Below are positions 1 through 64,000 of a DNA stretch of 64,000 bases, one piece after another. Position 1 is the first letter of the stretch. The number at the start of each line of letters is the position of its first letter. The DNA is taken from contig OY969763.1 of the NCBI GenBank assembly GCA_963702845.1, forward strand, positions 2,560,001 to 2,624,000, read 5' to 3'. The notes below the pieces were generated by a model that searched no databases, had not been told where the DNA came from, and saw only the letters and a list, made by a program, of their open reading frames with translations. Source of the stretch: an uncultured Verrucomicrobiae bacterium (GTDB taxonomy: Bacteria > Verrucomicrobiota > Verrucomicrobiia > Limisphaerales > Palsa-1400). The position numbers and the translations under genes are program-made.

Positions 1-1431
1 AGGTCCGAGTTTCCTGAGGCGTATAACAATCTTGGGATGCTGTTCTTACGTGAGGGCGACATTGATTTAGGCATTGCTTACTATAGGAAGGCTCTTGCTT
101 TAGAATCGAACTACGTACTTGCACATAATAATCTCGGGGTCGCTCTTATGAAAATGGGGGACTTCAACGAGGCGATTTCACACCTGCGCAAGGCGATCGA
201 ATTGGAGCCAGATATACCGACTGGCTACCGCAATATGGCGCAGTGCTATCTGATGAAAGGCGATCTCGATAGTGCATTCAACGAAATCAAAAAGGTTTTA
301 CCGTTCAATCCCGGTGATGCATCGGTCTATTTCTTTGGAGGGAATTGTCTCTACCTCCAACATCATGTGAAAGAAGCTATCGATTGGTATCAGAAGGCTC
401 TACGGATTAAGCCTGCTGACGTCGATGGACAATACAACATGGCTATCGCCTGGGTTGAGTCAGGGGATATCGCGCAAGCGCATGTTTACTATGCGAAAAC
501 TCTGCGCCTTGATCCCGATTACGCGCGTATCATCGTTGAACGGGGGCGAGCATTGGTTAACAAGGACGACTTGAAGGGAGCACTGGACCATTTTCGACGC
601 GCCTCGGAACTGGATTCGAGTAATGCCGATTATCGAGTTGGGACCGGATACGTGTTAAGCAAAATGGGGAAGAGTAACGAAGCAGAACGGGAATTTAACG
701 AGGTGACGATCTCGAGCAAGAAAGATCCAAGTGCATTATTCAAACTGGGATCGGTTTTCCTTTTGCTGGATGAACCCGCTAGGGCGATTCCAGTGCTGCA
801 GCAGGCGGTTTCGCTTGATGTTGGTTCTGCCGACTATCGTGTTAAGCTGGGAATTGCTTTGCTCATGCTTAATCGAGACGGGGAAGCGAAGCAATGCTTC
901 GAACAAGCGCTCGCTTTAAGTCCAAACCATGCGGATGCACATTATCGGCTTGGAAACGTTCTTCTGAAACATCACGCCCTGGATCTCGCGAAGGTGCAAT
1001 ATGAAGCGGCCCTTAAGGTAAACCCGTCATTTGCTGATCCTCATTTTCAGATCGCTCGAATGCTGGAGATGAAAAACGAGTATCCAGCCGCAATTCAAGA
1101 ACTGACGGTGGCGATTGAATTACGTCCGAATTGGACAGAAGCTCTAAACAATTTGGCTTGGGTATTGGCGACCCATCCGGACTTCAGCTTGCGCAATGGT
1201 GTTGAGGCCGTCCGCTACGCAACACGGGCCATCAATTCTGCAAAGATGAAGGACGCCGACCAACTTGATACGTTGGCCGCTGCGTATGCTGAAGCCGGAC
1301 AATTCAAAGAGGCGGAGATGGCTGCCGAAGAAGCCGTTAAACTTGCCACGGTGGCGCGACGCAATGAGCTAGTGGATTCGATCGAGAAGCGCCTCGCCCT
1401 ATACAAAGCAGGCAAACCGTTCCGTGACTAA
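1..1431 (+). CDS. Tetratricopeptide-repeat (TPR) protein, 5' end outside the window
   Basis: The frame is open from base 1 (RSEFPEAYNNLGM...). It has many TPR units (AHNNLGVAL, AHYRLGNVL) and the C-terminal 'ALNNLAWVLAT...LDTLAAAYAEAGQF...RLALYKAGKPFRD' motif typical of PVC TPR proteins. Confidence 0.9.
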   Translation, partial: RSEFPEAYNNLGMLFLREGDIDLGIAYYRKALALESNYVLAHNNLGVALMKMGDFNEAISHLRKAIELEPDIPTGYRNMAQCYLMKGDLDSAFNEIKKVLPFNPGDASVYFFGGNCLYLQHHVKEAIDWYQKALRIKPADVDGQYNMAIAWVESGDIAQAHVYYAKTLRLDPDYARIIVERGRALVNKDDLKGALDHFRRASELDSSNADYRVGTGYVLSKMGKSNEAEREFNEVTISSKKDPSALFKLGSVFLLLDEPARAIPVLQQAVSLDVGSADYRVKLGIALLMLNRDGEAKQCFEQALALSPNHADAHYRLGNVLLKHHALDLAKVQYEAALKVNPSFADPHFQIARMLEMKNEYPAAIQELTVAIELRPNWTEALNNLAWVLATHPDFSLRNGVEAVRYATRAINSAKMKDADQLDTLAAAYAEAGQFKEAEMAAEEAVKLATVARRNELVDSIEKRLALYKAGKPFRD

Positions 1432-1490
1432 GTTGGGTTATTTGGAAAGACTTAGGAAAACGGCTGGGCCAAATAGCCAAAAGAAACAAG

Positions 1491-1519
1491 TTGACAGTTA
1501 GACCAAACTCCGGTGAGAT
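1491..1519 (+). promoter_or_regulatory. Possible sigma70 promoter for the adhesin gene
   Basis: TTGACA at 1491-1496, a 17-bp spacer, then a weak -10 TGAGAT at 1514-1519. Confidence 0.3.
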
Positions 1520-1677
1520 GGTCGGTAAGTTCACCGAATACCTAACCCAAAAACCCATGTGTCTTAAGGCAGCTTTTTCTAAAGGCTTCGCCGTCTTAGT
1601 TTGACGGCACCTCTTGTTCACTAACCCAATCCTCGACACCCAATCAGATTCCGCATAAGCATAAACCCATCAGCCGT

Positions 1678-4600
1678 ATGAAAAAAACCCACTTAATACA
1701 TGTTCTAAGCATAGCGTCCTTGGTTATGGGATTGCTTCCACTCCGCGCAGCGCAGCAATGGGACCCTAACGGCGCAACTGCTGGTTGTTCCTCCACTGTC
1801 GGCGTGTGGGATACTACCACCGCCAATTGGAGCACGGCCTGTGATGCGGGCGGTAACGTCGCTTGGACTGCCGGTGGAGACGCAGTTTTCTCTACGTCAG
1901 CTGCTTATTCCGTAACCGTAACTGCACCTGTTAGTGTTCATAACATTACAGTTAACCGTGTATCTCCAGGCGCCGTGTCGATCGTAGGAACGAGTGCGAT
2001 GACATTTACTGCCGGGGCGACAGTTAACATCGATGGTGCCGGAATCGCCGTCTTCACCGCGCCTTATGCGGCGGCATCCAGCTCTGTTACTCTGACAAAG
2101 ACCGGCACCGGGACGCTTTCCCTGAATAACTCAGTAAACACTTACGGCGGTAAATGGGCCTGCACAGCCGGTCGCCTCAGCGCGGCGACTGATCTTTTCT
2201 TTGGACCCGCTCCCGCCGGCGTGACCCCAGATTTCATTACTCTGGACTCGGGCGGCGGTTTGAGGACGACAAGTGTCGGCTTGAACCTCAACGTGAATAA
2301 AGGAATAACCTTAGGGTCGGGTGGCGGCGCTCTCGAAGTAAGTGCCACTTTTCAATCAATCAACAGCAAAATCACTGGCCCTGGGGCCCTTTCAATTACT
2401 GGCGCTGCTGCAGCAGTGCCGGTTGTTCTACTTAACACTGGTAATGATTATGCGGGCGCTACAACGATTGCAGCGAGCAGTTTGCTCAAACTCGGCGCGT
2501 CGGGCGTTATACCTGATACATCTGTGGTTACTCTCGCTGCTGCCGGTGCGACGCTGGACTTGAACGGGCAGAGTGAGACGGTCAAATCTCTGTCAGGAAC
2601 TGCTGGCGTCGTTCTGTGCAATGGTGGCACATTGACAATCGCTAATCCCAACGGAGAATCTTATACCTCAACCGTTAACATCGGGAGCGGCACCGGAACC
2701 ATCATCATGAACGACGGTGGTGTGGGTAATGGCAAGTTTACGTTTGGCCCTTCGACGGCAACATACTCTGGCGGATTTACCTTAAATAGTGGAAAACTCG
2801 CCATTTCAGCCAATCCGGCTTTTGGAGTAGGGACATTGACAATTAATGGTGGCACCCTTTGTGCCGCGAGTGCGACTGGTCGGGCACCAACTCCGGCAGC
2901 GGTAACTTTCGCGGGTAATCTAACATCAGACGACACATTTGTTACTCCGACTCCAGGAACGATCACTTGGGGTGCGACAATTCCCTGGACCATCAATGGC
3001 GGCAACCGAACCTATACAATCAATACTGCTGCAAACAACGGCTACACTATCGCGATTAACGGTGTAATTGGTCAGGACGTGGCAGGTCGCAGTTTGACTA
3101 AAGCTGGCAACGGCGTCCTCACTCTCGGTGGCGCGAACACTTACACGGGTGGAACAATCATCAGTGCGGGAACTGTCAACGTGAGTTCGACCGGCAGCAT
3201 TAAGGGATCTGTCACCATCGGCAGCAGCGGCATCTTGAAGCTTACGACTACGACAACCGGACTTGAGACTTCCGCCAACGTTACAAATGCTACCTCGCCC
3301 GCTGCCAGTTCCATTAACCTCGCCTTCACCGGAACGCAAACGATCAACAGTTTGACTTTCGGAACTGCGGTGAAAGCACCCGGAACGTGGGGGTCAACAA
3401 CCTCGAGCGCAACGCACAAGAATACCTCCTTCACTGGAACGGGTATCCTGAGCGTCACAACCGGCGGCACTTCAACCACCAGCATCAGTTCTGATGGATC
3501 ACCTTCCTCCTACGGTAACCCTGTCTTGTTTACAGTAACAGTGACCGGAACAGGTAACGGTTCTACGCCGGTCGGCAACGTCACTATTCTGGATAATGGA
3601 ACTCCAATCGCTACGCCAACACTTAGCGGCAGCGGCAATGTCTCTACGGCAACGTTCTCGACCAGTTCACTGAGCGCAGGAACACATGCAAACATCACCG
3701 CTACGTGGGCTGGTGATGATAATTACGATTTGAGCAGTTCTAGTGTCCTCTCTCAAACGGTCGATCCTCGCCCTGTAACACTTGCGGGCACACGAGGTTA
3801 CGATGGTACTACTGATGCGGCAGCTGCTATACTTACCGTCGGCAACAAGGTCGGCGTTGACGATGTCAGCGTTGCTTCCGGCACGGCGACACTTGCCAGC
3901 GCTGATCAAGGTTCCCGAGCCATCACGTCGTTGGGTTCCTTGGTATTAGGCGGAGCTAACTCCGGTAACTACACCCTTTCGGGCGCGAGCGGCTCGGTAA
4001 CTGTCAACGCTACCGCTCTATCGATTACAGCGACAAACCAAACCAAGGCGAAGGGCAATACACTGTTGTTCAACGGAACGGAATTTACATCTTCCGGCCT
4101 GATTAGTCCTGAAACAATTGGCTCTGTTACCATAACCAGTGCAGGCGCTGATTCGGGCGCTGATGCTGGCACCTATTCGATTGTCCCAAGCGCTGCGACC
4201 GGAGGTACATTCAACCCGGCTAACTACGACATCACTTATCACAACGGCACATTGACCGTGACTGATCCCGCGGCAATCACCAGCAGCCCGTCCAGCAGCA
4301 CCGTCGATGCCGGTGCCAACGTAGTCCTTACTGTCACCGCATCCGGATCCCCTACGCCAACCTATCAATGGAAGAGAGGCGCAAACAATTTGTCCAATGG
4401 CGCTAAGGACAATGCGGCAACTGTCACTGGTGCAACGACTGCCAGTCTCACATTATCGGGTGCTCGGGCGGCTGATGGTGCCGCTTATACTTGTGTGGCA
4501 ACCAACTCAGCAGGCAGCGACACAAGTTCCGCTGCGACACTGACCGTCAATGACCCGGTCATCACGCAACAGCCGGTGAACTCCACCTTCGAATGCTCCT

Positions 4601-7600
4601 CGAGCAACGCCCTTACCGTAACCGCTATTGGCACGACCAACGCGAACGGTCTTCTGACCTATCAATGGTATACGCCCGATCCGAGTGGCACAGCCATTAC
4701 GGATGCGACCAATTCCGTCCTGTCCTTCCCGACGGTTTCCTTCCTTAACGCAGGCAGCTATTCAGTGGTCGTGAGCAACGCGCTCGGCAACTTCATCACC
4801 AGCTCTGTTGTCGTCGTGACCATTGAAGACACCAACGCCCCTGTGATTAGCGTTATCGTCGGCGCGGCCACGGCTGAGTGCCACACCTCCTACAGCGATG
4901 CCGGCGCAACCGCGACCGACAGCTGCGACGGTTCTGTCAGTGTCAGCACGACTGGTTTGCCGAACGTGAATGCCACGGGCAATTACACCATCACCTATAC
5001 GGCGCAGGACGCGTCGGGTAACAGTTCCACCGCCACTCGCGTGGTGACCGTGGTTGATGGCACCGCCCCGGTGGTTACGCTCAATGGCGCTGCTTCCGTG
5101 ACACTTGAGTGCCACGGCTCATTCAGTGACCCAGGCGCGAGCGCCTCGGATACCTGCGATGCCAGCGTCACCGTCTCCACCAGCGGCGTATTAGACGCGA
5201 ACACACCTGGTGTTTACACCCTGACCTACAACTCGACGGATCTTTCCAGCAACACCGGCACCGCGACCCGCACTGTTACCGTCTCTGATAACGCCGCTCC
5301 TGTGGTGACCTTGACTGGCGCAGCGAGCGTCACAGTGGAATGTCACAGCAGCTATACCGAAGCGGGTGCAACGGCCAATGATGCCTGCGAAGGTTCCGTC
5401 AGCGTGAACACGACTGGTTCAGTTGATGCGAACACTGTTGGTAACTACACCTTGACCTACGGAGCTTGCGACTCCGGCAGCCATTGCGCGGCAACCACTC
5501 GTATCGTCCACGTCATTGACACCGCCGCCCCTTTGGTGACGATCAACGGCACCTCGCCGATGACGGTGGAATGCCATGGCAGCTTCAGCGATCCTGGTGC
5601 GACATCGGCTGATGATTGCGATGCCGGTCCGAGCGTCGTGACCAGCGGCAGCGTCAATGCGAACGCGGTGGGTTTCTACACCTTGACCTATAGCTCGACA
5701 GATGCCGCCAACAACACCGGCAGCGCGACCCGCGTGGTTCACGTCACTGATACGGTTGCTCCTGTCATCACCGTCACCGGCGGCGATCAAACCGTGGAAT
5801 GCCACGACACCTTCACCGATGCCGGCTCAACCGCGGCGGACGCCTGCGAAGGCGACGTGAGCGCCAACATTGCTGTTAGCGGCAGCGTCGATGCTAACAC
5901 CGTTGGTGTCTACACCTTGACCTACAGCGTGGCCGATGGCAGCGGCAACCCCGCCTCCGCCACCCGCACCGTCACCGTCAATGACACGGTTCCTCCTGTG
6001 ATTACCGTCACCGGGGGCACCACGGTCAGCGCCTGCCAATTCGTCGCGTATAACGATGCCGGTGCGACAGCAAATGACGTCTGCACAGGCAGCGTCAGCG
6101 TGAGCAGCAGCGGCAGCGTCGACACCAGCACCGCTGGTGCCTACACCTTGACCTACAGCGCCCAGGACACGACCGGCAATACCGCCACGGCCACCCGCGT
6201 GGTCACCGTTGGTCCTTGCAACGCGGTTATCACCCAGCAACCGCATGACACCAACGTCAATGCGAACGCTTCGTTCACCTTGAGCGTGACAGCCGTTTCG
6301 GGCAACCCGATCACCTATCAGTGGAAGACCAATGGCGTTGCCATCAGTGGGGCGACCGACTCGAGCTACACTGTGGCCCATGCCTTCCGTGGCAATGCCG
6401 GCACCTACACGGTTGACGTGATCAGTGGCGTGACGACCATCACCAGCGACCCTGCAGTAGTGACCGTCCAGGATCCTGCCTTCACCATCAACCCGATATC
6501 GCAGACCTTGGCGGTTGGAGTGAATACGAACCTGAGCCTGGTGGCCGTTGCGGATGGCACCCCGACGCTGAGGTATCAATGGTACGTCAAGACTGCCCTC
6601 CACACCAATAAACTGGTCACCACCACCAATCTGACGATCAAACCGTTGGCCCTTGGTTCAGCGGGCACCTACTTCTGCGTGGTGAGCAACGCCGGCCATG
6701 GCATTACCGCTACCAGCTCCATGGCTACCATTGCAGTCTATCAAGCGCCGAAGGTTTCGACCCCGGCCAACCAGACAAAGTTCGTTGGTCAGAACGCGAT
6801 CTTCAAAGTGGCGGTTAGTCCGGCCACTGCGAACAATCCTCTCTATGGTGGCCCGGTCCACTATCAATGGGTTCAAGGGCCGCCCGACAACTACACTGTG
6901 TTGATTGATAACGGCCATTACGCCGGCACGACCACCACGACCATGACGATCGTGAACGTGCAGACCGGCGATGCGTCGGTTGCTCATACCCCGACGGGCT
7001 ATCGTTGTATGGTCAACAACGGGGCTCCGACGAACGTGTTTAGCGCCTTCGGTGCTGGGTTGACCGTCAGACAATACACCAACCCCCCTGTGGTTGTGAT
7101 CAATCCCACCGGCACTGGCCTTGTCACCAGCTCGAACATGAACATAGCTGGAACAGTAACCGACAAAGGCCTGGTCACGGACGTCTCGCTCAAGCAGATC
7201 ACCGTTGATGCCACCAACACGCTGCCCTCGGACATCACCTACAAGACCAACGCCGCGCATCAACAAATGCCTGGCAATGTCCTGTGGACCAACGCCGTCA
7301 CCTTGACCCCCGGCACGAATGCATTCACAGCCACGGCTGTTGACGGCGAAGGCAACACCGGCACGAACAAGCCAGTGCGCAACATCTACCTCCTCGTGCC
7401 GCAGGCACTGACCCTGGCCACCAACGGCCCCGGCACCATTCAGATCACCTCGCTGGGTGTCCTTGGTAAACCGCTCATCGGAACGACCAACGTCTACCAG
7501 GGCATTGGTTACACCCTCAAGGCCCTGCCCAAAGTCGGCGTCCACACCTTCCTTGGTTGGACCGACGGTGACAACAACGCCTATTACGGCACCGGCCCGA

Positions 7601-7671
7601 TCATCATCACCAACACCCTGCACTTCATCATGCCGGGAACAAACCTGACCCTCCGCGCCAACTTTAACTAA
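1678..7671 (+). CDS. Large secreted adhesin-like protein (autotransporter-associated beta-strand repeats, Ig-like/Big_3, YDG/MBG-like, six DUF5011/HYR-like repeats, further Ig domains)
   Basis: Signal peptide; LTKTGTGTLSL and LTKAGNGVLTLGGANTYTGGT repeats; RGYDGTT; Ig motifs PTYQW...YTCVATN; six ~77-aa 'DT.APV.T..G....EC....D.GA.A.D.C' units. Confidence 0.85.
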   Translation: MKKTHLIHVLSIASLVMGLLPLRAAQQWDPNGATAGCSSTVGVWDTTTANWSTACDAGGNVAWTAGGDAVFSTSAAYSVTVTAPVSVHNITVNRVSPGAVSIVGTSAMTFTAGATVNIDGAGIAVFTAPYAAASSSVTLTKTGTGTLSLNNSVNTYGGKWACTAGRLSAATDLFFGPAPAGVTPDFITLDSGGGLRTTSVGLNLNVNKGITLGSGGGALEVSATFQSINSKITGPGALSITGAAAAVPVVLLNTGNDYAGATTIAASSLLKLGASGVIPDTSVVTLAAAGATLDLNGQSETVKSLSGTAGVVLCNGGTLTIANPNGESYTSTVNIGSGTGTIIMNDGGVGNGKFTFGPSTATYSGGFTLNSGKLAISANPAFGVGTLTINGGTLCAASATGRAPTPAAVTFAGNLTSDDTFVTPTPGTITWGATIPWTINGGNRTYTINTAANNGYTIAINGVIGQDVAGRSLTKAGNGVLTLGGANTYTGGTIISAGTVNVSSTGSIKGSVTIGSSGILKLTTTTTGLETSANVTNATSPAASSINLAFTGTQTINSLTFGTAVKAPGTWGSTTSSATHKNTSFTGTGILSVTTGGTSTTSISSDGSPSSYGNPVLFTVTVTGTGNGSTPVGNVTILDNGTPIATPTLSGSGNVSTATFSTSSLSAGTHANITATWAGDDNYDLSSSSVLSQTVDPRPVTLAGTRGYDGTTDAAAAILTVGNKVGVDDVSVASGTATLASADQGSRAITSLGSLVLGGANSGNYTLSGASGSVTVNATALSITATNQTKAKGNTLLFNGTEFTSSGLISPETIGSVTITSAGADSGADAGTYSIVPSAATGGTFNPANYDITYHNGTLTVTDPAAITSSPSSSTVDAGANVVLTVTASGSPTPTYQWKRGANNLSNGAKDNAATVTGATTASLTLSGARAADGAAYTCVATNSAGSDTSSAATLTVNDPVITQQPVNSTFECSSSNALTVTAIGTTNANGLLTYQWYTPDPSGTAITDATNSVLSFPTVSFLNAGSYSVVVSNALGNFITSSVVVVTIEDTNAPVISVIVGAATAECHTSYSDAGATATDSCDGSVSVSTTGLPNVNATGNYTITYTAQDASGNSSTATRVVTVVDGTAPVVTLNGAASVTLECHGSFSDPGASASDTCDASVTVSTSGVLDANTPGVYTLTYNSTDLSSNTGTATRTVTVSDNAAPVVTLTGAASVTVECHSSYTEAGATANDACEGSVSVNTTGSVDANTVGNYTLTYGACDSGSHCAATTRIVHVIDTAAPLVTINGTSPMTVECHGSFSDPGATSADDCDAGPSVVTSGSVNANAVGFYTLTYSSTDAANNTGSATRVVHVTDTVAPVITVTGGDQTVECHDTFTDAGSTAADACEGDVSANIAVSGSVDANTVGVYTLTYSVADGSGNPASATRTVTVNDTVPPVITVTGGTTVSACQFVAYNDAGATANDVCTGSVSVSSSGSVDTSTAGAYTLTYSAQDTTGNTATATRVVTVGPCNAVITQQPHDTNVNANASFTLSVTAVSGNPITYQWKTNGVAISGATDSSYTVAHAFRGNAGTYTVDVISGVTTITSDPAVVTVQDPAFTINPISQTLAVGVNTNLSLVAVADGTPTLRYQWYVKTALHTNKLVTTTNLTIKPLALGSAGTYFCVVSNAGHGITATSSMATIAVYQAPKVSTPANQTKFVGQNAIFKVAVSPATANNPLYGGPVHYQWVQGPPDNYTVLIDNGHYAGTTTTTMTIVNVQTGDASVAHTPTGYRCMVNNGAPTNVFSAFGAGLTVRQYTNPPVVVINPTGTGLVTSSNMNIAGTVTDKGLVTDVSLKQITVDATNTLPSDITYKTNAAHQQMPGNVLWTNAVTLTPGTNAFTATAVDGEGNTGTNKPVRNIYLLVPQALTLATNGPGTIQITSLGVLGKPLIGTTNVYQGIGYTLKALPKVGVHTFLGWTDGDNNAYYGTGPIIITNTLHFIMPGTNLTLRANFN

Positions 7672-7696
7672 CGCGCGAAGATAAATCGCTAAACTC

Positions 7697-7730
7697 AAAG
7701 CGCCCTCGACCATTTCGAGGGCGCTTTTTT
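7697..7730 (+). terminator. Rho-independent terminator
   Basis: AAAGCGCCCTCGA-ccatt-TCGAGGGCGCTTT followed by further Ts, just after the adhesin stop. Confidence 0.85.
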
Positions 7731-7785
7731 GTCACTCGGTTTGGCGTGACTTTGACACGCTTTGCCATCAAATTTCGAAACACGG

Positions 7786-9192
7786 ATGAAGAAACAATCT
7801 CCAGTATCACGCAGCGGTCGATTTGTCAGCGGACCCGCGGCCGATGCGGCCCAATTTACTGAATCGATTTCTTTTGACTGGCGCTTGTGGGAGCACGACA
7901 TTCTCGGTTCATTGGCCCACGCGGCGATGCTCCACAAAATCGGGCTGTTAACAAAAACCGAGCTGACATCTATTCAGAAAACGCTCGAGGCAATCGCCGA
8001 GGAAATCAGCGCGGGCAAATTTCGTTGGGATGCGGCGCTCGAAGATGTTCACATGAACATTGAGGCGGAGTTGACGCGCCGCGCTCCCGCCGGTGCGAAA
8101 TTGCACACTGGCCGTTCGCGCAATGACCAGGTTGCACTCGATTTGCGGATGTGGTTGCGCGACGAAATTGTATTGCTGAATCGCGCCATCCGCAGCTTAC
8201 AGTTGTCGCTCGTCAATCTCGGCACGAAATATTCGAACGTTCTTATCCCGGGTTACACGCATCTGCAACGAGCGCAGCCGGTTTATTTTGCGCATCATTT
8301 GCTCGCCTATACTGAAATGTTGGAACGCGACCACCAACGCTTCAGTGATTGCTTTTGGCGGACGAATGTTTGTCCTCTGGGCAGCGGCGCAATTGCAGGA
8401 TCGACGTTACCCCTCGATCGGGAGCTTGTAGCAAAGATGCTCGGATTTGTGGACGCCAAAAACCAACCGCGCGTCACGCAAAACTCGATGGACGCGGTCA
8501 GCGATCGCGACTATGTCGTTGAATTCTGCAGCGCGGCGGCGTTGCTGGCGGTGCATTTATCGCGACTGGCTGAAGACATTGTGCTTTGGAGCAGCTCCGA
8601 ATTTTCATTCATTAAGATTTCCGACGCTTACACAACTGGCTCGTCTTTAATGCCGCAGAAAAAGAATCCGGACGTGGCAGAATTGGTGCGCGGAAAGTCA
8701 GGCCGCGTCGTTGGCAATCTGATGGCATTGCTCACGTTGCTCAAAGGCTTGCCGATGACCTACAACCGCGACTTGCAAGAAGATAAAGAACGTTTGTTTG
8801 ACACGGCAAACACGGTCCATACCTCGGTTCGACTAACGGCGGCCATGCTCGATAACACGAAGGTCAATGAACAGTCGTGCAATGTTGCCGCGTCCGATGC
8901 TGGGCTCCTCGCGACAGACCTGGCTGATTACCTCGTGCGAAAAGGAATGCCATTCCGCCAGGCACATCACGTTGTTGGAGCCGTCGTTGCTGCTGGCGAA
9001 CGTGACGGCAAATCACTTAATCAGATGACCGTAACGTCATTGAAGCAGATCGACTCTCATTTCGATAATGACGTTGCTAGAATCTTTGACCTAAAAAGCG
9101 CGATGAGCCGCCGCGAGCTGATTGGCGCACCTGGAACAAAACAGGTCGCAAAACAACTCGCCCGCTGGAAGAAACTCTTGCGGGCCACATAA
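7786..9192 (+). CDS. argH: Argininosuccinate lyase
   Basis: Motifs LHTGRSRNDQ, PGYTHLQRAQP, GSSLMPQKKNPD and YNRDLQEDKE. ATG at 7786 is preferred over TTG at 7762. Confidence 0.97.
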   Translation: MKKQSPVSRSGRFVSGPAADAAQFTESISFDWRLWEHDILGSLAHAAMLHKIGLLTKTELTSIQKTLEAIAEEISAGKFRWDAALEDVHMNIEAELTRRAPAGAKLHTGRSRNDQVALDLRMWLRDEIVLLNRAIRSLQLSLVNLGTKYSNVLIPGYTHLQRAQPVYFAHHLLAYTEMLERDHQRFSDCFWRTNVCPLGSGAIAGSTLPLDRELVAKMLGFVDAKNQPRVTQNSMDAVSDRDYVVEFCSAAALLAVHLSRLAEDIVLWSSSEFSFIKISDAYTTGSSLMPQKKNPDVAELVRGKSGRVVGNLMALLTLLKGLPMTYNRDLQEDKERLFDTANTVHTSVRLTAAMLDNTKVNEQSCNVAASDAGLLATDLADYLVRKGMPFRQAHHVVGAVVAAGERDGKSLNQMTVTSLKQIDSHFDNDVARIFDLKSAMSRRELIGAPGTKQVAKQLARWKKLLRAT

Positions 9193-9194
9193 GG

Positions 9195-10199
9195 ATGCGC
9201 TCGGAACTGCTTTCCAGTCTGCTTAAAGAAGTTTCGCGTTCATTTTATCTGACGATGCGGATTCTGCCCGCTCGTATCCGGCCGCAGATCGGGACCGCAT
9301 ATCTCCTTGCGCGGACCACGGACACGATTGCTGATACCGGTGTCATTTCGATCGACTCACGGCTTTCAGCGCTTGGGCAACTGCGCGAGAAAATCAGCGG
9401 CACCAGTTCGGGGATCCTTAATTTCGGCGCGTTGGCGAAAAACCAGTCATTACCGGCCGAGCGCGTTTTGTTGGAGCGGGCCGAAGAAGCTGTTTCGTTA
9501 CTTGATGGTTTTTCCGAAGCCGACCGTCAGCGGATTCGGAACGTGCTAAGCATCATCACGAGCGGCCAGGAGCTGGATTTGAAACGTTTCTCCTGCGCGA
9601 CCGCCGAGCGCATAGTCGCTCTGCAATCTGACGCCGAGTTGGATGACTACACCTACCGCGTCGCCGGTTGCGTTGGCGAGTTTTGGACGAAAGTTTGCCA
9701 TGCCCACCTGTTCCCGGAGTTGAATGTGGATCAACTTGTGCCGGATTCGATTCGGTTCGGAAAGGGACTACAATTGGTAAACATCTTGCGTGACGTGCCG
9801 CGCGATCTTCGTAACGGTCGATGTTACTTTCCCGAACCGCGATTGCGCCAACTTGGCCTCGCGCCCCAGGACCTGTTGGCGCCAGAACGAGAGAAAGCCT
9901 TTCGTCCGTTATATGACGAATATTTGGCGATGGCGGAGTCGCATCTGGAAGCGGGTTGGCGGTACACCATTCGGCTTCCGAGAAAACAGATTCGACTGCG
10001 CCTGGCGTGCGCCTGGCCTATCCTTATTGGGATCCAAACGTTGCAAAAATTGAAAACCGGACCGATCCTTGACCCCAGCCACACCATCAAAGTCAGCCGC
10101 CGCGAGGTGCGCCGCATCGTGATGCGGTCGATAGCGAGCTATCCCCTCAAAAAGGTTTGGGAATCACAGCTTTGTAAGGGACCACACGACATTGATTGA
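9195..10199 (+). CDS. Squalene/phytoene synthase family protein
   Basis: VSRSF, YLLARTTDTIAD, YTYRVAGCVGEFW, GKGLQLVNILRD..RDL..GRCYFP. Confidence 0.9.
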   Translation: MRSELLSSLLKEVSRSFYLTMRILPARIRPQIGTAYLLARTTDTIADTGVISIDSRLSALGQLREKISGTSSGILNFGALAKNQSLPAERVLLERAEEAVSLLDGFSEADRQRIRNVLSIITSGQELDLKRFSCATAERIVALQSDAELDDYTYRVAGCVGEFWTKVCHAHLFPELNVDQLVPDSIRFGKGLQLVNILRDVPRDLRNGRCYFPEPRLRQLGLAPQDLLAPEREKAFRPLYDEYLAMAESHLEAGWRYTIRLPRKQIRLRLACAWPILIGIQTLQKLKTGPILDPSHTIKVSRREVRRIVMRSIASYPLKKVWESQLCKGPHDID

Positions 10200-10236
10200 A
10201 GTTGATTGCGGAGGCTGTTTTCAGTAAAAAGTCAGG

Positions 10237-13200
10237 ATGCGAATTTATCGGTTCTTCGTCCGCTCGCTGACGCTTATGCTCAGCGCCGGGCTTCTGTACG
10301 CGCAGGTCAGCACGAAACGTAACGCGTTCAAGGCATACGAGACCTCGTGGCAGAAACAGCTCGAATCGCGTGCCGATCAATCCGACGTCAGCGCCAAAGA
10401 AGCCGATGCCAAAGCGCGTTACGCCCAAGAGCAAATTCTAGAAGCTTCCCGCGAAAAGAGAACTCCTGAAATCGCGCAACGTTTTCTGGAATTACGCGCC
10501 GAGGCCGCTCAAGCGGAAGCAGACGCAGCTCAACTTCGCTCTGACGCGGCCAAGGATCGCGCCGAAGCCGCTAAAGACCGCAGTGATTCCGCCAAAGCCG
10601 CCGCCGACAATCCGGGCGCACATGGCCAGCATAAATATTACGACGCGATCTGGTTGAAACAGGTCCAGCAACGCGCCGAAGATTCTGCAAAGAAGCTCGC
10701 TGAAGAAGCTTCACGAAAAGCCAAAATCGCTACCAACGCAAATCGCGCGGCCCAATCCAGCGCTGAATCGTTAGCCAAGCAGACGATTCGCCAACAGAAA
10801 CCTGCGGTTCCGACAGCCCCGATAGCTGAATCGAAGGAATCTATCGCGGTTCAGCCTGTTAAACCGGCTGTAGCCGTTGTTAAGGTGGCACCGATCGATA
10901 CCCAAAGTGGCGAGCTTGAACAAAGGCGCGCTGAACTCAAAGCCGCGGAAGAACGCATTAAAGCTGAAGAAGCGCGCTTGGCGGAGTTGAAGGCCAAAGA
11001 AGATTTGGAACGCGCTCGCATTGAGGCCGAAACCGCTGAACGTTCGCGCCAAGCCGAAAAGACCGCGGAATTTAAGAAAGCCCAGATTGAAGCAGCGGCG
11101 AAAGAAAAAGCGCGCAAAGAAGAAGATCGCAAACTCGCCATTGAGGAAGCGGCGTCGAAGAAAGAAGCAGAACATCAGGCCGCGTTGAAGGCTAAAGGTG
11201 AAAAAGAAGCCGCCGATCGTCTCGCTGCCGAACAAGCGTCCGCTGAAAAAGCCCGTAAGAAAGCCGACAAGGAATCTGCACGCCAGCAGAAGGAACGCGA
11301 ACTCGCTGACAAGAAAGCTGCTCAAGAACGCGCTATCGCAGAACGTAACGCGCAGGAACAGCAAGCTCACGAAACGAAAGCAAAGGAAGAAGCTGACCGC
11401 AAGGCGCAACTGGCCGAAGATAAACGCGCGAAGGAACTCGAGATCCAAAAAGGCGCCGAAGCCAAAGCTGCCCAAATCGCTGCTGAACGACAGGCAGCCG
11501 AAGAAGCTGCCCGTGCAAAAGCTGAAGCCAAAGCTGCTAGAATTGCCACTCAAAAGCAAAGTGCTGAAGAAGCCGCCCGTTCTAAAGCCCAGGCGGAAGA
11601 AGCCCGTCGTCAAGCCGACAAACTTGCAGCGAAAAAGACACAGGAAGAAAAAGCTTTAATCGTCGCAACCGAAACACGCACCGAACAAGAGCGTCTCGCG
11701 AATTTGGCAAAGGCACAACACGACACCGATCGCAAAGCTGCTGAAGAAAAAGCCAAGCAGGACGAACGTGAGCGCAACGCCCAGCAACTCGCCGCTGAGA
11801 AAAAGGCGAAACAAGAAGCGGAAGCTAACCGCAAAGCCGAAAAGATAGCCGCTGAAAAAGCCCACGCTGAACAGGTCGCTACTGAGAAAGCACGCGTGAA
11901 AGCGGAAAAAGAAGCCGCCCGCCAGGAAAAAACGCGTATCGCTGCGGAGAAAAAAGCCGCTGCTGAAGAAGCCGCGCGGATCAAACAACAAGAAGAGTTG
12001 GCCGCACGCGAAGCCAAGGTGAAGGAAAAAGCGGAGCGTGATGCCGCCCGCGCTGAGAAGGCACAGTCGACAGCCGCTACTACAACAACTACGGACGACA
12101 AAGCGGCGAAAGAACATTTGTTAGTCACCGAACGCCAGCGCGAAGCTGACACTAAAGCTGAACAGGCCCGCGCGAAAGCCGAACAGGAAAAGCAGGCCAA
12201 GGAAGCCCGCCGCCAAGAGTTAGCCGCACAGAAGAAGGCAGCGCAAGAAGCAGAACTTCAAGCGAAGCAGGACAAAGCGGAGAAAGCCCGCATGGCAAAA
12301 TTGGAACAGGAGCGCCAGAAGATTGCCGCATTGGAAGCTGCAAAACAGCGCGAAGTTCAAACTCAACAGAGCGTTGCGTCGGCTCCAAAGAAGACCGACC
12401 AATTGACTGATGCAGACCGCAAGGCGTTACAGCAGGACGAAGCGAACCGTTTAGCTCAGATGCTCGCGCAAAGCCCTCGCCCTGCCCTCGTCACCCAACC
12501 GAAAGCTTCCGTCATTGCGCAACCGAAATCGGCGGCCGTTATTGAACCAGCCGTTGCAGTGAGAACAACCGAAACACCTGCGGTCAAATTAATCCCCGTC
12601 TCCGAAAAAGTCTCTGCGCCGTCGACGGATACCGATTCTCTTCTGCGTGCGCTGCGCAGTAAAGAAGCCGAACTCAAACCATCGGCTCCGCAAGCTCCCG
12701 CTCCGGTAAAACGAACCGAAGCATCTGCGAAACCGGCCAAACCCGCAGCCCCGGTGGTGCAGTCTACAGCAGTGCAGCCCGCTCCGATTGCTCCGGCTGC
12801 CACCACGAAGGAAGAGAAGTTAGCGGACCTGCTCCGGCGCTATCGTGCCGATCAACTCACTCCGAAAGAATATCATGATCAGCGTGCGGCGATAATGGCT
12901 GGTCAGGAGCCAGTCGCACCAGTCACACCTGCAAAGCCGATCAACAAAGTCGATTCACAACAGGAAAAGCAACGCCTCGACGCGATAGCCGAACAGCAAC
13001 GTGTTGCCGCGGCGGAAAGCGCACGAGCCGAAGCCGCACGCAAAGAAGCAGCAGAAATCGCTCGTAAGCAGGCCGCTGAAAAAGCCGAAAAGGAAAAAGC
13101 TGAAGCAATGGCTCGTCAGGCTGAAGAAGCGCACAAAGCTGCTGACGCTCGTGCTCAACAGGAACGCGCTGCCGCAGCCGCGGCAACCGCGACCGCTGCG

Positions 13201-14163
13201 AAAGTTTCGACTCCAGCGCCAATTGTGGCTGTGGCTTCAACGCCAGCTCTTGATTCATCAGGTCAAGGCAAAGAACAAAAACTCGCCGAACTGCTTCGCC
13301 GCTATCGTGCAAACGAAATCACCCCGCGCGAATATCACGAACAGCGTTCCCACGTTCTCGCCGGTGGAGATATTACTCCCGCGGCCCCGATTCAAATCGC
13401 CACACCATTACTGACGCAACCTGCTGTCGCTGCTGACACCCAAAAAGAAGCCGAATCAAAAGCAGCGCAAAAAGCACTCGCCGACGCCCGTCACGCCAAA
13501 GCCGCTCAGGATAAAGCGCAACGTGAAACGGACGCGAAGGCTCGCACTGCGCAAGAACAAGCCGCCCGCCAGGAAGCGGCGCATCAGGCTGCGTTGGCGG
13601 CAAAACAAGCTGAGACTGATCCACTGGTCAGGGCGTTGCGTTCGAAAGAAAAAGAAATTACCGCAAGTTCAGCCCCGGCGCCTTCTGCAGTGGCTCAGCC
13701 AACGTCGACTGATGCTGCTTACGCCAATCGCCTCCTGAAAATGGAAAAAGAGCGCGCCGAAGCCGCTCACAAAGAAGCTGCGCGCGCTCAACAGACTGCT
13801 CGCGTCGAAGCCCCCGCACCAGCGGCGACACCATCAGCGGTGACGGCACATCCTTCGATGGCAACCCCGACATCACTGGACGCAATTCTTCTAGCCGTTC
13901 GCCAGAAACAAACTGAACTACAATCAGGCGGACAAAAATCTGAAGTTACGCCTATCGCAATTACGACACCTACGTCAGCCCCTGCTCCCGTGGCTGCACC
14001 GGCTGAAACGCCGGTAGTGCAAACCGCTACCGCAACCCTCACGCCTCGAACCGGTTTAACAAAGGAACAACGCGTTGCTGAATTGCTGCGTCGTTACAAA
14101 GCTGAAGAAATTTCGGCGCTTGAATACCGTATGGAACGCGCGAAAGTTTTGTCTGAACCGTAA
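10237..14163 (+). CDS. Secreted/periplasmic Ala-Glu-Lys-Arg-rich coiled-coil protein with three SHOCT-like repeats
   Basis: Signal peptide; several hundred residues of TolA-like AEKR coil; three 'KE.KLA.LLRRY.A..I...EY...R' units, the last at the C-terminus. Confidence 0.75.
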   Translation: MRIYRFFVRSLTLMLSAGLLYAQVSTKRNAFKAYETSWQKQLESRADQSDVSAKEADAKARYAQEQILEASREKRTPEIAQRFLELRAEAAQAEADAAQLRSDAAKDRAEAAKDRSDSAKAAADNPGAHGQHKYYDAIWLKQVQQRAEDSAKKLAEEASRKAKIATNANRAAQSSAESLAKQTIRQQKPAVPTAPIAESKESIAVQPVKPAVAVVKVAPIDTQSGELEQRRAELKAAEERIKAEEARLAELKAKEDLERARIEAETAERSRQAEKTAEFKKAQIEAAAKEKARKEEDRKLAIEEAASKKEAEHQAALKAKGEKEAADRLAAEQASAEKARKKADKESARQQKERELADKKAAQERAIAERNAQEQQAHETKAKEEADRKAQLAEDKRAKELEIQKGAEAKAAQIAAERQAAEEAARAKAEAKAARIATQKQSAEEAARSKAQAEEARRQADKLAAKKTQEEKALIVATETRTEQERLANLAKAQHDTDRKAAEEKAKQDERERNAQQLAAEKKAKQEAEANRKAEKIAAEKAHAEQVATEKARVKAEKEAARQEKTRIAAEKKAAAEEAARIKQQEELAAREAKVKEKAERDAARAEKAQSTAATTTTTDDKAAKEHLLVTERQREADTKAEQARAKAEQEKQAKEARRQELAAQKKAAQEAELQAKQDKAEKARMAKLEQERQKIAALEAAKQREVQTQQSVASAPKKTDQLTDADRKALQQDEANRLAQMLAQSPRPALVTQPKASVIAQPKSAAVIEPAVAVRTTETPAVKLIPVSEKVSAPSTDTDSLLRALRSKEAELKPSAPQAPAPVKRTEASAKPAKPAAPVVQSTAVQPAPIAPAATTKEEKLADLLRRYRADQLTPKEYHDQRAAIMAGQEPVAPVTPAKPINKVDSQQEKQRLDAIAEQQRVAAAESARAEAARKEAAEIARKQAAEKAEKEKAEAMARQAEEAHKAADARAQQERAAAAAATATAAKVSTPAPIVAVASTPALDSSGQGKEQKLAELLRRYRANEITPREYHEQRSHVLAGGDITPAAPIQIATPLLTQPAVAADTQKEAESKAAQKALADARHAKAAQDKAQRETDAKARTAQEQAARQEAAHQAALAAKQAETDPLVRALRSKEKEITASSAPAPSAVAQPTSTDAAYANRLLKMEKERAEAAHKEAARAQQTARVEAPAPAATPSAVTAHPSMATPTSLDAILLAVRQKQTELQSGGQKSEVTPIAITTPTSAPAPVAAPAETPVVQTATATLTPRTGLTKEQRVAELLRRYKAEEISALEYRMERAKVLSEP

Positions 14164-14188
14164 GTTTTACGTTCAGTTTAATCCACAC

Positions 14189-14222
14189 AATGCCGCAGCC
14201 ATGGGTTGCGGCATTTCTCTTT
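14189..14222 (+). terminator. Rho-independent terminator
   Basis: AATGCCGCAGCC-atg-GGTTGCGGCATT followed by a T-rich tail. Confidence 0.7.
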
Positions 14223-14293
14223 AAATTCCCAACTCGACATCGGGCGAGCTTCCGTTAGATATTCGGCACTCGTAATTTCTTAACGAGATTGCC

Positions 14294-15604
14294 ATGCACC
14301 ATTTCCAATACCGAAACAACAAACTCCACTGTGAAGGCGTGTCCATTCAATCGCTCGCCGAAAAATTTGGGACTCCGCTTTATATTTATTCCCAAGCCAC
14401 CCTGACCGACCACTATCAAAAACTGGACAAGGCGCTTGCCCCGCTCGACCACATGATTTGCTTCGCCATGAAGGCGAATTCGAATCTCGCCGTCATGCGC
14501 GTTCTCGCAAATCAAGGCAGTGGCTTCGACCTCGTCAGCGGCGGCGAACTTCAACGAGTCATCGCTGCCGGTGGTGATCCGCGTAAATGCGCGTTTGCTG
14601 GCGTCGGCAAAACAGAAGAAGAAATCGAGTTCGCTTTGCGCAAGGGCATCTACACTTTCAATGCTGAAAGCGAACCGGAACTGCTTCGCATCAACAAAGT
14701 CGCCGCGCGCCTAAAGAAAATCGCTCCCGTTGCCGTTCGCGTGAACCCGAACATCGATGCACACACGCACGCCAAGATCACAACCGGCACATACGAAAAT
14801 AAATTTGGCATCCAATTCGAACAGGTCGAAGGCATTTATGCGCGCGCGTCAAAACTGAAGAACCTGCGTTTCCGCGGTCTCCAGATGCACATCGGTTCAC
14901 AGCTCACAAGCGTCAACCCCTACGAGCAAGCCGTTGAAAAAGTGCTGCCAATGGTGAAAAAGCTCGCCGCTAAATATAAATTCGAATTCTTCAGCATCGG
15001 CGGCGGACTGGGAATCATCTATAAGCCCGCGCTCGCGAGCGGACAGGAAGGCTGGTGGAAATCATCCGACAGCAAAAGGACTCCTCACGCCGCGATCCTA
15101 CGCCTAACAAACTGATCCCATTGTTGAAGCCGCTTGGCTTGAAGATACTGATTGAACCCGGCCGTTTCATCGTCGGCAATGCCGGCATTCTCGTCACGCG
15201 CGTCGAATACGTGAAGCGCACTGGCAAAGAAAAACTTTGTCATCGTCGACGCCGCCATGAATGACCTGATCCGCCCCGCATTTTACGATTCCTACCACGA
15301 AATCGTGCCTTTGCAGCAAGGACGCAACGGCGCGAGCAAAACGATTCCATCAGACGTTGTCGGACCGATTTGCGAATCCGGCGATTTCTTCTGCAAAGAT
15401 CGCCCGCTCCCGAAGGTCGACGAAGGCGATTATCTCGCACTGCTGAGCGCCGGTGCCTACGGATTTGTCATGGCGTCTAATTACAACGCGCGCGCGATGG
15501 CCGCCGAAATTCTCGTCAACGGCAAACAAGCTGCCGTCGTTCGCGAACGCCAGAAAGTGAAAGACATCTGGCGCGACGAAAACATTGCCGCCTGGCTAAA
15601 ATAA
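14294..15604 (+). CDS. lysA: Diaminopimelate decarboxylase, split by three apparent +1 insertions (about 15071-15235)
   Basis: FAMKANSN, HIGSQ, IGGGLGI, EPGRFIVG, VGPICESGD, GAYGFVMASNYN. The last fragment (15257) is back in the frame of 14294. Confidence 0.93.
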
Positions 15605-15614
15605 TTCAGAGCAA

Positions 15615-17144
15615 ATGAACCTCCGCACGGTCTGCGCGTTTCTGCTGCTTCCGCTCGCGAGCATCGCGGCAGAAGCAGATTTCGTCATTCGCAACGAAGC
15701 GGAGTTTCACAAAATCATTCCGCCGGATGCCAGGTTGGAAAAACTGGCATCCGGCATGTCGTTCACCGAAGGTCCGGTTTGGGTCGATTGGCTGTCGTCC
15801 GTTGTGTTTAGCGATATTCCCAGCGATGAGTTGAAAATCTGGAACACAAAAGATGGTCTCAAAACCTTCCGCAAACCCAGCCACAACTCGAACGGAAACG
15901 CTGTCGGCAGCGGTGAACGCATTATCACATGTGAGCACGCAACTCGGCGCGTATCCGTTCAGCAACGAAGTGGAGCTGTTGAAACCCTTGTTGATTCCTA
16001 CGAAGGCCACAAGCTCAACTCACCAAATGACGTCGTTGTAAAATCGGACGGCACGATTTGGTTCAGCGATCCGCCTTACGGAATTGATTTGAAGCAGCGC
16101 GAACTGCCCGGCAATTACGTTTTCCGGTTTGAACCAAAAACCAAACACCTCGTCGCCGTCGTTACAAACTTCGACATGCCGAACGGCCTTTGCTTTTCGC
16201 CCGATGAATCGAAGCTCTACGTCGCCGATTCCGGGGCGCCGCGGCACATCCGTGTTTTCAATTGCACGCATGATAACCATGTCGATGGCGGAAAAGTTTT
16301 CTGCGTCATCGACAAAGGCCTCCCCGATGGAATTCGCTGCGACCGCGCGGGCCGCACCTGGTCGACATCTGAGGACAGCGTCCAAATTTTTTCACCAACC
16401 GGTGAACTGATCGGAAAAATACTCGTGCCGGAAACCCCGGCGAATCTGTGCTTTGGCGGCGCGGATCACGACACGCTTTTCATAACGGCGCATTCGTCGC
16501 TCTACGCAATTAAGGTAAGCGCGCAAAAAAAGACTACCGTTGCTCCTGATCCACGCCGTTTTGAAAAAGAGATCCAAGCCTTTGAAGCCTCCGATCGAAA
16601 GAATCCTCCTTCAGCAGGCGGAATTGTTTTCGTGGGCAGTTCAAGCATCCGCAAGTGGATATCCGTCGCGAAAGATTTTCCAAATTGCCGCGTGCTCAAT
16701 CGCGGTTTCGGCGGCTCGCATTTAGATGATTCGGTCTATTACGCCGATCGCATTGTCTTGCCCTACAAACCAAAAACCATCGTGCTCTTCGCCGGCTCAA
16801 ATGACATCAGCTACGGATTGTCGCCGCAAGACGTGGCTGTGAGTTTCAATGCGTTTGTGCAAAAAGTCCGAACCGCCCTACCATCAACTGAAATTATTTA
16901 TCTGTCCATCAGCACAAGCCCCAGCCGGTGGGGTCAATTCAACCGCGTCAAAGAAGCCAATCGCCTCATTCAAGCTGAAATCAAAGACATGCCAAACGTC
17001 CGGTATGTTGATGTTGTTTCGACAATGCTCGACACCACCGGCAAACCGAACCCAGGTATCTACGGCCCTGACCGGTTGCACATGAACGAAAAGGGTTACG
17101 CGATCTGGACATCCATTTTACGCCCGTATTTGCATTGCGAGTAG
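15615..17144 (+). CDS. SMP-30/gluconolactonase domain fused to an SGNH/GDSL hydrolase domain
   Basis: FTEGPVW, NSPND, PNGLCFSPD and PDG in the N-terminal half; FVGSSSI, NRGFGGS, GSND and DRLH in the C-terminal half; signal peptide. Confidence 0.88.
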   Translation: MNLRTVCAFLLLPLASIAAEADFVIRNEAEFHKIIPPDARLEKLASGMSFTEGPVWVDWLSSVVFSDIPSDELKIWNTKDGLKTFRKPSHNSNGNAVGSGERIITCEHATRRVSVQQRSGAVETLVDSYEGHKLNSPNDVVVKSDGTIWFSDPPYGIDLKQRELPGNYVFRFEPKTKHLVAVVTNFDMPNGLCFSPDESKLYVADSGAPRHIRVFNCTHDNHVDGGKVFCVIDKGLPDGIRCDRAGRTWSTSEDSVQIFSPTGELIGKILVPETPANLCFGGADHDTLFITAHSSLYAIKVSAQKKTTVAPDPRRFEKEIQAFEASDRKNPPSAGGIVFVGSSSIRKWISVAKDFPNCRVLNRGFGGSHLDDSVYYADRIVLPYKPKTIVLFAGSNDISYGLSPQDVAVSFNAFVQKVRTALPSTEIIYLSISTSPSRWGQFNRVKEANRLIQAEIKDMPNVRYVDVVSTMLDTTGKPNPGIYGPDRLHMNEKGYAIWTSILRPYLHCE

Positions 17145-18820
17145 CAGACGCGTTCTGGCAGATATACCTCGTGAATTTTCGTAGCGTTCTTTTGCTCTGT
17201 CTTTGCTGCTTTTCCGTCCTCGCCAAAACTGAACCGCCCGCCGGCGCATCCGCTCATTATACTGCTTCCAGCGGGATGACTGATTCCAGCGCGCCGTTCA
17301 CCGACGTCGACGTTCTCTATGGTCCTCGTGAATTCCTTCATCACGTGTCACATCGATGGTTTCAATTCACCATCCGAAACAGCACCAACGTGTTGTGCTC
17401 CGTAAGGATCCTCAAAGCCGACACCCGAGCATCCCACATCGCCCGTTATCAAGTAACCGTTGGAACCGAGACCCTAGATTACCACGATGCCATCACCGGT
17501 GGAGCGTTATTGCCGGGCTGGGGAAATTTTGAAGGTTACTTTCTTCCGCAGCCAACTCACGCAACGACCTGGATCGACGGCATCCCGCGCACGTGCACCC
17601 TGCTCGGCCAATTGTTATCACTGCAAAGCAACGCCTCGACCACGGCCTGGCAGCAATGGACCAACACCAAAATTCTGTGCCTCAATCGCGAAGTTCTCGT
17701 TGGCACAGGCCGAAATTTCAAAGACGCCGAAGGACATCGTCTCCCGCAAAAACCCGAGAAACACGAATACACCTACGTGGAATTTAAAGCCGATGACTAC
17801 CGCACAATGATCGACTCGGGCATCAACCTGTTTTGGATCGCGGCACATCAGGAACAATTTGTTCGCAGCGAGCCCGTGTTTTACCTGCGGCAACCCGACG
17901 GGAACCCGTCATTGAATTTCCCAGCCGATCTTTATCGCGCAAATTATCTGGGCCACACGATGTTCGTCGATGAACCGGCGGTGTTGACCATCTTCGATCC
18001 CAAAGTGCGACTCGAAACACACAGCTATGATGCCCTTGCTTCATTAGTCGAGACGCGAACACACGCCACCTACCTCTCATCCCATTCGTATGGCGAACGC
18101 TGCCTCGAACTGATGTTCAAGAACATGGGAGTCAATTTCGGTGACATGCAACTTCTCCAGCCCGATTTCCCGGTTTGGGAAACACGATTGGAATTCGGTT
18201 TTTACGAGCTGCGCGGCGGCGGCGCAGGTATTGTTCATGAAGCTCGATACAACGTCGAGGGCTTCAATAAAGAACTAAAGGACGCGACTGGCAGGAACTG
18301 GAATTTTTCCGCCGATGATCTTCTCAAAATCCATTTCGCTGTTTTGCGCGGTGCGGCAACGCCATTCAACAAATTCTGGGGAACGGCTATTTACGGCCAG
18401 TGCGATCCCTTGCTCTCGCCGGCCGCGCTGACCACGGCCTACGATATGGGCGCGCGTTATTTCTGGTTCTGGACTTCGGATCACGATCACCATTTGCCCT
18501 GGAACGAACAGCTTACTCTCGCGCGCACATTGAAGGAGTATGCCGCCAAACATCCGCGCCAATCCATTTACGCTCCGCAGCCGAAGCGCGACGTGGCCAT
18601 TACATTGCCCGGGGGGCTCATTTTCCCGTTCGACAAGTTTGATTGGGTCGACGCTCCGAATTCACAGATGAAAGCCGCGCAGTTTGGCAAACTGCAGCGT
18701 GTCCGGCTTCAAACTTTGGAAACGATTAAGCGATGTTTGCAGCGCAATCAGCAGTTTGACGTTACCATTGACGACGGCAGACGCATCGATGGATATCGGC
18801 ACATCATTCGAATCCGCTAG
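17135..18820 (+). CDS. Uncharacterised secreted protein
   Basis: 561-aa ORF with normal coding composition and a signal-peptide-like N-terminus. The true start may be GTG at 17171. Confidence 0.7.
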   Translation: MRVADAFWQIYLVNFRSVLLLCLCCFSVLAKTEPPAGASAHYTASSGMTDSSAPFTDVDVLYGPREFLHHVSHRWFQFTIRNSTNVLCSVRILKADTRASHIARYQVTVGTETLDYHDAITGGALLPGWGNFEGYFLPQPTHATTWIDGIPRTCTLLGQLLSLQSNASTTAWQQWTNTKILCLNREVLVGTGRNFKDAEGHRLPQKPEKHEYTYVEFKADDYRTMIDSGINLFWIAAHQEQFVRSEPVFYLRQPDGNPSLNFPADLYRANYLGHTMFVDEPAVLTIFDPKVRLETHSYDALASLVETRTHATYLSSHSYGERCLELMFKNMGVNFGDMQLLQPDFPVWETRLEFGFYELRGGGAGIVHEARYNVEGFNKELKDATGRNWNFSADDLLKIHFAVLRGAATPFNKFWGTAIYGQCDPLLSPAALTTAYDMGARYFWFWTSDHDHHLPWNEQLTLARTLKEYAAKHPRQSIYAPQPKRDVAITLPGGLIFPFDKFDWVDAPNSQMKAAQFGKLQRVRLQTLETIKRCLQRNQQFDVTIDDGRRIDGYRHIIRIR

Positions 18821-19942
18821 TTATCCGAGCCGACGCTTGAATCGAAGCGCGCTGAACATAAACAGCAGAAGGCCCATGCCGATCAAAACGACGACGTTCA
18901 CCCAGAACTCCTGCAGACTCGCCCCACGAAGCACGATCGCACGCATCAATTCGATGAAGTAAGTCGTCGGGATAAAGAAACCAATCTCGTAAAAGAACCA
19001 CGGCATCGTTTCGCGCGGGAAAATAAATCCAGAAAAGAACACCGACGGCAAAATCAGCGCCATCGACATCTGCATAGCTTGCATTTGGTTTTGCGCACGC
19101 GTGGAGACCAGCAACCCCATGCTCAACAGCGTGAACACATACACCACCGTCGCGACAAACATCGAAAGCACGCTGCCCGCAATCGGCACCAGGAACAGCC
19201 AGTGCATGATCGCGAACAGTGTCGTCGCCATGATCAGGCCGATACACATGTAAGGAGTTAATTTCCCGAGCATCAATCCCCATCGAGACACCGGGCTCAC
19301 CAACAACTGCTCTAAAGTTCCGCGTTCGCGCTCGCGCACCAGCGACATCGCGCTCGCAAAGGTCGTCGCAATTTGCAAAACAATCCCGATCACGCCCGGC
19401 ACGAAAAAGTTCGGGCTGCGCAACGCCGGGTTGTAGAGCACCTGTGGTCGCACCTCAATCGGCACCTGCGTGCGTCCGCTTTCCTGCAACAGCGCCACCA
19501 CCGATTGCCGCAATGTCACCGCCAACGCGGTATTCAAGGCCTGCAGCGCCGGCGTCGAACTTGATCCATCGATCAACACCTGCACATGCGCGGTTCGTCC
19601 CGCGTGAAGCTCTCGGGTGAAATCCGGTGGAATTTGCACGGCCGCCCAGGCTTTGCCGCGGCGCATAATCGTCCGCACATCATCCAAACTTCGCGCCTCG
19701 CCCGTGACCCGGAACGTCCCTGTATTTGCAAAGCGGTCGATCAATTGCCTGCTCTCCACGGTTCGATCCTGATCCAGCACCACCAGCGACATATTCTTGA
19801 TGTCGTTATCCAGCGCATACCCGAACGCAATCATTTCCACCAACGGCGGAAAGAACATGAAAAACAACGTCATCGGATCGCGCAGCACGGCAATGAACTC
19901 TTTGTAGAGAACCGCGACGAATCCACGAAAAGGCGGTTTCAC
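18821..19942 (-). CDS. ABC-2 type transporter permease
   Basis: KEF..LRD, RERERGTLEQLLVSP, FSGFIFP; multiple TM helices. Confidence 0.92.
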   Translation of the reverse strand: MKPPFRGFVAVLYKEFIAVLRDPMTLFFMFFPPLVEMIAFGYALDNDIKNMSLVVLDQDRTVESRQLIDRFANTGTFRVTGEARSLDDVRTIMRRGKAWAAVQIPPDFTRELHAGRTAHVQVLIDGSSSTPALQALNTALAVTLRQSVVALLQESGRTQVPIEVRPQVLYNPALRSPNFFVPGVIGIVLQIATTFASAMSLVRERERGTLEQLLVSPVSRWGLMLGKLTPYMCIGLIMATTLFAIMHWLFLVPIAGSVLSMFVATVVYVFTLLSMGLLVSTRAQNQMQAMQMSMALILPSVFFSGFIFPRETMPWFFYEIGFFIPTTYFIELMRAIVLRGASLQEFWVNVVVLIGMGLLLFMFSALRFKRRLG

Positions 19943-20904
19943 GCGGCCGCCTCCTGCAATTCGCGATCACGATTCGCAGTGAGCGCGACAAAAACATCCT
20001 CAAGCGACGGCGAAATCTGCCGGATATCAACGTGAGTGATGTTCGCGCGGGTGAGTTCGGTTCGAATCAAGTCGTCGGGCACTGATTCATCAACGAGGAG
20101 ACGCATCGATTGCCCAAACACCGTCGACGTCCTCACGCCCTTCAAACGATGCACGATTTGCAACGCTTTCGTCACGTGCTCGCACGTCACATCCAGCCGT
20201 TTCGTTCCCGGCGGATTTACCTCGGGCAAGTTCTTCAAATCATCCGGCAAGCCGCACACGATGAGCTTGGACATGTGAATGTAACCAACGTGCGTGCATC
20301 GCTCCGCTTCGTCCATGTAATGTGTCGTAACGAACAGCGTCATGCCGCGACTGGAAAATTCGAACAACAAATCCCAAAGTTCACGACGCGCCACCGGATC
20401 GATACCAGCGGTCGGTTCATCAAGAAACAACACCTGTGGATCGTGTAACAGTGAACACGCCATCGCGAGCCGCTGGCGCCAACCGCCGGACAATTGCGCT
20501 GCTCGCCGCCGCAGAAAAGGCTCCAGATGCGTCAGCTTGATGAATTGATCGCGCTTTTGCGCCAATGCGTTTCCGCGCAGTCCATAAAGCCGCCCGTAAA
20601 ACGTCAGGTTTTCGTAAACGGTCAGTTCGTCGTACAACGAGAACTGCTGCGACATATAACCGATGATCGGTTTGATCTCGTCGGTTTGCTGGGTGACATC
20701 GTAACCGGCGATTTTTGCGAAACCTTCCGTTGGCTTAAGCAACCCGCACAACATCCGAATGACCGTGGATTTACCGGAGCCGTTAGGACCGAGGAATCCA
20801 AAAATCGAGCCGGCCGCAATCTTGAACGACACATGGTCAACGGCCGTAAAATGACCGAACCGCTTGGTCAGCCCGTCACATTCGATCATCGTCTCGCCGG
20901 CCAT
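19939..20904 (-). CDS. ABC transporter ATP-binding protein
   Basis: GPNGSGKS, LSGGWRQR, LFLDEPT, TTH. Confidence 0.95.
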   Translation of the reverse strand: MAGETMIECDGLTKRFGHFTAVDHVSFKIAAGSIFGFLGPNGSGKSTVIRMLCGLLKPTEGFAKIAGYDVTQQTDEIKPIIGYMSQQFSLYDELTVYENLTFYGRLYGLRGNALAQKRDQFIKLTHLEPFLRRRAAQLSGGWRQRLAMACSLLHDPQVLFLDEPTAGIDPVARRELWDLLFEFSSRGMTLFVTTHYMDEAERCTHVGYIHMSKLIVCGLPDDLKNLPEVNPPGTKRLDVTCEHVTKALQIVHRLKGVRTSTVFGQSMRLLVDESVPDDLIRTELTRANITHVDIRQISPSLEDVFVALTANRDRELQEAAA

Positions 20905-20910
20905 AAAAAA

Positions 20911-21837
20911 TTAGCGCAAGCGCTCGGGAACATTCGGAAAGGTCGCATCAACTGACATCCCGGGCCGCAGCTCAGCAACTGGCTCCAGGCGGATTTTTAT
21001 CCCGAAGGTTTGCTTTATCCGCTCCTCAACCGTCTGCACATTGCGCGGCGTAAACTCTGCCACGCGCGCGATTTGTTCTACAGTTCCGTTAAACGTCTTA
21101 TTGGGAAACGAATCGACCGTCACCTTTACGGCTTCACCGACTTTAATGTAGCCGAGCCATGTTTCCGGAACGTACACACGCACCCATACATCATTGGCCA
21201 AAACAAGCGTCGCCACCTCACGATTGGGACCCAGGACATCTCCAACCTTCACGCTCAACACCTCCAAAATCGTGTTCGTCGGCGAATAAATGCGCATTTC
21301 ACGCACTTGCGTTTGCAACTCCGCCACATCCGCTTTCGCCTGCGCAATGACTTCCGCTCGCGTCCCGGCTTCGAGCAATTCCAATCTGCTTTTCGCCGCT
21401 GCCGCAGTCTTCTCCAATGAATTCACGCGATTAGCGGCGCGGTCATATTCTTCCGGCGAAATCGTGTGTTGCGCAATCAACTCAGCACTGCGCTTCTCCT
21501 CTTTGCCCGCCAGGTCCAACTCCGTCGTTTGCGCTTCCCATTCGCTCTTGGCCGTTGCGATTTCCTGGGGGCGCGGTCCGGCAATCAACTCCTGAAGTCG
21601 CGCATTGGCCCGATCCAACCGCGCCTGCAACTCGTTAGCTTCGAGTTGAACAATCAATTCCCCGGTCTTGAGGGAATCACCTTCGCCCGCGAAGATTTTT
21701 TCCACGCGACCGCCATACCGCGATGCAACGTGAACTTCATCCGTCTCGATCGTCCCTGAAACCGATTCGGTGCGATGAGGAGCGCATGAAACAAGGCAAA
21801 GCGCCGCGCTCAAACAAAGGATTGTTCTGCACACCAT
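20911..21837 (-). CDS. HlyD-family membrane fusion protein
   Basis: Lipoprotein-like start MVCRTILCLSAALCLVSC, SGTIE, AEFTPRNVQTVEER, LRPGM. ATG at 21837 avoids overlap with the upstream gene. Confidence 0.9.
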   Translation of the reverse strand: MVCRTILCLSAALCLVSCAPHRTESVSGTIETDEVHVASRYGGRVEKIFAGEGDSLKTGELIVQLEANELQARLDRANARLQELIAGPRPQEIATAKSEWEAQTTELDLAGKEEKRSAELIAQHTISPEEYDRAANRVNSLEKTAAAAKSRLELLEAGTRAEVIAQAKADVAELQTQVREMRIYSPTNTILEVLSVKVGDVLGPNREVATLVLANDVWVRVYVPETWLGYIKVGEAVKVTVDSFPNKTFNGTVEQIARVAEFTPRNVQTVEERIKQTFGIKIRLEPVAELRPGMSVDATFPNVPERLR

Positions 21838-21895
21838 CCCTACGTCATGCCACGGATTGAGGAAAAATACAGGACGTTTTGTGCTGCAGTCCAAT

Positions 21896-22276
21896 CTACT
21901 TGGAATCGTTATTGGATCGGCGGAGCCCTTCCACCACACCCTCGGTCGCGGCTCGTGAAATGGTTTTAACAGCGTCTTGCGTGTTTTCAGCCATGTAATT
22001 AATGGCGTCTTTAGCAACTGGCGCTTCTTCAGCCATAAAGTAGCGAGTCACCGCGCCGAGGAATCCGAACTGGCACATGACACCTCCGACAAACAGAATC
22101 GGCATGCCAACGAAGCAGCACCAAAAATATTTCGGCGCTCCACCGCCACTGAACGCACTGAAGAAACTGATCATGCCCGTCGCCATCAGGATCACACCAA
22201 TGCCCACCAACACAACTCCACCAGCGCGAAGAAAACTGCGCGCCTTGTTATGATTAGGCGATTCAATTGGGTTCAT
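21896..22276 (-). CDS. Small two-TM membrane protein
   Basis: Two hydrophobic helices, with 'YFWCCFVGMP' and 'GAVTRYFMAEEAPVAKDAINY'. Confidence 0.75.
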   Translation of the reverse strand: MNPIESPNHNKARSFLRAGGVVLVGIGVILMATGMISFFSAFSGGGAPKYFWCCFVGMPILFVGGVMCQFGFLGAVTRYFMAEEAPVAKDAINYMAENTQDAVKTISRAATEGVVEGLRRSNNDSK

Positions 22277-22319
22277 GCGGGAAAGCTAATCTTGTACATT
22301 AAAAAGGAAAAGCAGGATT

Positions 22320-23033
22320 CTAGCTGAGCGACTTTAGCAAATTGCCCGGAAGGTCAGGATCGCCAATCGAAAAGATCCGCTCCGACAAATCGTTCAAAGC
22401 CATGCGCGTGCTTTCAAAACGCGCGGAAAGCGTTTCGAAAATCGGCGCGAGATCATATTTTTGAGCTAACCGATGACTGCTCGCTGCGTGATAATTCGCC
22501 CGGCCCATGTCTTCATAATAGCGCAAGCTCGGAAACCCGCGCCTCTCACATCGTTCGCGAATCCGATCCGGAAAAACGCCGGACATAAAAAGCGATTGAT
22601 TGCCGATGTGCGCGCGGATGCAAAAACTCGTGCGATCATCTGCCGTCTGCAACGCGGCAAGCATTTCGAAAAAGTAATCCAAAGGCTTGTCGCTCCCCGG
22701 CAGAATGCAGCGCCTGTTCTGCTGATGCGAAAACTCACTCAAGACTTCAGCGACATAATCGGCGACCTGCCGATCCTCAATCCCAGCTTCTTTCAAGACG
22801 TGCCGCACTAAAACGTAAAAATAAAAATGCGCCGACACTCGAAGGCATCGGCGCTGTTCCAGCAAAGCCCGGAACAAATCGTCATCATCTAAAATTAGAT
22901 CTCGTGCCTCCGGGTCGGTCAGGAGAGAAACCAGCGAAGGGGCGGCGCTTCCTTTGCTCGCGAGAACTGACGAGATAAAAGCTATATCTTCCGCCGTAAA
23001 TTGCACCCGGCAATTAGGCTGAATCACTTTCAT
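22320..23033 (-). CDS. Conserved hypothetical protein
   Basis: 237-aa ORF with 'VADYVAEVL', 'HIGNQSLFMSGVFP' and 'YYEDMGRANY'; looks like a soluble helical protein. Confidence 0.75.
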   Translation of the reverse strand: MKVIQPNCRVQFTAEDIAFISSVLASKGSAAPSLVSLLTDPEARDLILDDDDLFRALLEQRRCLRVSAHFYFYVLVRHVLKEAGIEDRQVADYVAEVLSEFSHQQNRRCILPGSDKPLDYFFEMLAALQTADDRTSFCIRAHIGNQSLFMSGVFPDRIRERCERRGFPSLRYYEDMGRANYHAASSHRLAQKYDLAPIFETLSARFESTRMALNDLSERIFSIGDPDLPGNLLKSLS

Positions 23034-23288
23034 AATACTGCAATCAGCAACTTCGATTCCAAGTTATTGGCTGGAAGAATATCATCCATAAGCGCGACTA
23101 AATTGGAAGGAAAAACTGTCCCGAACTCGTTTTTTTGACACTTACGCGGCCCTTCATACGAAACTACTTCTGCATTAAGTTACCCCGCTCAGCGCAGCGC
23201 TTCAACTGGAGCCCTGTATCCGTAAGAGCCCTTATATGCGACAGCTTGCAATTGCATCCACCTTCACCAACCGCCAAACTCCTATAAA

Positions 23289-24155
23289 ATGAACACCGAA
23301 CCCGCATTCATCCGCGCCCGCTCGCGACGGCAGGTGATGGACTGGGGTTTGGTCCTGACAAGCCAGGGTATTGAAGCTGCCATCGTGCGCGAAGAAGACT
23401 CCTGGGCTCTTGCCATTGACCCACGCGACTACGAGCGCGCCGTCAAAGTCGTCAATCAATACGTCGCCGAAAATCGCGGTTGGAAATGGCAGCACAGCCT
23501 GCCCGGCTCCGATTTGTTCTTTCATTGGGGCAGTTTACTTTGGGCGCTCGCCGTCGGCGCCATTTACTACTGGAGTATGGTCCTGTTCCCGCAAATGAAA
23601 ATGGCCGGAGCAATGGATAGCGAACTCGTCCGCGCCGGCCAATGGTGGCGACTCTTCACTGCCGTCACCCTGCATGCCGATATGAGCCACCTCATGGCCA
23701 ACATGACAACGGGAATTATCCTCCTCGGTTTCGCCATGGCCCGATTCGGTCCCGGCCCAGCCGTGCTCGCGACCTATCTCGCAGGCGTCCTCGGAAACGT
23801 CGCTGGTCTATACCTCTACCGGGCCGATCACCGCTCCCTCGGCGCCTCAGGCATGGTCATGGCGGCGTTGGGAATCCTAGCCGTGCAGTCATTTTCGTTG
23901 TGGCACAAGGACCGCAGCTTTCGCCAACTAATTGCCCGCGCATTTTTCGCCTCACTTCTGATTCTAATTCTGATTGGAACATCGCCCGAAAGCGACGTCA
24001 TCGCGCACTTCGGCGGATTCTTCGCCGGTGCAATTTTTGGTTACGCGCTGAGTTGGATTGATCCCCGTCGCCTGAAAGTATTCGGAGTCAACTTTGTCTG
24101 CGTATGCCTCACCATGGTGCTCGTCGCCATCACTTGGTGGAAAGCAAAGGGATAG
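23289..24155 (+). CDS. Rhomboid family intramembrane serine protease
   Basis: WWRLFTA..LH....HL..N, GASG and AHFGG catalytic motifs. Confidence 0.93.
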   Translation: MNTEPAFIRARSRRQVMDWGLVLTSQGIEAAIVREEDSWALAIDPRDYERAVKVVNQYVAENRGWKWQHSLPGSDLFFHWGSLLWALAVGAIYYWSMVLFPQMKMAGAMDSELVRAGQWWRLFTAVTLHADMSHLMANMTTGIILLGFAMARFGPGPAVLATYLAGVLGNVAGLYLYRADHRSLGASGMVMAALGILAVQSFSLWHKDRSFRQLIARAFFASLLILILIGTSPESDVIAHFGGFFAGAIFGYALSWIDPRRLKVFGVNFVCVCLTMVLVAITWWKAKG

Positions 24156-24197
24156 CATTGACGCCCCAGCCCAATCGCGATTCAATGCGATTTCGTC

Positions 24198-25496
24198 ATG
24201 ACGCCCCATTTTCACATCTCACGCCGACGCTTCCTCAAAACAACCGCCATCGTCTCGGCCAGTCTTGGCTTACCCGGATGGTTTGTTGAAGAAGCTGCTG
24301 CGGCACGACGGCACACGAAAAAACTCGGGCCTAACGAACGACCGAACATCGCCTTAATCGGCTGCGGCACCCGCGGCAAAGTCATCGGCAAGGAATCATC
24401 TCATCACGGCGATATAGTGACGATTTGCGATGTGGACGATTCACATCTCGCCGCCGCACAGAAGCAATATCCGAACGCAACCCCCTGCAAAGATTTCCGC
24501 AAAATTCTCGAGCGCGACGACATTCACGTCATCGTCAACGCCACACCCGACCACTGGCACACCCTCATCAATATTGCCGCCATCAATGCCGGCAAAGATA
24601 TCTATAGCGAAAAACCTCTGACCCTCACCATTGACGAAGGCCGTCACCTCGTAAACGCCGTCGACAAAACCAAACGCATTCTCCAAACCGGCAGCCAGCA
24701 GCGCAGCGATAAACGTTTCCGGCTCGCCTGCGAGCTTGTTCGCAACGGTCGAATCGGAAAACTCACACACATCATCACCAGCATTCCCACCGGCCCGCAT
24801 GAAGGACCATTTGCCACCGCCCCTGTTCCCGTCGGCCTCGATTGGGACATGTGGCAAGGCCAGACAAAAGCGATCGAATACGTCCCCGAGCGCTGCCACC
24901 GTTCATTCCGGTACTGGTTTGAATATTCCGGCGGCATGATGACCGATTGGGGCGCGCACCATAACGACATCGCGCAATGGGCAAACGGCACCGAACGCAC
25001 CGGCCCGATCGAAATCGAAGGCAAATCCCTCCTCGAAATGATTCCTGGCGGTTACACGACCCCGTCACAATTCCGCGTTAAATACACCTACGCAAATGGC
25101 GTGAAACTCACCTGTAAAAACGCCGTACCGGACAACAGCACGAATGGGGTCACCTTCGAAGGCACCAACGGTTGGATCTTCGTTTCACGCAGAGAAATCA
25201 GGGCAAGCGACCCCGAATTCTTGACCCAACCGCTTCCCGCCAACGCCGTTCGCCTCTATCACAGCGAAAATCACATGCAGAACTTCTTCGACTGTATCCG
25301 CTCGCGCAAACAACCGATCTGCGAAGCGGAAATCGGCCATCGTTCCGTATCTGTCTGCCACCTTGGCGTCCTCTCCATGCGCCTTGGCCGCAAACTAAAG
25401 TGGGACCCGAAACACGAAAAGTTCATCGACGACAAAGACGCCAACAAATGGCTCTCACGCGAAATGCGCAAACCATTCGATTATAGTCTCACCTAG
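24198..25496 (+). CDS. Gfo/Idh/MocA oxidoreductase with Tat signal
   Basis: SRRRFLK, IGCGTRG, ATPDHWH, EKPL, DWGAHHND. Confidence 0.93.
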   Translation: MTPHFHISRRRFLKTTAIVSASLGLPGWFVEEAAAARRHTKKLGPNERPNIALIGCGTRGKVIGKESSHHGDIVTICDVDDSHLAAAQKQYPNATPCKDFRKILERDDIHVIVNATPDHWHTLINIAAINAGKDIYSEKPLTLTIDEGRHLVNAVDKTKRILQTGSQQRSDKRFRLACELVRNGRIGKLTHIITSIPTGPHEGPFATAPVPVGLDWDMWQGQTKAIEYVPERCHRSFRYWFEYSGGMMTDWGAHHNDIAQWANGTERTGPIEIEGKSLLEMIPGGYTTPSQFRVKYTYANGVKLTCKNAVPDNSTNGVTFEGTNGWIFVSRREIRASDPEFLTQPLPANAVRLYHSENHMQNFFDCIRSRKQPICEAEIGHRSVSVCHLGVLSMRLGRKLKWDPKHEKFIDDKDANKWLSREMRKPFDYSLT

Positions 25497-25499
25497 TCC

Positions 25500-25521
25500 G
25501 TAGCCGCCAACGTGAGGAGGT
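25500..25521 (+). repeat. GTAG-type REP-like element (family A)
   Basis: GTAGCCGCCAACGTGAGGAGG, similar to the copies at 34748-34769 and 36507-36528; lies between convergent genes. Confidence 0.6.
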
Positions 25522-25545
25522 GGAACTTTCTCACGACAAACGAGA

Positions 25546-26627
25546 CTAAGCAGCCTCTGCCTTGATCGGCAGCCGGACCGTAAAGGTCGTCATTGGCTCG
25601 GGCAACGAATGCACCGCAATGGTCCCCCCATGCGCGTGAACAATCCACTGCGCGATACTCAATCCAAGACCGCACCCATCTAAGAACTGTTGTGACTCGC
25701 ATCGCCGCGAAAAAAACGATCGAAGACCCGCTGTTGTAATATCCGGCGCAATCCCCAGCCCGGTATTCGCGATTTCAAACTCTACCGCGCCGTCCAACAC
25801 TTGCGCAGTTGCATATTCACCACGCCGACGCCGTTTCCGACATTATACTTCACCGCATTGTCCGAAAGGTTCAACAACAACTGCCGTAACCGGTGCCGGT
25901 CCCCCATCAAACTCACCTGCTCCACTTTCCCAAGACAAACCTGCACATCGCGCGCTTGGGCAAAATTTTCGCGTCCTCAAAACAATCCCGCACCAACTCA
26001 TCCAATTGCACCAGCTCTCAAAATCCAGCGTAATCTGACCTGCGTCCGCCTTCGTCAGAAGCGTCAAACCATCGACAATTTTCGTCAGTCGCAATACCTC
26101 ATCCAATTCACTTAAAAGCCGTTCGCGCTGTTCATCGCCGACCTTCGTTTGCAACATCGCCGTCTCCAACTCACCGCTCATCACCGTAAGGGGAGTTTTC
26201 AACTCATGCGAAGCGTGCAAAGTAAATTCTCGAATCTGTTGAAACGAATTCTCCAAGACGAGCCAATCATCGAGTTGAAAACTTCCGTCAACCGATCAAG
26301 TTCATCGCCATTTCCCGTGCGAGTCAACCGACTGATGCAGATTGCGCTCATCAATTTTCGCCGCCGCAGTTGTGATTTCTGTGACAGGCTCCAATGACTT
26401 CTTCATCATGAACCATCCGCCAGCAATTCCCACCAATGCCGCCGGCAAACCGCACCATGCAATAATCGCCACAACATCTTCCCAACCTTCAGCATCGTTA
26501 TCGGCTTCGCCGTCGACGCCCGCGCCTTTTCAATCACCAGTTCGTGATACGAAAGCGCGCCGATCAGCAAAAGCGAAACAAAAAGAATCGCCGAATACCA
26601 AACAGTGAGTTTTGTGCGGATCGTCAT
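25546..26627 (-). CDS. Sensor histidine kinase, with multiple frameshifts in this sequence
   Basis: Fragments: TM 'TIRTKLTVWYSAILF', H-box 'HASHELKTPLT', G2 box 'GCGLGLSIAQWIVHAHGG'. Confidence 0.8.
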
Positions 26628-26634
26628 GGGACAC

Positions 26635-27300
26635 TCACTCCTTAATCACATAACCAACCCCGCGAACGGTATGCAGCAATTTGATTTCAAACCCATCATC
26701 CACTTTTCTCGCAACCGCTTAACGTAAACATCCACCAGGTTCGTCCCTGGATCGAAATTGTAGTCCCAAACTTTTTCGAGGATCGCCATGCGTCCGCAAA
26801 TCCGCCAGGCGTGCGCATTAAAAATTCAACAATCGATATTCCCGCGCCGTTAATTCGATTTTTCGCTCACCGCGCCGCGCCAGATGCGTGACTGTATCGA
26901 ACACCAGATCACGAACACGCAACTGCAACGTCACCGGTTCATTCGCGCGACGCCCCAGCGCACGAACCCGCGCAATCAATTCCGCAAGAGCAAACGGTTT
27001 TGGAAGGTAATCATCCGCCCCGGCATTCAACCCATCCACCCGCTCGTTCACCTGTCCTCGGGCTGACAGCAGGAGAACGGGCGTCAAATTTTTCTGTTCG
27101 CGAAGTTGCCGGAGCACGCTTAATCCATCGCGCCCCGGCAACATAATATCCATCACGATAGCATCAAACGGCGTTGAGTTCGCCATCACCAGCGCTTCAT
27201 TGCCGTCGCCGGTGACATCCACCGCAAAGCTCTCCGCTTGGAGCGCTTTGCGGATAAACGACGCCGTTTTCCGCTCATCTTCAACGACCAAAACGCGCAT
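26635..27300 (-). CDS. OmpR-family response regulator, frameshifted near 26820 and 26700
   Basis: MRVLVVEDE, DIMLPG, GADDYLPKPF, LTAREY; other frames give NLVDVYVKRLR and TVRGVGYVIKE-stop. Confidence 0.88.
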
Positions 27301-27342
27301 AAGCGGATTTTAATGACGGAATCAGACGAATAGAAAGCAGGA

Positions 27343-27710
27343 TTACTTCTTTTCATCCTTCTCGTCATCGTCTTCCTTATCTTTCTTATTCTTCTTACCT
27401 TCGTGCTTGGCCTCGTTGGCCTCATCCTTAGGCGTTTCGATTTCCTTGCGACACTTCGCCGGTATTCGCGTCAACATGCACTTCAGTAATATTCGCAGTT
27501 CCAGCCGTAGCGACATCGAAGGACCAAATCAAACGTCCATGTTCCTTCTCAAGCTCGCCTTCCTTCACCGTTCCGCCAGGAACCTGGGCTCACGCGGCAG
27601 CGAGTCGCTTCTTCTTTGCTGATCTTAGCGTGATAATGATGATGAGTCTCGCAGCCAGTGCCGATCAAGGCCGCCGCCGCCAACGTGCAAAATGCGATTT
27701 TCAAGTTCAT
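27343..27710 (-). CDS. PepSY-like lipoprotein with acidic tail, frameshifted
   Basis: Lipobox (LIGTGC) and KISKEEA; other frames give PGGTVKEGELEKEHGRLIWSFDVA and EVHVDANTG, then a D/E/K-rich tail. Confidence 0.65.
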
Positions 27711-27794
27711 AGTTTTTTGTATAACTGACACCTAACAGTAAACCGAATTTGCATTTAACGCGCATGAATCGACTATGACAAATCGTCATGCCTA

Positions 27795-29539
27795 TCAGAG
27801 CGAACCCGCAACGACTTTCCCGCCCACCATCGTCATCAACACCTTCGTCGCTCGCACATCATCAACCGGGCAATGCAGAACATCGCGATCAACCATAATC
27901 AAATCTGCATACTTACCCGCCTCAAGCGAACCTTTCTTATCTCCTCGAAATTCAGGTAGCAGTTATTAATCGTATAAAACCGAATCACTTCCTCGCGCGA
28001 TCAGACATTGCTCCGGTTTATCAACACTCCCTCGCTCCGTCTTACGCGTCAGTGCAACCCACATCCCCAGCCACGGATTCCACGGATTGGTGCTCTTAAT
28101 CGAATCGAATTGCACCATGTGATCGCTCCCACCGCCAACCACGATGTGGTGTTTGAACCAGCTCTTCAGCGGGAAAAAATCCTCCATGCGCCGTTCGCCC
28201 AAAACCTTCTTCAACGCGTCACCATCTTTATAAAGCCACGCCGGTTGCACGTCAGCAACCACGCCCAACTTGGCGCATCGGCTGAGGTTCTTCTCATCCG
28301 CAAAATTCGCGTGCGTGACGAGAAACCGCCGCTTCGTGATATCCATCTGCTTGTCGATGTTCTCATAACAATCCAGCAACACATCCATCGCCGCATCACC
28401 AACGCAATGCGCCGTAACCTGCCAACCGCGCCGCGCCACTTCCGCGTAAAACGGATTGAGCAACTCCGGTTTCACAAACAACTGCCCGCGATACTTCGGA
28501 TCAGTGATTTGGTAAATATCCGTCACACCCCATGGCTCGCGCATATACGCCGTGCCGATCAACATCCCGCCATCGAGAAAAATCTTAAACGGCCCGATGC
28601 GCACCCAATCATCACCCAGACCGGTCGGCCCATAAACGCCGTTCGTCGTCTTCGTAAACTCATCCAGTTTCTTGATCGCTTCATCTAAAGTCTTCGGCAA
28701 CGGATCCATCAACCGCGTGCAATTCACCCGCACCGTCAACTCACCCGTCTTTTCCAAATCGCGAAACAAATCGATCGCCGCCGTTTCCGTCCGTCGTTCG
28801 CCGATGCTCGTTATCCCCTGCTCATTGTAGAGATGATGCAAATGTTTGACTGCGTCACGTTGCTCGCTGGCAGTCGGCTGACGAGTCGCCTGAGGATTTT
28901 TCAAAAGCGACGCCGCATTACGCAACACCCCGGTCGGCTCGCCCGTCTTCGCATCCTTCACAATTTCACCGGGTGTCGGATTGGGCGTATCGCGAGTAAT
29001 GTTCGAAACCTCGAGCGCCTTCGAATTCACCACCGCCACCGGTCCCGAATTCCACAGCACCGGATTATTCGATGCCGCCTCATCCAGCTCCGCTTTCGTC
29101 GGCAACCGCATCTCCTTCATCCGCGTCGCATACACGCGCTCCAAGACAATCCAACTCCCCGCCGGCTTTTTCGTTGCCTGGGCACGAATCCACTGTTGCG
29201 CTTCCGCAATTGACTTGATGTAAGGCGCGCCGCCATCCAGCGTGCTCACCGAAGCCTTATACGAATGAACATGGCTATCATACAAGCCCAGGCATCACCG
29301 TCTTGCCGATGCGCATCAACAACGCGCGTTCCCGTCCCTTGGAAATTGGCAATATGTTGATCGTCATCCACCGCGAGAATCTTGTCGCCCTTGATCGCGA
29401 TCGCCTGCGCGACCGAATACTTCTGATCAACCGTAATCACCCGCGCATCTCGAATAATCAAATCAGCAACCTCCGGGGCGGCGTGCGACGGATGGAATAA
29501 CCAGGCAAACAAATAAGAGAACACGAAACAGCATTTCAT
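27795..29539 (-). CDS. Amidohydrolase 3 (YtcJ-like), frameshifted near 29300 and 27990
   Basis: ADLIIRDARVITVD, YDSHVH, KIFLDGG, AHCVGD, THAN, GSDH, and GSLEAGKYADLI in the terminal frame. Confidence 0.88.
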
Positions 29540-29589
29540 GGCACAATCATTGTGCGCAGCAAAAAATCGCTGTGTCAGTAGTTTTTCAA

Positions 29590-30157
29590 CTACGCAAACA
29601 CCAACCCACGCGCCGCGGCGTCCAACTCCTTCCACTGTTCCGCGCGCCAAATCGCCCAACTCAAAGTCGCCCAATTTGCACTCGCATCAGCCGCAATGTC
29701 GGATGCCCGACCGCCGCCGTCATCCTCCGCACCTGCCGGTTTTTCCCTTCCACCAACTCCAATCCAATCCATCGATCCGGCACGCTCTTGCGAAACCGAA
29801 TCGGTGGCTCACGCGGCGGGACATTCGGTTGTGGTTCAACCATCCACGCCCGGCACGGCAATGTCTTGCGACCTTGCACCACCACTCCGCGCGCCAGTTT
29901 CTCCAAAGCGCTTCAGCAGTAGGAATCCCTTCCACTTGGGCCCAATAAATACGCGCATGGGCGCGCTCCGGATCAACAATCGCGTGTTCAACCCCGCTTC
30001 ATCACTCAACAAAAGCAGCCCTTCCGAATCTGCATCCAGCCGCCCGATAGCGATAAACATGCGGTGGAAAACGAAACTCGGCCAATGTTCGATTGGCCGA
30101 GCCGTCTGAAGTAAATTGCGATAAAACGCCGTATGGTTTGTTGAACGCGATGAGCAC
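29590..30157 (-). CDS. Pseudouridine synthase (RsuA/RluE family), several frameshifts
   Basis: VLIAFNKPYGVLSQFT, IGRLDADSEGLLLL, EGKNRQVRRMTAAVGHPTLRLMRV. Confidence 0.88.
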
Positions 30158-30189
30158 GATTCCGATTTTCAACTTACGATGTACGTTCA

Positions 30190-30220
30190 GTCGTAATCGT
30201 AAATCTTAAATCGTAAATTC
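30190..30220. repeat. Degenerate heptamer tandem repeat (ATCGTAA)
   Basis: gtcgtaatcgtaaatcttaaatcgtaaattc in an intergenic gap. Confidence 0.5.
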
Positions 30221-31014
30221 TCAACGCCATCTCAACTGCACGCCGCCGCCGACGCGATAACGGGAGATTCATCCGTAATGCCCGCACCCACAGTGAAATT
30301 CAAATTGATCCACATGGCCAAAGGCTGCTGCGCGCCGAGTTCAATGATATTCTCAGTAATATTTTGTTGGCGAATTTTTTGGCGAACAAAATCGGCGCCT
30401 ATGATGCCGTCCCCGAACATTTTCTGGCTGTAACCAAAGCGCAGGACATAGAAGTTCTCCCGCTCGTCCGGAAAAGGATCGGAGTTATGGATCCAGCCCA
30501 CGTTCGCATGCACGCGACCACATTCCTCCGAAAACACAGTTTTCGTAACATAATAGTAGAATATCGGATCAACGCCACGGCTGTGCGTGCCCGTCGGAAA
30601 TTCCAAATCAGCCGAAACACCCATCGCCAAGCGGCCATCAGTCTCAGTCATGAAATTGTAAAACGCGCCGAGGATAATATCACCGCTCGTGCTGGTCGGA
30701 CCCGACCCGGTATAAACCGGAACCTCCAATCGTAAATGCGCATACGGCGCAAAGCCCCATTGCACTTCCGGCATCATCGTAAACAAGTCGCCACGCTGCT
30801 CTTCAGTCCCCACACGCCGATCGAATATGAAAGGCGTCTGCAGGCGCACTTCGCCGGTCGGCACCGCAAACGCGTCCTGCGTCTGGAGCGGATAACCCTG
30901 CTTTAAATCATAGCCGGTTTGGGGCGGCTCATTGCGGTCAAAAAACGCGGCGTCCGCGGTCAAACACATCGAAAGCACCGCACCCGTCACAGCAACACTC
31001 AGTAATTTGTTCAT
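30221..31014 (-). CDS. Putative outer-membrane beta-barrel (MetA-pathway-like) protein; one base missing near 30263
   Basis: Signal peptide; GDIILG and EFPTG; alternating beta-strands. Adding one C in a C-run restores the end ...RYRVGGGVQLRWR-stop. Confidence 0.65.
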
Positions 31015-31183
31015 AGTATTTGCAATAGCTATTTATTTGACGTGTTAGACTGCAACCGATGCAGTCAATCAGGCAATCAGGTGAGGTATGAACGCGCAGT
31101 AAGGGATTGGCTGACTCCGACAAATCCATTTGAATAATGCTGGTATTTCTCGCCCGATTTTCTACCCTTCGCGCCCCTTGTTT

Positions 31184-31966
31184 ATGAGTATCCAAACAAC
31201 CACCCCAATCCAAAGCCCAATCGCAAACCCGGCCAAATCGCCGGACGCCGCACGCTACTTTTACAGCTGTGCGGCTCTGCTGATGTTCATCCTCATGCTC
31301 ATCGGCTTCCAGCAGTTCTACCTGCACGGCAAAGCCTTCCCCAACCGCCCACTCGCGCCACCGATCCGCGGTTTGCTCATGACCCACGGCATCGCCATGT
31401 CCCTTTGGATGGTCCTGTTCCTCGTGCAGCCGTTCCTCGTCGCCACCGGCAATCGCAAAATGCACATGACCCTTGGCAAAATCGGCGCTGTCCTTGCTGC
31501 CTGCATTATCGGTTTAGGCATGTTCACCGCCATCCAATCCGCCAAATTCACCCCGCCGGAAGCGCGCATCTGGGGATTGTCCGGCAAAAACTTCATGGCC
31601 GTGCCCGTGCTCGGAATCATTTCATTTGCCGCTTATGTCGCCATCGGCATTTTCACTCGCAAAAAACCGCAAATCCATCGCCCCATGATGTTCATGGCTG
31701 TCATGTCAACCATGTCCGCGCCCATCGCCCGTATCGATTATCTCAGCTCACTCTATCACGCGACCATTTGGGAAACTATGTTCGGCCCCTACTTCATGAC
31801 CCTCGTGATCGCCGGCGTCTTGTTCGTGATTAAATCAATTCTGACGCGCTCATTCGATCGCTACTTCGCCATCGGCTTTGTCACTCTCGTTGCGTCCAAC
31901 TGGTTCATCTGGGCCATCGCCCCAACGAACGCCTGGCTAAACATCGCGACCGCATTGACGAACTAA
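31184..31966 (+). CDS. Multi-pass membrane protein of unknown function
   Basis: About 7 TM helices with His residues (THG, MHMTLG, IHRPMM). Confidence 0.8.
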   Translation: MSIQTTTPIQSPIANPAKSPDAARYFYSCAALLMFILMLIGFQQFYLHGKAFPNRPLAPPIRGLLMTHGIAMSLWMVLFLVQPFLVATGNRKMHMTLGKIGAVLAACIIGLGMFTAIQSAKFTPPEARIWGLSGKNFMAVPVLGIISFAAYVAIGIFTRKKPQIHRPMMFMAVMSTMSAPIARIDYLSSLYHATIWETMFGPYFMTLVIAGVLFVIKSILTRSFDRYFAIGFVTLVASNWFIWAIAPTNAWLNIATALTN

Positions 31967-31974
31967 GAAGCGCA

Positions 31975-33333
31975 CTAACGCGGCAACACGTCCGGCGCAT
32001 CAGCCACACCGTAGGCGAGCACTGCCAACGCCGCCGCGCATGCGCTCACGTCTTTCGCATTCAACTTATCCACTGTGTCCGCTTCCGTGTGGTGATACCA
32101 AAAATATCGCTCGTCGTGGACCATCAGGTCCGCGATCGGAACGCCGTCGTGGGCTAACTCCGCCACATCCGCCTCATCTGCGTCGCCTTTAAATTCCTTC
32201 ACACCGATTGACGCGAGCGGGCGGCTGATCTTTTTGATGCGCGCAAATGCCGCGTCCGTTCCCTTGAACTCAAACCCGCGCGGCGCAAACGGACCCTGGT
32301 CCGACTCAATCGCCAGCACGTGTTTGGCGAGCTCAGCCTTGTGATCCTTCACATAAGTGCGCGCGCCCCGAAGTCCATTTTCCTCGTTCACCCAGAGCAC
32401 CAAACGAATCGTGCGACGCGGTCGCATCCCAAGATTCTTCATCGCACGAACCGCCTCCCATGCCGCCAAACAACCGCCGCCATCATCCATCGCCCCCTGT
32501 CCGACGTCCCACGAATCAATGTGTCCACTGACGATAACGATCTCCTCCGGCTTCTCGCGCCCGACCCATTCCGCCACCACATTGCGCGACGGCGCATCCG
32601 GCAACATCTGCGCATTCATTTTCAATTTCACGACAACCCGTTCGCCGCGCTCCTGCATCCGCTGCATCAAGTCCGCGTCCTCCGGCGTGATCGCCGCGTG
32701 CGGAACTCGCACCGTATCATTCGAATAAAGCATGCCGCCCGTATGCGGCGTCTGCATCGAAAACGGCGTCACCGACCGAATCAAACTCGCGACACCGCCG
32801 ACCCGCGCCGCTTCAATCGCGCCACGTCGCCGAATCTGCACCGTCTCGTGATATGTTTTGAACGGTTCGTTGAAGAGAATGATTTTGCCACGCGCCTGAT
32901 CGCTGTGCTGATGCAAGTCATCAAAACTCTTCACCACCAGAACCTCCGCCGTAATCCCCTCGGCCGGGGTCGCGACACTTCCACCCAAACCCAACATCGG
33001 CAACACCCGATGCCGCGGCGCAATCAACTCCGCCGATTCCTCACCACGCACCCAATGAGGCACCATCACCAGCTCGCCATGGACATTTTGCAACCCGTCC
33101 TTCTTCATCTCTGCCAAAACCCAATCAATCGCCGCCTCGAGATTGGTCGAACCGCTAAACCGCGACCCAAACATGTCACACAAAGTGGCCAGCCGTTTGT
33201 AAGCAAAATCCGTCTTCGTCGTTTCGTCCATCAACCGGCTCGCATCCGAAGCGGACGCTGTGGACGGCATCAACATGCAAGCGAGGGCAGCAGCAACAGC
33301 GAGGCAAGAGTTAGTCATTCGCATTTGTGTCAT
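31975..33333 (-). CDS. M28 family peptidase (carboxypeptidase Q-like)
   Basis: GHIDSWDVGQGAMDDGGG, NEENG, ESDQG, YHHTEADT; signal peptide. Confidence 0.92.
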   Translation of the reverse strand: MTQMRMTNSCLAVAAALACMLMPSTASASDASRLMDETTKTDFAYKRLATLCDMFGSRFSGSTNLEAAIDWVLAEMKKDGLQNVHGELVMVPHWVRGEESAELIAPRHRVLPMLGLGGSVATPAEGITAEVLVVKSFDDLHQHSDQARGKIILFNEPFKTYHETVQIRRRGAIEAARVGGVASLIRSVTPFSMQTPHTGGMLYSNDTVRVPHAAITPEDADLMQRMQERGERVVVKLKMNAQMLPDAPSRNVVAEWVGREKPEEIVIVSGHIDSWDVGQGAMDDGGGCLAAWEAVRAMKNLGMRPRRTIRLVLWVNEENGLRGARTYVKDHKAELAKHVLAIESDQGPFAPRGFEFKGTDAAFARIKKISRPLASIGVKEFKGDADEADVAELAHDGVPIADLMVHDERYFWYHHTEADTVDKLNAKDVSACAAALAVLAYGVADAPDVLPR

Positions 33334-33352
33334 ATAAACGGATAACAATCGG

Positions 33353-33390
33353 ATTTCATATTTCAAATTTGATATTTCATATTCCAAATT
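33353..33390. repeat. Degenerate heptamer tandem repeat (ATTTCAA/ATTTCAT)
   Basis: atttcat atttcaa atttgat atttcat attccaa att. Confidence 0.55.
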
Positions 33391-33488
33391 GGCGGTGGCG
33401 GCGAGTTGGGTGAAAATATTTTTCAGAAACCGCTCAAAATCTTACCCAGACTTGGACCAACCCACGCACGACAGTCGCGACTTGGATG

Positions 33489-33665
33489 AACTCCGTTAGG
33501 AGTGCCATGTCTATAGATCGAATGTGTGTCACCATCCCAATTTGTTTTTCGGCGGCGCGGGATTTGCGGCCAAAACAATCCAACGGCTTTCCCCCGCGCC
33601 GCTGAAAAACAAAATCAAATGTGGCTGGGTGTGCCGTTCTATAGATATGTCACTCCTCCGGAGTT
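33489..33665. repeat. ~177-bp palindromic MITE/REPIN-like element, copy 1
   Basis: Terminal IRs AACTCC...GGAGTG.CATGTCTATAGA / TCTATAGATATGTCACTCC...GGAGTT, with an inner IR TTTGTTTTTCGGCGGCGCGGG / CCCGCGCCGCTGAAAAACAAA. Confidence 0.85.
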
Positions 33666-33723
33666 TCGGAACCGTCCAACTTTGCCCCTTGAACGACGCA
33701 CCTTGAGCTGCAACCCTCGTCCC

Positions 33724-34644
33724 GTGAGGCGACGGTCGAAAATTTTGCTCCTGGGCGCGTGTATTCTGATTGCGCTCATTGCCGTCTGCTTCTTCTGCCT
33801 TCGCGATAACGAGCCTTCCTACAATGGACGGACGTTGAGTGCTTGGTTGCGAGTTTATGGCGATGCTTCCGTTCAATCGGAACAAAAGGAGAATTCCAGA
33901 CAATCGGTTATCGCAATTGGTACAAATGCGATACCCGCTTTGTTGAAATGGACGACTTTTGAACAACTTCAACGCGACCGACGGTATTTCGCACTGTGGC
34001 GCAGGCTTCCCCACAGAATATTGAAAAACCATTTCATCATCTCCGTAGCCTTGAGAACCATGGAACATATCGCGATTGCACAAGATGGTTTTTCCATCCT
34101 TGGTACCAACGCTATTCCCGCGATACCGGAACTCAGTCGCCGGTTCTGCAATACCACAAATCGTGAGCAGGCCGATATTGCCGCCATTTCGTTGCAATGC
34201 ATGGGCGAACCTGGTTTTCAATTTTTTACAAATGCGATCGTGGCCGGATGGACGAAGTCTCAAACACTGATGGCCATTGGCGCAATCGGTCCGATGCGTC
34301 ACAGGCTGGGAACGAATGTGTTGTCTGCGGTTCCTTTGCTGATCGCTACTGCAAATACATCTGATGTCGAGATCGCGGACAAAGCAGCAAGCACTCTCGC
34401 CGACCTCGGAGCCTGTGCTGACCAAGTCGTTCCGGTAATTGTCCGGCGGCTTAATTCGACTAATGCTGCGGTACGTTCGCACCTGATTTATTGTCTGTTG
34501 GACTTTGGTGATGCTGCAAAAACAGCAATACCAGCCGTGCGTGTTGCTGCCATTAACGGGGATGATGACGTCCGCCATGCCGCCGAATATTTTCTTTCGC
34601 ACGTCGGGCAGGTGCGAACAAACGTTTCCTCGTCGTATGAATAG
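33724..34644 (+). CDS. Membrane-anchored HEAT-repeat protein
   Basis: N-terminal TM, EPSYNGRTLSAWL, repeated 'IGTNAIP', 'LGTNAIPAIPEL' and 'AKTAIPA'. GTG at 33724 is the first plausible start after the repeat. Confidence 0.8.
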   Translation: MRRRSKILLLGACILIALIAVCFFCLRDNEPSYNGRTLSAWLRVYGDASVQSEQKENSRQSVIAIGTNAIPALLKWTTFEQLQRDRRYFALWRRLPHRILKNHFIISVALRTMEHIAIAQDGFSILGTNAIPAIPELSRRFCNTTNREQADIAAISLQCMGEPGFQFFTNAIVAGWTKSQTLMAIGAIGPMRHRLGTNVLSAVPLLIATANTSDVEIADKAASTLADLGACADQVVPVIVRRLNSTNAAVRSHLIYCLLDFGDAAKTAIPAVRVAAINGDDDVRHAAEYFLSHVGQVRTNVSSSYE

Positions 34645-34689
34645 CTAGATTCCTTCATTCATCTTCATAAAAACTCTTTCTCTTTATTT

Positions 34690-34769
34690 GTCGGAGACGG
34701 ACGTGAGGAGTCTCTAATTTCTCAGCGCTTTGACTCAAAAAGTCAGAGCCTCCTCACGTCGGCTGCTAC
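34690..34769. repeat. REP doublet (family A)
   Basis: GACGTGAGGAG...CTCCTCACGTC inverted pair; the right arm reads GTAGCAGCCGACGTGAGGAGGC on the minus strand. Confidence 0.75.
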
Positions 34770-34790
34770 ATGGTTTTTGTTTCTGTGTTT

Positions 34791-34967
34791 CGTATCGCAG
34801 GCCTCCGAGCCGGTTCGCGGGAGCGAACAGCAAAATAATTTGTTCTAATCTCCCGTATCGCAGGTTTCCAAACCTGCGTGCCGTCGAAATTCGGACGCGC
34901 GTGGATATTTTCACGCGCAGCCGATTTAGAAATCGGCGATACGGCAGGTTTCGAAACCTGCGATACG
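34791..34967. repeat. REP-like array (family B, GTATCGCAGGTTTCNAAACCTGC)
   Basis: Hairpin units at 34854-34877, 34920-34942 and 34944-34967, plus a partial unit at 34791. The array ends 2 bp before the terL stop. Confidence 0.75.
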
Positions 34968-34968
34968 T

Positions 34969-36489
34969 TCAATACCCAATCGTAATTTCCAACGGCGCAG
35001 ATTTCCGTTTCGTCGCATGCAACGCCAGGGCCAACGCCCAGAACCGATCCGCATGCCCGTTCTGCCCACGATCAGCGCTGAACCGCACATTCCCACTCGA
35101 CGTATGCTCCTTGCGGATCGCCCGCAAATCAGTGCGCAACAACCGATCATTCGGAATCCGAATCGTCCGATCCTCAAACGCCATCCGCACCGGGTAAGCC
35201 AATTCTTCCTTCACGGCAGGAGTGAAATGGACACCTTCCACTTTGTATTTGCCGAAGCGTTGTTGGGCGCGTTCGGCAAATTGACGGCCGATGCCGGTCT
35301 GGTCGATGCAACAGCGCTTCACTTGCGGCAACGCGAGCAAGTCGTAGAGGCACTTCTCCTGCGCTTCGAACGACGCCTTCTCCATCACCTCAATTCCACG
35401 CGTGTAATAAACGCTGCCGGCCTTTTCCAAAACGTGGATGACCGTCAGATCGCGAGCACGACCGACGTCCACGCCGACAAACAATTCCGGATCGGTCAGG
35501 TTCGCCGGCATTTCCCAATCTTCACCGCTCGGGTATTCGCACGACCCGATCAGGTCATACGACAAAAACGCGCTCTGCTCATCGCACGGAATGCACATTT
35601 GTTCCTGCAAAAACGTTTCCTCATCCGGCGCCTGGTGCTTGAGATAATCGAAATACTCCGCCTCATCCATCTGCTGGCGCTGATCACTCTCCGCCAACTT
35701 CATCTGCATTCGGTACAACAACCCCTGCTCCAGCGCATCCTGCAGCGTCACCTTGTGGAAGCTGAACCCCTTCGGATTCCCTTTGTGCAGAATCTCATCA
35801 ATCAGCTCCTGGAAATAATTCTGCCCGCCGCGCGCCGTCGAAAATATCTCCATCGTTCCACCCCACGCCAACCCCGGCCCGGCAATCGCAAAAAGCTGTC
35901 GCGGATCCCGATGCAGCGCGAACTCATCCAAAATGCGATCCCCGCGCTTGCCCGCCTGAGCATTTGGCGACGAACTCATCGCATGAATCTTCCGCCCATT
36001 CCGAAACTCCAACACATGCGCCTTCCCTCCCTCCTCATCCACGATCGACGTCCCCAAATACTTCGCCGTGATATTCATCGCCGTCGCAAACGACTTGCAC
36101 TCCTGCACAAAAGCCAACGCTCCCGCCTCATCCCGCGACGCCACCCAGGCATCACAACGCGCGCTCTTCACGCTTTTGCGTCCGACCGTTTCCAACTCCG
36201 TCATCCACGTCCACCCGATCTGCCGCGCCTTAACCGCCAACTTGAACGCCGACCGATCCAACACCCAATTCCGCTGATACGGCAATAAAAGCGCCCCACC
36301 CGGCTTCACCTTCGCCTTGCCGAAAAACGGTCCCTTCAACAAATCCGGATACATTGCATCCAGCCTGACATCCGCGAACGGCTTCAACTCCACCCTATCC
36401 ACAAACCGCTCCACCGTTTCCACCGACACCAACTGCGACGCCAGCAAAGCTGCCTGCGCCGTCACCTTCTGTTTCAAACTCATCTTCAT
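34969..36489 (-). CDS. Phage terminase large subunit, Mu gp28-like
   Basis: Adenine-binding LLPYQ, Walker A KARQIGWT, Walker B RILDEFA, coupling motif FST, nuclease motifs GVDVG, CIDQTGIG and HADRFWALALA. Confidence 0.92.
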   Translation of the reverse strand: MKMSLKQKVTAQAALLASQLVSVETVERFVDRVELKPFADVRLDAMYPDLLKGPFFGKAKVKPGGALLLPYQRNWVLDRSAFKLAVKARQIGWTWMTELETVGRKSVKSARCDAWVASRDEAGALAFVQECKSFATAMNITAKYLGTSIVDEEGGKAHVLEFRNGRKIHAMSSSPNAQAGKRGDRILDEFALHRDPRQLFAIAGPGLAWGGTMEIFSTARGGQNYFQELIDEILHKGNPKGFSFHKVTLQDALEQGLLYRMQMKLAESDQRQQMDEAEYFDYLKHQAPDEETFLQEQMCIPCDEQSAFLSYDLIGSCEYPSGEDWEMPANLTDPELFVGVDVGRARDLTVIHVLEKAGSVYYTRGIEVMEKASFEAQEKCLYDLLALPQVKRCCIDQTGIGRQFAERAQQRFGKYKVEGVHFTPAVKEELAYPVRMAFEDRTIRIPNDRLLRTDLRAIRKEHTSSGNVRFSADRGQNGHADRFWALALALHATKRKSAPLEITIGY

Positions 36490-36506
36490 AATATTTTTTC
36501 CTTTCA

Positions 36507-36528
36507 GTAGCAGCCGACGTCAGGAGGC
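36507..36528 (+). repeat. GTAG-type REP (family A)
   Basis: GTAGCAGCCGACGTCAGGAGGC; 21/22 match to the reverse complement of 34748-34769. Confidence 0.75.
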
Positions 36529-36611
36529 ACCAACCCCCTCACCTCGACCGCCTTTCATTGTTTCGTTTCCATCTGCTCTTCCCTATCTGCCATTCCCGCC
36601 TTTCTTCCATT

Positions 36612-36716
36612 CGATGTTGGACGTTGGAATGCGATCCGGACGTTCCGGTTGGACGTTGGACGTTCGCCTTCCCACTCACCGACTCACCGACTCACCGACT
36701 CACCGACTCACCCACT
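36612..36716. repeat. Short tandem repeats between terS-like and terL
   Basis: GTTGGAC heptamers at about 36616-36665 and (ACTCACCG)x5 at 36674-36713. Confidence 0.85.
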
Positions 36717-36724
36717 TTCGATTC

Positions 36725-37513
36725 TCAGAGCAACCGCATCGCCTTATGAATCTCCGCCAACCCCTCCTCCGAAATCCCCTCCGCCTTCTCCACCGCGCTA
36801 ACCAGCTCCTTCTTCTGTTTCGCCACATGATCGCGATACCGTTGAAACGCCAGTTCCATGCGCTTGCGCCGTCCCCGATCCCGCGCCTGATCACTCGCCG
36901 CCCGCGCAATCCGAAAGAAAACCTCCGGTTTACTCTGGATAAGCGAAGCCAACTTCCCGCTCTGCAAATCCTGCAACGCGTGCAAAATCTGCGTCGCAAT
37001 CAGCAACTCATTAAACCGCTCAAACCCTTCCCTCTGATTTTCGTCGATTTCACCAAGCGCATTAAAAACCCGTCCCAAATCCGCCTGCAATGCCGCAACA
37101 CGTTCCTGTTCCTGCAACCAGTCTTGATGACCTCCGTGGCGCCACCTCGACAAATCCCACTTCTTCAAACCAGAAAACCCCTTCTCCGCAAGCCTCGCTA
37201 AAATCTCCGAATACGTGCGCCCATCCCTCATCTCCGCATTCACCCATTCACGCACCTCAAACGGCAAATTCGCCACCTTCCCCCAGCGTTTATGACCCTT
37301 GAGCACTCCAGCCACCCCGCCGCTCATTGAAGCCGGCCCCTCTGCATCACCACTCGACGCCACGCGACCGCGATCCACGCCGCCTGACGCAGATGACTCC
37401 ACTTGAGGAATTCTTATTCCCAATGCGTGATCTACTCCCCCGAACCGATTGGTAGCTTCGTCAGGCGCACCACCCTCACCACCCATATTTTTGTTATCGT
37501 TATTCAAATTCAT
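36725..37513 (-). CDS. Mu gp27/DUF3486-like protein (putative terminase small subunit)
   Basis: GKVANLPFEVREWVNAEMRDGRTYSEILARL...LSRWRHGGHQDWL, followed by a helical region ending GISEEGLAEIHKAMRLL; lies directly upstream of terL as in Mu-like phages. Confidence 0.7.
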   Translation of the reverse strand: MNLNNDNKNMGGEGGAPDEATNRFGGVDHALGIRIPQVESSASGGVDRGRVASSGDAEGPASMSGGVAGVLKGHKRWGKVANLPFEVREWVNAEMRDGRTYSEILARLAEKGFSGLKKWDLSRWRHGGHQDWLQEQERVAALQADLGRVFNALGEIDENQREGFERFNELLIATQILHALQDLQSGKLASLIQSKPEVFFRIARAASDQARDRGRRKRMELAFQRYRDHVAKQKKELVSAVEKAEGISEEGLAEIHKAMRLL

Positions 37514-37519
37514 GCCAAA

Positions 37520-37548
37520 GTTTTACATATAAAGCTACGACCCGTCAA
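37520..37548 (-). promoter_or_regulatory. Candidate sigma70 promoter giving a leaderless terS-like mRNA
   Basis: Minus strand TTGACG (37548-37543), 17 bp, TAAAAC (37525-37520), 6 bp, then ATG at 37513. Confidence 0.45.
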
Positions 37549-37780
37549 AAACTGTAGGGAAAGGAAGGAAGCCAGGGAAAGGAGGGAAAGAAACAGCACT
37601 TTTATATGACAAAATGTGGCTATTAAGGCACTAAGGCACAAAGATTGCTGAGGCTGTTTTTAACCACGGATCAAACACACGTATCGGAAAAACCAAAGGG
37701 GAACGGAGGACACAGAGCTGATGCAAAGAGTTACTGATAGCTTGATGAAATATCTTGATACCATGAACCAACGCGTTTTG

Positions 37781-37957
37781 AACTCCAGAGGAGTGACATG
37801 TCTATAGATGGATGTACCCCACCGCCCCAATTTGTTTTTCGGCGGCGCGGGATTTACGGCCAAAAACCATTCGAACGGCTTTCCCCCGCGCCGCCGAAAA
37901 ATAAAATTAGATATAGGTGGTCGTGCAGTTCTATAGATATGTCACTCCTATGGAGTT
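37781..37957. repeat. ~177-bp palindromic MITE/REPIN-like element, copy 2
   Basis: Same terminal and inner IRs and same orientation as 33489-33665; both begin gAACTCC and end GGAGTTtcg. Confidence 0.85.
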
Positions 37958-38511
37958 TCGAAGACCCACAGAGGTTGCTGGAAAAGATTCGCTGAAAGCT
38001 TGAGGAAATATGTCAGCTTCACGAAATTGTCGAACGCAATTTCTGGCCTCTCCTCGTGGCTGTAACCGGTCATCTCTTTGGCCAAATCAACCGGAATATT
38101 AAAGATGAAATCAGCGCCCCCCTCTTCCTCTTGCTGCTTGGTTAAGCGCTCGCGAATCGCGGCGAAGACAGCGGGGGGCTGACCCTCAACCTCCAAATGC
38201 CCATCGCCCTCTTGGGCGTCATGAGTGACTGACCAAATCTGCTTGCCGTCTTTCCAGCCGGCTGCACGGCTGACCATAACATGCTCCTCAACAAAGCATG
38301 CGACGACCTCACAACCACGCGACACTTGCCGTGCCTCGTCGTTTGTGAGTTCATGCTGGCCATGGATCACCAGATACCAACCGCTCGGCAACGAGCCTCC
38401 GCAGTATGGTGCCTTGCAATACTCCTTGCCGATATTCTTCAGTCCGAAGTCGTGCAAGACCGCCACCGACGGTTTTCCACGAACTGCAAACCAAGTTAGT
38501 GATGCACCCAT
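37948..38511 (-). CDS. Hypothetical protein, integron cassette gene 2
   Basis: ATG lies 12 bp after the attC R' box; 187-aa ORF whose 3' end runs into the palindromic repeat. Confidence 0.75.
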   Translation of the reverse strand: MGASLTWFAVRGKPSVAVLHDFGLKNIGKEYCKAPYCGGSLPSGWYLVIHGQHELTNDEARQVSRGCEVVACFVEEHVMVSRAAGWKDGKQIWSVTHDAQEGDGHLEVEGQPPAVFAAIRERLTKQQEEEGGADFIFNIPVDLAKEMTGYSHEERPEIAFDNFVKLTYFLKLSANLFQQPLWVFETP

Positions 38512-38516
38512 ACGCG

Positions 38517-39032
38517 TTACGATAGCGAACGTCCCGAATCAGCTACAGCCGCCAGGCCGAGATTTCCGAATTGCCAACGACTGTCACGGCGGCTGTTAGC
38601 TGCATGCGGCTTGTTCGGCAGAGCTGGTTTGAATTGTGTATATATGTTTCTTTGTGGAAATCTTTTCGCAAGCTCCGCTTCCAGATCATGAAATAGCTTT
38701 TCAAAATCTTTAATCGAATCTTGGTAGCAACAGCCGTTTATGGCCAGCGACTCGATGTTCGGGCCTTCCCCCAGACTGATTATGACAAACGTACGCTGCA
38801 GTGCCTGATAGGACATGCCCCGCAATTTGTGCCGGTTATCGTATATGCCTCCGTCTTTTGAAAATGAGCGCTCGGAAAAAAAGCCATCCAACATGGAAAC
38901 GGGTTCTGCATTCGTCTCCCTGATAAGGTCCATGCTTATCAAAAAGGTGGCTTTTGGCACCGTGTTCGATGGGGTCTTCGAGCAGGACGACAAAACGACA
39001 GCTAACAAAAAAAGACTGATATAGAATCTCAT
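38517..39032 (-). CDS. Putative lipoprotein, integron cassette gene 1 (reads through attC)
   Basis: Lipobox VLSSC; visibly more AT-rich than core genes; the C-terminal 'PNKPHAANSRR...AAVADSGRS' is the translated attC. Confidence 0.7.
   Translation of the reverse strand: MRFYISLFLLAVVLSSCSKTPSNTVPKATFLISMDLIRETNAEPVSMLDGFFSERSFSKDGGIYDNRHKLRGMSYQALQRTFVIISLGEGPNIESLAINGCCYQDSIKDFEKLFHDLEAELAKRFPQRNIYTQFKPALPNKPHAANSRRDSRWQFGNLGLAAVADSGRSLS
38524..38619 (-). mobile_element. Integron attC recombination site
   Basis: R'' GCCGAAC, 5 bp, L'' GCATGCAG, stem CTAACAGCCGCC/GGCGGCTGTAG, L' CTGATTC, 5 bp, R' GTTCGCT; two extrahelical bases at the expected positions; 96 bp. Confidence 0.85.
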
Positions 39033-39169
39033 GTAGCGAGGTAGGCCGAATAATTAATATGCGACAACTGTTCGCATAGTTTTAATTGGCGAACAAGGGT
39101 TTTATAGGTGGCGCGTCGGTTTGGAATTGCAAACCGGATGGCGTAACCTGCTTGTCCTGAGTCCTGTAA

Positions 39170-39496
39170 TTATTTCTCGCGAAACTCAGTCGCCTCCCCC
39201 AATGCCTCTACGGCGACCGCAGCGATGAGAGCGGTCAGCAACAGGCCGCACAGCCCTATGGTTACCGCCAGCAGGCGCGTGAGAAAAAACTTTGGCGCGA
39301 TATCGCCGTAGCCAATGGTCAGGCCGGTCACGAATGCGAAATAGATCGACTCATGGATGGACCAGCCTTCGCGCAGACCGACCACCAAGCCGAGCCCGAC
39401 AATGAGCATGAGGATGGCTGACAGGATCGGCCACACCACGCCCAAGCCACTGAATAGCCCCTTGAGGAATTTTCGTCTCAACGTGCGTCGATCCAT
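39170..39496 (-). CDS. Minimal two-TM potassium channel family protein
   Basis: SIYFAFVTGLTIGYGDIAP pore/selectivity filter between two TM helices. Confidence 0.88.
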   Translation of the reverse strand: MDRRTLRRKFLKGLFSGLGVVWPILSAILMLIVGLGLVVGLREGWSIHESIYFAFVTGLTIGYGDIAPKFFLTRLLAVTIGLCGLLLTALIAAVAVEALGEATEFREK

Positions 39497-39958
39497 ACTG
39501 TCTCCCAATCTACCACCTGAAACCCATTCTCGACGGCCTGTCCAATCAATAATACGCTGGAATTTCCATAGGGGGAAATCAAGGCGCTGCTTTGGGTTGA
39601 CTACACAACATTGACACGCCGTTGCTTCACGTTATAATCCCTTCGGCCGCCGGTCCTTACCGGCATTCGGTGAAGTGCAACCCGGATATGATCTTTGACA
39701 AAAGTTGCAGGATTTCCTGCTCCAAAACCGCTCCACTTTGCAACTAATTGCAGGAAGGAAGCGGAAGTTGCAGGAAGTTGCAACATTCCGATGATATTTT
39801 TTGTGCGGGGCGGATTGGACGAATCCCATTGTGATAGATTAAGGGGAGCGACCGTCCCTAGCTGGAGTTTATGGGCCGCTTCGAAACAGGGCTTTTGTTT
39901 TCGAGTCAACTACGACAATCTCGCTACTTATCCGCTCATCACCTCGGCGGCTACAATT

Positions 39959-40756
39959 ATGAAATTACGCTGTTTTAAACAATCAAAGCCCATCATCGGC
40001 ATGATCCACGTCGGCGCTCTGCCGGGCACGCCGCGCAATCGGGAACCGTTGAGCAAGATCATCAAGAGCGCGGTCGCGGAAGCGAAGATTTACCGGCAGT
40101 GCGGCATCGATGGCATCGCAATTGAAAACATGCACGACGTGCCCTTTTTGCGCAGCGCGGTCGGCCCGGAGATTACGGCCGCGATGGCTTTGGTCGGAGC
40201 AGCGGTGAAGACGGAGTTCGGCGGGTGTGTGGGCGTGCAGGTTCTGGCGGGTGCGAATAAGGAAGCGATGGCGGTGGCGCACACGGCAGGACTCGATTGG
40301 GTGCGCGCGGAAGGTTTCGTTTTCGGGCATGTCGCGGATGAAGGCTACATCGAATCGTGCGCGGCGGAGTTGTTGCGTTATCGCAAACAGATCGGCGCGG
40401 AGAAGATCGAGGTTTGGACGGATATCAAAAAGAAACATTCTTCGCACGCGATCACGGCTGACGTGTCGCTCGCTGAGACGGCGCATGCGGCGGAGTTTTT
40501 TGACGCCGACGCGGTCATCGTTACCGGAAACATGACCGGCGCTTTGCCCTTGCCTGATGATTGCCAGGCGGCGCGGGATGGTTGCGAGTTACCGGTGGTG
40601 ATTGGCTCAGGGATCGACGAGCAAACTGTGCGCGAATTTTTGCACATGGCCGATGCGTTTATTGTCGGCTCGTATTTTAAGAAAGATGGGAAATGGTCTA
40701 ATGGCGTTGAAGCCAAGAGAGTAAGTGGGTTGTTGAAGGCGGCGCGAGGTCGGTGA
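39959..40756 (+). CDS. BtpA/SgcQ family TIM-barrel protein
   Basis: IGMIHVGALPGTP, IENMHDVPF, DIKKKHSSH, IVTG, IVGSYFKKDG. Confidence 0.92.
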   Translation: MKLRCFKQSKPIIGMIHVGALPGTPRNREPLSKIIKSAVAEAKIYRQCGIDGIAIENMHDVPFLRSAVGPEITAAMALVGAAVKTEFGGCVGVQVLAGANKEAMAVAHTAGLDWVRAEGFVFGHVADEGYIESCAAELLRYRKQIGAEKIEVWTDIKKKHSSHAITADVSLAETAHAAEFFDADAVIVTGNMTGALPLPDDCQAARDGCELPVVIGSGIDEQTVREFLHMADAFIVGSYFKKDGKWSNGVEAKRVSGLLKAARGR

Positions 40757-40763
40757 CTTTTTC

Positions 40764-40788
40764 GGAGTGCGCCCGTCTCGGGCGCAGC
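40764..40788 (+). repeat. GGAG-type REP-like hairpin between convergent genes
   Basis: GGAG-TGCGCCCG-tct-CGGGCGCA. Confidence 0.45.
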
Positions 40789-40822
40789 AACGTAAAACTC
40801 ACCGCGGGGTTAATTCGAACGT

Positions 40823-42461
40823 TCAGTCGATGCTTGGCACTGCTGCGGGCGAGGTCCCCGTCCGCACTCCGGAAACCGTTTCAGTATGCGCGGCTGTCGC
40901 GGCTCTGCTGCCCTTGGTGAAGGACAGCACGAAGATCATCGCGGCGAGCACTAGGTAAGCGGAGGTGAATTGGTATGGCACAAGGCGCGTGGGATCGGTG
41001 AGGTGCCATGGGAAATACATGTTGCCGTCGGGCATGGCCGAATGGATGACGCCGAAGAATGTGAACGCCGCGAGGACGAAACAGTAGATGACGGCTTGTC
41101 GTAACGTGCCGTTGATGAGGCAAGCGATGAGCGCGCCCCAAAGCATGCCGGTCAATATGAAACCGTTGCCGAGCGCGACGATGATTTGCAAATCGGGCAA
41201 ACCTTTTTCCACTTTGACAATCAGGGTGGCGAAGGTCGCGGCAGGCAACCACATGCCTAATTTGATTTGGAGCAGTCGAGCGACAGTTGGGAAAAAAGAG
41301 AACGCAACGGCCGGCGCGTGTTTTGGTGGTGAGGCGAGGAACGCCTGGCAGATGATGTCCAGCGCGACGAAGATCAGAATGGGCGCGAGCACGGCGCGCG
41401 GGATGAGGTCGACGATGAAGCTTAGATAGCCGAGGATTCCGCCAAGACCAACGAAGACTCCAGTGAAAATCGTGTAGCCTATGCGGCTGCCCATCGCTTT
41501 GTACGCCGGTTGGCCGATGTATGGTGTGCTTTGCGCAACGCCACCGAAGACGCCGGCGAGCAACGTCGCGCAGGCTTCGACAAGGAGAATGTCGCGGGTC
41601 TTGTAGTCGTCGCCAGCGACGCGGGCACTTTCGTTGACGTTAACACCGCCGACGACGGTGAGCAGTCCGAACGGAATGGCGATGGGCAAATATTTGAGTG
41701 CCTCGCGAAAACCGTGGACGAAGCCGAGTGTTGGCTGTGGCATTGCGAAATGGAGGTTATCCATTTTCGGATGCGCCATCTCGACACCCCAAATGCCAAA
41801 GTGGCCGAGCGCATAATATATAATGGTGCCGAACCCGACGGCGATGAAGCACGCCGGGCGCATTGCCGGGCAATCGGCGTTGCGCGACGAGGTTGTAGAG
41901 GATGAGGCCGAGTGAAATCATCCCGACAACCGGCAGGCTGAAAATATCCTGCAGCGGCAGGAAGCCGATGAGCGCGAGGCCAATGCCGGCGAGTGAACCG
42001 AGCAGGCCGGCTTGTGGAACGATTTTTTGGACCCAGCCGCCAAAGAACGAGAGCACGAGTTTGAGCGTGCCGATCATGATCATGGTGGCCATGCCGACTT
42101 GCCATGTGAGAATGGCAGCGTCGTGTTCGGCCATGCCGCGTTGTTTCAGCGCGACAAAGCATGGCCCGAGAACCGTGAGCGCGAGACCGATGGTCGATGG
42201 AGTATCGAGCCCAAGCGGCATGGCGGTGACATTGGGGTTGCCGGTGCGCTGGCGCAATTTCACCGCCATCCAGGTGTAACAAAGATTGCCGAACAAAACC
42301 GCCAGCGCGGTGCCGGGCAGCATGCGTTGATAAACGATGTCAGCAGGGAATTGAAAAGCGAAGATGAGAATGCCCGCGAGGAACGACAAAACGGTGACGT
42401 TGTCAAACATCAGGCCGAAGAAGCCGTTGACGTCTCCCGCGGCGAACCATTTTTTGTTCAT
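40823..42461 (-). CDS. NCS2/AzgA-like nucleobase permease, one +1 frameshift near 41848
   Basis: GDVNGFFGLMFDN, TAMPLGLDTPST, NVNESARVAGDDY, TPYIGQPAYKAMG; many TM helices. Confidence 0.85.
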
Positions 42462-42587
42462 GTCGGTTGGAGTTATGACGTGTCGTTTCTTAACACTACG
42501 CGCGCATCGGGTCAATTGACGATTGACGGTGACGCGAGCCGAGGCGTAGTCTCGGAAACGTCCCATAAGTGTAATTAACGACTGTTT

Positions 42588-43439
42588 ATGAAAAAAGTTT
42601 TAAAAAACGCTTCGTTGCTCATCGCGCTCGCCATCATTGGTGGCTGTTCTGAACAAGCCACCAACGATTCTCCGGCTGCAGACAAGGACAGCGTCGTCCT
42701 TCGCGGCTCGAACACCGTCGGCGAAGAACTCGCGCCGCGATTGATCCAGGAATATTCGAAGGCACATCAGGGCGTGAAGTTCGACACGGAGTTTAAAGGC
42801 TCCAGCTACGGACTCGGCGCGTTGATGGTGGACCGTTGCGACGTGGCGGCAACTTCGCGCGTGGTGAACACAAACGACGTCGCGTTCGGCAAAGATCGCA
42901 ATGTTAATTTCGAAGACCATTCGATTGGCGCTTACGCGGTCGGCGTCGTGGTGAATGCGCAAAATCCGACGGCGAATTTGAGCCGCCAACAGGTACACGA
43001 TATTTTCGTGGGCACCATCAAAAACTGGAACGAAGTCGGCGGACCGGATGCGCCAATCAATATTTATATCCGTAATCCTGTGTCCGGCACGCATATGGGA
43101 TTTCAGGAATTGGCCCTGGGCACAAATTCGTATGCGCTGAATGCCAAGACGTTCATCGATTACAAGGCGCTTGTGGCGGCGATCAAAAATGATCCAAACG
43201 GGATTGGCTATTCCAGCCTGAAGACGGCAACAGAAGGCGGCGCGAAATTGGTTTCGGTCGACAACATCGCACCAAGTGACCAAGCGGTGCAAAAGGGTTC
43301 ATATCCTTACGCGCGCGGCTTGCACCTCTACACCAACAAGAATCACGACAAAAAAGCGGCGTTGGACTTCATCAATTACGTGACCTCGGCGGACGGGCAG
43401 AAGGTGCTCGCCGAAATGGATTTTGTTCCGCATTCTTAA
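42588..43439 (+). CDS. pstS: Phosphate ABC transporter substrate-binding lipoprotein
   Basis: Lipobox IIGGC, GSNTV, GSSYG, SGTHMGF, NGIGY, YPYARGLHLY. Confidence 0.8.
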   Translation: MKKVLKNASLLIALAIIGGCSEQATNDSPAADKDSVVLRGSNTVGEELAPRLIQEYSKAHQGVKFDTEFKGSSYGLGALMVDRCDVAATSRVVNTNDVAFGKDRNVNFEDHSIGAYAVGVVVNAQNPTANLSRQQVHDIFVGTIKNWNEVGGPDAPINIYIRNPVSGTHMGFQELALGTNSYALNAKTFIDYKALVAAIKNDPNGIGYSSLKTATEGGAKLVSVDNIAPSDQAVQKGSYPYARGLHLYTNKNHDKKAALDFINYVTSADGQKVLAEMDFVPHS

Positions 43440-43442
43440 GGC

Positions 43443-43883
43443 GTGTCCGCAAAGCATCTGTTACCTGAAATCAAGCCGGCGCCGCCTCATGGACATTGGG
43501 TCCGTTTTTTGCCGGACGAAGAACCGGTGCTCGTGCAGAAGGGCCACTGGATTGGCTTCGATCTGGATGGGACGCTAAGTCGCACGGATAATCCCGGGCA
43601 TTTCGAACCGCCCTACCCGATCGGTGAACCGTTCTCTGAAATGTTGGACGTGGTGAGCGCGTTAAAGAATGCGGGTGTGCAGGTTAAAATTTTCACCGCA
43701 CGCGCCTGTGAACCAAGCAACGTGCCATTGGTGAAGGCTTGGGCGCAAAAGCACGGCCTGGGTGATCTCGATGTAACGCACCAGAAGGATTACGATTTAT
43801 TGCGCTTTTACGATGATCGCGCGATTCAAATCCGTTGGCCGGGCACGATGATTACCAGCCCCCTCAAGAGCCAGCACGTTTAA
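43443..43883 (+). CDS. Small HAD-superfamily phosphatase-like protein
   Basis: WIGFDLDGTL (motif I), KIFTAR (II), K (III), YDDRA (IV). Confidence 0.75.
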   Translation: MSAKHLLPEIKPAPPHGHWVRFLPDEEPVLVQKGHWIGFDLDGTLSRTDNPGHFEPPYPIGEPFSEMLDVVSALKNAGVQVKIFTARACEPSNVPLVKAWAQKHGLGDLDVTHQKDYDLLRFYDDRAIQIRWPGTMITSPLKSQHV

Positions 43884-43923
43884 CCGCACACTGCACAAGA
43901 TTCTTGGCAAATGGCGGGTCGCA

Positions 43924-46894
43924 ATGTTGAATGACGCGATGAAATGTTGGTTTTGTGCCCTACTGCTTTCTCCGATTCTCGCGCTTGCCGCCGAGCTTTC
44001 CGATAAAGACCTGCCGCGTTATCCTGCGATCCCGTGCGACAAGGCCGTCGAGTCAATCAAGATCAAGACCGGTTTCAAAGTCGAGCTCATCGCGTGCGAG
44101 CCGTTGGTGACAGACCCGATTGCGCTCTCGATCGATGAGAACGGCAAGATGTATGTCGTGCAGATGAATGATTATTCTGAGTTGCGCGACGTTCATCCGC
44201 ACCTCGGCAAAATCGTTGTGCTAGAAGATACCGATGGCGACGGCAAATACGACAAGTCGCACGTGTTTGCGGATGATTTGCCGTGGCCGACGGGCGTGTT
44301 TTGTTACGACGGAGGAATTTTCGTCGCGGCTTCGCCCGATATCATTTACTTGAAGGACACGAAAGGCACGGGCAAGGCGGACGTTCGCAAAGTCATCTAC
44401 AGCGGATTTGGCACGAAGAAAGATAAGTTGAACGTGCAAGCGCTGGTTAATGGATTTAATTGGGGTTTGGACAACCGAATTCATGGTTTGGCGGCGGGCA
44501 ACGGTGGTTTTGTGACGAATGTTGCGCTCCCGAACTCAAAGCCGCTCGACTTGGAGCGCCGCAATTATTCTTTTAACCCGCACACTTACGAATGGCGCGC
44601 GGAAGCCGGCGGCGGACAGTATGGACTGGGCTTCGACTCGCGCGGGCGCAAGTTCACGTGCAGCAACGCCGACCATATCGACACGTTCATGTATGAGCTT
44701 CGATATGATCGCAACCCGCTTTATTCCATGCCGGCGTCGATGGTGTCGATTCCGGTCGACGGTGGAGCCGCGGAAGTTTTTCGGATCAGCCCTGAAGAAC
44801 CGTGGCGGCAGGTTCGGACGAAGTGGCGCGTCAGCGGTGTGCATCCAGGGATGATTGAAGGCGGGGGCAAGGCTTCCGGTTATTTCACCAGCGCGTGCGG
44901 CATCACGATGTATCAAGGCGATATGTTCCCGGATGGATTTGAGGACAACGCGTTCATCGCGGAACCTTCGGGCAATCTTGTCAGCCGGAAACTGGTCTCG
45001 CACGTTTCGCCGGAGACGGTCGCGCTAAAAGCGGAACGCGCACCTGACGAAAAAACGAATGAATTTCTGGCGTCGCCGGATTTGTGGTGCCGCCCGGTGC
45101 TGTTCGCAAATGCTCCCGATGGCAGCCTTTATCTCATCGATATGTATCGCGAGATCATCGAGCACCCGTGGTCCTTGCCTGAGGAGTTGAAGGCGAAGTT
45201 GGACCTCAACAGCGGCAATGATCGTGGCCGCATCTATCGGATTATACCGGACAACTTTAAACAACGTCCGTTCCGTCCGTTGGGCAAAGCGTCCACTGCT
45301 GAACTCGTGTCGACTTTGGACGATGCGAATGGTTGGTATCGCGATACGGCAGCGCGTTTGCTGTACCAACGGCAGGACAAATCCGCGGCTCCTGCGCTCG
45401 CGAAATTGTTGATGGATGGCAATCGTTATGGACGGTTGCACGCGTTGCACGCCCTGGATGGATTGGGTGTGTTGCGCCAGAGCCACGTCATTGCTGCGAT
45501 GGGCGATTCGGATTGGACAGTGCGAGCGCATGCGATCGAGCTTTCGGAAAAGTTTTTGAAAAAGCCGAGCACACAGCTTTGGACGCGACTGGCGTCGTTG
45601 ACTTCGGACAGCTCGCCTGAGGTGCGTTATCAATTGGCGTTCACGCTCGGCGAGACAACCAAGCCGGAACGAATCAAATTGTTGGAAGAGATTATCGCGC
45701 GCAGCCCATCGGATTCGTGGATGCAAGCAGCGGTGTTCAGTTCGCTGGCACAGGGTGCCGGTGAAATGTTCACGATGGCGGCGGCTGATCCGCAGTTTCG
45801 CGATGGCGGGAAGGATTTTATCCGCCAACTGGTCGAGTTGATCGGAGCGAAGAATAATTCGGATGAAGTGAAGCAAGTGATTGGCTATCTCGCGTCTGGC
45901 AACGATCCGGCGTTGAGTTTCGCGGCGGTGCGAGGGCTTGGCAAAGGACTGCAACGATCGGGGACTTCTCTGGCGGCAGTCGATACGGATGGAAAGATGG
46001 CGACGATCATGAAATCGGCTGAGGAAACAGTCGCGAATTCACAGGCTGACGCGAAGCAGCGCGTGCAGGCGATTCAACTTCTCGGCGAAACGAGCTTTGA
46101 TCGTGTGGGCACGAAACTTCTTTCGTTGTTGAATTTGGATGAACCCGAGGCGGTGCAGTTGGCGGCGTTGTCGACCGTGGCGAAGTTTTCAAATCCGCAG
46201 ATTGCATCTGACCTGACGAATCGTTGGGCAACGCTGACGCCGCGCGTGCGGGCCGAAGCGCTGAACGTGTTACTGTCACGCCCGCAACGCGCGTTGGTGT
46301 TGCTACAGGCGGTGCAGGGCAAGATCGTTGGCCGCGCTGAACTCACGACTGCGCAAATCAAGTTTTTGAACAATAGCCGCGACAAGAACGTGCGCACGGA
46401 AGCGCAGAAAGTTTTGGCCGGACTAAATGTGGCTAAGCGCCAGGATGTCGTGAACCAATTTATGCCTGCGCTTAGCCTAAAGGGAGACGCGGCGCACGGT
46501 AAGAAACTGTACGAAGAACGTTGTTCCTCGTGCCATCGTCTCGGCGGCGAAGGGCATGCACTTGGGCCTGACCTGGTCACGGTGCAGGCGACCGGCAAAG
46601 AGAAAATGCTCGGAAACATTTTGGATCCGAACCGCGAAGTGGCGCCGCAATTCCAGGCTTATGAAGTGGAGTTGAAAGATGGCGACAGCTTGATTGGGTT
46701 GGTCGGCAATGAAACGGCTTCGAGCATCACCGGTACGACAGGCGTTCGGCAAAGAAGAAGTTGTGCCGCGTTCGAACATCGCGCGTATTCGTAATCAAAA
46801 TCAATCGCTCATGCCCGAAGGGCTTGAAGCGGGTTTCAAACCGCAAGACGTCGCGGATTTGTTGGAATACGTTTCCACCGCGAAAGGGAACTAA
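43924..46894 (+). CDS. PVC-type heme-binding CxxCH protein (propeller + HEAT + cytochrome c), +1 frameshift near 46730
   Basis: LEDTDGDGKYD, GGGQYG, PDGSLYLIDMYR, GRIYRI, CSSCH, GPDL; the shifted frame ends SLMPEGLE. Confidence 0.9.
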
Positions 46895-46901
46895 CGCGTT
46901 C

Positions 46902-48494
46902 ATGAACGCGGACTCGGGCAAGAACGCTTTGATCGTTTTCGAGGACGAGCATTTGCTGGTGATCAACAAACCAGCCGGGCTCAACACTCACGCGCCGAGT
47001 CCGTACGCAGGTGAGGGCATTTATGAATGGCTCAAGAACCGTGAACCTCGTTGGGCGCGGCTCGCGATTATTCATCGGCTCGACAAAGATACTTCGGGGC
47101 TGATGGTGTTTGGGAAATCCAGCATTGCAAACAAATCCCTGACAGCGCAGTTCGCCACGCGGCGTGTTCGTAAAGCTTACATTCTCGTCACGGACAAACC
47201 TGTCTCGTTTCAGCAGTTCACGGCGCGAACTAAACTCGTTCGGATCAACGAACGTTATGCGAGCAGTAAGGAAAAGGGGGATTTGGCTGAGACAGTGTTT
47301 CGAAAACTTCCGCCTCAGAATGACAATCCGTGCCTGACGTGGGTTGAAGCACAGCCGCTCACAGGGCGCACGCATCAGATTCGGGTTCACGCGACGGAGA
47401 AAGGGTTTGCGATTTTGGGCGATCCAATTTACGCCGGGTCCCCTGCTCCACGGCTGTGTTTGCATGCAGCAGAATTGAGCTTTGAACATCCAGCTACTCG
47501 GAAAATTGTCAGCTTCAAAGCCGAACCGAATTTCTTCGAAAACCCACGGCTTGCGATTCGGCAGCAGCTAATCGATCCGCAATTGACGAATGCGTTTCGT
47601 GTCATCCATGGCGCCGCCGACGGCAATGCCGGTTTGTTTGTGGAACGATTTGGCGATTGGTTGCTGGCGCAATCGGAACGGCCTCTTACGTCGCAACAGC
47701 AGACACAACTGGCAACGCTCCTGCGCGATCTGTCGTGCCGGGGCGTTTATCACAAGCTGCTCAGGAAAGAAGTGCAGAAGGCCGGGTCGGATGCGTCGCC
47801 ACAGCTCATTTGTGGTGATGCCGCGCCAACGCAATGGACGATTCGCGAAAATGGAGTGCAATACGCCATTCGCTTCAGCGAAGGTTATTCGGTTGGAATT
47901 TTTCTGGATCAGCGCGACAACCGTCGCCGATTGCAAAGCGGATACATTGCGCCGGAATTTGCGTTGCCGGCTCGAGGTGAAATTCTGAATTCATTCGCAT
48001 ACACGTGCGCCTTTTCTGTGGCGGCCGCGAAGGCAGGCCATCGTGTAACCAGTCTTGATCTGTCACGAGGCTATCTCGAATGGGGCAAAGAAAACTTCCA
48101 ATTAAACGGCCTCGACCCTGCGCAGCACGACTTTATTTATGGTGACGCATTCGATTGGTTTCGGCGGCTGGCGAAACAGAATCGGCTGTTTGATGGGGTG
48201 TTGTTGGATCCGCCAACCTTTTCGCGGTCGAAGGAAGGGACGTTCCAGGCTGAAAAAGATTACGGGAAATTGGTCGCGGCGGCGCTGCCACTAATTAAGC
48301 GCAACGGCGTGCTATTTGCTTCGACGAATGCAGCGAAGTTGAAGCCGGAAGACTATTTGAAAAGCATCGCGCAATCGGTCGCCAGCGCGAACCGCAAGAT
48401 CGTGCAGCAGCACTATGTCCCGCAAACACCGGATTTCCCGATTACTCGGGAGCAGCCGGGTTATCTGAAGACGGTTTGGATGCGCCTGAGCTGA
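46902..48494 (+). CDS. RluA-family pseudouridine synthase fused to an RlmI/RlmK-like SAM methyltransferase
   Basis: INKPAG, HRLDKDTSG, TGRTHQIRVH, LHA; then GIFLDQRDNR, LNSFAYTCAFS, LDPPTFS. Confidence 0.9.
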   Translation: MNADSGKNALIVFEDEHLLVINKPAGLNTHAPSPYAGEGIYEWLKNREPRWARLAIIHRLDKDTSGLMVFGKSSIANKSLTAQFATRRVRKAYILVTDKPVSFQQFTARTKLVRINERYASSKEKGDLAETVFRKLPPQNDNPCLTWVEAQPLTGRTHQIRVHATEKGFAILGDPIYAGSPAPRLCLHAAELSFEHPATRKIVSFKAEPNFFENPRLAIRQQLIDPQLTNAFRVIHGAADGNAGLFVERFGDWLLAQSERPLTSQQQTQLATLLRDLSCRGVYHKLLRKEVQKAGSDASPQLICGDAAPTQWTIRENGVQYAIRFSEGYSVGIFLDQRDNRRRLQSGYIAPEFALPARGEILNSFAYTCAFSVAAAKAGHRVTSLDLSRGYLEWGKENFQLNGLDPAQHDFIYGDAFDWFRRLAKQNRLFDGVLLDPPTFSRSKEGTFQAEKDYGKLVAAALPLIKRNGVLFASTNAAKLKPEDYLKSIAQSVASANRKIVQQHYVPQTPDFPITREQPGYLKTVWMRLS

Positions 48495-49770
48495 GGCGCT
48501 CACGAGTCATCGATTGGGAAATAAAACTTGGACCTTTGGGAGCGCTCGATTTTCTAACAAAGAAAATGATTAGACCAACCAACAGCGCCAACACTCCAGA
48601 TCCGGCCGCGATCCACATTGTTTTCGGTTGAGCGGGAGTGACGACGGCTTGAGCGGGCGTGACCGACGGTGCAGACGCGGTTGTCGGCATTGCCACGGCG
48701 GAATTTGACGCGGGCGCAGACGCTGCGGCAAGGGGTGTGTTTATTTTAGCAACAACGGCGACGGGAGCGGAGGTTGCGGTAGCAGGCTGCGTGATGGGAA
48801 CAACCGCATTCGATTGGACTGACGGTGGTGTCACAGCTATGGGCTTTGCAACAGTCGTCGGTGTTACGATAGGAGCGTTCGTCGTGCTCTCTGCTTTTGC
48901 AACGGCAGCAGCGTTTGTCGCGGACTGCTGTGTCACTGGAGTGGCGGTGACAGCATTGGTTTGCGCTGCTTGAACAGCGGCGATTGCGGCATTCGACTTC
49001 TGTTGAATCAAATCGGGTGAAGGACCGACGTGAATAATCAGCGGCGGTTTTTTCTCCAGGGGGGCTGGGGCGACTACTTCGGCTGGGGCCGGAATGCTTT
49101 GAGGCACCTGTGAAGCGGCGGTTTCTTTTTCCATCACTTCAGGTAGCCGGATTTTAGCGTCTGCGGGGTTAACCGTAAAATCGGCCAGCGCACCTTTGCG
49201 TACTGCGAGGAGCGTCACGAATGGAATGTGTTGTTTACGAAAACCGTCGCGGAATTCTTTTTGTAACTGATCAATTTCGTTATCGAAGGGCAGGCCGGTG
49301 AGACGATCATTCCCAGTCGTTATCCAGATGATCGTCAACTTTTGTGAAGCTTTGACGATGTTTTGCAATAGAGGCAAGGCTTTGCTGAGGTCAGAACGAT
49401 GGACAAATTTTTGCTTGGACATCCAGAACTCGATGGCGCTCTCGACATCTTGAACATGCTCGTTTCGCCAGATGACCATTGGGAAATCGGTGGTCAACTT
49501 GTCATTGTAGGTCCACAGGCCAACCGTATCGCCATACTTCATCTGGCCATTCAGTCCGGATTCAATGATGGAACGAATAGATTTTCTTAGGACCGTCTTG
49601 TCGGCATCCATCGCCTGGCTGGTTTCGATGAGGAAAAGAAATCGACCTCCCTGTTTCTCGGGAACAGCTTTTTCAGGCGTCGTTGTTTCGGGGGCCGCAA
49701 AGAGTGACACACGCAGCCCGATGAAGAGCGCGGCGCAAAGGAGGTAAAGGCAAAACCGTAGGTTCTTCAT
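48442..49770 (-). CDS. Secreted vWA-like domain protein with Pro/Ala/Thr linker and C-terminal TM anchor
   Basis: Signal peptide, 'RFLFLIETSQAM...GDTVGLWTY', long PAT-rich stalk, TM 'WIAAGSGVLALLVGLIIFFV'. Confidence 0.7.
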   Translation of the reverse strand: MKNLRFCLYLLCAALFIGLRVSLFAAPETTTPEKAVPEKQGGRFLFLIETSQAMDADKTVLRKSIRSIIESGLNGQMKYGDTVGLWTYNDKLTTDFPMVIWRNEHVQDVESAIEFWMSKQKFVHRSDLSKALPLLQNIVKASQKLTIIWITTGNDRLTGLPFDNEIDQLQKEFRDGFRKQHIPFVTLLAVRKGALADFTVNPADAKIRLPEVMEKETAASQVPQSIPAPAEVVAPAPLEKKPPLIIHVGPSPDLIQQKSNAAIAAVQAAQTNAVTATPVTQQSATNAAAVAKAESTTNAPIVTPTTVAKPIAVTPPSVQSNAVVPITQPATATSAPVAVVAKINTPLAAASAPASNSAVAMPTTASAPSVTPAQAVVTPAQPKTMWIAAGSGVLALLVGLIIFFVRKSSAPKGPSFISQSMTRERLSSGASKPSSDNPAAPE

Positions 49771-50237
49771 TTGGGCATTTTGAATTTCTGGCGCTCGCGC
49801 CGATTTCGGTCAGTGATTTCCCGCTGCTGTTCTTTCAATGCGCTCTCGATATCCTGGATAAAATTCAGACAGCTCGAGGCCATGCCGCCGAAGGATAGAA
49901 CTGTGTCACGCTCTTTGAAATCATCGGTCACCACCAATACTTCGCCGTATGCGCCAAGGCGCGTTGCGACTCGTTCGATGATGTCGTCGGCGGTTTGGCC
50001 GGCGCCTGAATAGAGGACTTCCAGTTCGGGCGTGGAAATTGGTTTGGGAGTTCCGGGCGGCGCCCCTGCTCCATCAAACACAATGGTGATGGGAGTGCCG
50101 ATGGCGTCGCGATACTGCGTGAGCCAATGGATCAACTCATCACGGGCCGTAGCGGAATGCCGCGCCTTGCCGGGCGCGAGTTCCGGCCAGTTGTGCAGCA
50201 GGCTATAGCCGTCGACGAGTATGCGCACCAGTGGCAT
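49767..50237 (-). CDS. NYN-domain (YacP-like) RNase
   Basis: ILVDGYSL, IVFDG, TADDIIER, VVTDD. Confidence 0.88.
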   Translation of the reverse strand: MPLVRILVDGYSLLHNWPELAPGKARHSATARDELIHWLTQYRDAIGTPITIVFDGAGAPPGTPKPISTPELEVLYSGAGQTADDIIERVATRLGAYGEVLVVTDDFKERDTVLSFGGMASSCLNFIQDIESALKEQQREITDRNRRERQKFKMPK

Positions 50238-50589
50238 GCAGCATGGTATGCCGGATTTGCCCGAGAGAATAGAGATTTTGCAAAAAGCAGCATTTGTGAG
50301 GGAACGCCGTTCAACGCAGTCGGCAACCTTGCGATGGCCAATTGCCGCACTACGCCTAGTTTCCAAAATTAGAAGAATTGATAAAGTCGGAGTCGACCCA
50401 AGGGAAGAGACGGAGGGTAATGTGCAGTTTAGAGAACAGGGATGGTCGGGAATTGAAAAAGTTGAATTAGCTGTAATCGTCGCACTTGCGTCATTGCTTT
50501 TGTATTTAATCGTGACGTAAACGAAGTGTTTTCATAGACAAAGCCAGCATCGGCACATACGATGCCGCGCAGAAGTCGCAGCCGCGTCT

Positions 50590-51189
50590 ATGAGTATCGA
50601 ACTGCAAGAAAAAGTGCTGGTTGTTCCCAGCGAAATCATCAATTCGCTTTGTCCGAAGCCGTTTTCGCGGAATACCGAGGGCGTCATCGATGCCGCGATT
50701 AAAAACGCGCAGTTTCTCGCGCGCAAAATCGCCGAGACAGATTTCAATTTTAAACAAATAATTCCATACGTGCTGGTTCGGCATGAGAACTGTTACGTGT
50801 TGATGCGGCGCACGACCAAACAAACGGAAGCGCGCCTGCACGATAAATATTCCATCGGCGTCGGTGGTCATATCAATGACGAGGACATGGCGAAGGGAAT
50901 TGAGAACATCATCCAGCACGGGATGCGGCGCGAGATTGAGGAGGAGATGCTCATCAAATCAGAGCAGTCGTGCGAATTGGTTGGTGTCATCAATGACAAT
51001 TCCAGCGAGGTATCCCGCGTCCACATGGGGCTGGTTTACGTGCTGACCACGGGTACGGCGGAGTTCGAGATCGCAGAGAAGGACAAATACACTGCGAATT
51101 GGGCGAGTTTAGAAGAGATGGCTGCGGTCTACGACAAGATGGAATCGTGGACGCAGATTGTTTACGACAATTTGTTGAAGCGAAGCTAG
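50590..51189 (+). CDS. NUDIX-family predicted phosphoesterase
   Basis: AETDFNFKQIIPY, EARLHDKYSIGVGGHIN, REIEEE, VHMG, ESWTQ. Confidence 0.85.
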   Translation: MSIELQEKVLVVPSEIINSLCPKPFSRNTEGVIDAAIKNAQFLARKIAETDFNFKQIIPYVLVRHENCYVLMRRTTKQTEARLHDKYSIGVGGHINDEDMAKGIENIIQHGMRREIEEEMLIKSEQSCELVGVINDNSSEVSRVHMGLVYVLTTGTAEFEIAEKDKYTANWASLEEMAAVYDKMESWTQIVYDNLLKRS

Positions 51190-51192
51190 AAG

Positions 51193-52050
51193 TTAGGACC
51201 TTGCGGTCTTTACTAACGACCGTAATGCGCTGAGGTTTTCCACGTCTTCTTTGAGGTCTTTGCCTTTTGGGGTTTCCAAGCAGCCGGGTGTGTTTTTGAA
51301 ACGAGCGTCGTTTACGATGTGTTTGAAACCTGCGCGGCCGATCTTCCCCTGCCCTATGTGCGCGTGACGATCAACGCGTGAACCCAAGTCGGTTTTGGAA
51401 TCGTTGAGGTGAAAGGCCAAAATCTGCTTGCGACCGATAAGTTTTTCGATGTCCCCCATCGCTCCATCCCAACCTTTTGGCGTGCGGACGTCATAACCAG
51501 CAGCGAACAAGTGGCAGGTGTCGATGCATAAGCCGAGGCGCTCTGGCTTGTCAACACCATCAAAAATCTCCGCGAGGTGTTCGATCCGATTGCCGAAACA
51601 GGAGCCTTGCCCCGCTGTATTTTCTAATGCAATCCGAACATTGGCATCGTGCGTGGTAGTGAAGACTTCGTTCAAGCCTTCAATCACTTGCTTGAATCCG
51701 TGCGCCTCGCCCGCTCCGAGGTGTGCACCCGGATGCATTACGAGAAAAGGAACTTCGAGCAGATCTGCAATTTGGATTTCCTGAATGAGCGACTGCAGGG
51801 ACTTGTCGCGATTTGGTGAAGGATCTGCGGCCAGATTGATGAGATAACCGGTATGCCCGAAAATTTTTGCGAACTTGTACTGCTTTTTGGCGCGTGCGAA
51901 TTCGTCAATTTCCGATTGAACCGGCAGGCGCCCCATCCATTGCATGTTGTTTTTGACGAAGATCTGGATGACCTCGCAATTGACCGAAGAGCCGCGTTCG
52001 AGGGCGCGCCAGTATCCGCCTGCAGTCGAACAATGCGCGCCGAATTTCAT
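51193..52050 (-). CDS. nfo: Endonuclease IV
   Basis: GAHCSTAGG, HTGYLINLA, HPG, LENTAGQG, DTCHLFAAGYD, HLNDSK, DRHAHIG, LETP. Confidence 0.95.
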   Translation of the reverse strand: MKFGAHCSTAGGYWRALERGSSVNCEVIQIFVKNNMQWMGRLPVQSEIDEFARAKKQYKFAKIFGHTGYLINLAADPSPNRDKSLQSLIQEIQIADLLEVPFLVMHPGAHLGAGEAHGFKQVIEGLNEVFTTTHDANVRIALENTAGQGSCFGNRIEHLAEIFDGVDKPERLGLCIDTCHLFAAGYDVRTPKGWDGAMGDIEKLIGRKQILAFHLNDSKTDLGSRVDRHAHIGQGKIGRAGFKHIVNDARFKNTPGCLETPKGKDLKEDVENLSALRSLVKTARS

Positions 52051-52059
52051 CCGCAGAAT

Positions 52060-53256
52060 TTACAGCTTTTCCGGCGACTGTAACAGTTCGGCGATTCGGG
52101 CAAGCAAACGTCCGGCGGCGCCGCCGTCGAGCACACGATGGTCGAAGCTGAGGGTCAGATTTGCTTCCGTGACGGGAACGAATTGACCTTTCTTCTCATC
52201 CCAGCGCGGCACTTTCCGCCCAGCGCCTAAACCCAGAACGATCGTTTGTTCGGGGAGCGGAATCGGGGTGGCGAACGTCAGGCCAAATGTGCCGAAATTG
52301 GTGACTGTGGCAATCGAACCGCCAGTCGCGTCACTCGGGAGCCGACGCTGCCTAGCCATCTCAACTAATTCATTGTAACGAACCATCATGTCGCTCAGTG
52401 GCTTTTTATCGGCGTTGCGCAAGACAGGAACCAGAACGCCATCGGTCACTTCAACGGCAAAGCCGACATCGATCGCGGGCGGATGAACGATTTTATTTCC
52501 AACCAATCGACCAGCGGGTGCGCTATCTTCAGCCAATGCCAGGGCAAGAGCGCGCAAGGAGTAAAGAGCAGGCCCTGGTTTCAGCGTGTTTGTTTTGCGA
52601 TGAGCAAGTACTGCATCCAACGGAACAGGCAAAGCAACCGTCGCAAGTGGACGCGTCCAACTACGGCGCATCGCGTCAGCCACCGCCACGCGCATCGAAG
52701 AGGCACCTGTCAGTTTGTGCTTCTCAAGGTTTGAAATGAATTTCTCGAAGTCCTGGATAGTGACCCGTCCAGCCGCGCCACTGCCGGCGATTCCAGCAAG
52801 ATCTGCGGCATGCAAACCCAATTCGTGCATGCGAGCTTTCATGCGCGGCGACATGTAGCTAGCGCCGGCGGCATGCGCTGGAACAGGCAATCCGCGAACC
52901 GTTGGTTCGACATTCCTGCGGGCTTCGATGGTCCTCTCGACTACTTCGGTGTCATTACCGTTGGCCGGAGCAGTGGGTTGATGTTCACTCATCCCGAGGC
53001 GATCGGCGACTTCCTTTGTGACTTCTAAATATCCGAGTGTCGTGCCAACGGCATAACTCTCTTTCAACTTGACCAGCAACTTACCAACTTTCCCGGCGCA
53101 CGGCGACGAGACGTTCATGGTCGCTTTGTTGGTTTCAACTTCAATGATGTCCTGGTCGGCCGCGACGGTGTCGCCGACTTTAATCAAAAGGTTAACAACG
53201 GTCGCCTCGGCGATTGATTCGCCGAGCTGCGGCATGATGATGGGAACGTGACGCAT
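52060..53256 (-). CDS. 2-oxoacid dehydrogenase E2 acyltransferase
   Basis: Lipoyl domain MPQLGES...ETNKA, GSGAAGRVT, catalytic FDHRVLDG. Confidence 0.92.
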   Translation of the reverse strand: MRHVPIIMPQLGESIAEATVVNLLIKVGDTVAADQDIIEVETNKATMNVSSPCAGKVGKLLVKLKESYAVGTTLGYLEVTKEVADRLGMSEHQPTAPANGNDTEVVERTIEARRNVEPTVRGLPVPAHAAGASYMSPRMKARMHELGLHAADLAGIAGSGAAGRVTIQDFEKFISNLEKHKLTGASSMRVAVADAMRRSWTRPLATVALPVPLDAVLAHRKTNTLKPGPALYSLRALALALAEDSAPAGRLVGNKIVHPPAIDVGFAVEVTDGVLVPVLRNADKKPLSDMMVRYNELVEMARQRRLPSDATGGSIATVTNFGTFGLTFATPIPLPEQTIVLGLGAGRKVPRWDEKKGQFVPVTEANLTLSFDHRVLDGGAAGRLLARIAELLQSPEKL

Positions 53257-53257
53257 G

Positions 53258-54223
53258 TTAGGAGCGCAATAAGTTGCGGGCAGCCACAGCGATACTTCTA
53301 GCTGTCGGCCTATGGGTTGACCAAAGATTCGGGTGATACGGGATCGGCGTGTCTTTCGCGTTCAACCGTTGCGGAGGCACATCGAGCAGGCCGAATCCCT
53401 CGGTCGCAACGCGTGCGATGACTTCCGCGGTAACGCCGCCCCACGGCCAGGCTTCACCAACACAGAGCAGTCGACCGGTGCGCGCCACTGACGCCATCAC
53501 GGTGTCGGTATCGAGCGGTTTAATCGTGCGTAGATCGACCACTTCAATTTCGGTGCCTTCGCTCGCAAGTTCTTCGGCGACTGCCAAGGCTTCATGGAGC
53601 ATCGCGCTATAGGCGACGATGGTGAGGTCGCGACCGGCACGAGCGATGCGAGCTTTGCCAACGGGCATGGCTTCGGTCGGAAGTTTGTCGGCCTTTAAGT
53701 GGTAATATAAATATTTGTGCTCGCAGAAAATAACGGGGTCATCAATGGCTACCGCTTCAAGCAACATGCTGTAGGCGTCTTCAACGGTCGCAGGCGTCAT
53801 GACAATCACGCCGGGGTAATGCGCGTAAATCGCTTCCATGCTTTGGCTGTGGAAGGGACCGCTGCCGGATGTGCCGCCGGATGGGAGACGAATTGTAATC
53901 GGGCACGGAGTTTGCGTGCGCCAGTAAAGTGTCGCGGCGTGATTGATGATCTGATTGAAACCGGGCGTCGAAAAATCGGCGAATTGCATTTCAATGATTG
54001 GCCGCATTCCTTCAATCGCAGCGCCGATGGCAGCGCCGACCATTGCGTCTTCGCTGATGGGCGAATCGATGACGCGGCCGGGAAATTGCTCCGCGAGATT
54101 TTTTGTTGCTTTGAACGCACCGCCGAATGCGCCGACGTCCTGCCCGTAAATAAACACGCGAGGGTCATCGGCGAGAGCTTTCGCCTGCGCTTCGCGAATG
54201 GCTTCAAGGTAGGTGATGCTCAT
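53258..54223 (-). CDS. 2-oxoacid dehydrogenase E1 beta subunit
   Basis: GQDVGAFGG, SPISE, EMQFADF, GPFHSQS, VVDLRTIKPLD. Confidence 0.94.
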   Translation of the reverse strand: MSITYLEAIREAQAKALADDPRVFIYGQDVGAFGGAFKATKNLAEQFPGRVIDSPISEDAMVGAAIGAAIEGMRPIIEMQFADFSTPGFNQIINHAATLYWRTQTPCPITIRLPSGGTSGSGPFHSQSMEAIYAHYPGVIVMTPATVEDAYSMLLEAVAIDDPVIFCEHKYLYYHLKADKLPTEAMPVGKARIARAGRDLTIVAYSAMLHEALAVAEELASEGTEIEVVDLRTIKPLDTDTVMASVARTGRLLCVGEAWPWGGVTAEVIARVATEGFGLLDVPPQRLNAKDTPIPYHPNLWSTHRPTARSIAVAARNLLRS

Positions 54224-55263
54224 GGAATGTCGTTGGCCGGGCCTTCAAAACCTTCGCTCAAATGACGCGACGCAAGAGCGCACCAATTCTCGCGGTATGG
54301 GTCTGGAGTCGGCTCGCGTTGAACGATGGCCAGGGCGTCCTCGACTTTTCGGATCGCATCCAGACGCATTTGTTGAACGGCAGCGGTGTCAGCCCAGCTT
54401 TGTTGAAGCAAATATTCTTCAGCGACCTTGAGGCAATCACGGCCGATTGGTGAATTTTTTAGCCGTGCATCAATGTAATGCGCATCGTCGTGTTCGCCGT
54501 GTCCACAAAGACGAAGCAGTTTGGCAACGACCATTTGCGGCCCGCCACCTTCGCGCGCCTGTTTTACGGCAGTGCCCACGGTGTTCAGACAAGCCAGTAA
54601 ATCGGTGCCATCGACGTGATGAGCAGTGACGCCGTAGCCAACGGCTTTGTTGGTCAGATTGCTGCAAGCGAACTGCTTCGATGACGGAGTGGAATAGGCG
54701 TAATGATTGTTTGCAATGACTAACACGAGCGGCAGTTTTTCGACGGCGGCTTGATTGATGGCTTCGTGAAACGCGCCGGTGGAAGTTGCGCCTTCGCCAA
54801 TGCACGCTGCGCCGACCGCACCGGTAATTTTTTTGAAACGCTTGGCCATGAGCGCGCCGTTTACGACGGAAATCATTGCGCCAAGATGGCTGATCATTGC
54901 GAGATAACCTTCACGTGGACGGCCACGATGCACGTTGCCGTCGCGACCGCGCATCGGTCCAAGTGCTGAACCTAAGTAATTGCGCAAGGCGTCGATGACA
55001 GGTTCACCGAACGCAAGGCGTCCGGCACCATCGCGAATCAAAGGGGCGTAAACGTCGCCTTTGTGCAAAGCGAGTCCCAGGGCAACGCTCAAAGCCTCCT
55101 GCCCTTTACCAAGAAAAACTCCGCCATGGATTTTGCCGCCGCGATAGAGGCTGGCCAATTTTTCGTCCAGAACTCTGGACAAAATCATGAACCGAAACGC
55201 CTTCAAATATTCATCGCGAAGAGTGGAACCCACTGACTCACGGCTCTCCACTGTCTGCAACAT
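54220..55263 (-). CDS. 2-oxoacid dehydrogenase E1 alpha subunit
   Basis: GQEA, TPP motif GEGATSTG...NNHYAYSTP, VDGTD, RLCGHGEHDD. Confidence 0.93.
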   Translation of the reverse strand: MLQTVESRESVGSTLRDEYLKAFRFMILSRVLDEKLASLYRGGKIHGGVFLGKGQEALSVALGLALHKGDVYAPLIRDGAGRLAFGEPVIDALRNYLGSALGPMRGRDGNVHRGRPREGYLAMISHLGAMISVVNGALMAKRFKKITGAVGAACIGEGATSTGAFHEAINQAAVEKLPLVLVIANNHYAYSTPSSKQFACSNLTNKAVGYGVTAHHVDGTDLLACLNTVGTAVKQAREGGGPQMVVAKLLRLCGHGEHDDAHYIDARLKNSPIGRDCLKVAEEYLLQQSWADTAAVQQMRLDAIRKVEDALAIVQREPTPDPYRENWCALASRHLSEGFEGPANDIP

Positions 55264-55313
55264 ATCCTTATTTATCTAGGGTTTAGGGGTTTGGAGCAAT
55301 CCGTTTCTTTTGA

Positions 55314-56450
55314 CTAGCGCGCCGCCTCGACGCGAGCCCACGCGTCCGCCTCGAGAATTTGTTCCAGGGTTGGATGGTCCACCACCTTGTGGGAGCCCAT
55401 CACGCGCGACACGGTTTCTGTAATTTGCACAAAAGTTTTATGCCGATTGACGAACGCATCTACAGCAACTTCGTTGGCGGCATTCAATACTGCCGGCAAC
55501 GTCCCGCCAATCTCTCCAGCGTGGCGGGCCAATTTCAAAGATGGAAATCGATCTTCATCGGGTTCTTCAAAGGTCAATTGGCCGAGTTTGGCAAAATTCG
55601 TTTGCACGCGTTCGCTGGGCATTCGGTTTGGATAGGTCAACGCGTATTGGATGGGCAGGCACATGTCAGGCGTGGAAATTTGAGCGAGGATTGAGCCATC
55701 GACGAATTCGACCATCGAATGAACGATGCTTTGCGGATGGACGACGACCTTTACCCGGGCCATTTCGATATCGAACAGCCACCGGGCTTCGATCATTTCG
55801 AGTCCCTTATTAAATAGTGTGGCGGAGTCGATCGTGATCTTGTTACCCATGACCCACGACGGATGTTTAAGCGCGCGTTCGACGGTGATCGCTGCAAAGT
55901 CTTCTTTCGGAGTTTTGCGGAACGGACCGCCCGATGCGGTGAGCCACAATGCGCGAACGGAATCGGAAGGTTTGCCATCGAGGCATTGAAAAATTGCTGA
56001 ATGTTCGCTATCGACGGCTAGCACCTTCACACCGTGTTTGCGCGCCTCGTTCATGACAATCTCGCCGGCCATGACGAGGATTTCCTTGGACGCGATCGCG
56101 ATATCTTTTCCGGCACGAATGGCGGCGAGCGCTGGCTGCAGACCCGCGGTGCCAACGATGGCGATGAGCACGACATCGGCTTCGGGGAGCGTTGCCAATT
56201 TAATCAACCCTTCGTTCCCCGAATAGACCTCAACGCCCCCGCCAAGCGTTTGACGGAGCGCTTCCGCTTTCTTCGGATCGGCGACGGAAATGGCCTTTGG
56301 ACAATGACGCAACGTTTGCTTGGCGAGTAAATCAACCTGATTACCGGCACCAAGCCCGATCAGGCGGATTTTGTCCGGCAAATCCTCGGCGACTTTGACG
56401 GTGCTGGTGCCAATGGAACCGGTGGAGCCCAGTAGAACTACATTCTTCAT
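55314..56450 (-). CDS. dxr: 1-deoxy-D-xylulose-5-phosphate reductoisomerase
   Basis: LGSTGSIG, VDSEHSAIFQ, TASGGPFR, KITIDSATLFNKGLE, NAANE. Confidence 0.97.
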   Translation of the reverse strand: MKNVVLLGSTGSIGTSTVKVAEDLPDKIRLIGLGAGNQVDLLAKQTLRHCPKAISVADPKKAEALRQTLGGGVEVYSGNEGLIKLATLPEADVVLIAIVGTAGLQPALAAIRAGKDIAIASKEILVMAGEIVMNEARKHGVKVLAVDSEHSAIFQCLDGKPSDSVRALWLTASGGPFRKTPKEDFAAITVERALKHPSWVMGNKITIDSATLFNKGLEMIEARWLFDIEMARVKVVVHPQSIVHSMVEFVDGSILAQISTPDMCLPIQYALTYPNRMPSERVQTNFAKLGQLTFEEPDEDRFPSLKLARHAGEIGGTLPAVLNAANEVAVDAFVNRHKTFVQITETVSRVMGSHKVVDHPTLEQILEADAWARVEAAR

Positions 56451-57364
56451 GGATGAGTCAGCACGTGACGCAAATACAAATACATCAGGGGTGCATTGAA
56501 CAACAAACTATCGAGCAAGTCGAGAATCCCGCCAATCCCGGGAAAAAGCTGTCCCGAGTCTTTTAGACCCGCTTCGCGTTTAAAGAGCGATTCGATAAGG
56601 TCGCCAATGACCGCGGCAGCGCTGAGAATGACGCCCAAAATGATCGCGTGCTTCATCGTCATGCCATACAAATGAGAGCCGGCTAATTTCAGAAAAACCA
56701 CGCTTGCAATCGTTGAAACGACAATCGCACCACCAAAACCTTCCCACGTTTTACCAGGGCTGATGCGCGGAATCATTTTGTGTTTACCAATCAACGAACC
56801 GACGAGATACGCACCGCAGTCGCTGAACTTCGTGACGAGGATGAAATAAAGAACGTAATAATGGCCTTCAACGCCGGGGAAAAAGTTGATCTTTTGAATG
56901 AAGTTCAGCAGCCAGGCGACGTACATCAGTCCAAACAGTGTCGTTGAAATCGCCACCACACCGGCAGTCGTTTGCTTGGATACAAATTGGCGAACGCACA
57001 GGCCGAGCACGAAGAAAATCAGTAAACTCGTTTCGAAATCGTTTACTCGCCCAGGAGTTGAGTCTTTGCCAAGGCGCTGGGTGAAGAAGAGGAACGTCGC
57101 GCAAATCAGAAGCAGTCCGGCGAAAATTCCCCACTTGCTATAACAGGAGAGCCCCAGCTTGCGAACAATGCCGTAGAACTCGACCAATCCGGCCCACGTC
57201 AGCAGCGCCATGATGACGAGGAAGACAGAGTCGGAGATAAGCTTGTTCCCAGAGAACAGCGCGCCGAGCACAACCGCCCAGAGCACAACGAAACTCGTCA
57301 GACGGCGAAGGAAGACGACTCCCTTTGACGGCCCGGATTTTGATTGTGGAATTGACTCAGCCAC
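56447..57364 (-). CDS. cdsA: Phosphatidate cytidylyltransferase
   Basis: SDCGAY, ISPGKTWEG, GDLIESLFKR...KDSG...GGILD. Confidence 0.95.
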   Translation of the reverse strand: MAESIPQSKSGPSKGVVFLRRLTSFVVLWAVVLGALFSGNKLISDSVFLVIMALLTWAGLVEFYGIVRKLGLSCYSKWGIFAGLLLICATFLFFTQRLGKDSTPGRVNDFETSLLIFFVLGLCVRQFVSKQTTAGVVAISTTLFGLMYVAWLLNFIQKINFFPGVEGHYYVLYFILVTKFSDCGAYLVGSLIGKHKMIPRISPGKTWEGFGGAIVVSTIASVVFLKLAGSHLYGMTMKHAIILGVILSAAAVIGDLIESLFKREAGLKDSGQLFPGIGGILDLLDSLLFNAPLMYLYLRHVLTHP

Positions 57365-57425
57365 TGCGGAAGAAATTACCCGACTAAAGGAATGTGTCTA
57401 GCCTACAGTCTGTAGACATCAAAAA

Positions 57426-59567
<2,142 letters not shown>

Positions 59568-59777
59568 CGTGATTTGACGCACGGCGCAAAAAACGAATGC
59601 AGATGGATTTTTCATGAAACGTGAACGATTGTTCCTCGACGGGTTGTGCGGTGGAAAGATTCGAATGGGCTTCGGCCTCGCTATTGCAAGAAAGGCGCGG
59701 GAAACAATGGGCGGGAACATACAACTTGGATTAGAACCAGGCAAAAGGAGCCAGTTCTGCATTTAGCTACCAGCAGT

Positions 59778-60230
59778 ATGAAACCAAACTATTTGATCTT
59801 GGTCGTTGAAGATGACGACTCAGATTATTTCCTGCTCGAACGCGCGTTTCGAAAAAACAAAATAGAAAACCCGATTATCCGCGTAAAAGATGGTTTGGAA
59901 GGGTTGCATTATCTGCAAGGCTCCGGCGACTACACCGACCGCGAGAAATTCCCATTCCCTGACGTGATCATTCTCGATTTAAAAACGCCACGCATGTCAG
60001 GCCTGGAATTGCTGGCGTGGATTCGTGAACATCCGGAATGCCGGGTGATTCCAACTGTTATCATGAGTTCGTCGCAGCAGGAGTCGGACGTTTCCAAGGC
60101 TTACGAACTTGGAGCAAATACGTATTTCGTTAAACCGACCACGTTCGAAGACTTAATCCAATTGACGAAGACGATTCAGGATTACTGGTTCAAAGGACAA
60201 AGACCTGGCTTGAATAGAAAGGCGGGCTAA
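59778..60230 (+). CDS. Single-domain response regulator (Rcp1-like)
   Basis: ILVVEDD, ILDLKTPRMSG, AYELGANTYFVKP. Confidence 0.92.
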   Translation: MKPNYLILVVEDDDSDYFLLERAFRKNKIENPIIRVKDGLEGLHYLQGSGDYTDREKFPFPDVIILDLKTPRMSGLELLAWIREHPECRVIPTVIMSSSQQESDVSKAYELGANTYFVKPTTFEDLIQLTKTIQDYWFKGQRPGLNRKAG

Positions 60231-60240
60231 TCACGACTGC

Positions 60241-61365
60241 TTACGGGTTCGCGATTCCACGATAAAACGACCACGGCACGGCATTCGTATCCACCACTAG
60301 AAACGGCGACGGATTGGTCAGCATCGGAATCCAATCCAGAAGATTGCTCGATGCCTGCACGACGTAATTCGTTCCGGCGGTTCCAGTGACGTTGAATTGA
60401 AAATGTCCGCCATTGAATTGGCATGAAGACAACGTGGCATGGGTAATCGGCAGTGAACTCAAAAACAAATCCGACAAGTCGGTAGCATTTGCGGCATCGC
60501 CCAGATAAGGCCGGACGTCGAAAATGTTCTGAAACGTGCGCAGCAACGAACTGTGTGTGTAATGAATTGTGTTGGAATAATTATTTTTACTGAGCGGCGA
60601 CAAAATCATACAACCAATCGGACCATCGCTCGTCCCTGCCCCTTCATCCCAGACGATCACGACCATGCCGTTGTTGGTGTAAGCGCTCGACTTGAAAATA
60701 GCCGGCAAGTTGTTCGCCAGCCAGGTGTCGCCAGTTAGAAGTTTGTTCGTGCTGCCACAACCACTGCTGTTGTGCATGTCACTGCACAGGTTCGGAACGA
60801 CCCAGTTGAACCGCGCGACCGTGCCGTTTTGCAGGTCGGTCGCCAATTGAGAATACGGGCGCACGTTCGAGGTACACGTTGCCGAGTTGGCGTTGTTCGT
60901 GTTCGTGACATCGTAAAAATAAACGATTGGATTGTGGCGCGGCACGTAAAGATTGGTGTTCGCAAGCGGACAATTACATCCGCAGATATCTTCGTCGTAA
61001 GAACGCCAGGAAATTCCGGCAGCTTTTAAATATGCGCACAAGTGATTGGTCGTGCTCTGCCCGCCAGTTGACGGAAGAATATCCGACGTAATTCCAAAAT
61101 TTGTGCCGGCCTCCAGCCAAAGATAATTCGGCAAGCTCGGGTGCATGGTGGGCGGATTGTAGTATTGCTCCGCATGAGCGCCACTGGTCAGAAGCGTGTT
61201 ATTGATATATGGGGCGTTAGGACTGCCTTTGATCGATGACCAGTTGTAGTTCTCCATCGGGATGATGAAGACTGTCTGAACGGATTGGAGGACCGTAGCA
61301 GCATGTGAACACACGGTCACAACAAGCATGAGTAAGAACGAGCTGAGACGTAAGGGCGCGGTCAC
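60241..61365 (-). CDS. Secreted phosphoesterase (acid phosphatase/PLC family) with a C-terminal domain common in Verrucomicrobia
   Basis: IPMEN, HPSLPNYL, RHNP, PNLCSDMH, VWDEG, HSSLLRT; tail FQFNVTG...YVVQASSNLLDW. Confidence 0.88.
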   Translation of the reverse strand: MTAPLRLSSFLLMLVVTVCSHAATVLQSVQTVFIIPMENYNWSSIKGSPNAPYINNTLLTSGAHAEQYYNPPTMHPSLPNYLWLEAGTNFGITSDILPSTGGQSTTNHLCAYLKAAGISWRSYDEDICGCNCPLANTNLYVPRHNPIVYFYDVTNTNNANSATCTSNVRPYSQLATDLQNGTVARFNWVVPNLCSDMHNSSGCGSTNKLLTGDTWLANNLPAIFKSSAYTNNGMVVIVWDEGAGTSDGPIGCMILSPLSKNNYSNTIHYTHSSLLRTFQNIFDVRPYLGDAANATDLSDLFLSSLPITHATLSSCQFNGGHFQFNVTGTAGTNYVVQASSNLLDWIPMLTNPSPFLVVDTNAVPWSFYRGIANP

Positions 61366-61437
61366 AAGTCAATGGCCAACGATATATCATCCCGTTGCGC
61401 GAACCACGACCACAAAATTCAGGATTCAGCCCAAGCG

Positions 61438-62604
61438 TCAACCGCGATCGTCAGTGATCAGTGATGCTTTGACGCGCGCCGAGAGAATTTTCCGCGAAGG
61501 CGTGTAGTTCGCAATGAACTCCCGTCGAAAATCTCCGAACGTCCCCGCCGCCAAATGAGCGCGCATGTCGGACATAACGTTCAAATACATGTGGGAGTTA
61601 TGAACGCTCACAAGACGCAAACCGAGAATTTCATTCACATTGAGCAGGTGGCGAACGTAAGCGCGCGTGAAATGCTGGCAGCAGAAACAGGTGCAATCGG
61701 CTTCAATTGGAGTGAAATCTTTTTTGTAGGATCCGCCTTTAATGCTCACTGCGCCCTTTTTAGTGAACGCAGTTCCATTTCGGGCAACGCGAGTCGGCAG
61801 CACGCAATCAAACATGTCCACACCACGCGCGACCAACTCCACCATTTGCGCAGGTGTGCCGAGCCCCATTGCGTAACGGGGTTTGTTCGCCGGAAGAAAT
61901 GGTTCGGTTAGTTCAACGGCTCGCATCATTTCAGGCTCAGGCTCGCCCACGCTAACACCGCCAATAGAGTGACCGTCAAAATCCATCGCCACGATCTCTT
62001 TTGCGCAATGTTCGCGCAACTGCGGATTCACCCCACCCTGACAAATGCCGAAAACGAACTGCCCCTTGGCGCGAGGTTGTACGCGGCATTCTTTTGCCCA
62101 GCGGATCGTGCGTTCAACGGCTTCTTGTTGCATTTTCGCCGGCGCGTCATGCGCAGGGCATTCATCAAAACACATTGCGATATCCGAGCCGAGAATGCGT
62201 TGGATCTCCATCGCTTCCTTAGGTCCAAGAAAGAGCGCAGACCCATCCAGGTGCGACCGAAACTCCACTCCGTGCGCCTTTACCTTCCGGATTTTTGCGA
62301 GGCTGAAAACCTGGAATCCGCCGCTATCCGTCAAGATCGGCAGGGGCCAATTCATGAACTGATGCAAGCCGCCGGCTTCGCCGATGATCTCCATGCCGGG
62401 GCGGATGTTCAGGTGATACGTGTTTCCCAAAATGATCTGCGTGCCCATCTCGCGCAGTTCGCGAGAGTCGAGCGCCTTCACACTCGCTTGCGTGCCGACC
62501 GGCATAAAGACCGGCGTCTCGATCGTTCCGCGCGTGGTGTTGATACGTCCAAGCCGCGCCTTCGATGAGGTATCAGTTTTTAATAATTGGAAAAATTCAG
62601 TCAT
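61438..62604 (-). CDS. tgt: tRNA-guanine transglycosylase
   Basis: TPVFMPVGT, NTYHL, TDSGGFQVFSL, DMFDCVLPTR, C-x-C-xx-C zinc site. Confidence 0.97.
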   Translation of the reverse strand: MTEFFQLLKTDTSSKARLGRINTTRGTIETPVFMPVGTQASVKALDSRELREMGTQIILGNTYHLNIRPGMEIIGEAGGLHQFMNWPLPILTDSGGFQVFSLAKIRKVKAHGVEFRSHLDGSALFLGPKEAMEIQRILGSDIAMCFDECPAHDAPAKMQQEAVERTIRWAKECRVQPRAKGQFVFGICQGGVNPQLREHCAKEIVAMDFDGHSIGGVSVGEPEPEMMRAVELTEPFLPANKPRYAMGLGTPAQMVELVARGVDMFDCVLPTRVARNGTAFTKKGAVSIKGGSYKKDFTPIEADCTCFCCQHFTRAYVRHLLNVNEILGLRLVSVHNSHMYLNVMSDMRAHLAAGTFGDFRREFIANYTPSRKILSARVKASLITDDRG

Positions 62605-62730
62605 TTACGTGCGCTTCTAACAAAAGCCTATTGAGCATGACGGAAGACATTTTAAAAAACGACCATTTCGTTGCAGGTTGCGAAACCAACGATGCCGCGG
62701 CCAACCAATGATACAGGCCAGGATACAGGG

Positions 62731-64000
62731 TTACCGTGTCAAAATCTTGTCCAGCGATTTGCCTTGCGCGCTCGGCAGTTCCACTTCCAGAACTTTCGCA
62801 ATTGTCGGAGCGACATCGATGTTTCGAATCTCTCCGAGTCTCGCACCGGACTTGATGCCGACTCCCCACGCCACAAACGTCGCATGCAAGTCAGGTTCAA
62901 GCGGATCATGTCCATGGCTTCCGTGACGTTCCGGCTTTTCACTGGCCGGAATCTTTCCGCTCGACGTGTCCCCGAATGCGTAACCACTCCCCGCCAAAAT
63001 AAAAATGTCTGGCGCATGCGGATCCTCCTCGGGCGTGGCCAGTCCGTTCGCTTTGAATTGCACCGACGTTAACACTCGCGTAACGCCTTTCTCTTTGGCG
63101 AATGCCTTCACAATTTTCTTTTCAATATCCCGACGATGAGCCCGATCCATTATATAAAGCATCACCGAACCACCTTGCGTCACGCACTCGACTCGATTCG
63201 TATGCGCTTTGGTGGTGGTTTCAAAACCTAACTTACGTAGTTCCGAGTGAATCGGAATATAACGGTCGTTTGACGAAAATCCATGATCCGAAACAACGAA
63301 CAGCGTCGCCCGCCCGGGATAATCGGATTGAAGTTCTTTCCAAACTTTCCCCAACTGCACATCGACCGCTTTGATCGCCACATACGCTTCTTCCGAACGC
63401 GGCCCATGCTCATGCTGCGCATGGTCGCTATTGCCGATGTGCAACATCGCAAACTGCGGCCGATGATTTTTCAACACCAGATCGAAAATGTCCGTCGAAA
63501 GAGCATCAGAAAACTCGCCCGGTTGCCGTTCACTAACCGCCGGATCAACAATCATAATTCCGTTTTCCGCGCATTCCTTGATCAACGATGGCGTGGTGAA
63601 CTCCCGTTGCATCGCGATCGACCGCGTTGCTGGAACCTGCCAATCCAAATTCTTCGCATTGCGCGTTGCCGGCCAGTGAATGCCCGCCGTCTTTAAGCCT
63701 GCCGCCTTCGCCACATCATAAATCGTCGGCACTTTGACAATTTGCTCTTTATCGAAAACGGGATCCTGAATCAGCGTCACCACCGCCTTGGTCTGACGAT
63801 CGAAATAATTATTCCCGACCACCCCGTGCAATTCAGGAGTAACCCCAGTGACTAACGTGGTATGATTCGGCCACGTCACCGTTGGAATCACCGCCATCAT
63901 CGAACTCGCCTTCGCCCCCTGCTGAGCCAACGCATGCAAATTCGGCATCTCCGCCTTCGGATCATCAAAATAAAACGCCGCCAAACCATCGAGGCTTACA
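62731..64000 (-). CDS. Alkaline phosphatase superfamily nucleotide pyrophosphatase/phosphodiesterase, 5' end outside the window
   Basis: VSLDG at the window edge, PTVTWPNHTTLVTG, DHAQH, SDHG, GSHG, DVAPT. Confidence 0.92.
   Translation of the reverse strand, partial: VSLDGLAAFYFDDPKAEMPNLHALAQQGAKASSMMAVIPTVTWPNHTTLVTGVTPELHGVVGNNYFDRQTKAVVTLIQDPVFDKEQIVKVPTIYDVAKAAGLKTAGIHWPATRNAKNLDWQVPATRSIAMQREFTTPSLIKECAENGIMIVDPAVSERQPGEFSDALSTDIFDLVLKNHRPQFAMLHIGNSDHAQHEHGPRSEEAYVAIKAVDVQLGKVWKELQSDYPGRATLFVVSDHGFSSNDRYIPIHSELRKLGFETTTKAHTNRVECVTQGGSVMLYIMDRAHRRDIEKKIVKAFAKEKGVTRVLTSVQFKANGLATPEEDPHAPDIFILAGSGYAFGDTSSGKIPASEKPERHGSHGHDPLEPDLHATFVAWGVGIKSGARLGEIRNIDVAPTIAKVLEVELPSAQGKSLDKILTR

Follow-up and report, generated by a model that had tools for sequence, protein, structure and literature searches.

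Several comparable systems have been described. In RcGTA, phage-derived head and packaging genes lie at several loci, without an integrase and under purifying selection (PMC5026251), and its TerS lacks the N-terminal DNA-binding domain, which was linked to non-specific packaging in the account of Sherlock et al. (PMC6854486). The head-only gene transfer agent (GTA) remnants of Rickettsiales and Holosporaceae, as presented in PMC9254644, keep capsid and portal and are missing tails, with the terminase off the main cluster and a dN/dS below 1; they are described there as RcGTA homologues with singlet terminases in reduced endosymbiont genomes. The cf-PICIs carry head, portal, connector and terminase genes without tail genes and need a borrowed tail, and they are depicted as compact islands with an integrase, a regulator and a primase (PMC10085698). 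Phage Mu packages from chromosomal copies, and its first cut is made in host DNA (PMC5557969). In lateral transduction, a whole prophage supplies the machinery for in situ headful packaging of the chromosome from a fixed site; for P22, more than 300 kb from one site at high frequency was reported (PMC8575938).

The locus analyzed here is a gp27-family TerS gene directly upstream of a Terminase_6 TerL gene, located in a stretch of 64,000 nucleotides (the window) of a Verrucomicrobiota genome (G000; a single 6.03-Mb contig with 89.8% completeness). The terminase pair is a real, conserved feature. With a confidence slightly above even, it is read as an accessory, sequence-specific terminase of a dispersed, tail-less, GTA-like head system that, by the source labels of homologues, is probably borne by a lineage of Limisphaerales. 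By analogy, the tail-less remnants in Rickettsiales and Holosporaceae and the multilocus RcGTA would be the closest counterparts. As in RcGTA, the phage-derived head and packaging genes are fixed in the chromosome at several loci, without an integrase and under purifying selection, and the head TerS, unlike that of the window, lacks its DNA-binding domain. The system differs from RcGTA in its Mu gp27/gp28-type terminase, its occurrence in Verrucomicrobiota, its numerous additional paralogues of TerL and of DNA-binding TerS and a control element amplified genome-wide, and no tail or delivery apparatus was found. Compared with the singlet terminases of the Rickettsiales and Holosporaceae remnants, 8 TerL and 14 TerS loci are present under two shared boxes. 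The capsid, portal, connector, TerS and TerL genes without tail genes that mark cf-PICIs are found at the genome level, but they are scattered among host genes, with no integrase at the window locus or the head module. The families of TerS and TerL are those of Mu gp27 and gp28 and of a prophage (L237), whereas in G000 the searches run gave no MuA, MuB, Mor/C activator, gp29 portal or tail, and the portal is HK97-type. The median gap between copies of the control element, 142 kb, lies within the reach given for P22; in contrast to lateral transduction, no intact prophage of the family is present and the role of the element as a pac site is putative. A search of titles and abstracts, mainly in openly accessible journals, returned no published description of such a dispersed terminase/head system.

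The terminase pair and its surroundings

The earlier note on this DNA had described an apparently intact Mu-like pair, neither gene frameshifted, and had asked for both families to be confirmed by profile search or structure prediction. This description held, as no break was present in either ORF and both families were supported. The TerL protein matched Pfam Terminase_6C (4e-21) and Terminase_6N as well as a PHROG of terminase large subunits, and comparison of its structural model placed the predicted fold near the TerL proteins of T4 (gp17), D6E, HK97 and Sf6. All of the motifs named earlier were retained (PYQ70, KARQIGWT87, ILDEFA186, GVDVG339, IDQTG395 and HAD479). In an alignment, D341, D396 and D481 fall on the acidic nuclease residues of the solved G20c enzyme; all three are unchanged in 15 of 15 aligned sequences. 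The C-terminal tail PLEITIGY is common to the paralogues B, D and E and absent from the head-module copy; TerL C-terminal tails serve in portal docking. Separate trees of the two TerL domains, with the ATPase nearer to paralogue C (0.84) and the nuclease nearer to B/D/E (0.90), hint that the window TerL may be a mosaic of a C-like ATPase and a B/D/E-like nuclease.

For TerS, the score against PF11985 was 27.9 bits, just under the cut-off of 28, and phrog_426 was matched at 2e-7. The protein consists of an unconserved N-terminal extension of ∼70 aa, a helical domain of DNA-binding type (approximately aa 83–139) and long helices. The N-terminal domain superposed on G20c TerS (4xvn) with a Z of 5.9 and an rmsd of 2.1 over 54 residues, a middling score that ranked eighth in a fold search dominated by generic coiled coils.

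Table 1. Features of the window locus (window positions) and the head module (C1 positions)
Feature	Position	Strand	Remarks
Palindromic repeat, left copy	33498-33668		∼170 nt; bounds the HEAT-TerL-TerS-promoter unit
HEAT-repeat gene	33526-34644	+	convergent on TerL; relatives adjoin TerL/portal genes in G001, G002, L161 and locus D of G000
REP-like palindromes/hairpins	about 34690-34967		directly past the TerL stop codon; 10-26 BLAST matches in the genome
TerL (Mu gp28-like large terminase)	34969-36489	-	506 aa; unbroken ORF; Pfam, PHROG, fold
8-nt tandem repeat	36671-36716		between TerS and TerL
TerS (gp27/DUF3486-like small terminase)	36725-37513	-	262 aa; unbroken ORF; PF11985, phrog_426
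Class-1 control element	37527-37650	-	upstream of TerS; upstream box, A-tract, repeats, hexamer
Class-1 TTGACG	37543-37548		-35-like hexamer
Class-1 repeats	37556-37588		four TTCC(C/T)T at 9-nt spacing
Class-1 A-tract	37594-37605
Class-1 upstream box	37634-37649
Palindromic repeat, right copy	37781-37960		85% identical to left copy; candidate end point of the inferred inversion relative to G001
Head module	C1:5.240-5.251 Mb		protease, HK97 capsid, connector, portal, TerL, then gcvH, then inverted small-ORF operon with short TerS

According to Pfam scans of 51 ORFs (9 and 42), the window contains no portal, capsid, tail, integrase or transposase gene, which bears out what had been noted before; no tRNA was found in the window. 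The earlier statement that TerL faces a convergent host-type gene across a REP array was right about the REP-like hairpins and the convergence and wrong about the gene. Members of its HEAT family adjoin these terminase and portal genes at other loci too, so the gene does not count as an ordinary host gene. The label REP, like attC and "holin-like", is a putative one, given partly by position. The end formerly given for the region, 37548, falls on the -35-like hexamer.

The palindromic repeat occurs at four loci genome-wide, two of which bound the window unit. The counterparts of the window locus in the sister species are spread over three unlinked contigs. In G001, the class-1 element diverges from a peptidase M28 gene and leads into an ORF cut by the contig end; elsewhere in this genome, HEAT genes accompany the end of the TerL orthologue (93%), as does a portal that shares 78% identity with the second portal of G000. 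What was found of that portal in G002 is a C-terminal piece, together with a HEAT gene and btpA. The flanking host genes are collinear in both, and the locus appears to be common to the three species, while the other solo terminase copies lie mostly at different places in the sister species. An ancestral order of promoter, TerS, TerL, HEAT and portal may be pieced together from these contigs, although no continuous alignment joins them; in G000 the unit would have been inverted between the two palindromes, with the portal now elsewhere. Since a portal or portal fragment is present at apparently the same locus in the sister species, the loss of the portal in G000 looks secondary.

Terminase paralogues, head module and ancestry

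The earlier note had called the pair stand-alone and had proposed a search for portal and capsid genes and further DUF3486 paralogues elsewhere. Stand-alone is true of the window and not of the genome, in which 14 TerS and 8 TerL loci of the window families were found, together with two HK97-type portals, one capsid, one protease and one connector. The TerL loci comprise that of the window, five at 52–60% identity and two at 23%. Seven TerL genes have TerS directly upstream and six TerS genes occur singly, all amid ordinary genes. Some terminase copies have immunity-type genes (SUKH-4, Imm42) nearby. The head module is 2.65 Mb from the window pair, and its TerL adjoins gcvH in G000, G001 and G002; the second portal, at C1:2304495, is downstream of a TerL gene. 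The two small ORFs had no PHROG match. The expectation that such a pair precedes a Mu gp29 portal was not borne out here, the portal partners of these terminases being HK97-type (PF04860); a search with PF06074 (Mu gp29-type portal) gave no match, but no control matched either.

In G000, unlike in G002, a TAG stands within the head-module TerL, and the paralogues H and J are frameshifted. Assembly errors may account for these, since splits were likewise seen in 4 of 47 host genes tested in the G000 assembly. No tail genes were found in this genome, which is 89.8% complete and in which divergent tails could be missed: queries with 3265 ORFs (87 phage or prophage loci) and with 3753 ORFs (further loci) gave, among the matches listed, namely those seen in at least two or three loci, head and terminase genes as the only phage-type ones. 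Tape-measure and sheath searches were likewise empty, with controls that gave matches. The transposase and transposition protein of L237 had no match in G000, and a PF09299 search had none either, nor did its control match. The late activators Mor and Ogr/Delta gave nothing above the cut-off in three genomes. No integrase was found at the window locus or among the head-module neighbours scanned.

Two kinds of TerS were distinguished. The head-operon TerS of G000, G002, G007 and L164 starts at the coiled coil, without the N-terminal domain, a lack that is the hallmark of RcGTA TerS. The domain is present in the window TerS; the head-operon TerS of L162 also retains it, and the TerS of prophage L237 aligns with the domain-bearing type over nearly its whole length. 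This points to a loss of the domain repeated independently of RcGTA. G007, with a single match each for TerS and TerL and with two copies of its motif, shows the minimal state, over which G000 has added 13 TerS loci, that of the window included.

The nearest phage relative of the window TerL is the Mu-like prophage L237, which has a transposase, a transposition protein, an HK97 portal, a capsid and a tail terminator. In a tree of 100 TerL rows (G000 H left out for coverage), the window copy fell in a group of 11 chromosomal rows with 98% support and with none of the 78 viral rows. In a tree of 368 rows, built after removal of four rows as long or duplicate and of three loci as duplicates, it fell in a group of 38 (0.986); of six loci fetched from this group, four lay among host genes without tail genes, one was too short to judge and one was L237. 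A denser tree placed L237 as sister to the rest (90%), with a support of only 83 for the chromosomal group in an incomplete careful tree search. The ancestry of the system is traced to a Mu-like transposable phage with an HK97-type head. Three full-length orthologues are 75–79% identical to the window TerL, the next match is at 65% and close phage relatives are at 50–64%. TerL matches were obtained in 20 of 24 genomes of the same family and 3 of 16 other families, some of them in real prophages, and reached E < 1e-60 in only 9 of 30; the HK97 capsid was matched in only 13 of the 24.

Selection was estimated with our own NG86 script. Relative to the G001 orthologue fragment (82 codons), the dN/dS of the window TerL was 0.10 at a dS like that of host genes, as against 0.08–0.25 for head-module genes and 0.04–0.08 for six host controls; values of 0.29–0.42 for the B/D/E lineage (0.29–0.41) and TerS indicate weaker constraint. 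The chromosomal clade and the purifying selection agree with what had been suggested for testing, and the opposite outcome considered at that time, nearest homologues in complete Mu-like prophages together with relaxed selection, was not observed.

The class-1 control element and other boxes

The 120 bases upstream of the window TerS have 33 copies in the genome (E of 1e-13 to 1e-24) and no match in the reversed genome. This class-1 element precedes three head-module operons (protease-capsid, connector-portal-TerL and small-membrane-ORF-TerS) and 4 of 13 full-type TerS genes, that of the window included; 25 of the 33 copies lead to short stubs or unrelated host genes. Thirty copies point into the next large gene. 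Nine share a 250-nt leader at 79–90%, and only one of these keeps a whole TerS. The element is a putative promoter and a candidate pac site. A sigma-70 scan of 34600–38000 returned no sites, so the -10 of the window is not canonical. A sigma-54-like box on the opposite strand of 26 of the 33 copies was not called a promoter, a divergent gene being found at 14 only, and Rfam gave chance hairpin matches only.

Five other TerS genes have a second, palindromic box (class 2; 27 copies used) in front of them, as do recA, an imuB-like gene, a DNA ligase gene and WYL regulators; in G002, the box likewise stands before recA. Since recA, imuB-like and DNA ligase genes follow it, the box would mark a DNA-damage regulon. 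It was not equated with the published LexA motif of Verrucomicrobia; the WYL genes under the box are equally likely to be its regulators.

The elements differ between genomes, and species of the one genus have different repeats; a stricter repeat pattern recovered 8 of the 33 G000 copies, with lower bounds of at least one in G001 and at least three in G002. In another genus (G003), an unrelated motif with 22 copies stands before the protease, the small-membrane-ORF operon and three solo TerS genes, and in a third (G007), two copies of its own motif precede its two head operons. Only 1 of 17 G003 target genes has a class-1 element in G000, and the element is therefore not a conserved host regulon.

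A proposed role in packaging and the rival explanations

Given the genes, the shared element, the selection and the ancestry, a course of packaging may be proposed. The class-1 element would switch on the pair together with the head module, from which proheads would come; the portal would be supplied in trans, most likely by the second portal gene. Lacking its DNA-binding domain, the head-module TerS would, like that of RcGTA, show no sequence preference in packaging host DNA. The window TerS, which keeps the domain, would in addition let headful packaging begin directly on the chromosome at preferred sequences, for which the repeats of the dispersed element are possible candidates. The window terminase would dock on the portal made elsewhere and would cut and package chromosomal DNA from preferred sites, to be delivered by a borrowed tail or an unrecognized route. 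The interpretation in the earlier note was borne out in part: a domesticated module, perhaps part of a dispersed GTA, is supported by the tail-less head module elsewhere, the shared element, the purifying selection and the chromosomal clade, and the idea of a module standing alone was given up beyond the window. Several observations count against an accessory terminase. Without a tail gene, infectious particles are unexplained. Also against it are the missing late-activator match, the TAG in the head-module TerL and the frameshifts in H and J, a selection estimate on 82 codons with weaker constraint on B/D/E and TerS, the support of 83 for the chromosomal group, the shifting positions of solo copies, the many element copies at stubs or ordinary genes, the portal fragment in G002 and the 13 of 24 genomes with an HK97 capsid.

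A further reading, put forward tentatively and with low confidence, is that packaging has two tiers. A GTA-like head with a non-specific TerS would be kept by the host and joined by a family of terminase cassettes that lack an integrase and bring a DNA-binding TerS each, under the late promoter or the DNA-damage regulon, and these would seed tens of pac-like sites that decide what is packaged and transferred. If so, this would amount to programmable or self-driving transduction without a prophage. The findings suggest that, within a group of Verrucomicrobiota, a Mu-type phage gave rise to a GTA-like lineage, and they open to test the choice of such a domesticated machine between random and site-directed packaging of host DNA. 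Coverage of particle DNA is predicted either to be flat or to start at the 33 mapped elements, and the TerS or activator of each species is predicted to prefer its own repeat.

The shifting positions of solo copies between species and the 25 element copies at stubs or ordinary genes look selfish rather than adaptive. The promoter-TerS(-TerL) units could be minimal, integrase-free parasites of the host head system, over-transferring their site and neighbours by packaging from it, with the stubs as remains. This is rather unlikely as the explanation, though compatible with an accessory terminase. Element copies rise with solo TerS in the three genomes compared (33/13 in G000, 22/3 in G003, 2/0 in G007), and the shared leader with a single whole TerS, the species-specific repeats and the near-absence of the element at G003 targets agree with it; in packaging of Mu type, which according to PMC5557969 starts by cutting host DNA beyond the element, the site and a short flank would be carried along. 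On the other hand, the unit holds no mobility enzyme, the window locus is apparently common to three species, 30 of 33 copies are promoter-like in pointing into the next gene, and the box shared with recA and imuB ties five TerS genes to host control. An insertion history of another kind, in which repeated arrivals of a transposable phage decayed down to terminase genes, is improbable. The ancestor was a transposable phage, and such phages insert widely; broken copies and stubs occur, and the portal at the window locus of G002 is truncated, but the same two genes survive each time without an early, transposition or tail gene, the dN/dS of 0.10 at host-like dS is accompanied by three full-length orthologues, and the copies group together and not with phages. 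A Mu-like prophage at the locus was rejected, with no match in G000 for the transposase and transposition protein of L237 and no portal, head or tail genes after the window TerL.

The anti-phage factor raised in the earlier note, in which the pair and its paralogues would act as decoys or dominant-negative terminases against packaging of Mu-like phages or would cut DNA in infected cells, has little probability. The diversity of the paralogues, the close phage relatives, the retained nuclease residues and the immunity-type genes near some copies are consistent with it; PADLOC, however, matched none of five local proteins, the intact ATPase and nuclease motifs are both unnecessary for a decoy, and sharing an element with the operons for the capsid, the protease and the portal speaks for a role in assembly. 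Removal of adjacent phage genes by misassembly is very improbable. The genome is 89.8% complete with frameshift-type errors, and contigs from four DNA runs were short, some near-identical inside TerL and none across either junction, whereas the TerL end faces HEAT genes in G001 likewise, the flanking host genes are collinear in both sister species, and the pattern recurs at six other G000 loci and in other genomes. The satellite-like hijacker suggested earlier was dismissed, as the core features of a cf-PICI are absent at the window locus: no integrase, regulator or primase island was seen in the window or among the scanned head-module neighbours. A primase/helicase-like gene, itself under a class-1 element, lies 13 kb from the head module.

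Genes and sequence features at class-1 elements and stub sites

A gene whose product resembles a primase/helicase is immediately preceded by one of the promoter-like class-1 elements and lies 13 kb from the head module, the protease-capsid-connector-portal-TerL gene set of the source genome (G000), and its product could amplify DNA for packaging. A sigma-54-like box was found in 26 of the 33 class-1 elements, against 0.005 expected per search window. At several of the sites with short stubs (L073, L400-L420 and others), the stub ORF continues in frame into a host gene; one such gene is thiG, to which the stub ORF contributes a long N-terminal extension.

Location of features in the source genome and in the window
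Feature	Position	Remarks
Primase/helicase-like gene	L014:3499-4983 (G000:C1:5225498-5226982)	DnaB-N and AAA_25
Sigma-54-like box	~100 nt upstream of class-1 element 3' end	Opposite strand
Two small cassette-like genes	window 37948-39032	Upstream of class-1 element
Intergenic repeat	window ~39600-39800	~200 nt; many genome copies, 75-95% identity
1295-aa ORF	window 10276-14163	Strong A skew
TerS-TerL pair, second family	L061:697-3030 (G000:C1 2.814 Mb)	Stand-alone
TerS-TerL pair, second family	L072:76-2258 (G000:C1 6.003 Mb)	Stand-alone
Element L034-L035	G000:C1 1.706-1.741 Mb	Repressor, helicase, primase, terminase, DUF4055 portal-like and gp13-like capsid genes
Partial sibling of L034-L035	L067 (G000 4.295-4.305 Mb)	

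Other features of the window

When the sequence was read by eye, a palindrome, which we take to be attC-like, was seen amid the cassette-like genes (~38520-38620). The A-skewed ORF had no match in a Pfam search at 1e-6. Apparent frameshifts split host genes at 27966-30060, 14294-15604 and 40823-42566, the split genes being those for an amidohydrolase, a pseudouridine synthase, a decarboxylase and a permease, a pattern consistent with assembly indel errors.

Palindromic box, second terminase family and lone capsid genes

The second shared box of the source genome is palindromic, with the core GGACA-N5-TGTCC, and 27 sites on its contig were used (e.g., L069 with recA, L059, L055 and L060). The genes behind it include recA, an imuB-like gene, DNA ligase and WYL regulators, and the box also precedes five TerS genes of the gp27-like family as well as free-standing pairs from a second family of terminases. 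Elsewhere, 18 copies were found in a sister species (G002) and 17 in G022.

The second family, represented by the pairs in L061 and L072, is unrelated to the gp27/gp28-like family, and its relatives lie within elements of the same genome at 1.71 and 4.30 Mb. In the former (L034-L035), the gap 3' of TerL is filled with cassettes. Lone capsid or protease-capsid genes amid host genes were observed at L344, L347, L349, L343, L346, L348, L350 and L351, in genomes of other genera and families (G004, G015, G020, G010, G027 and G033).
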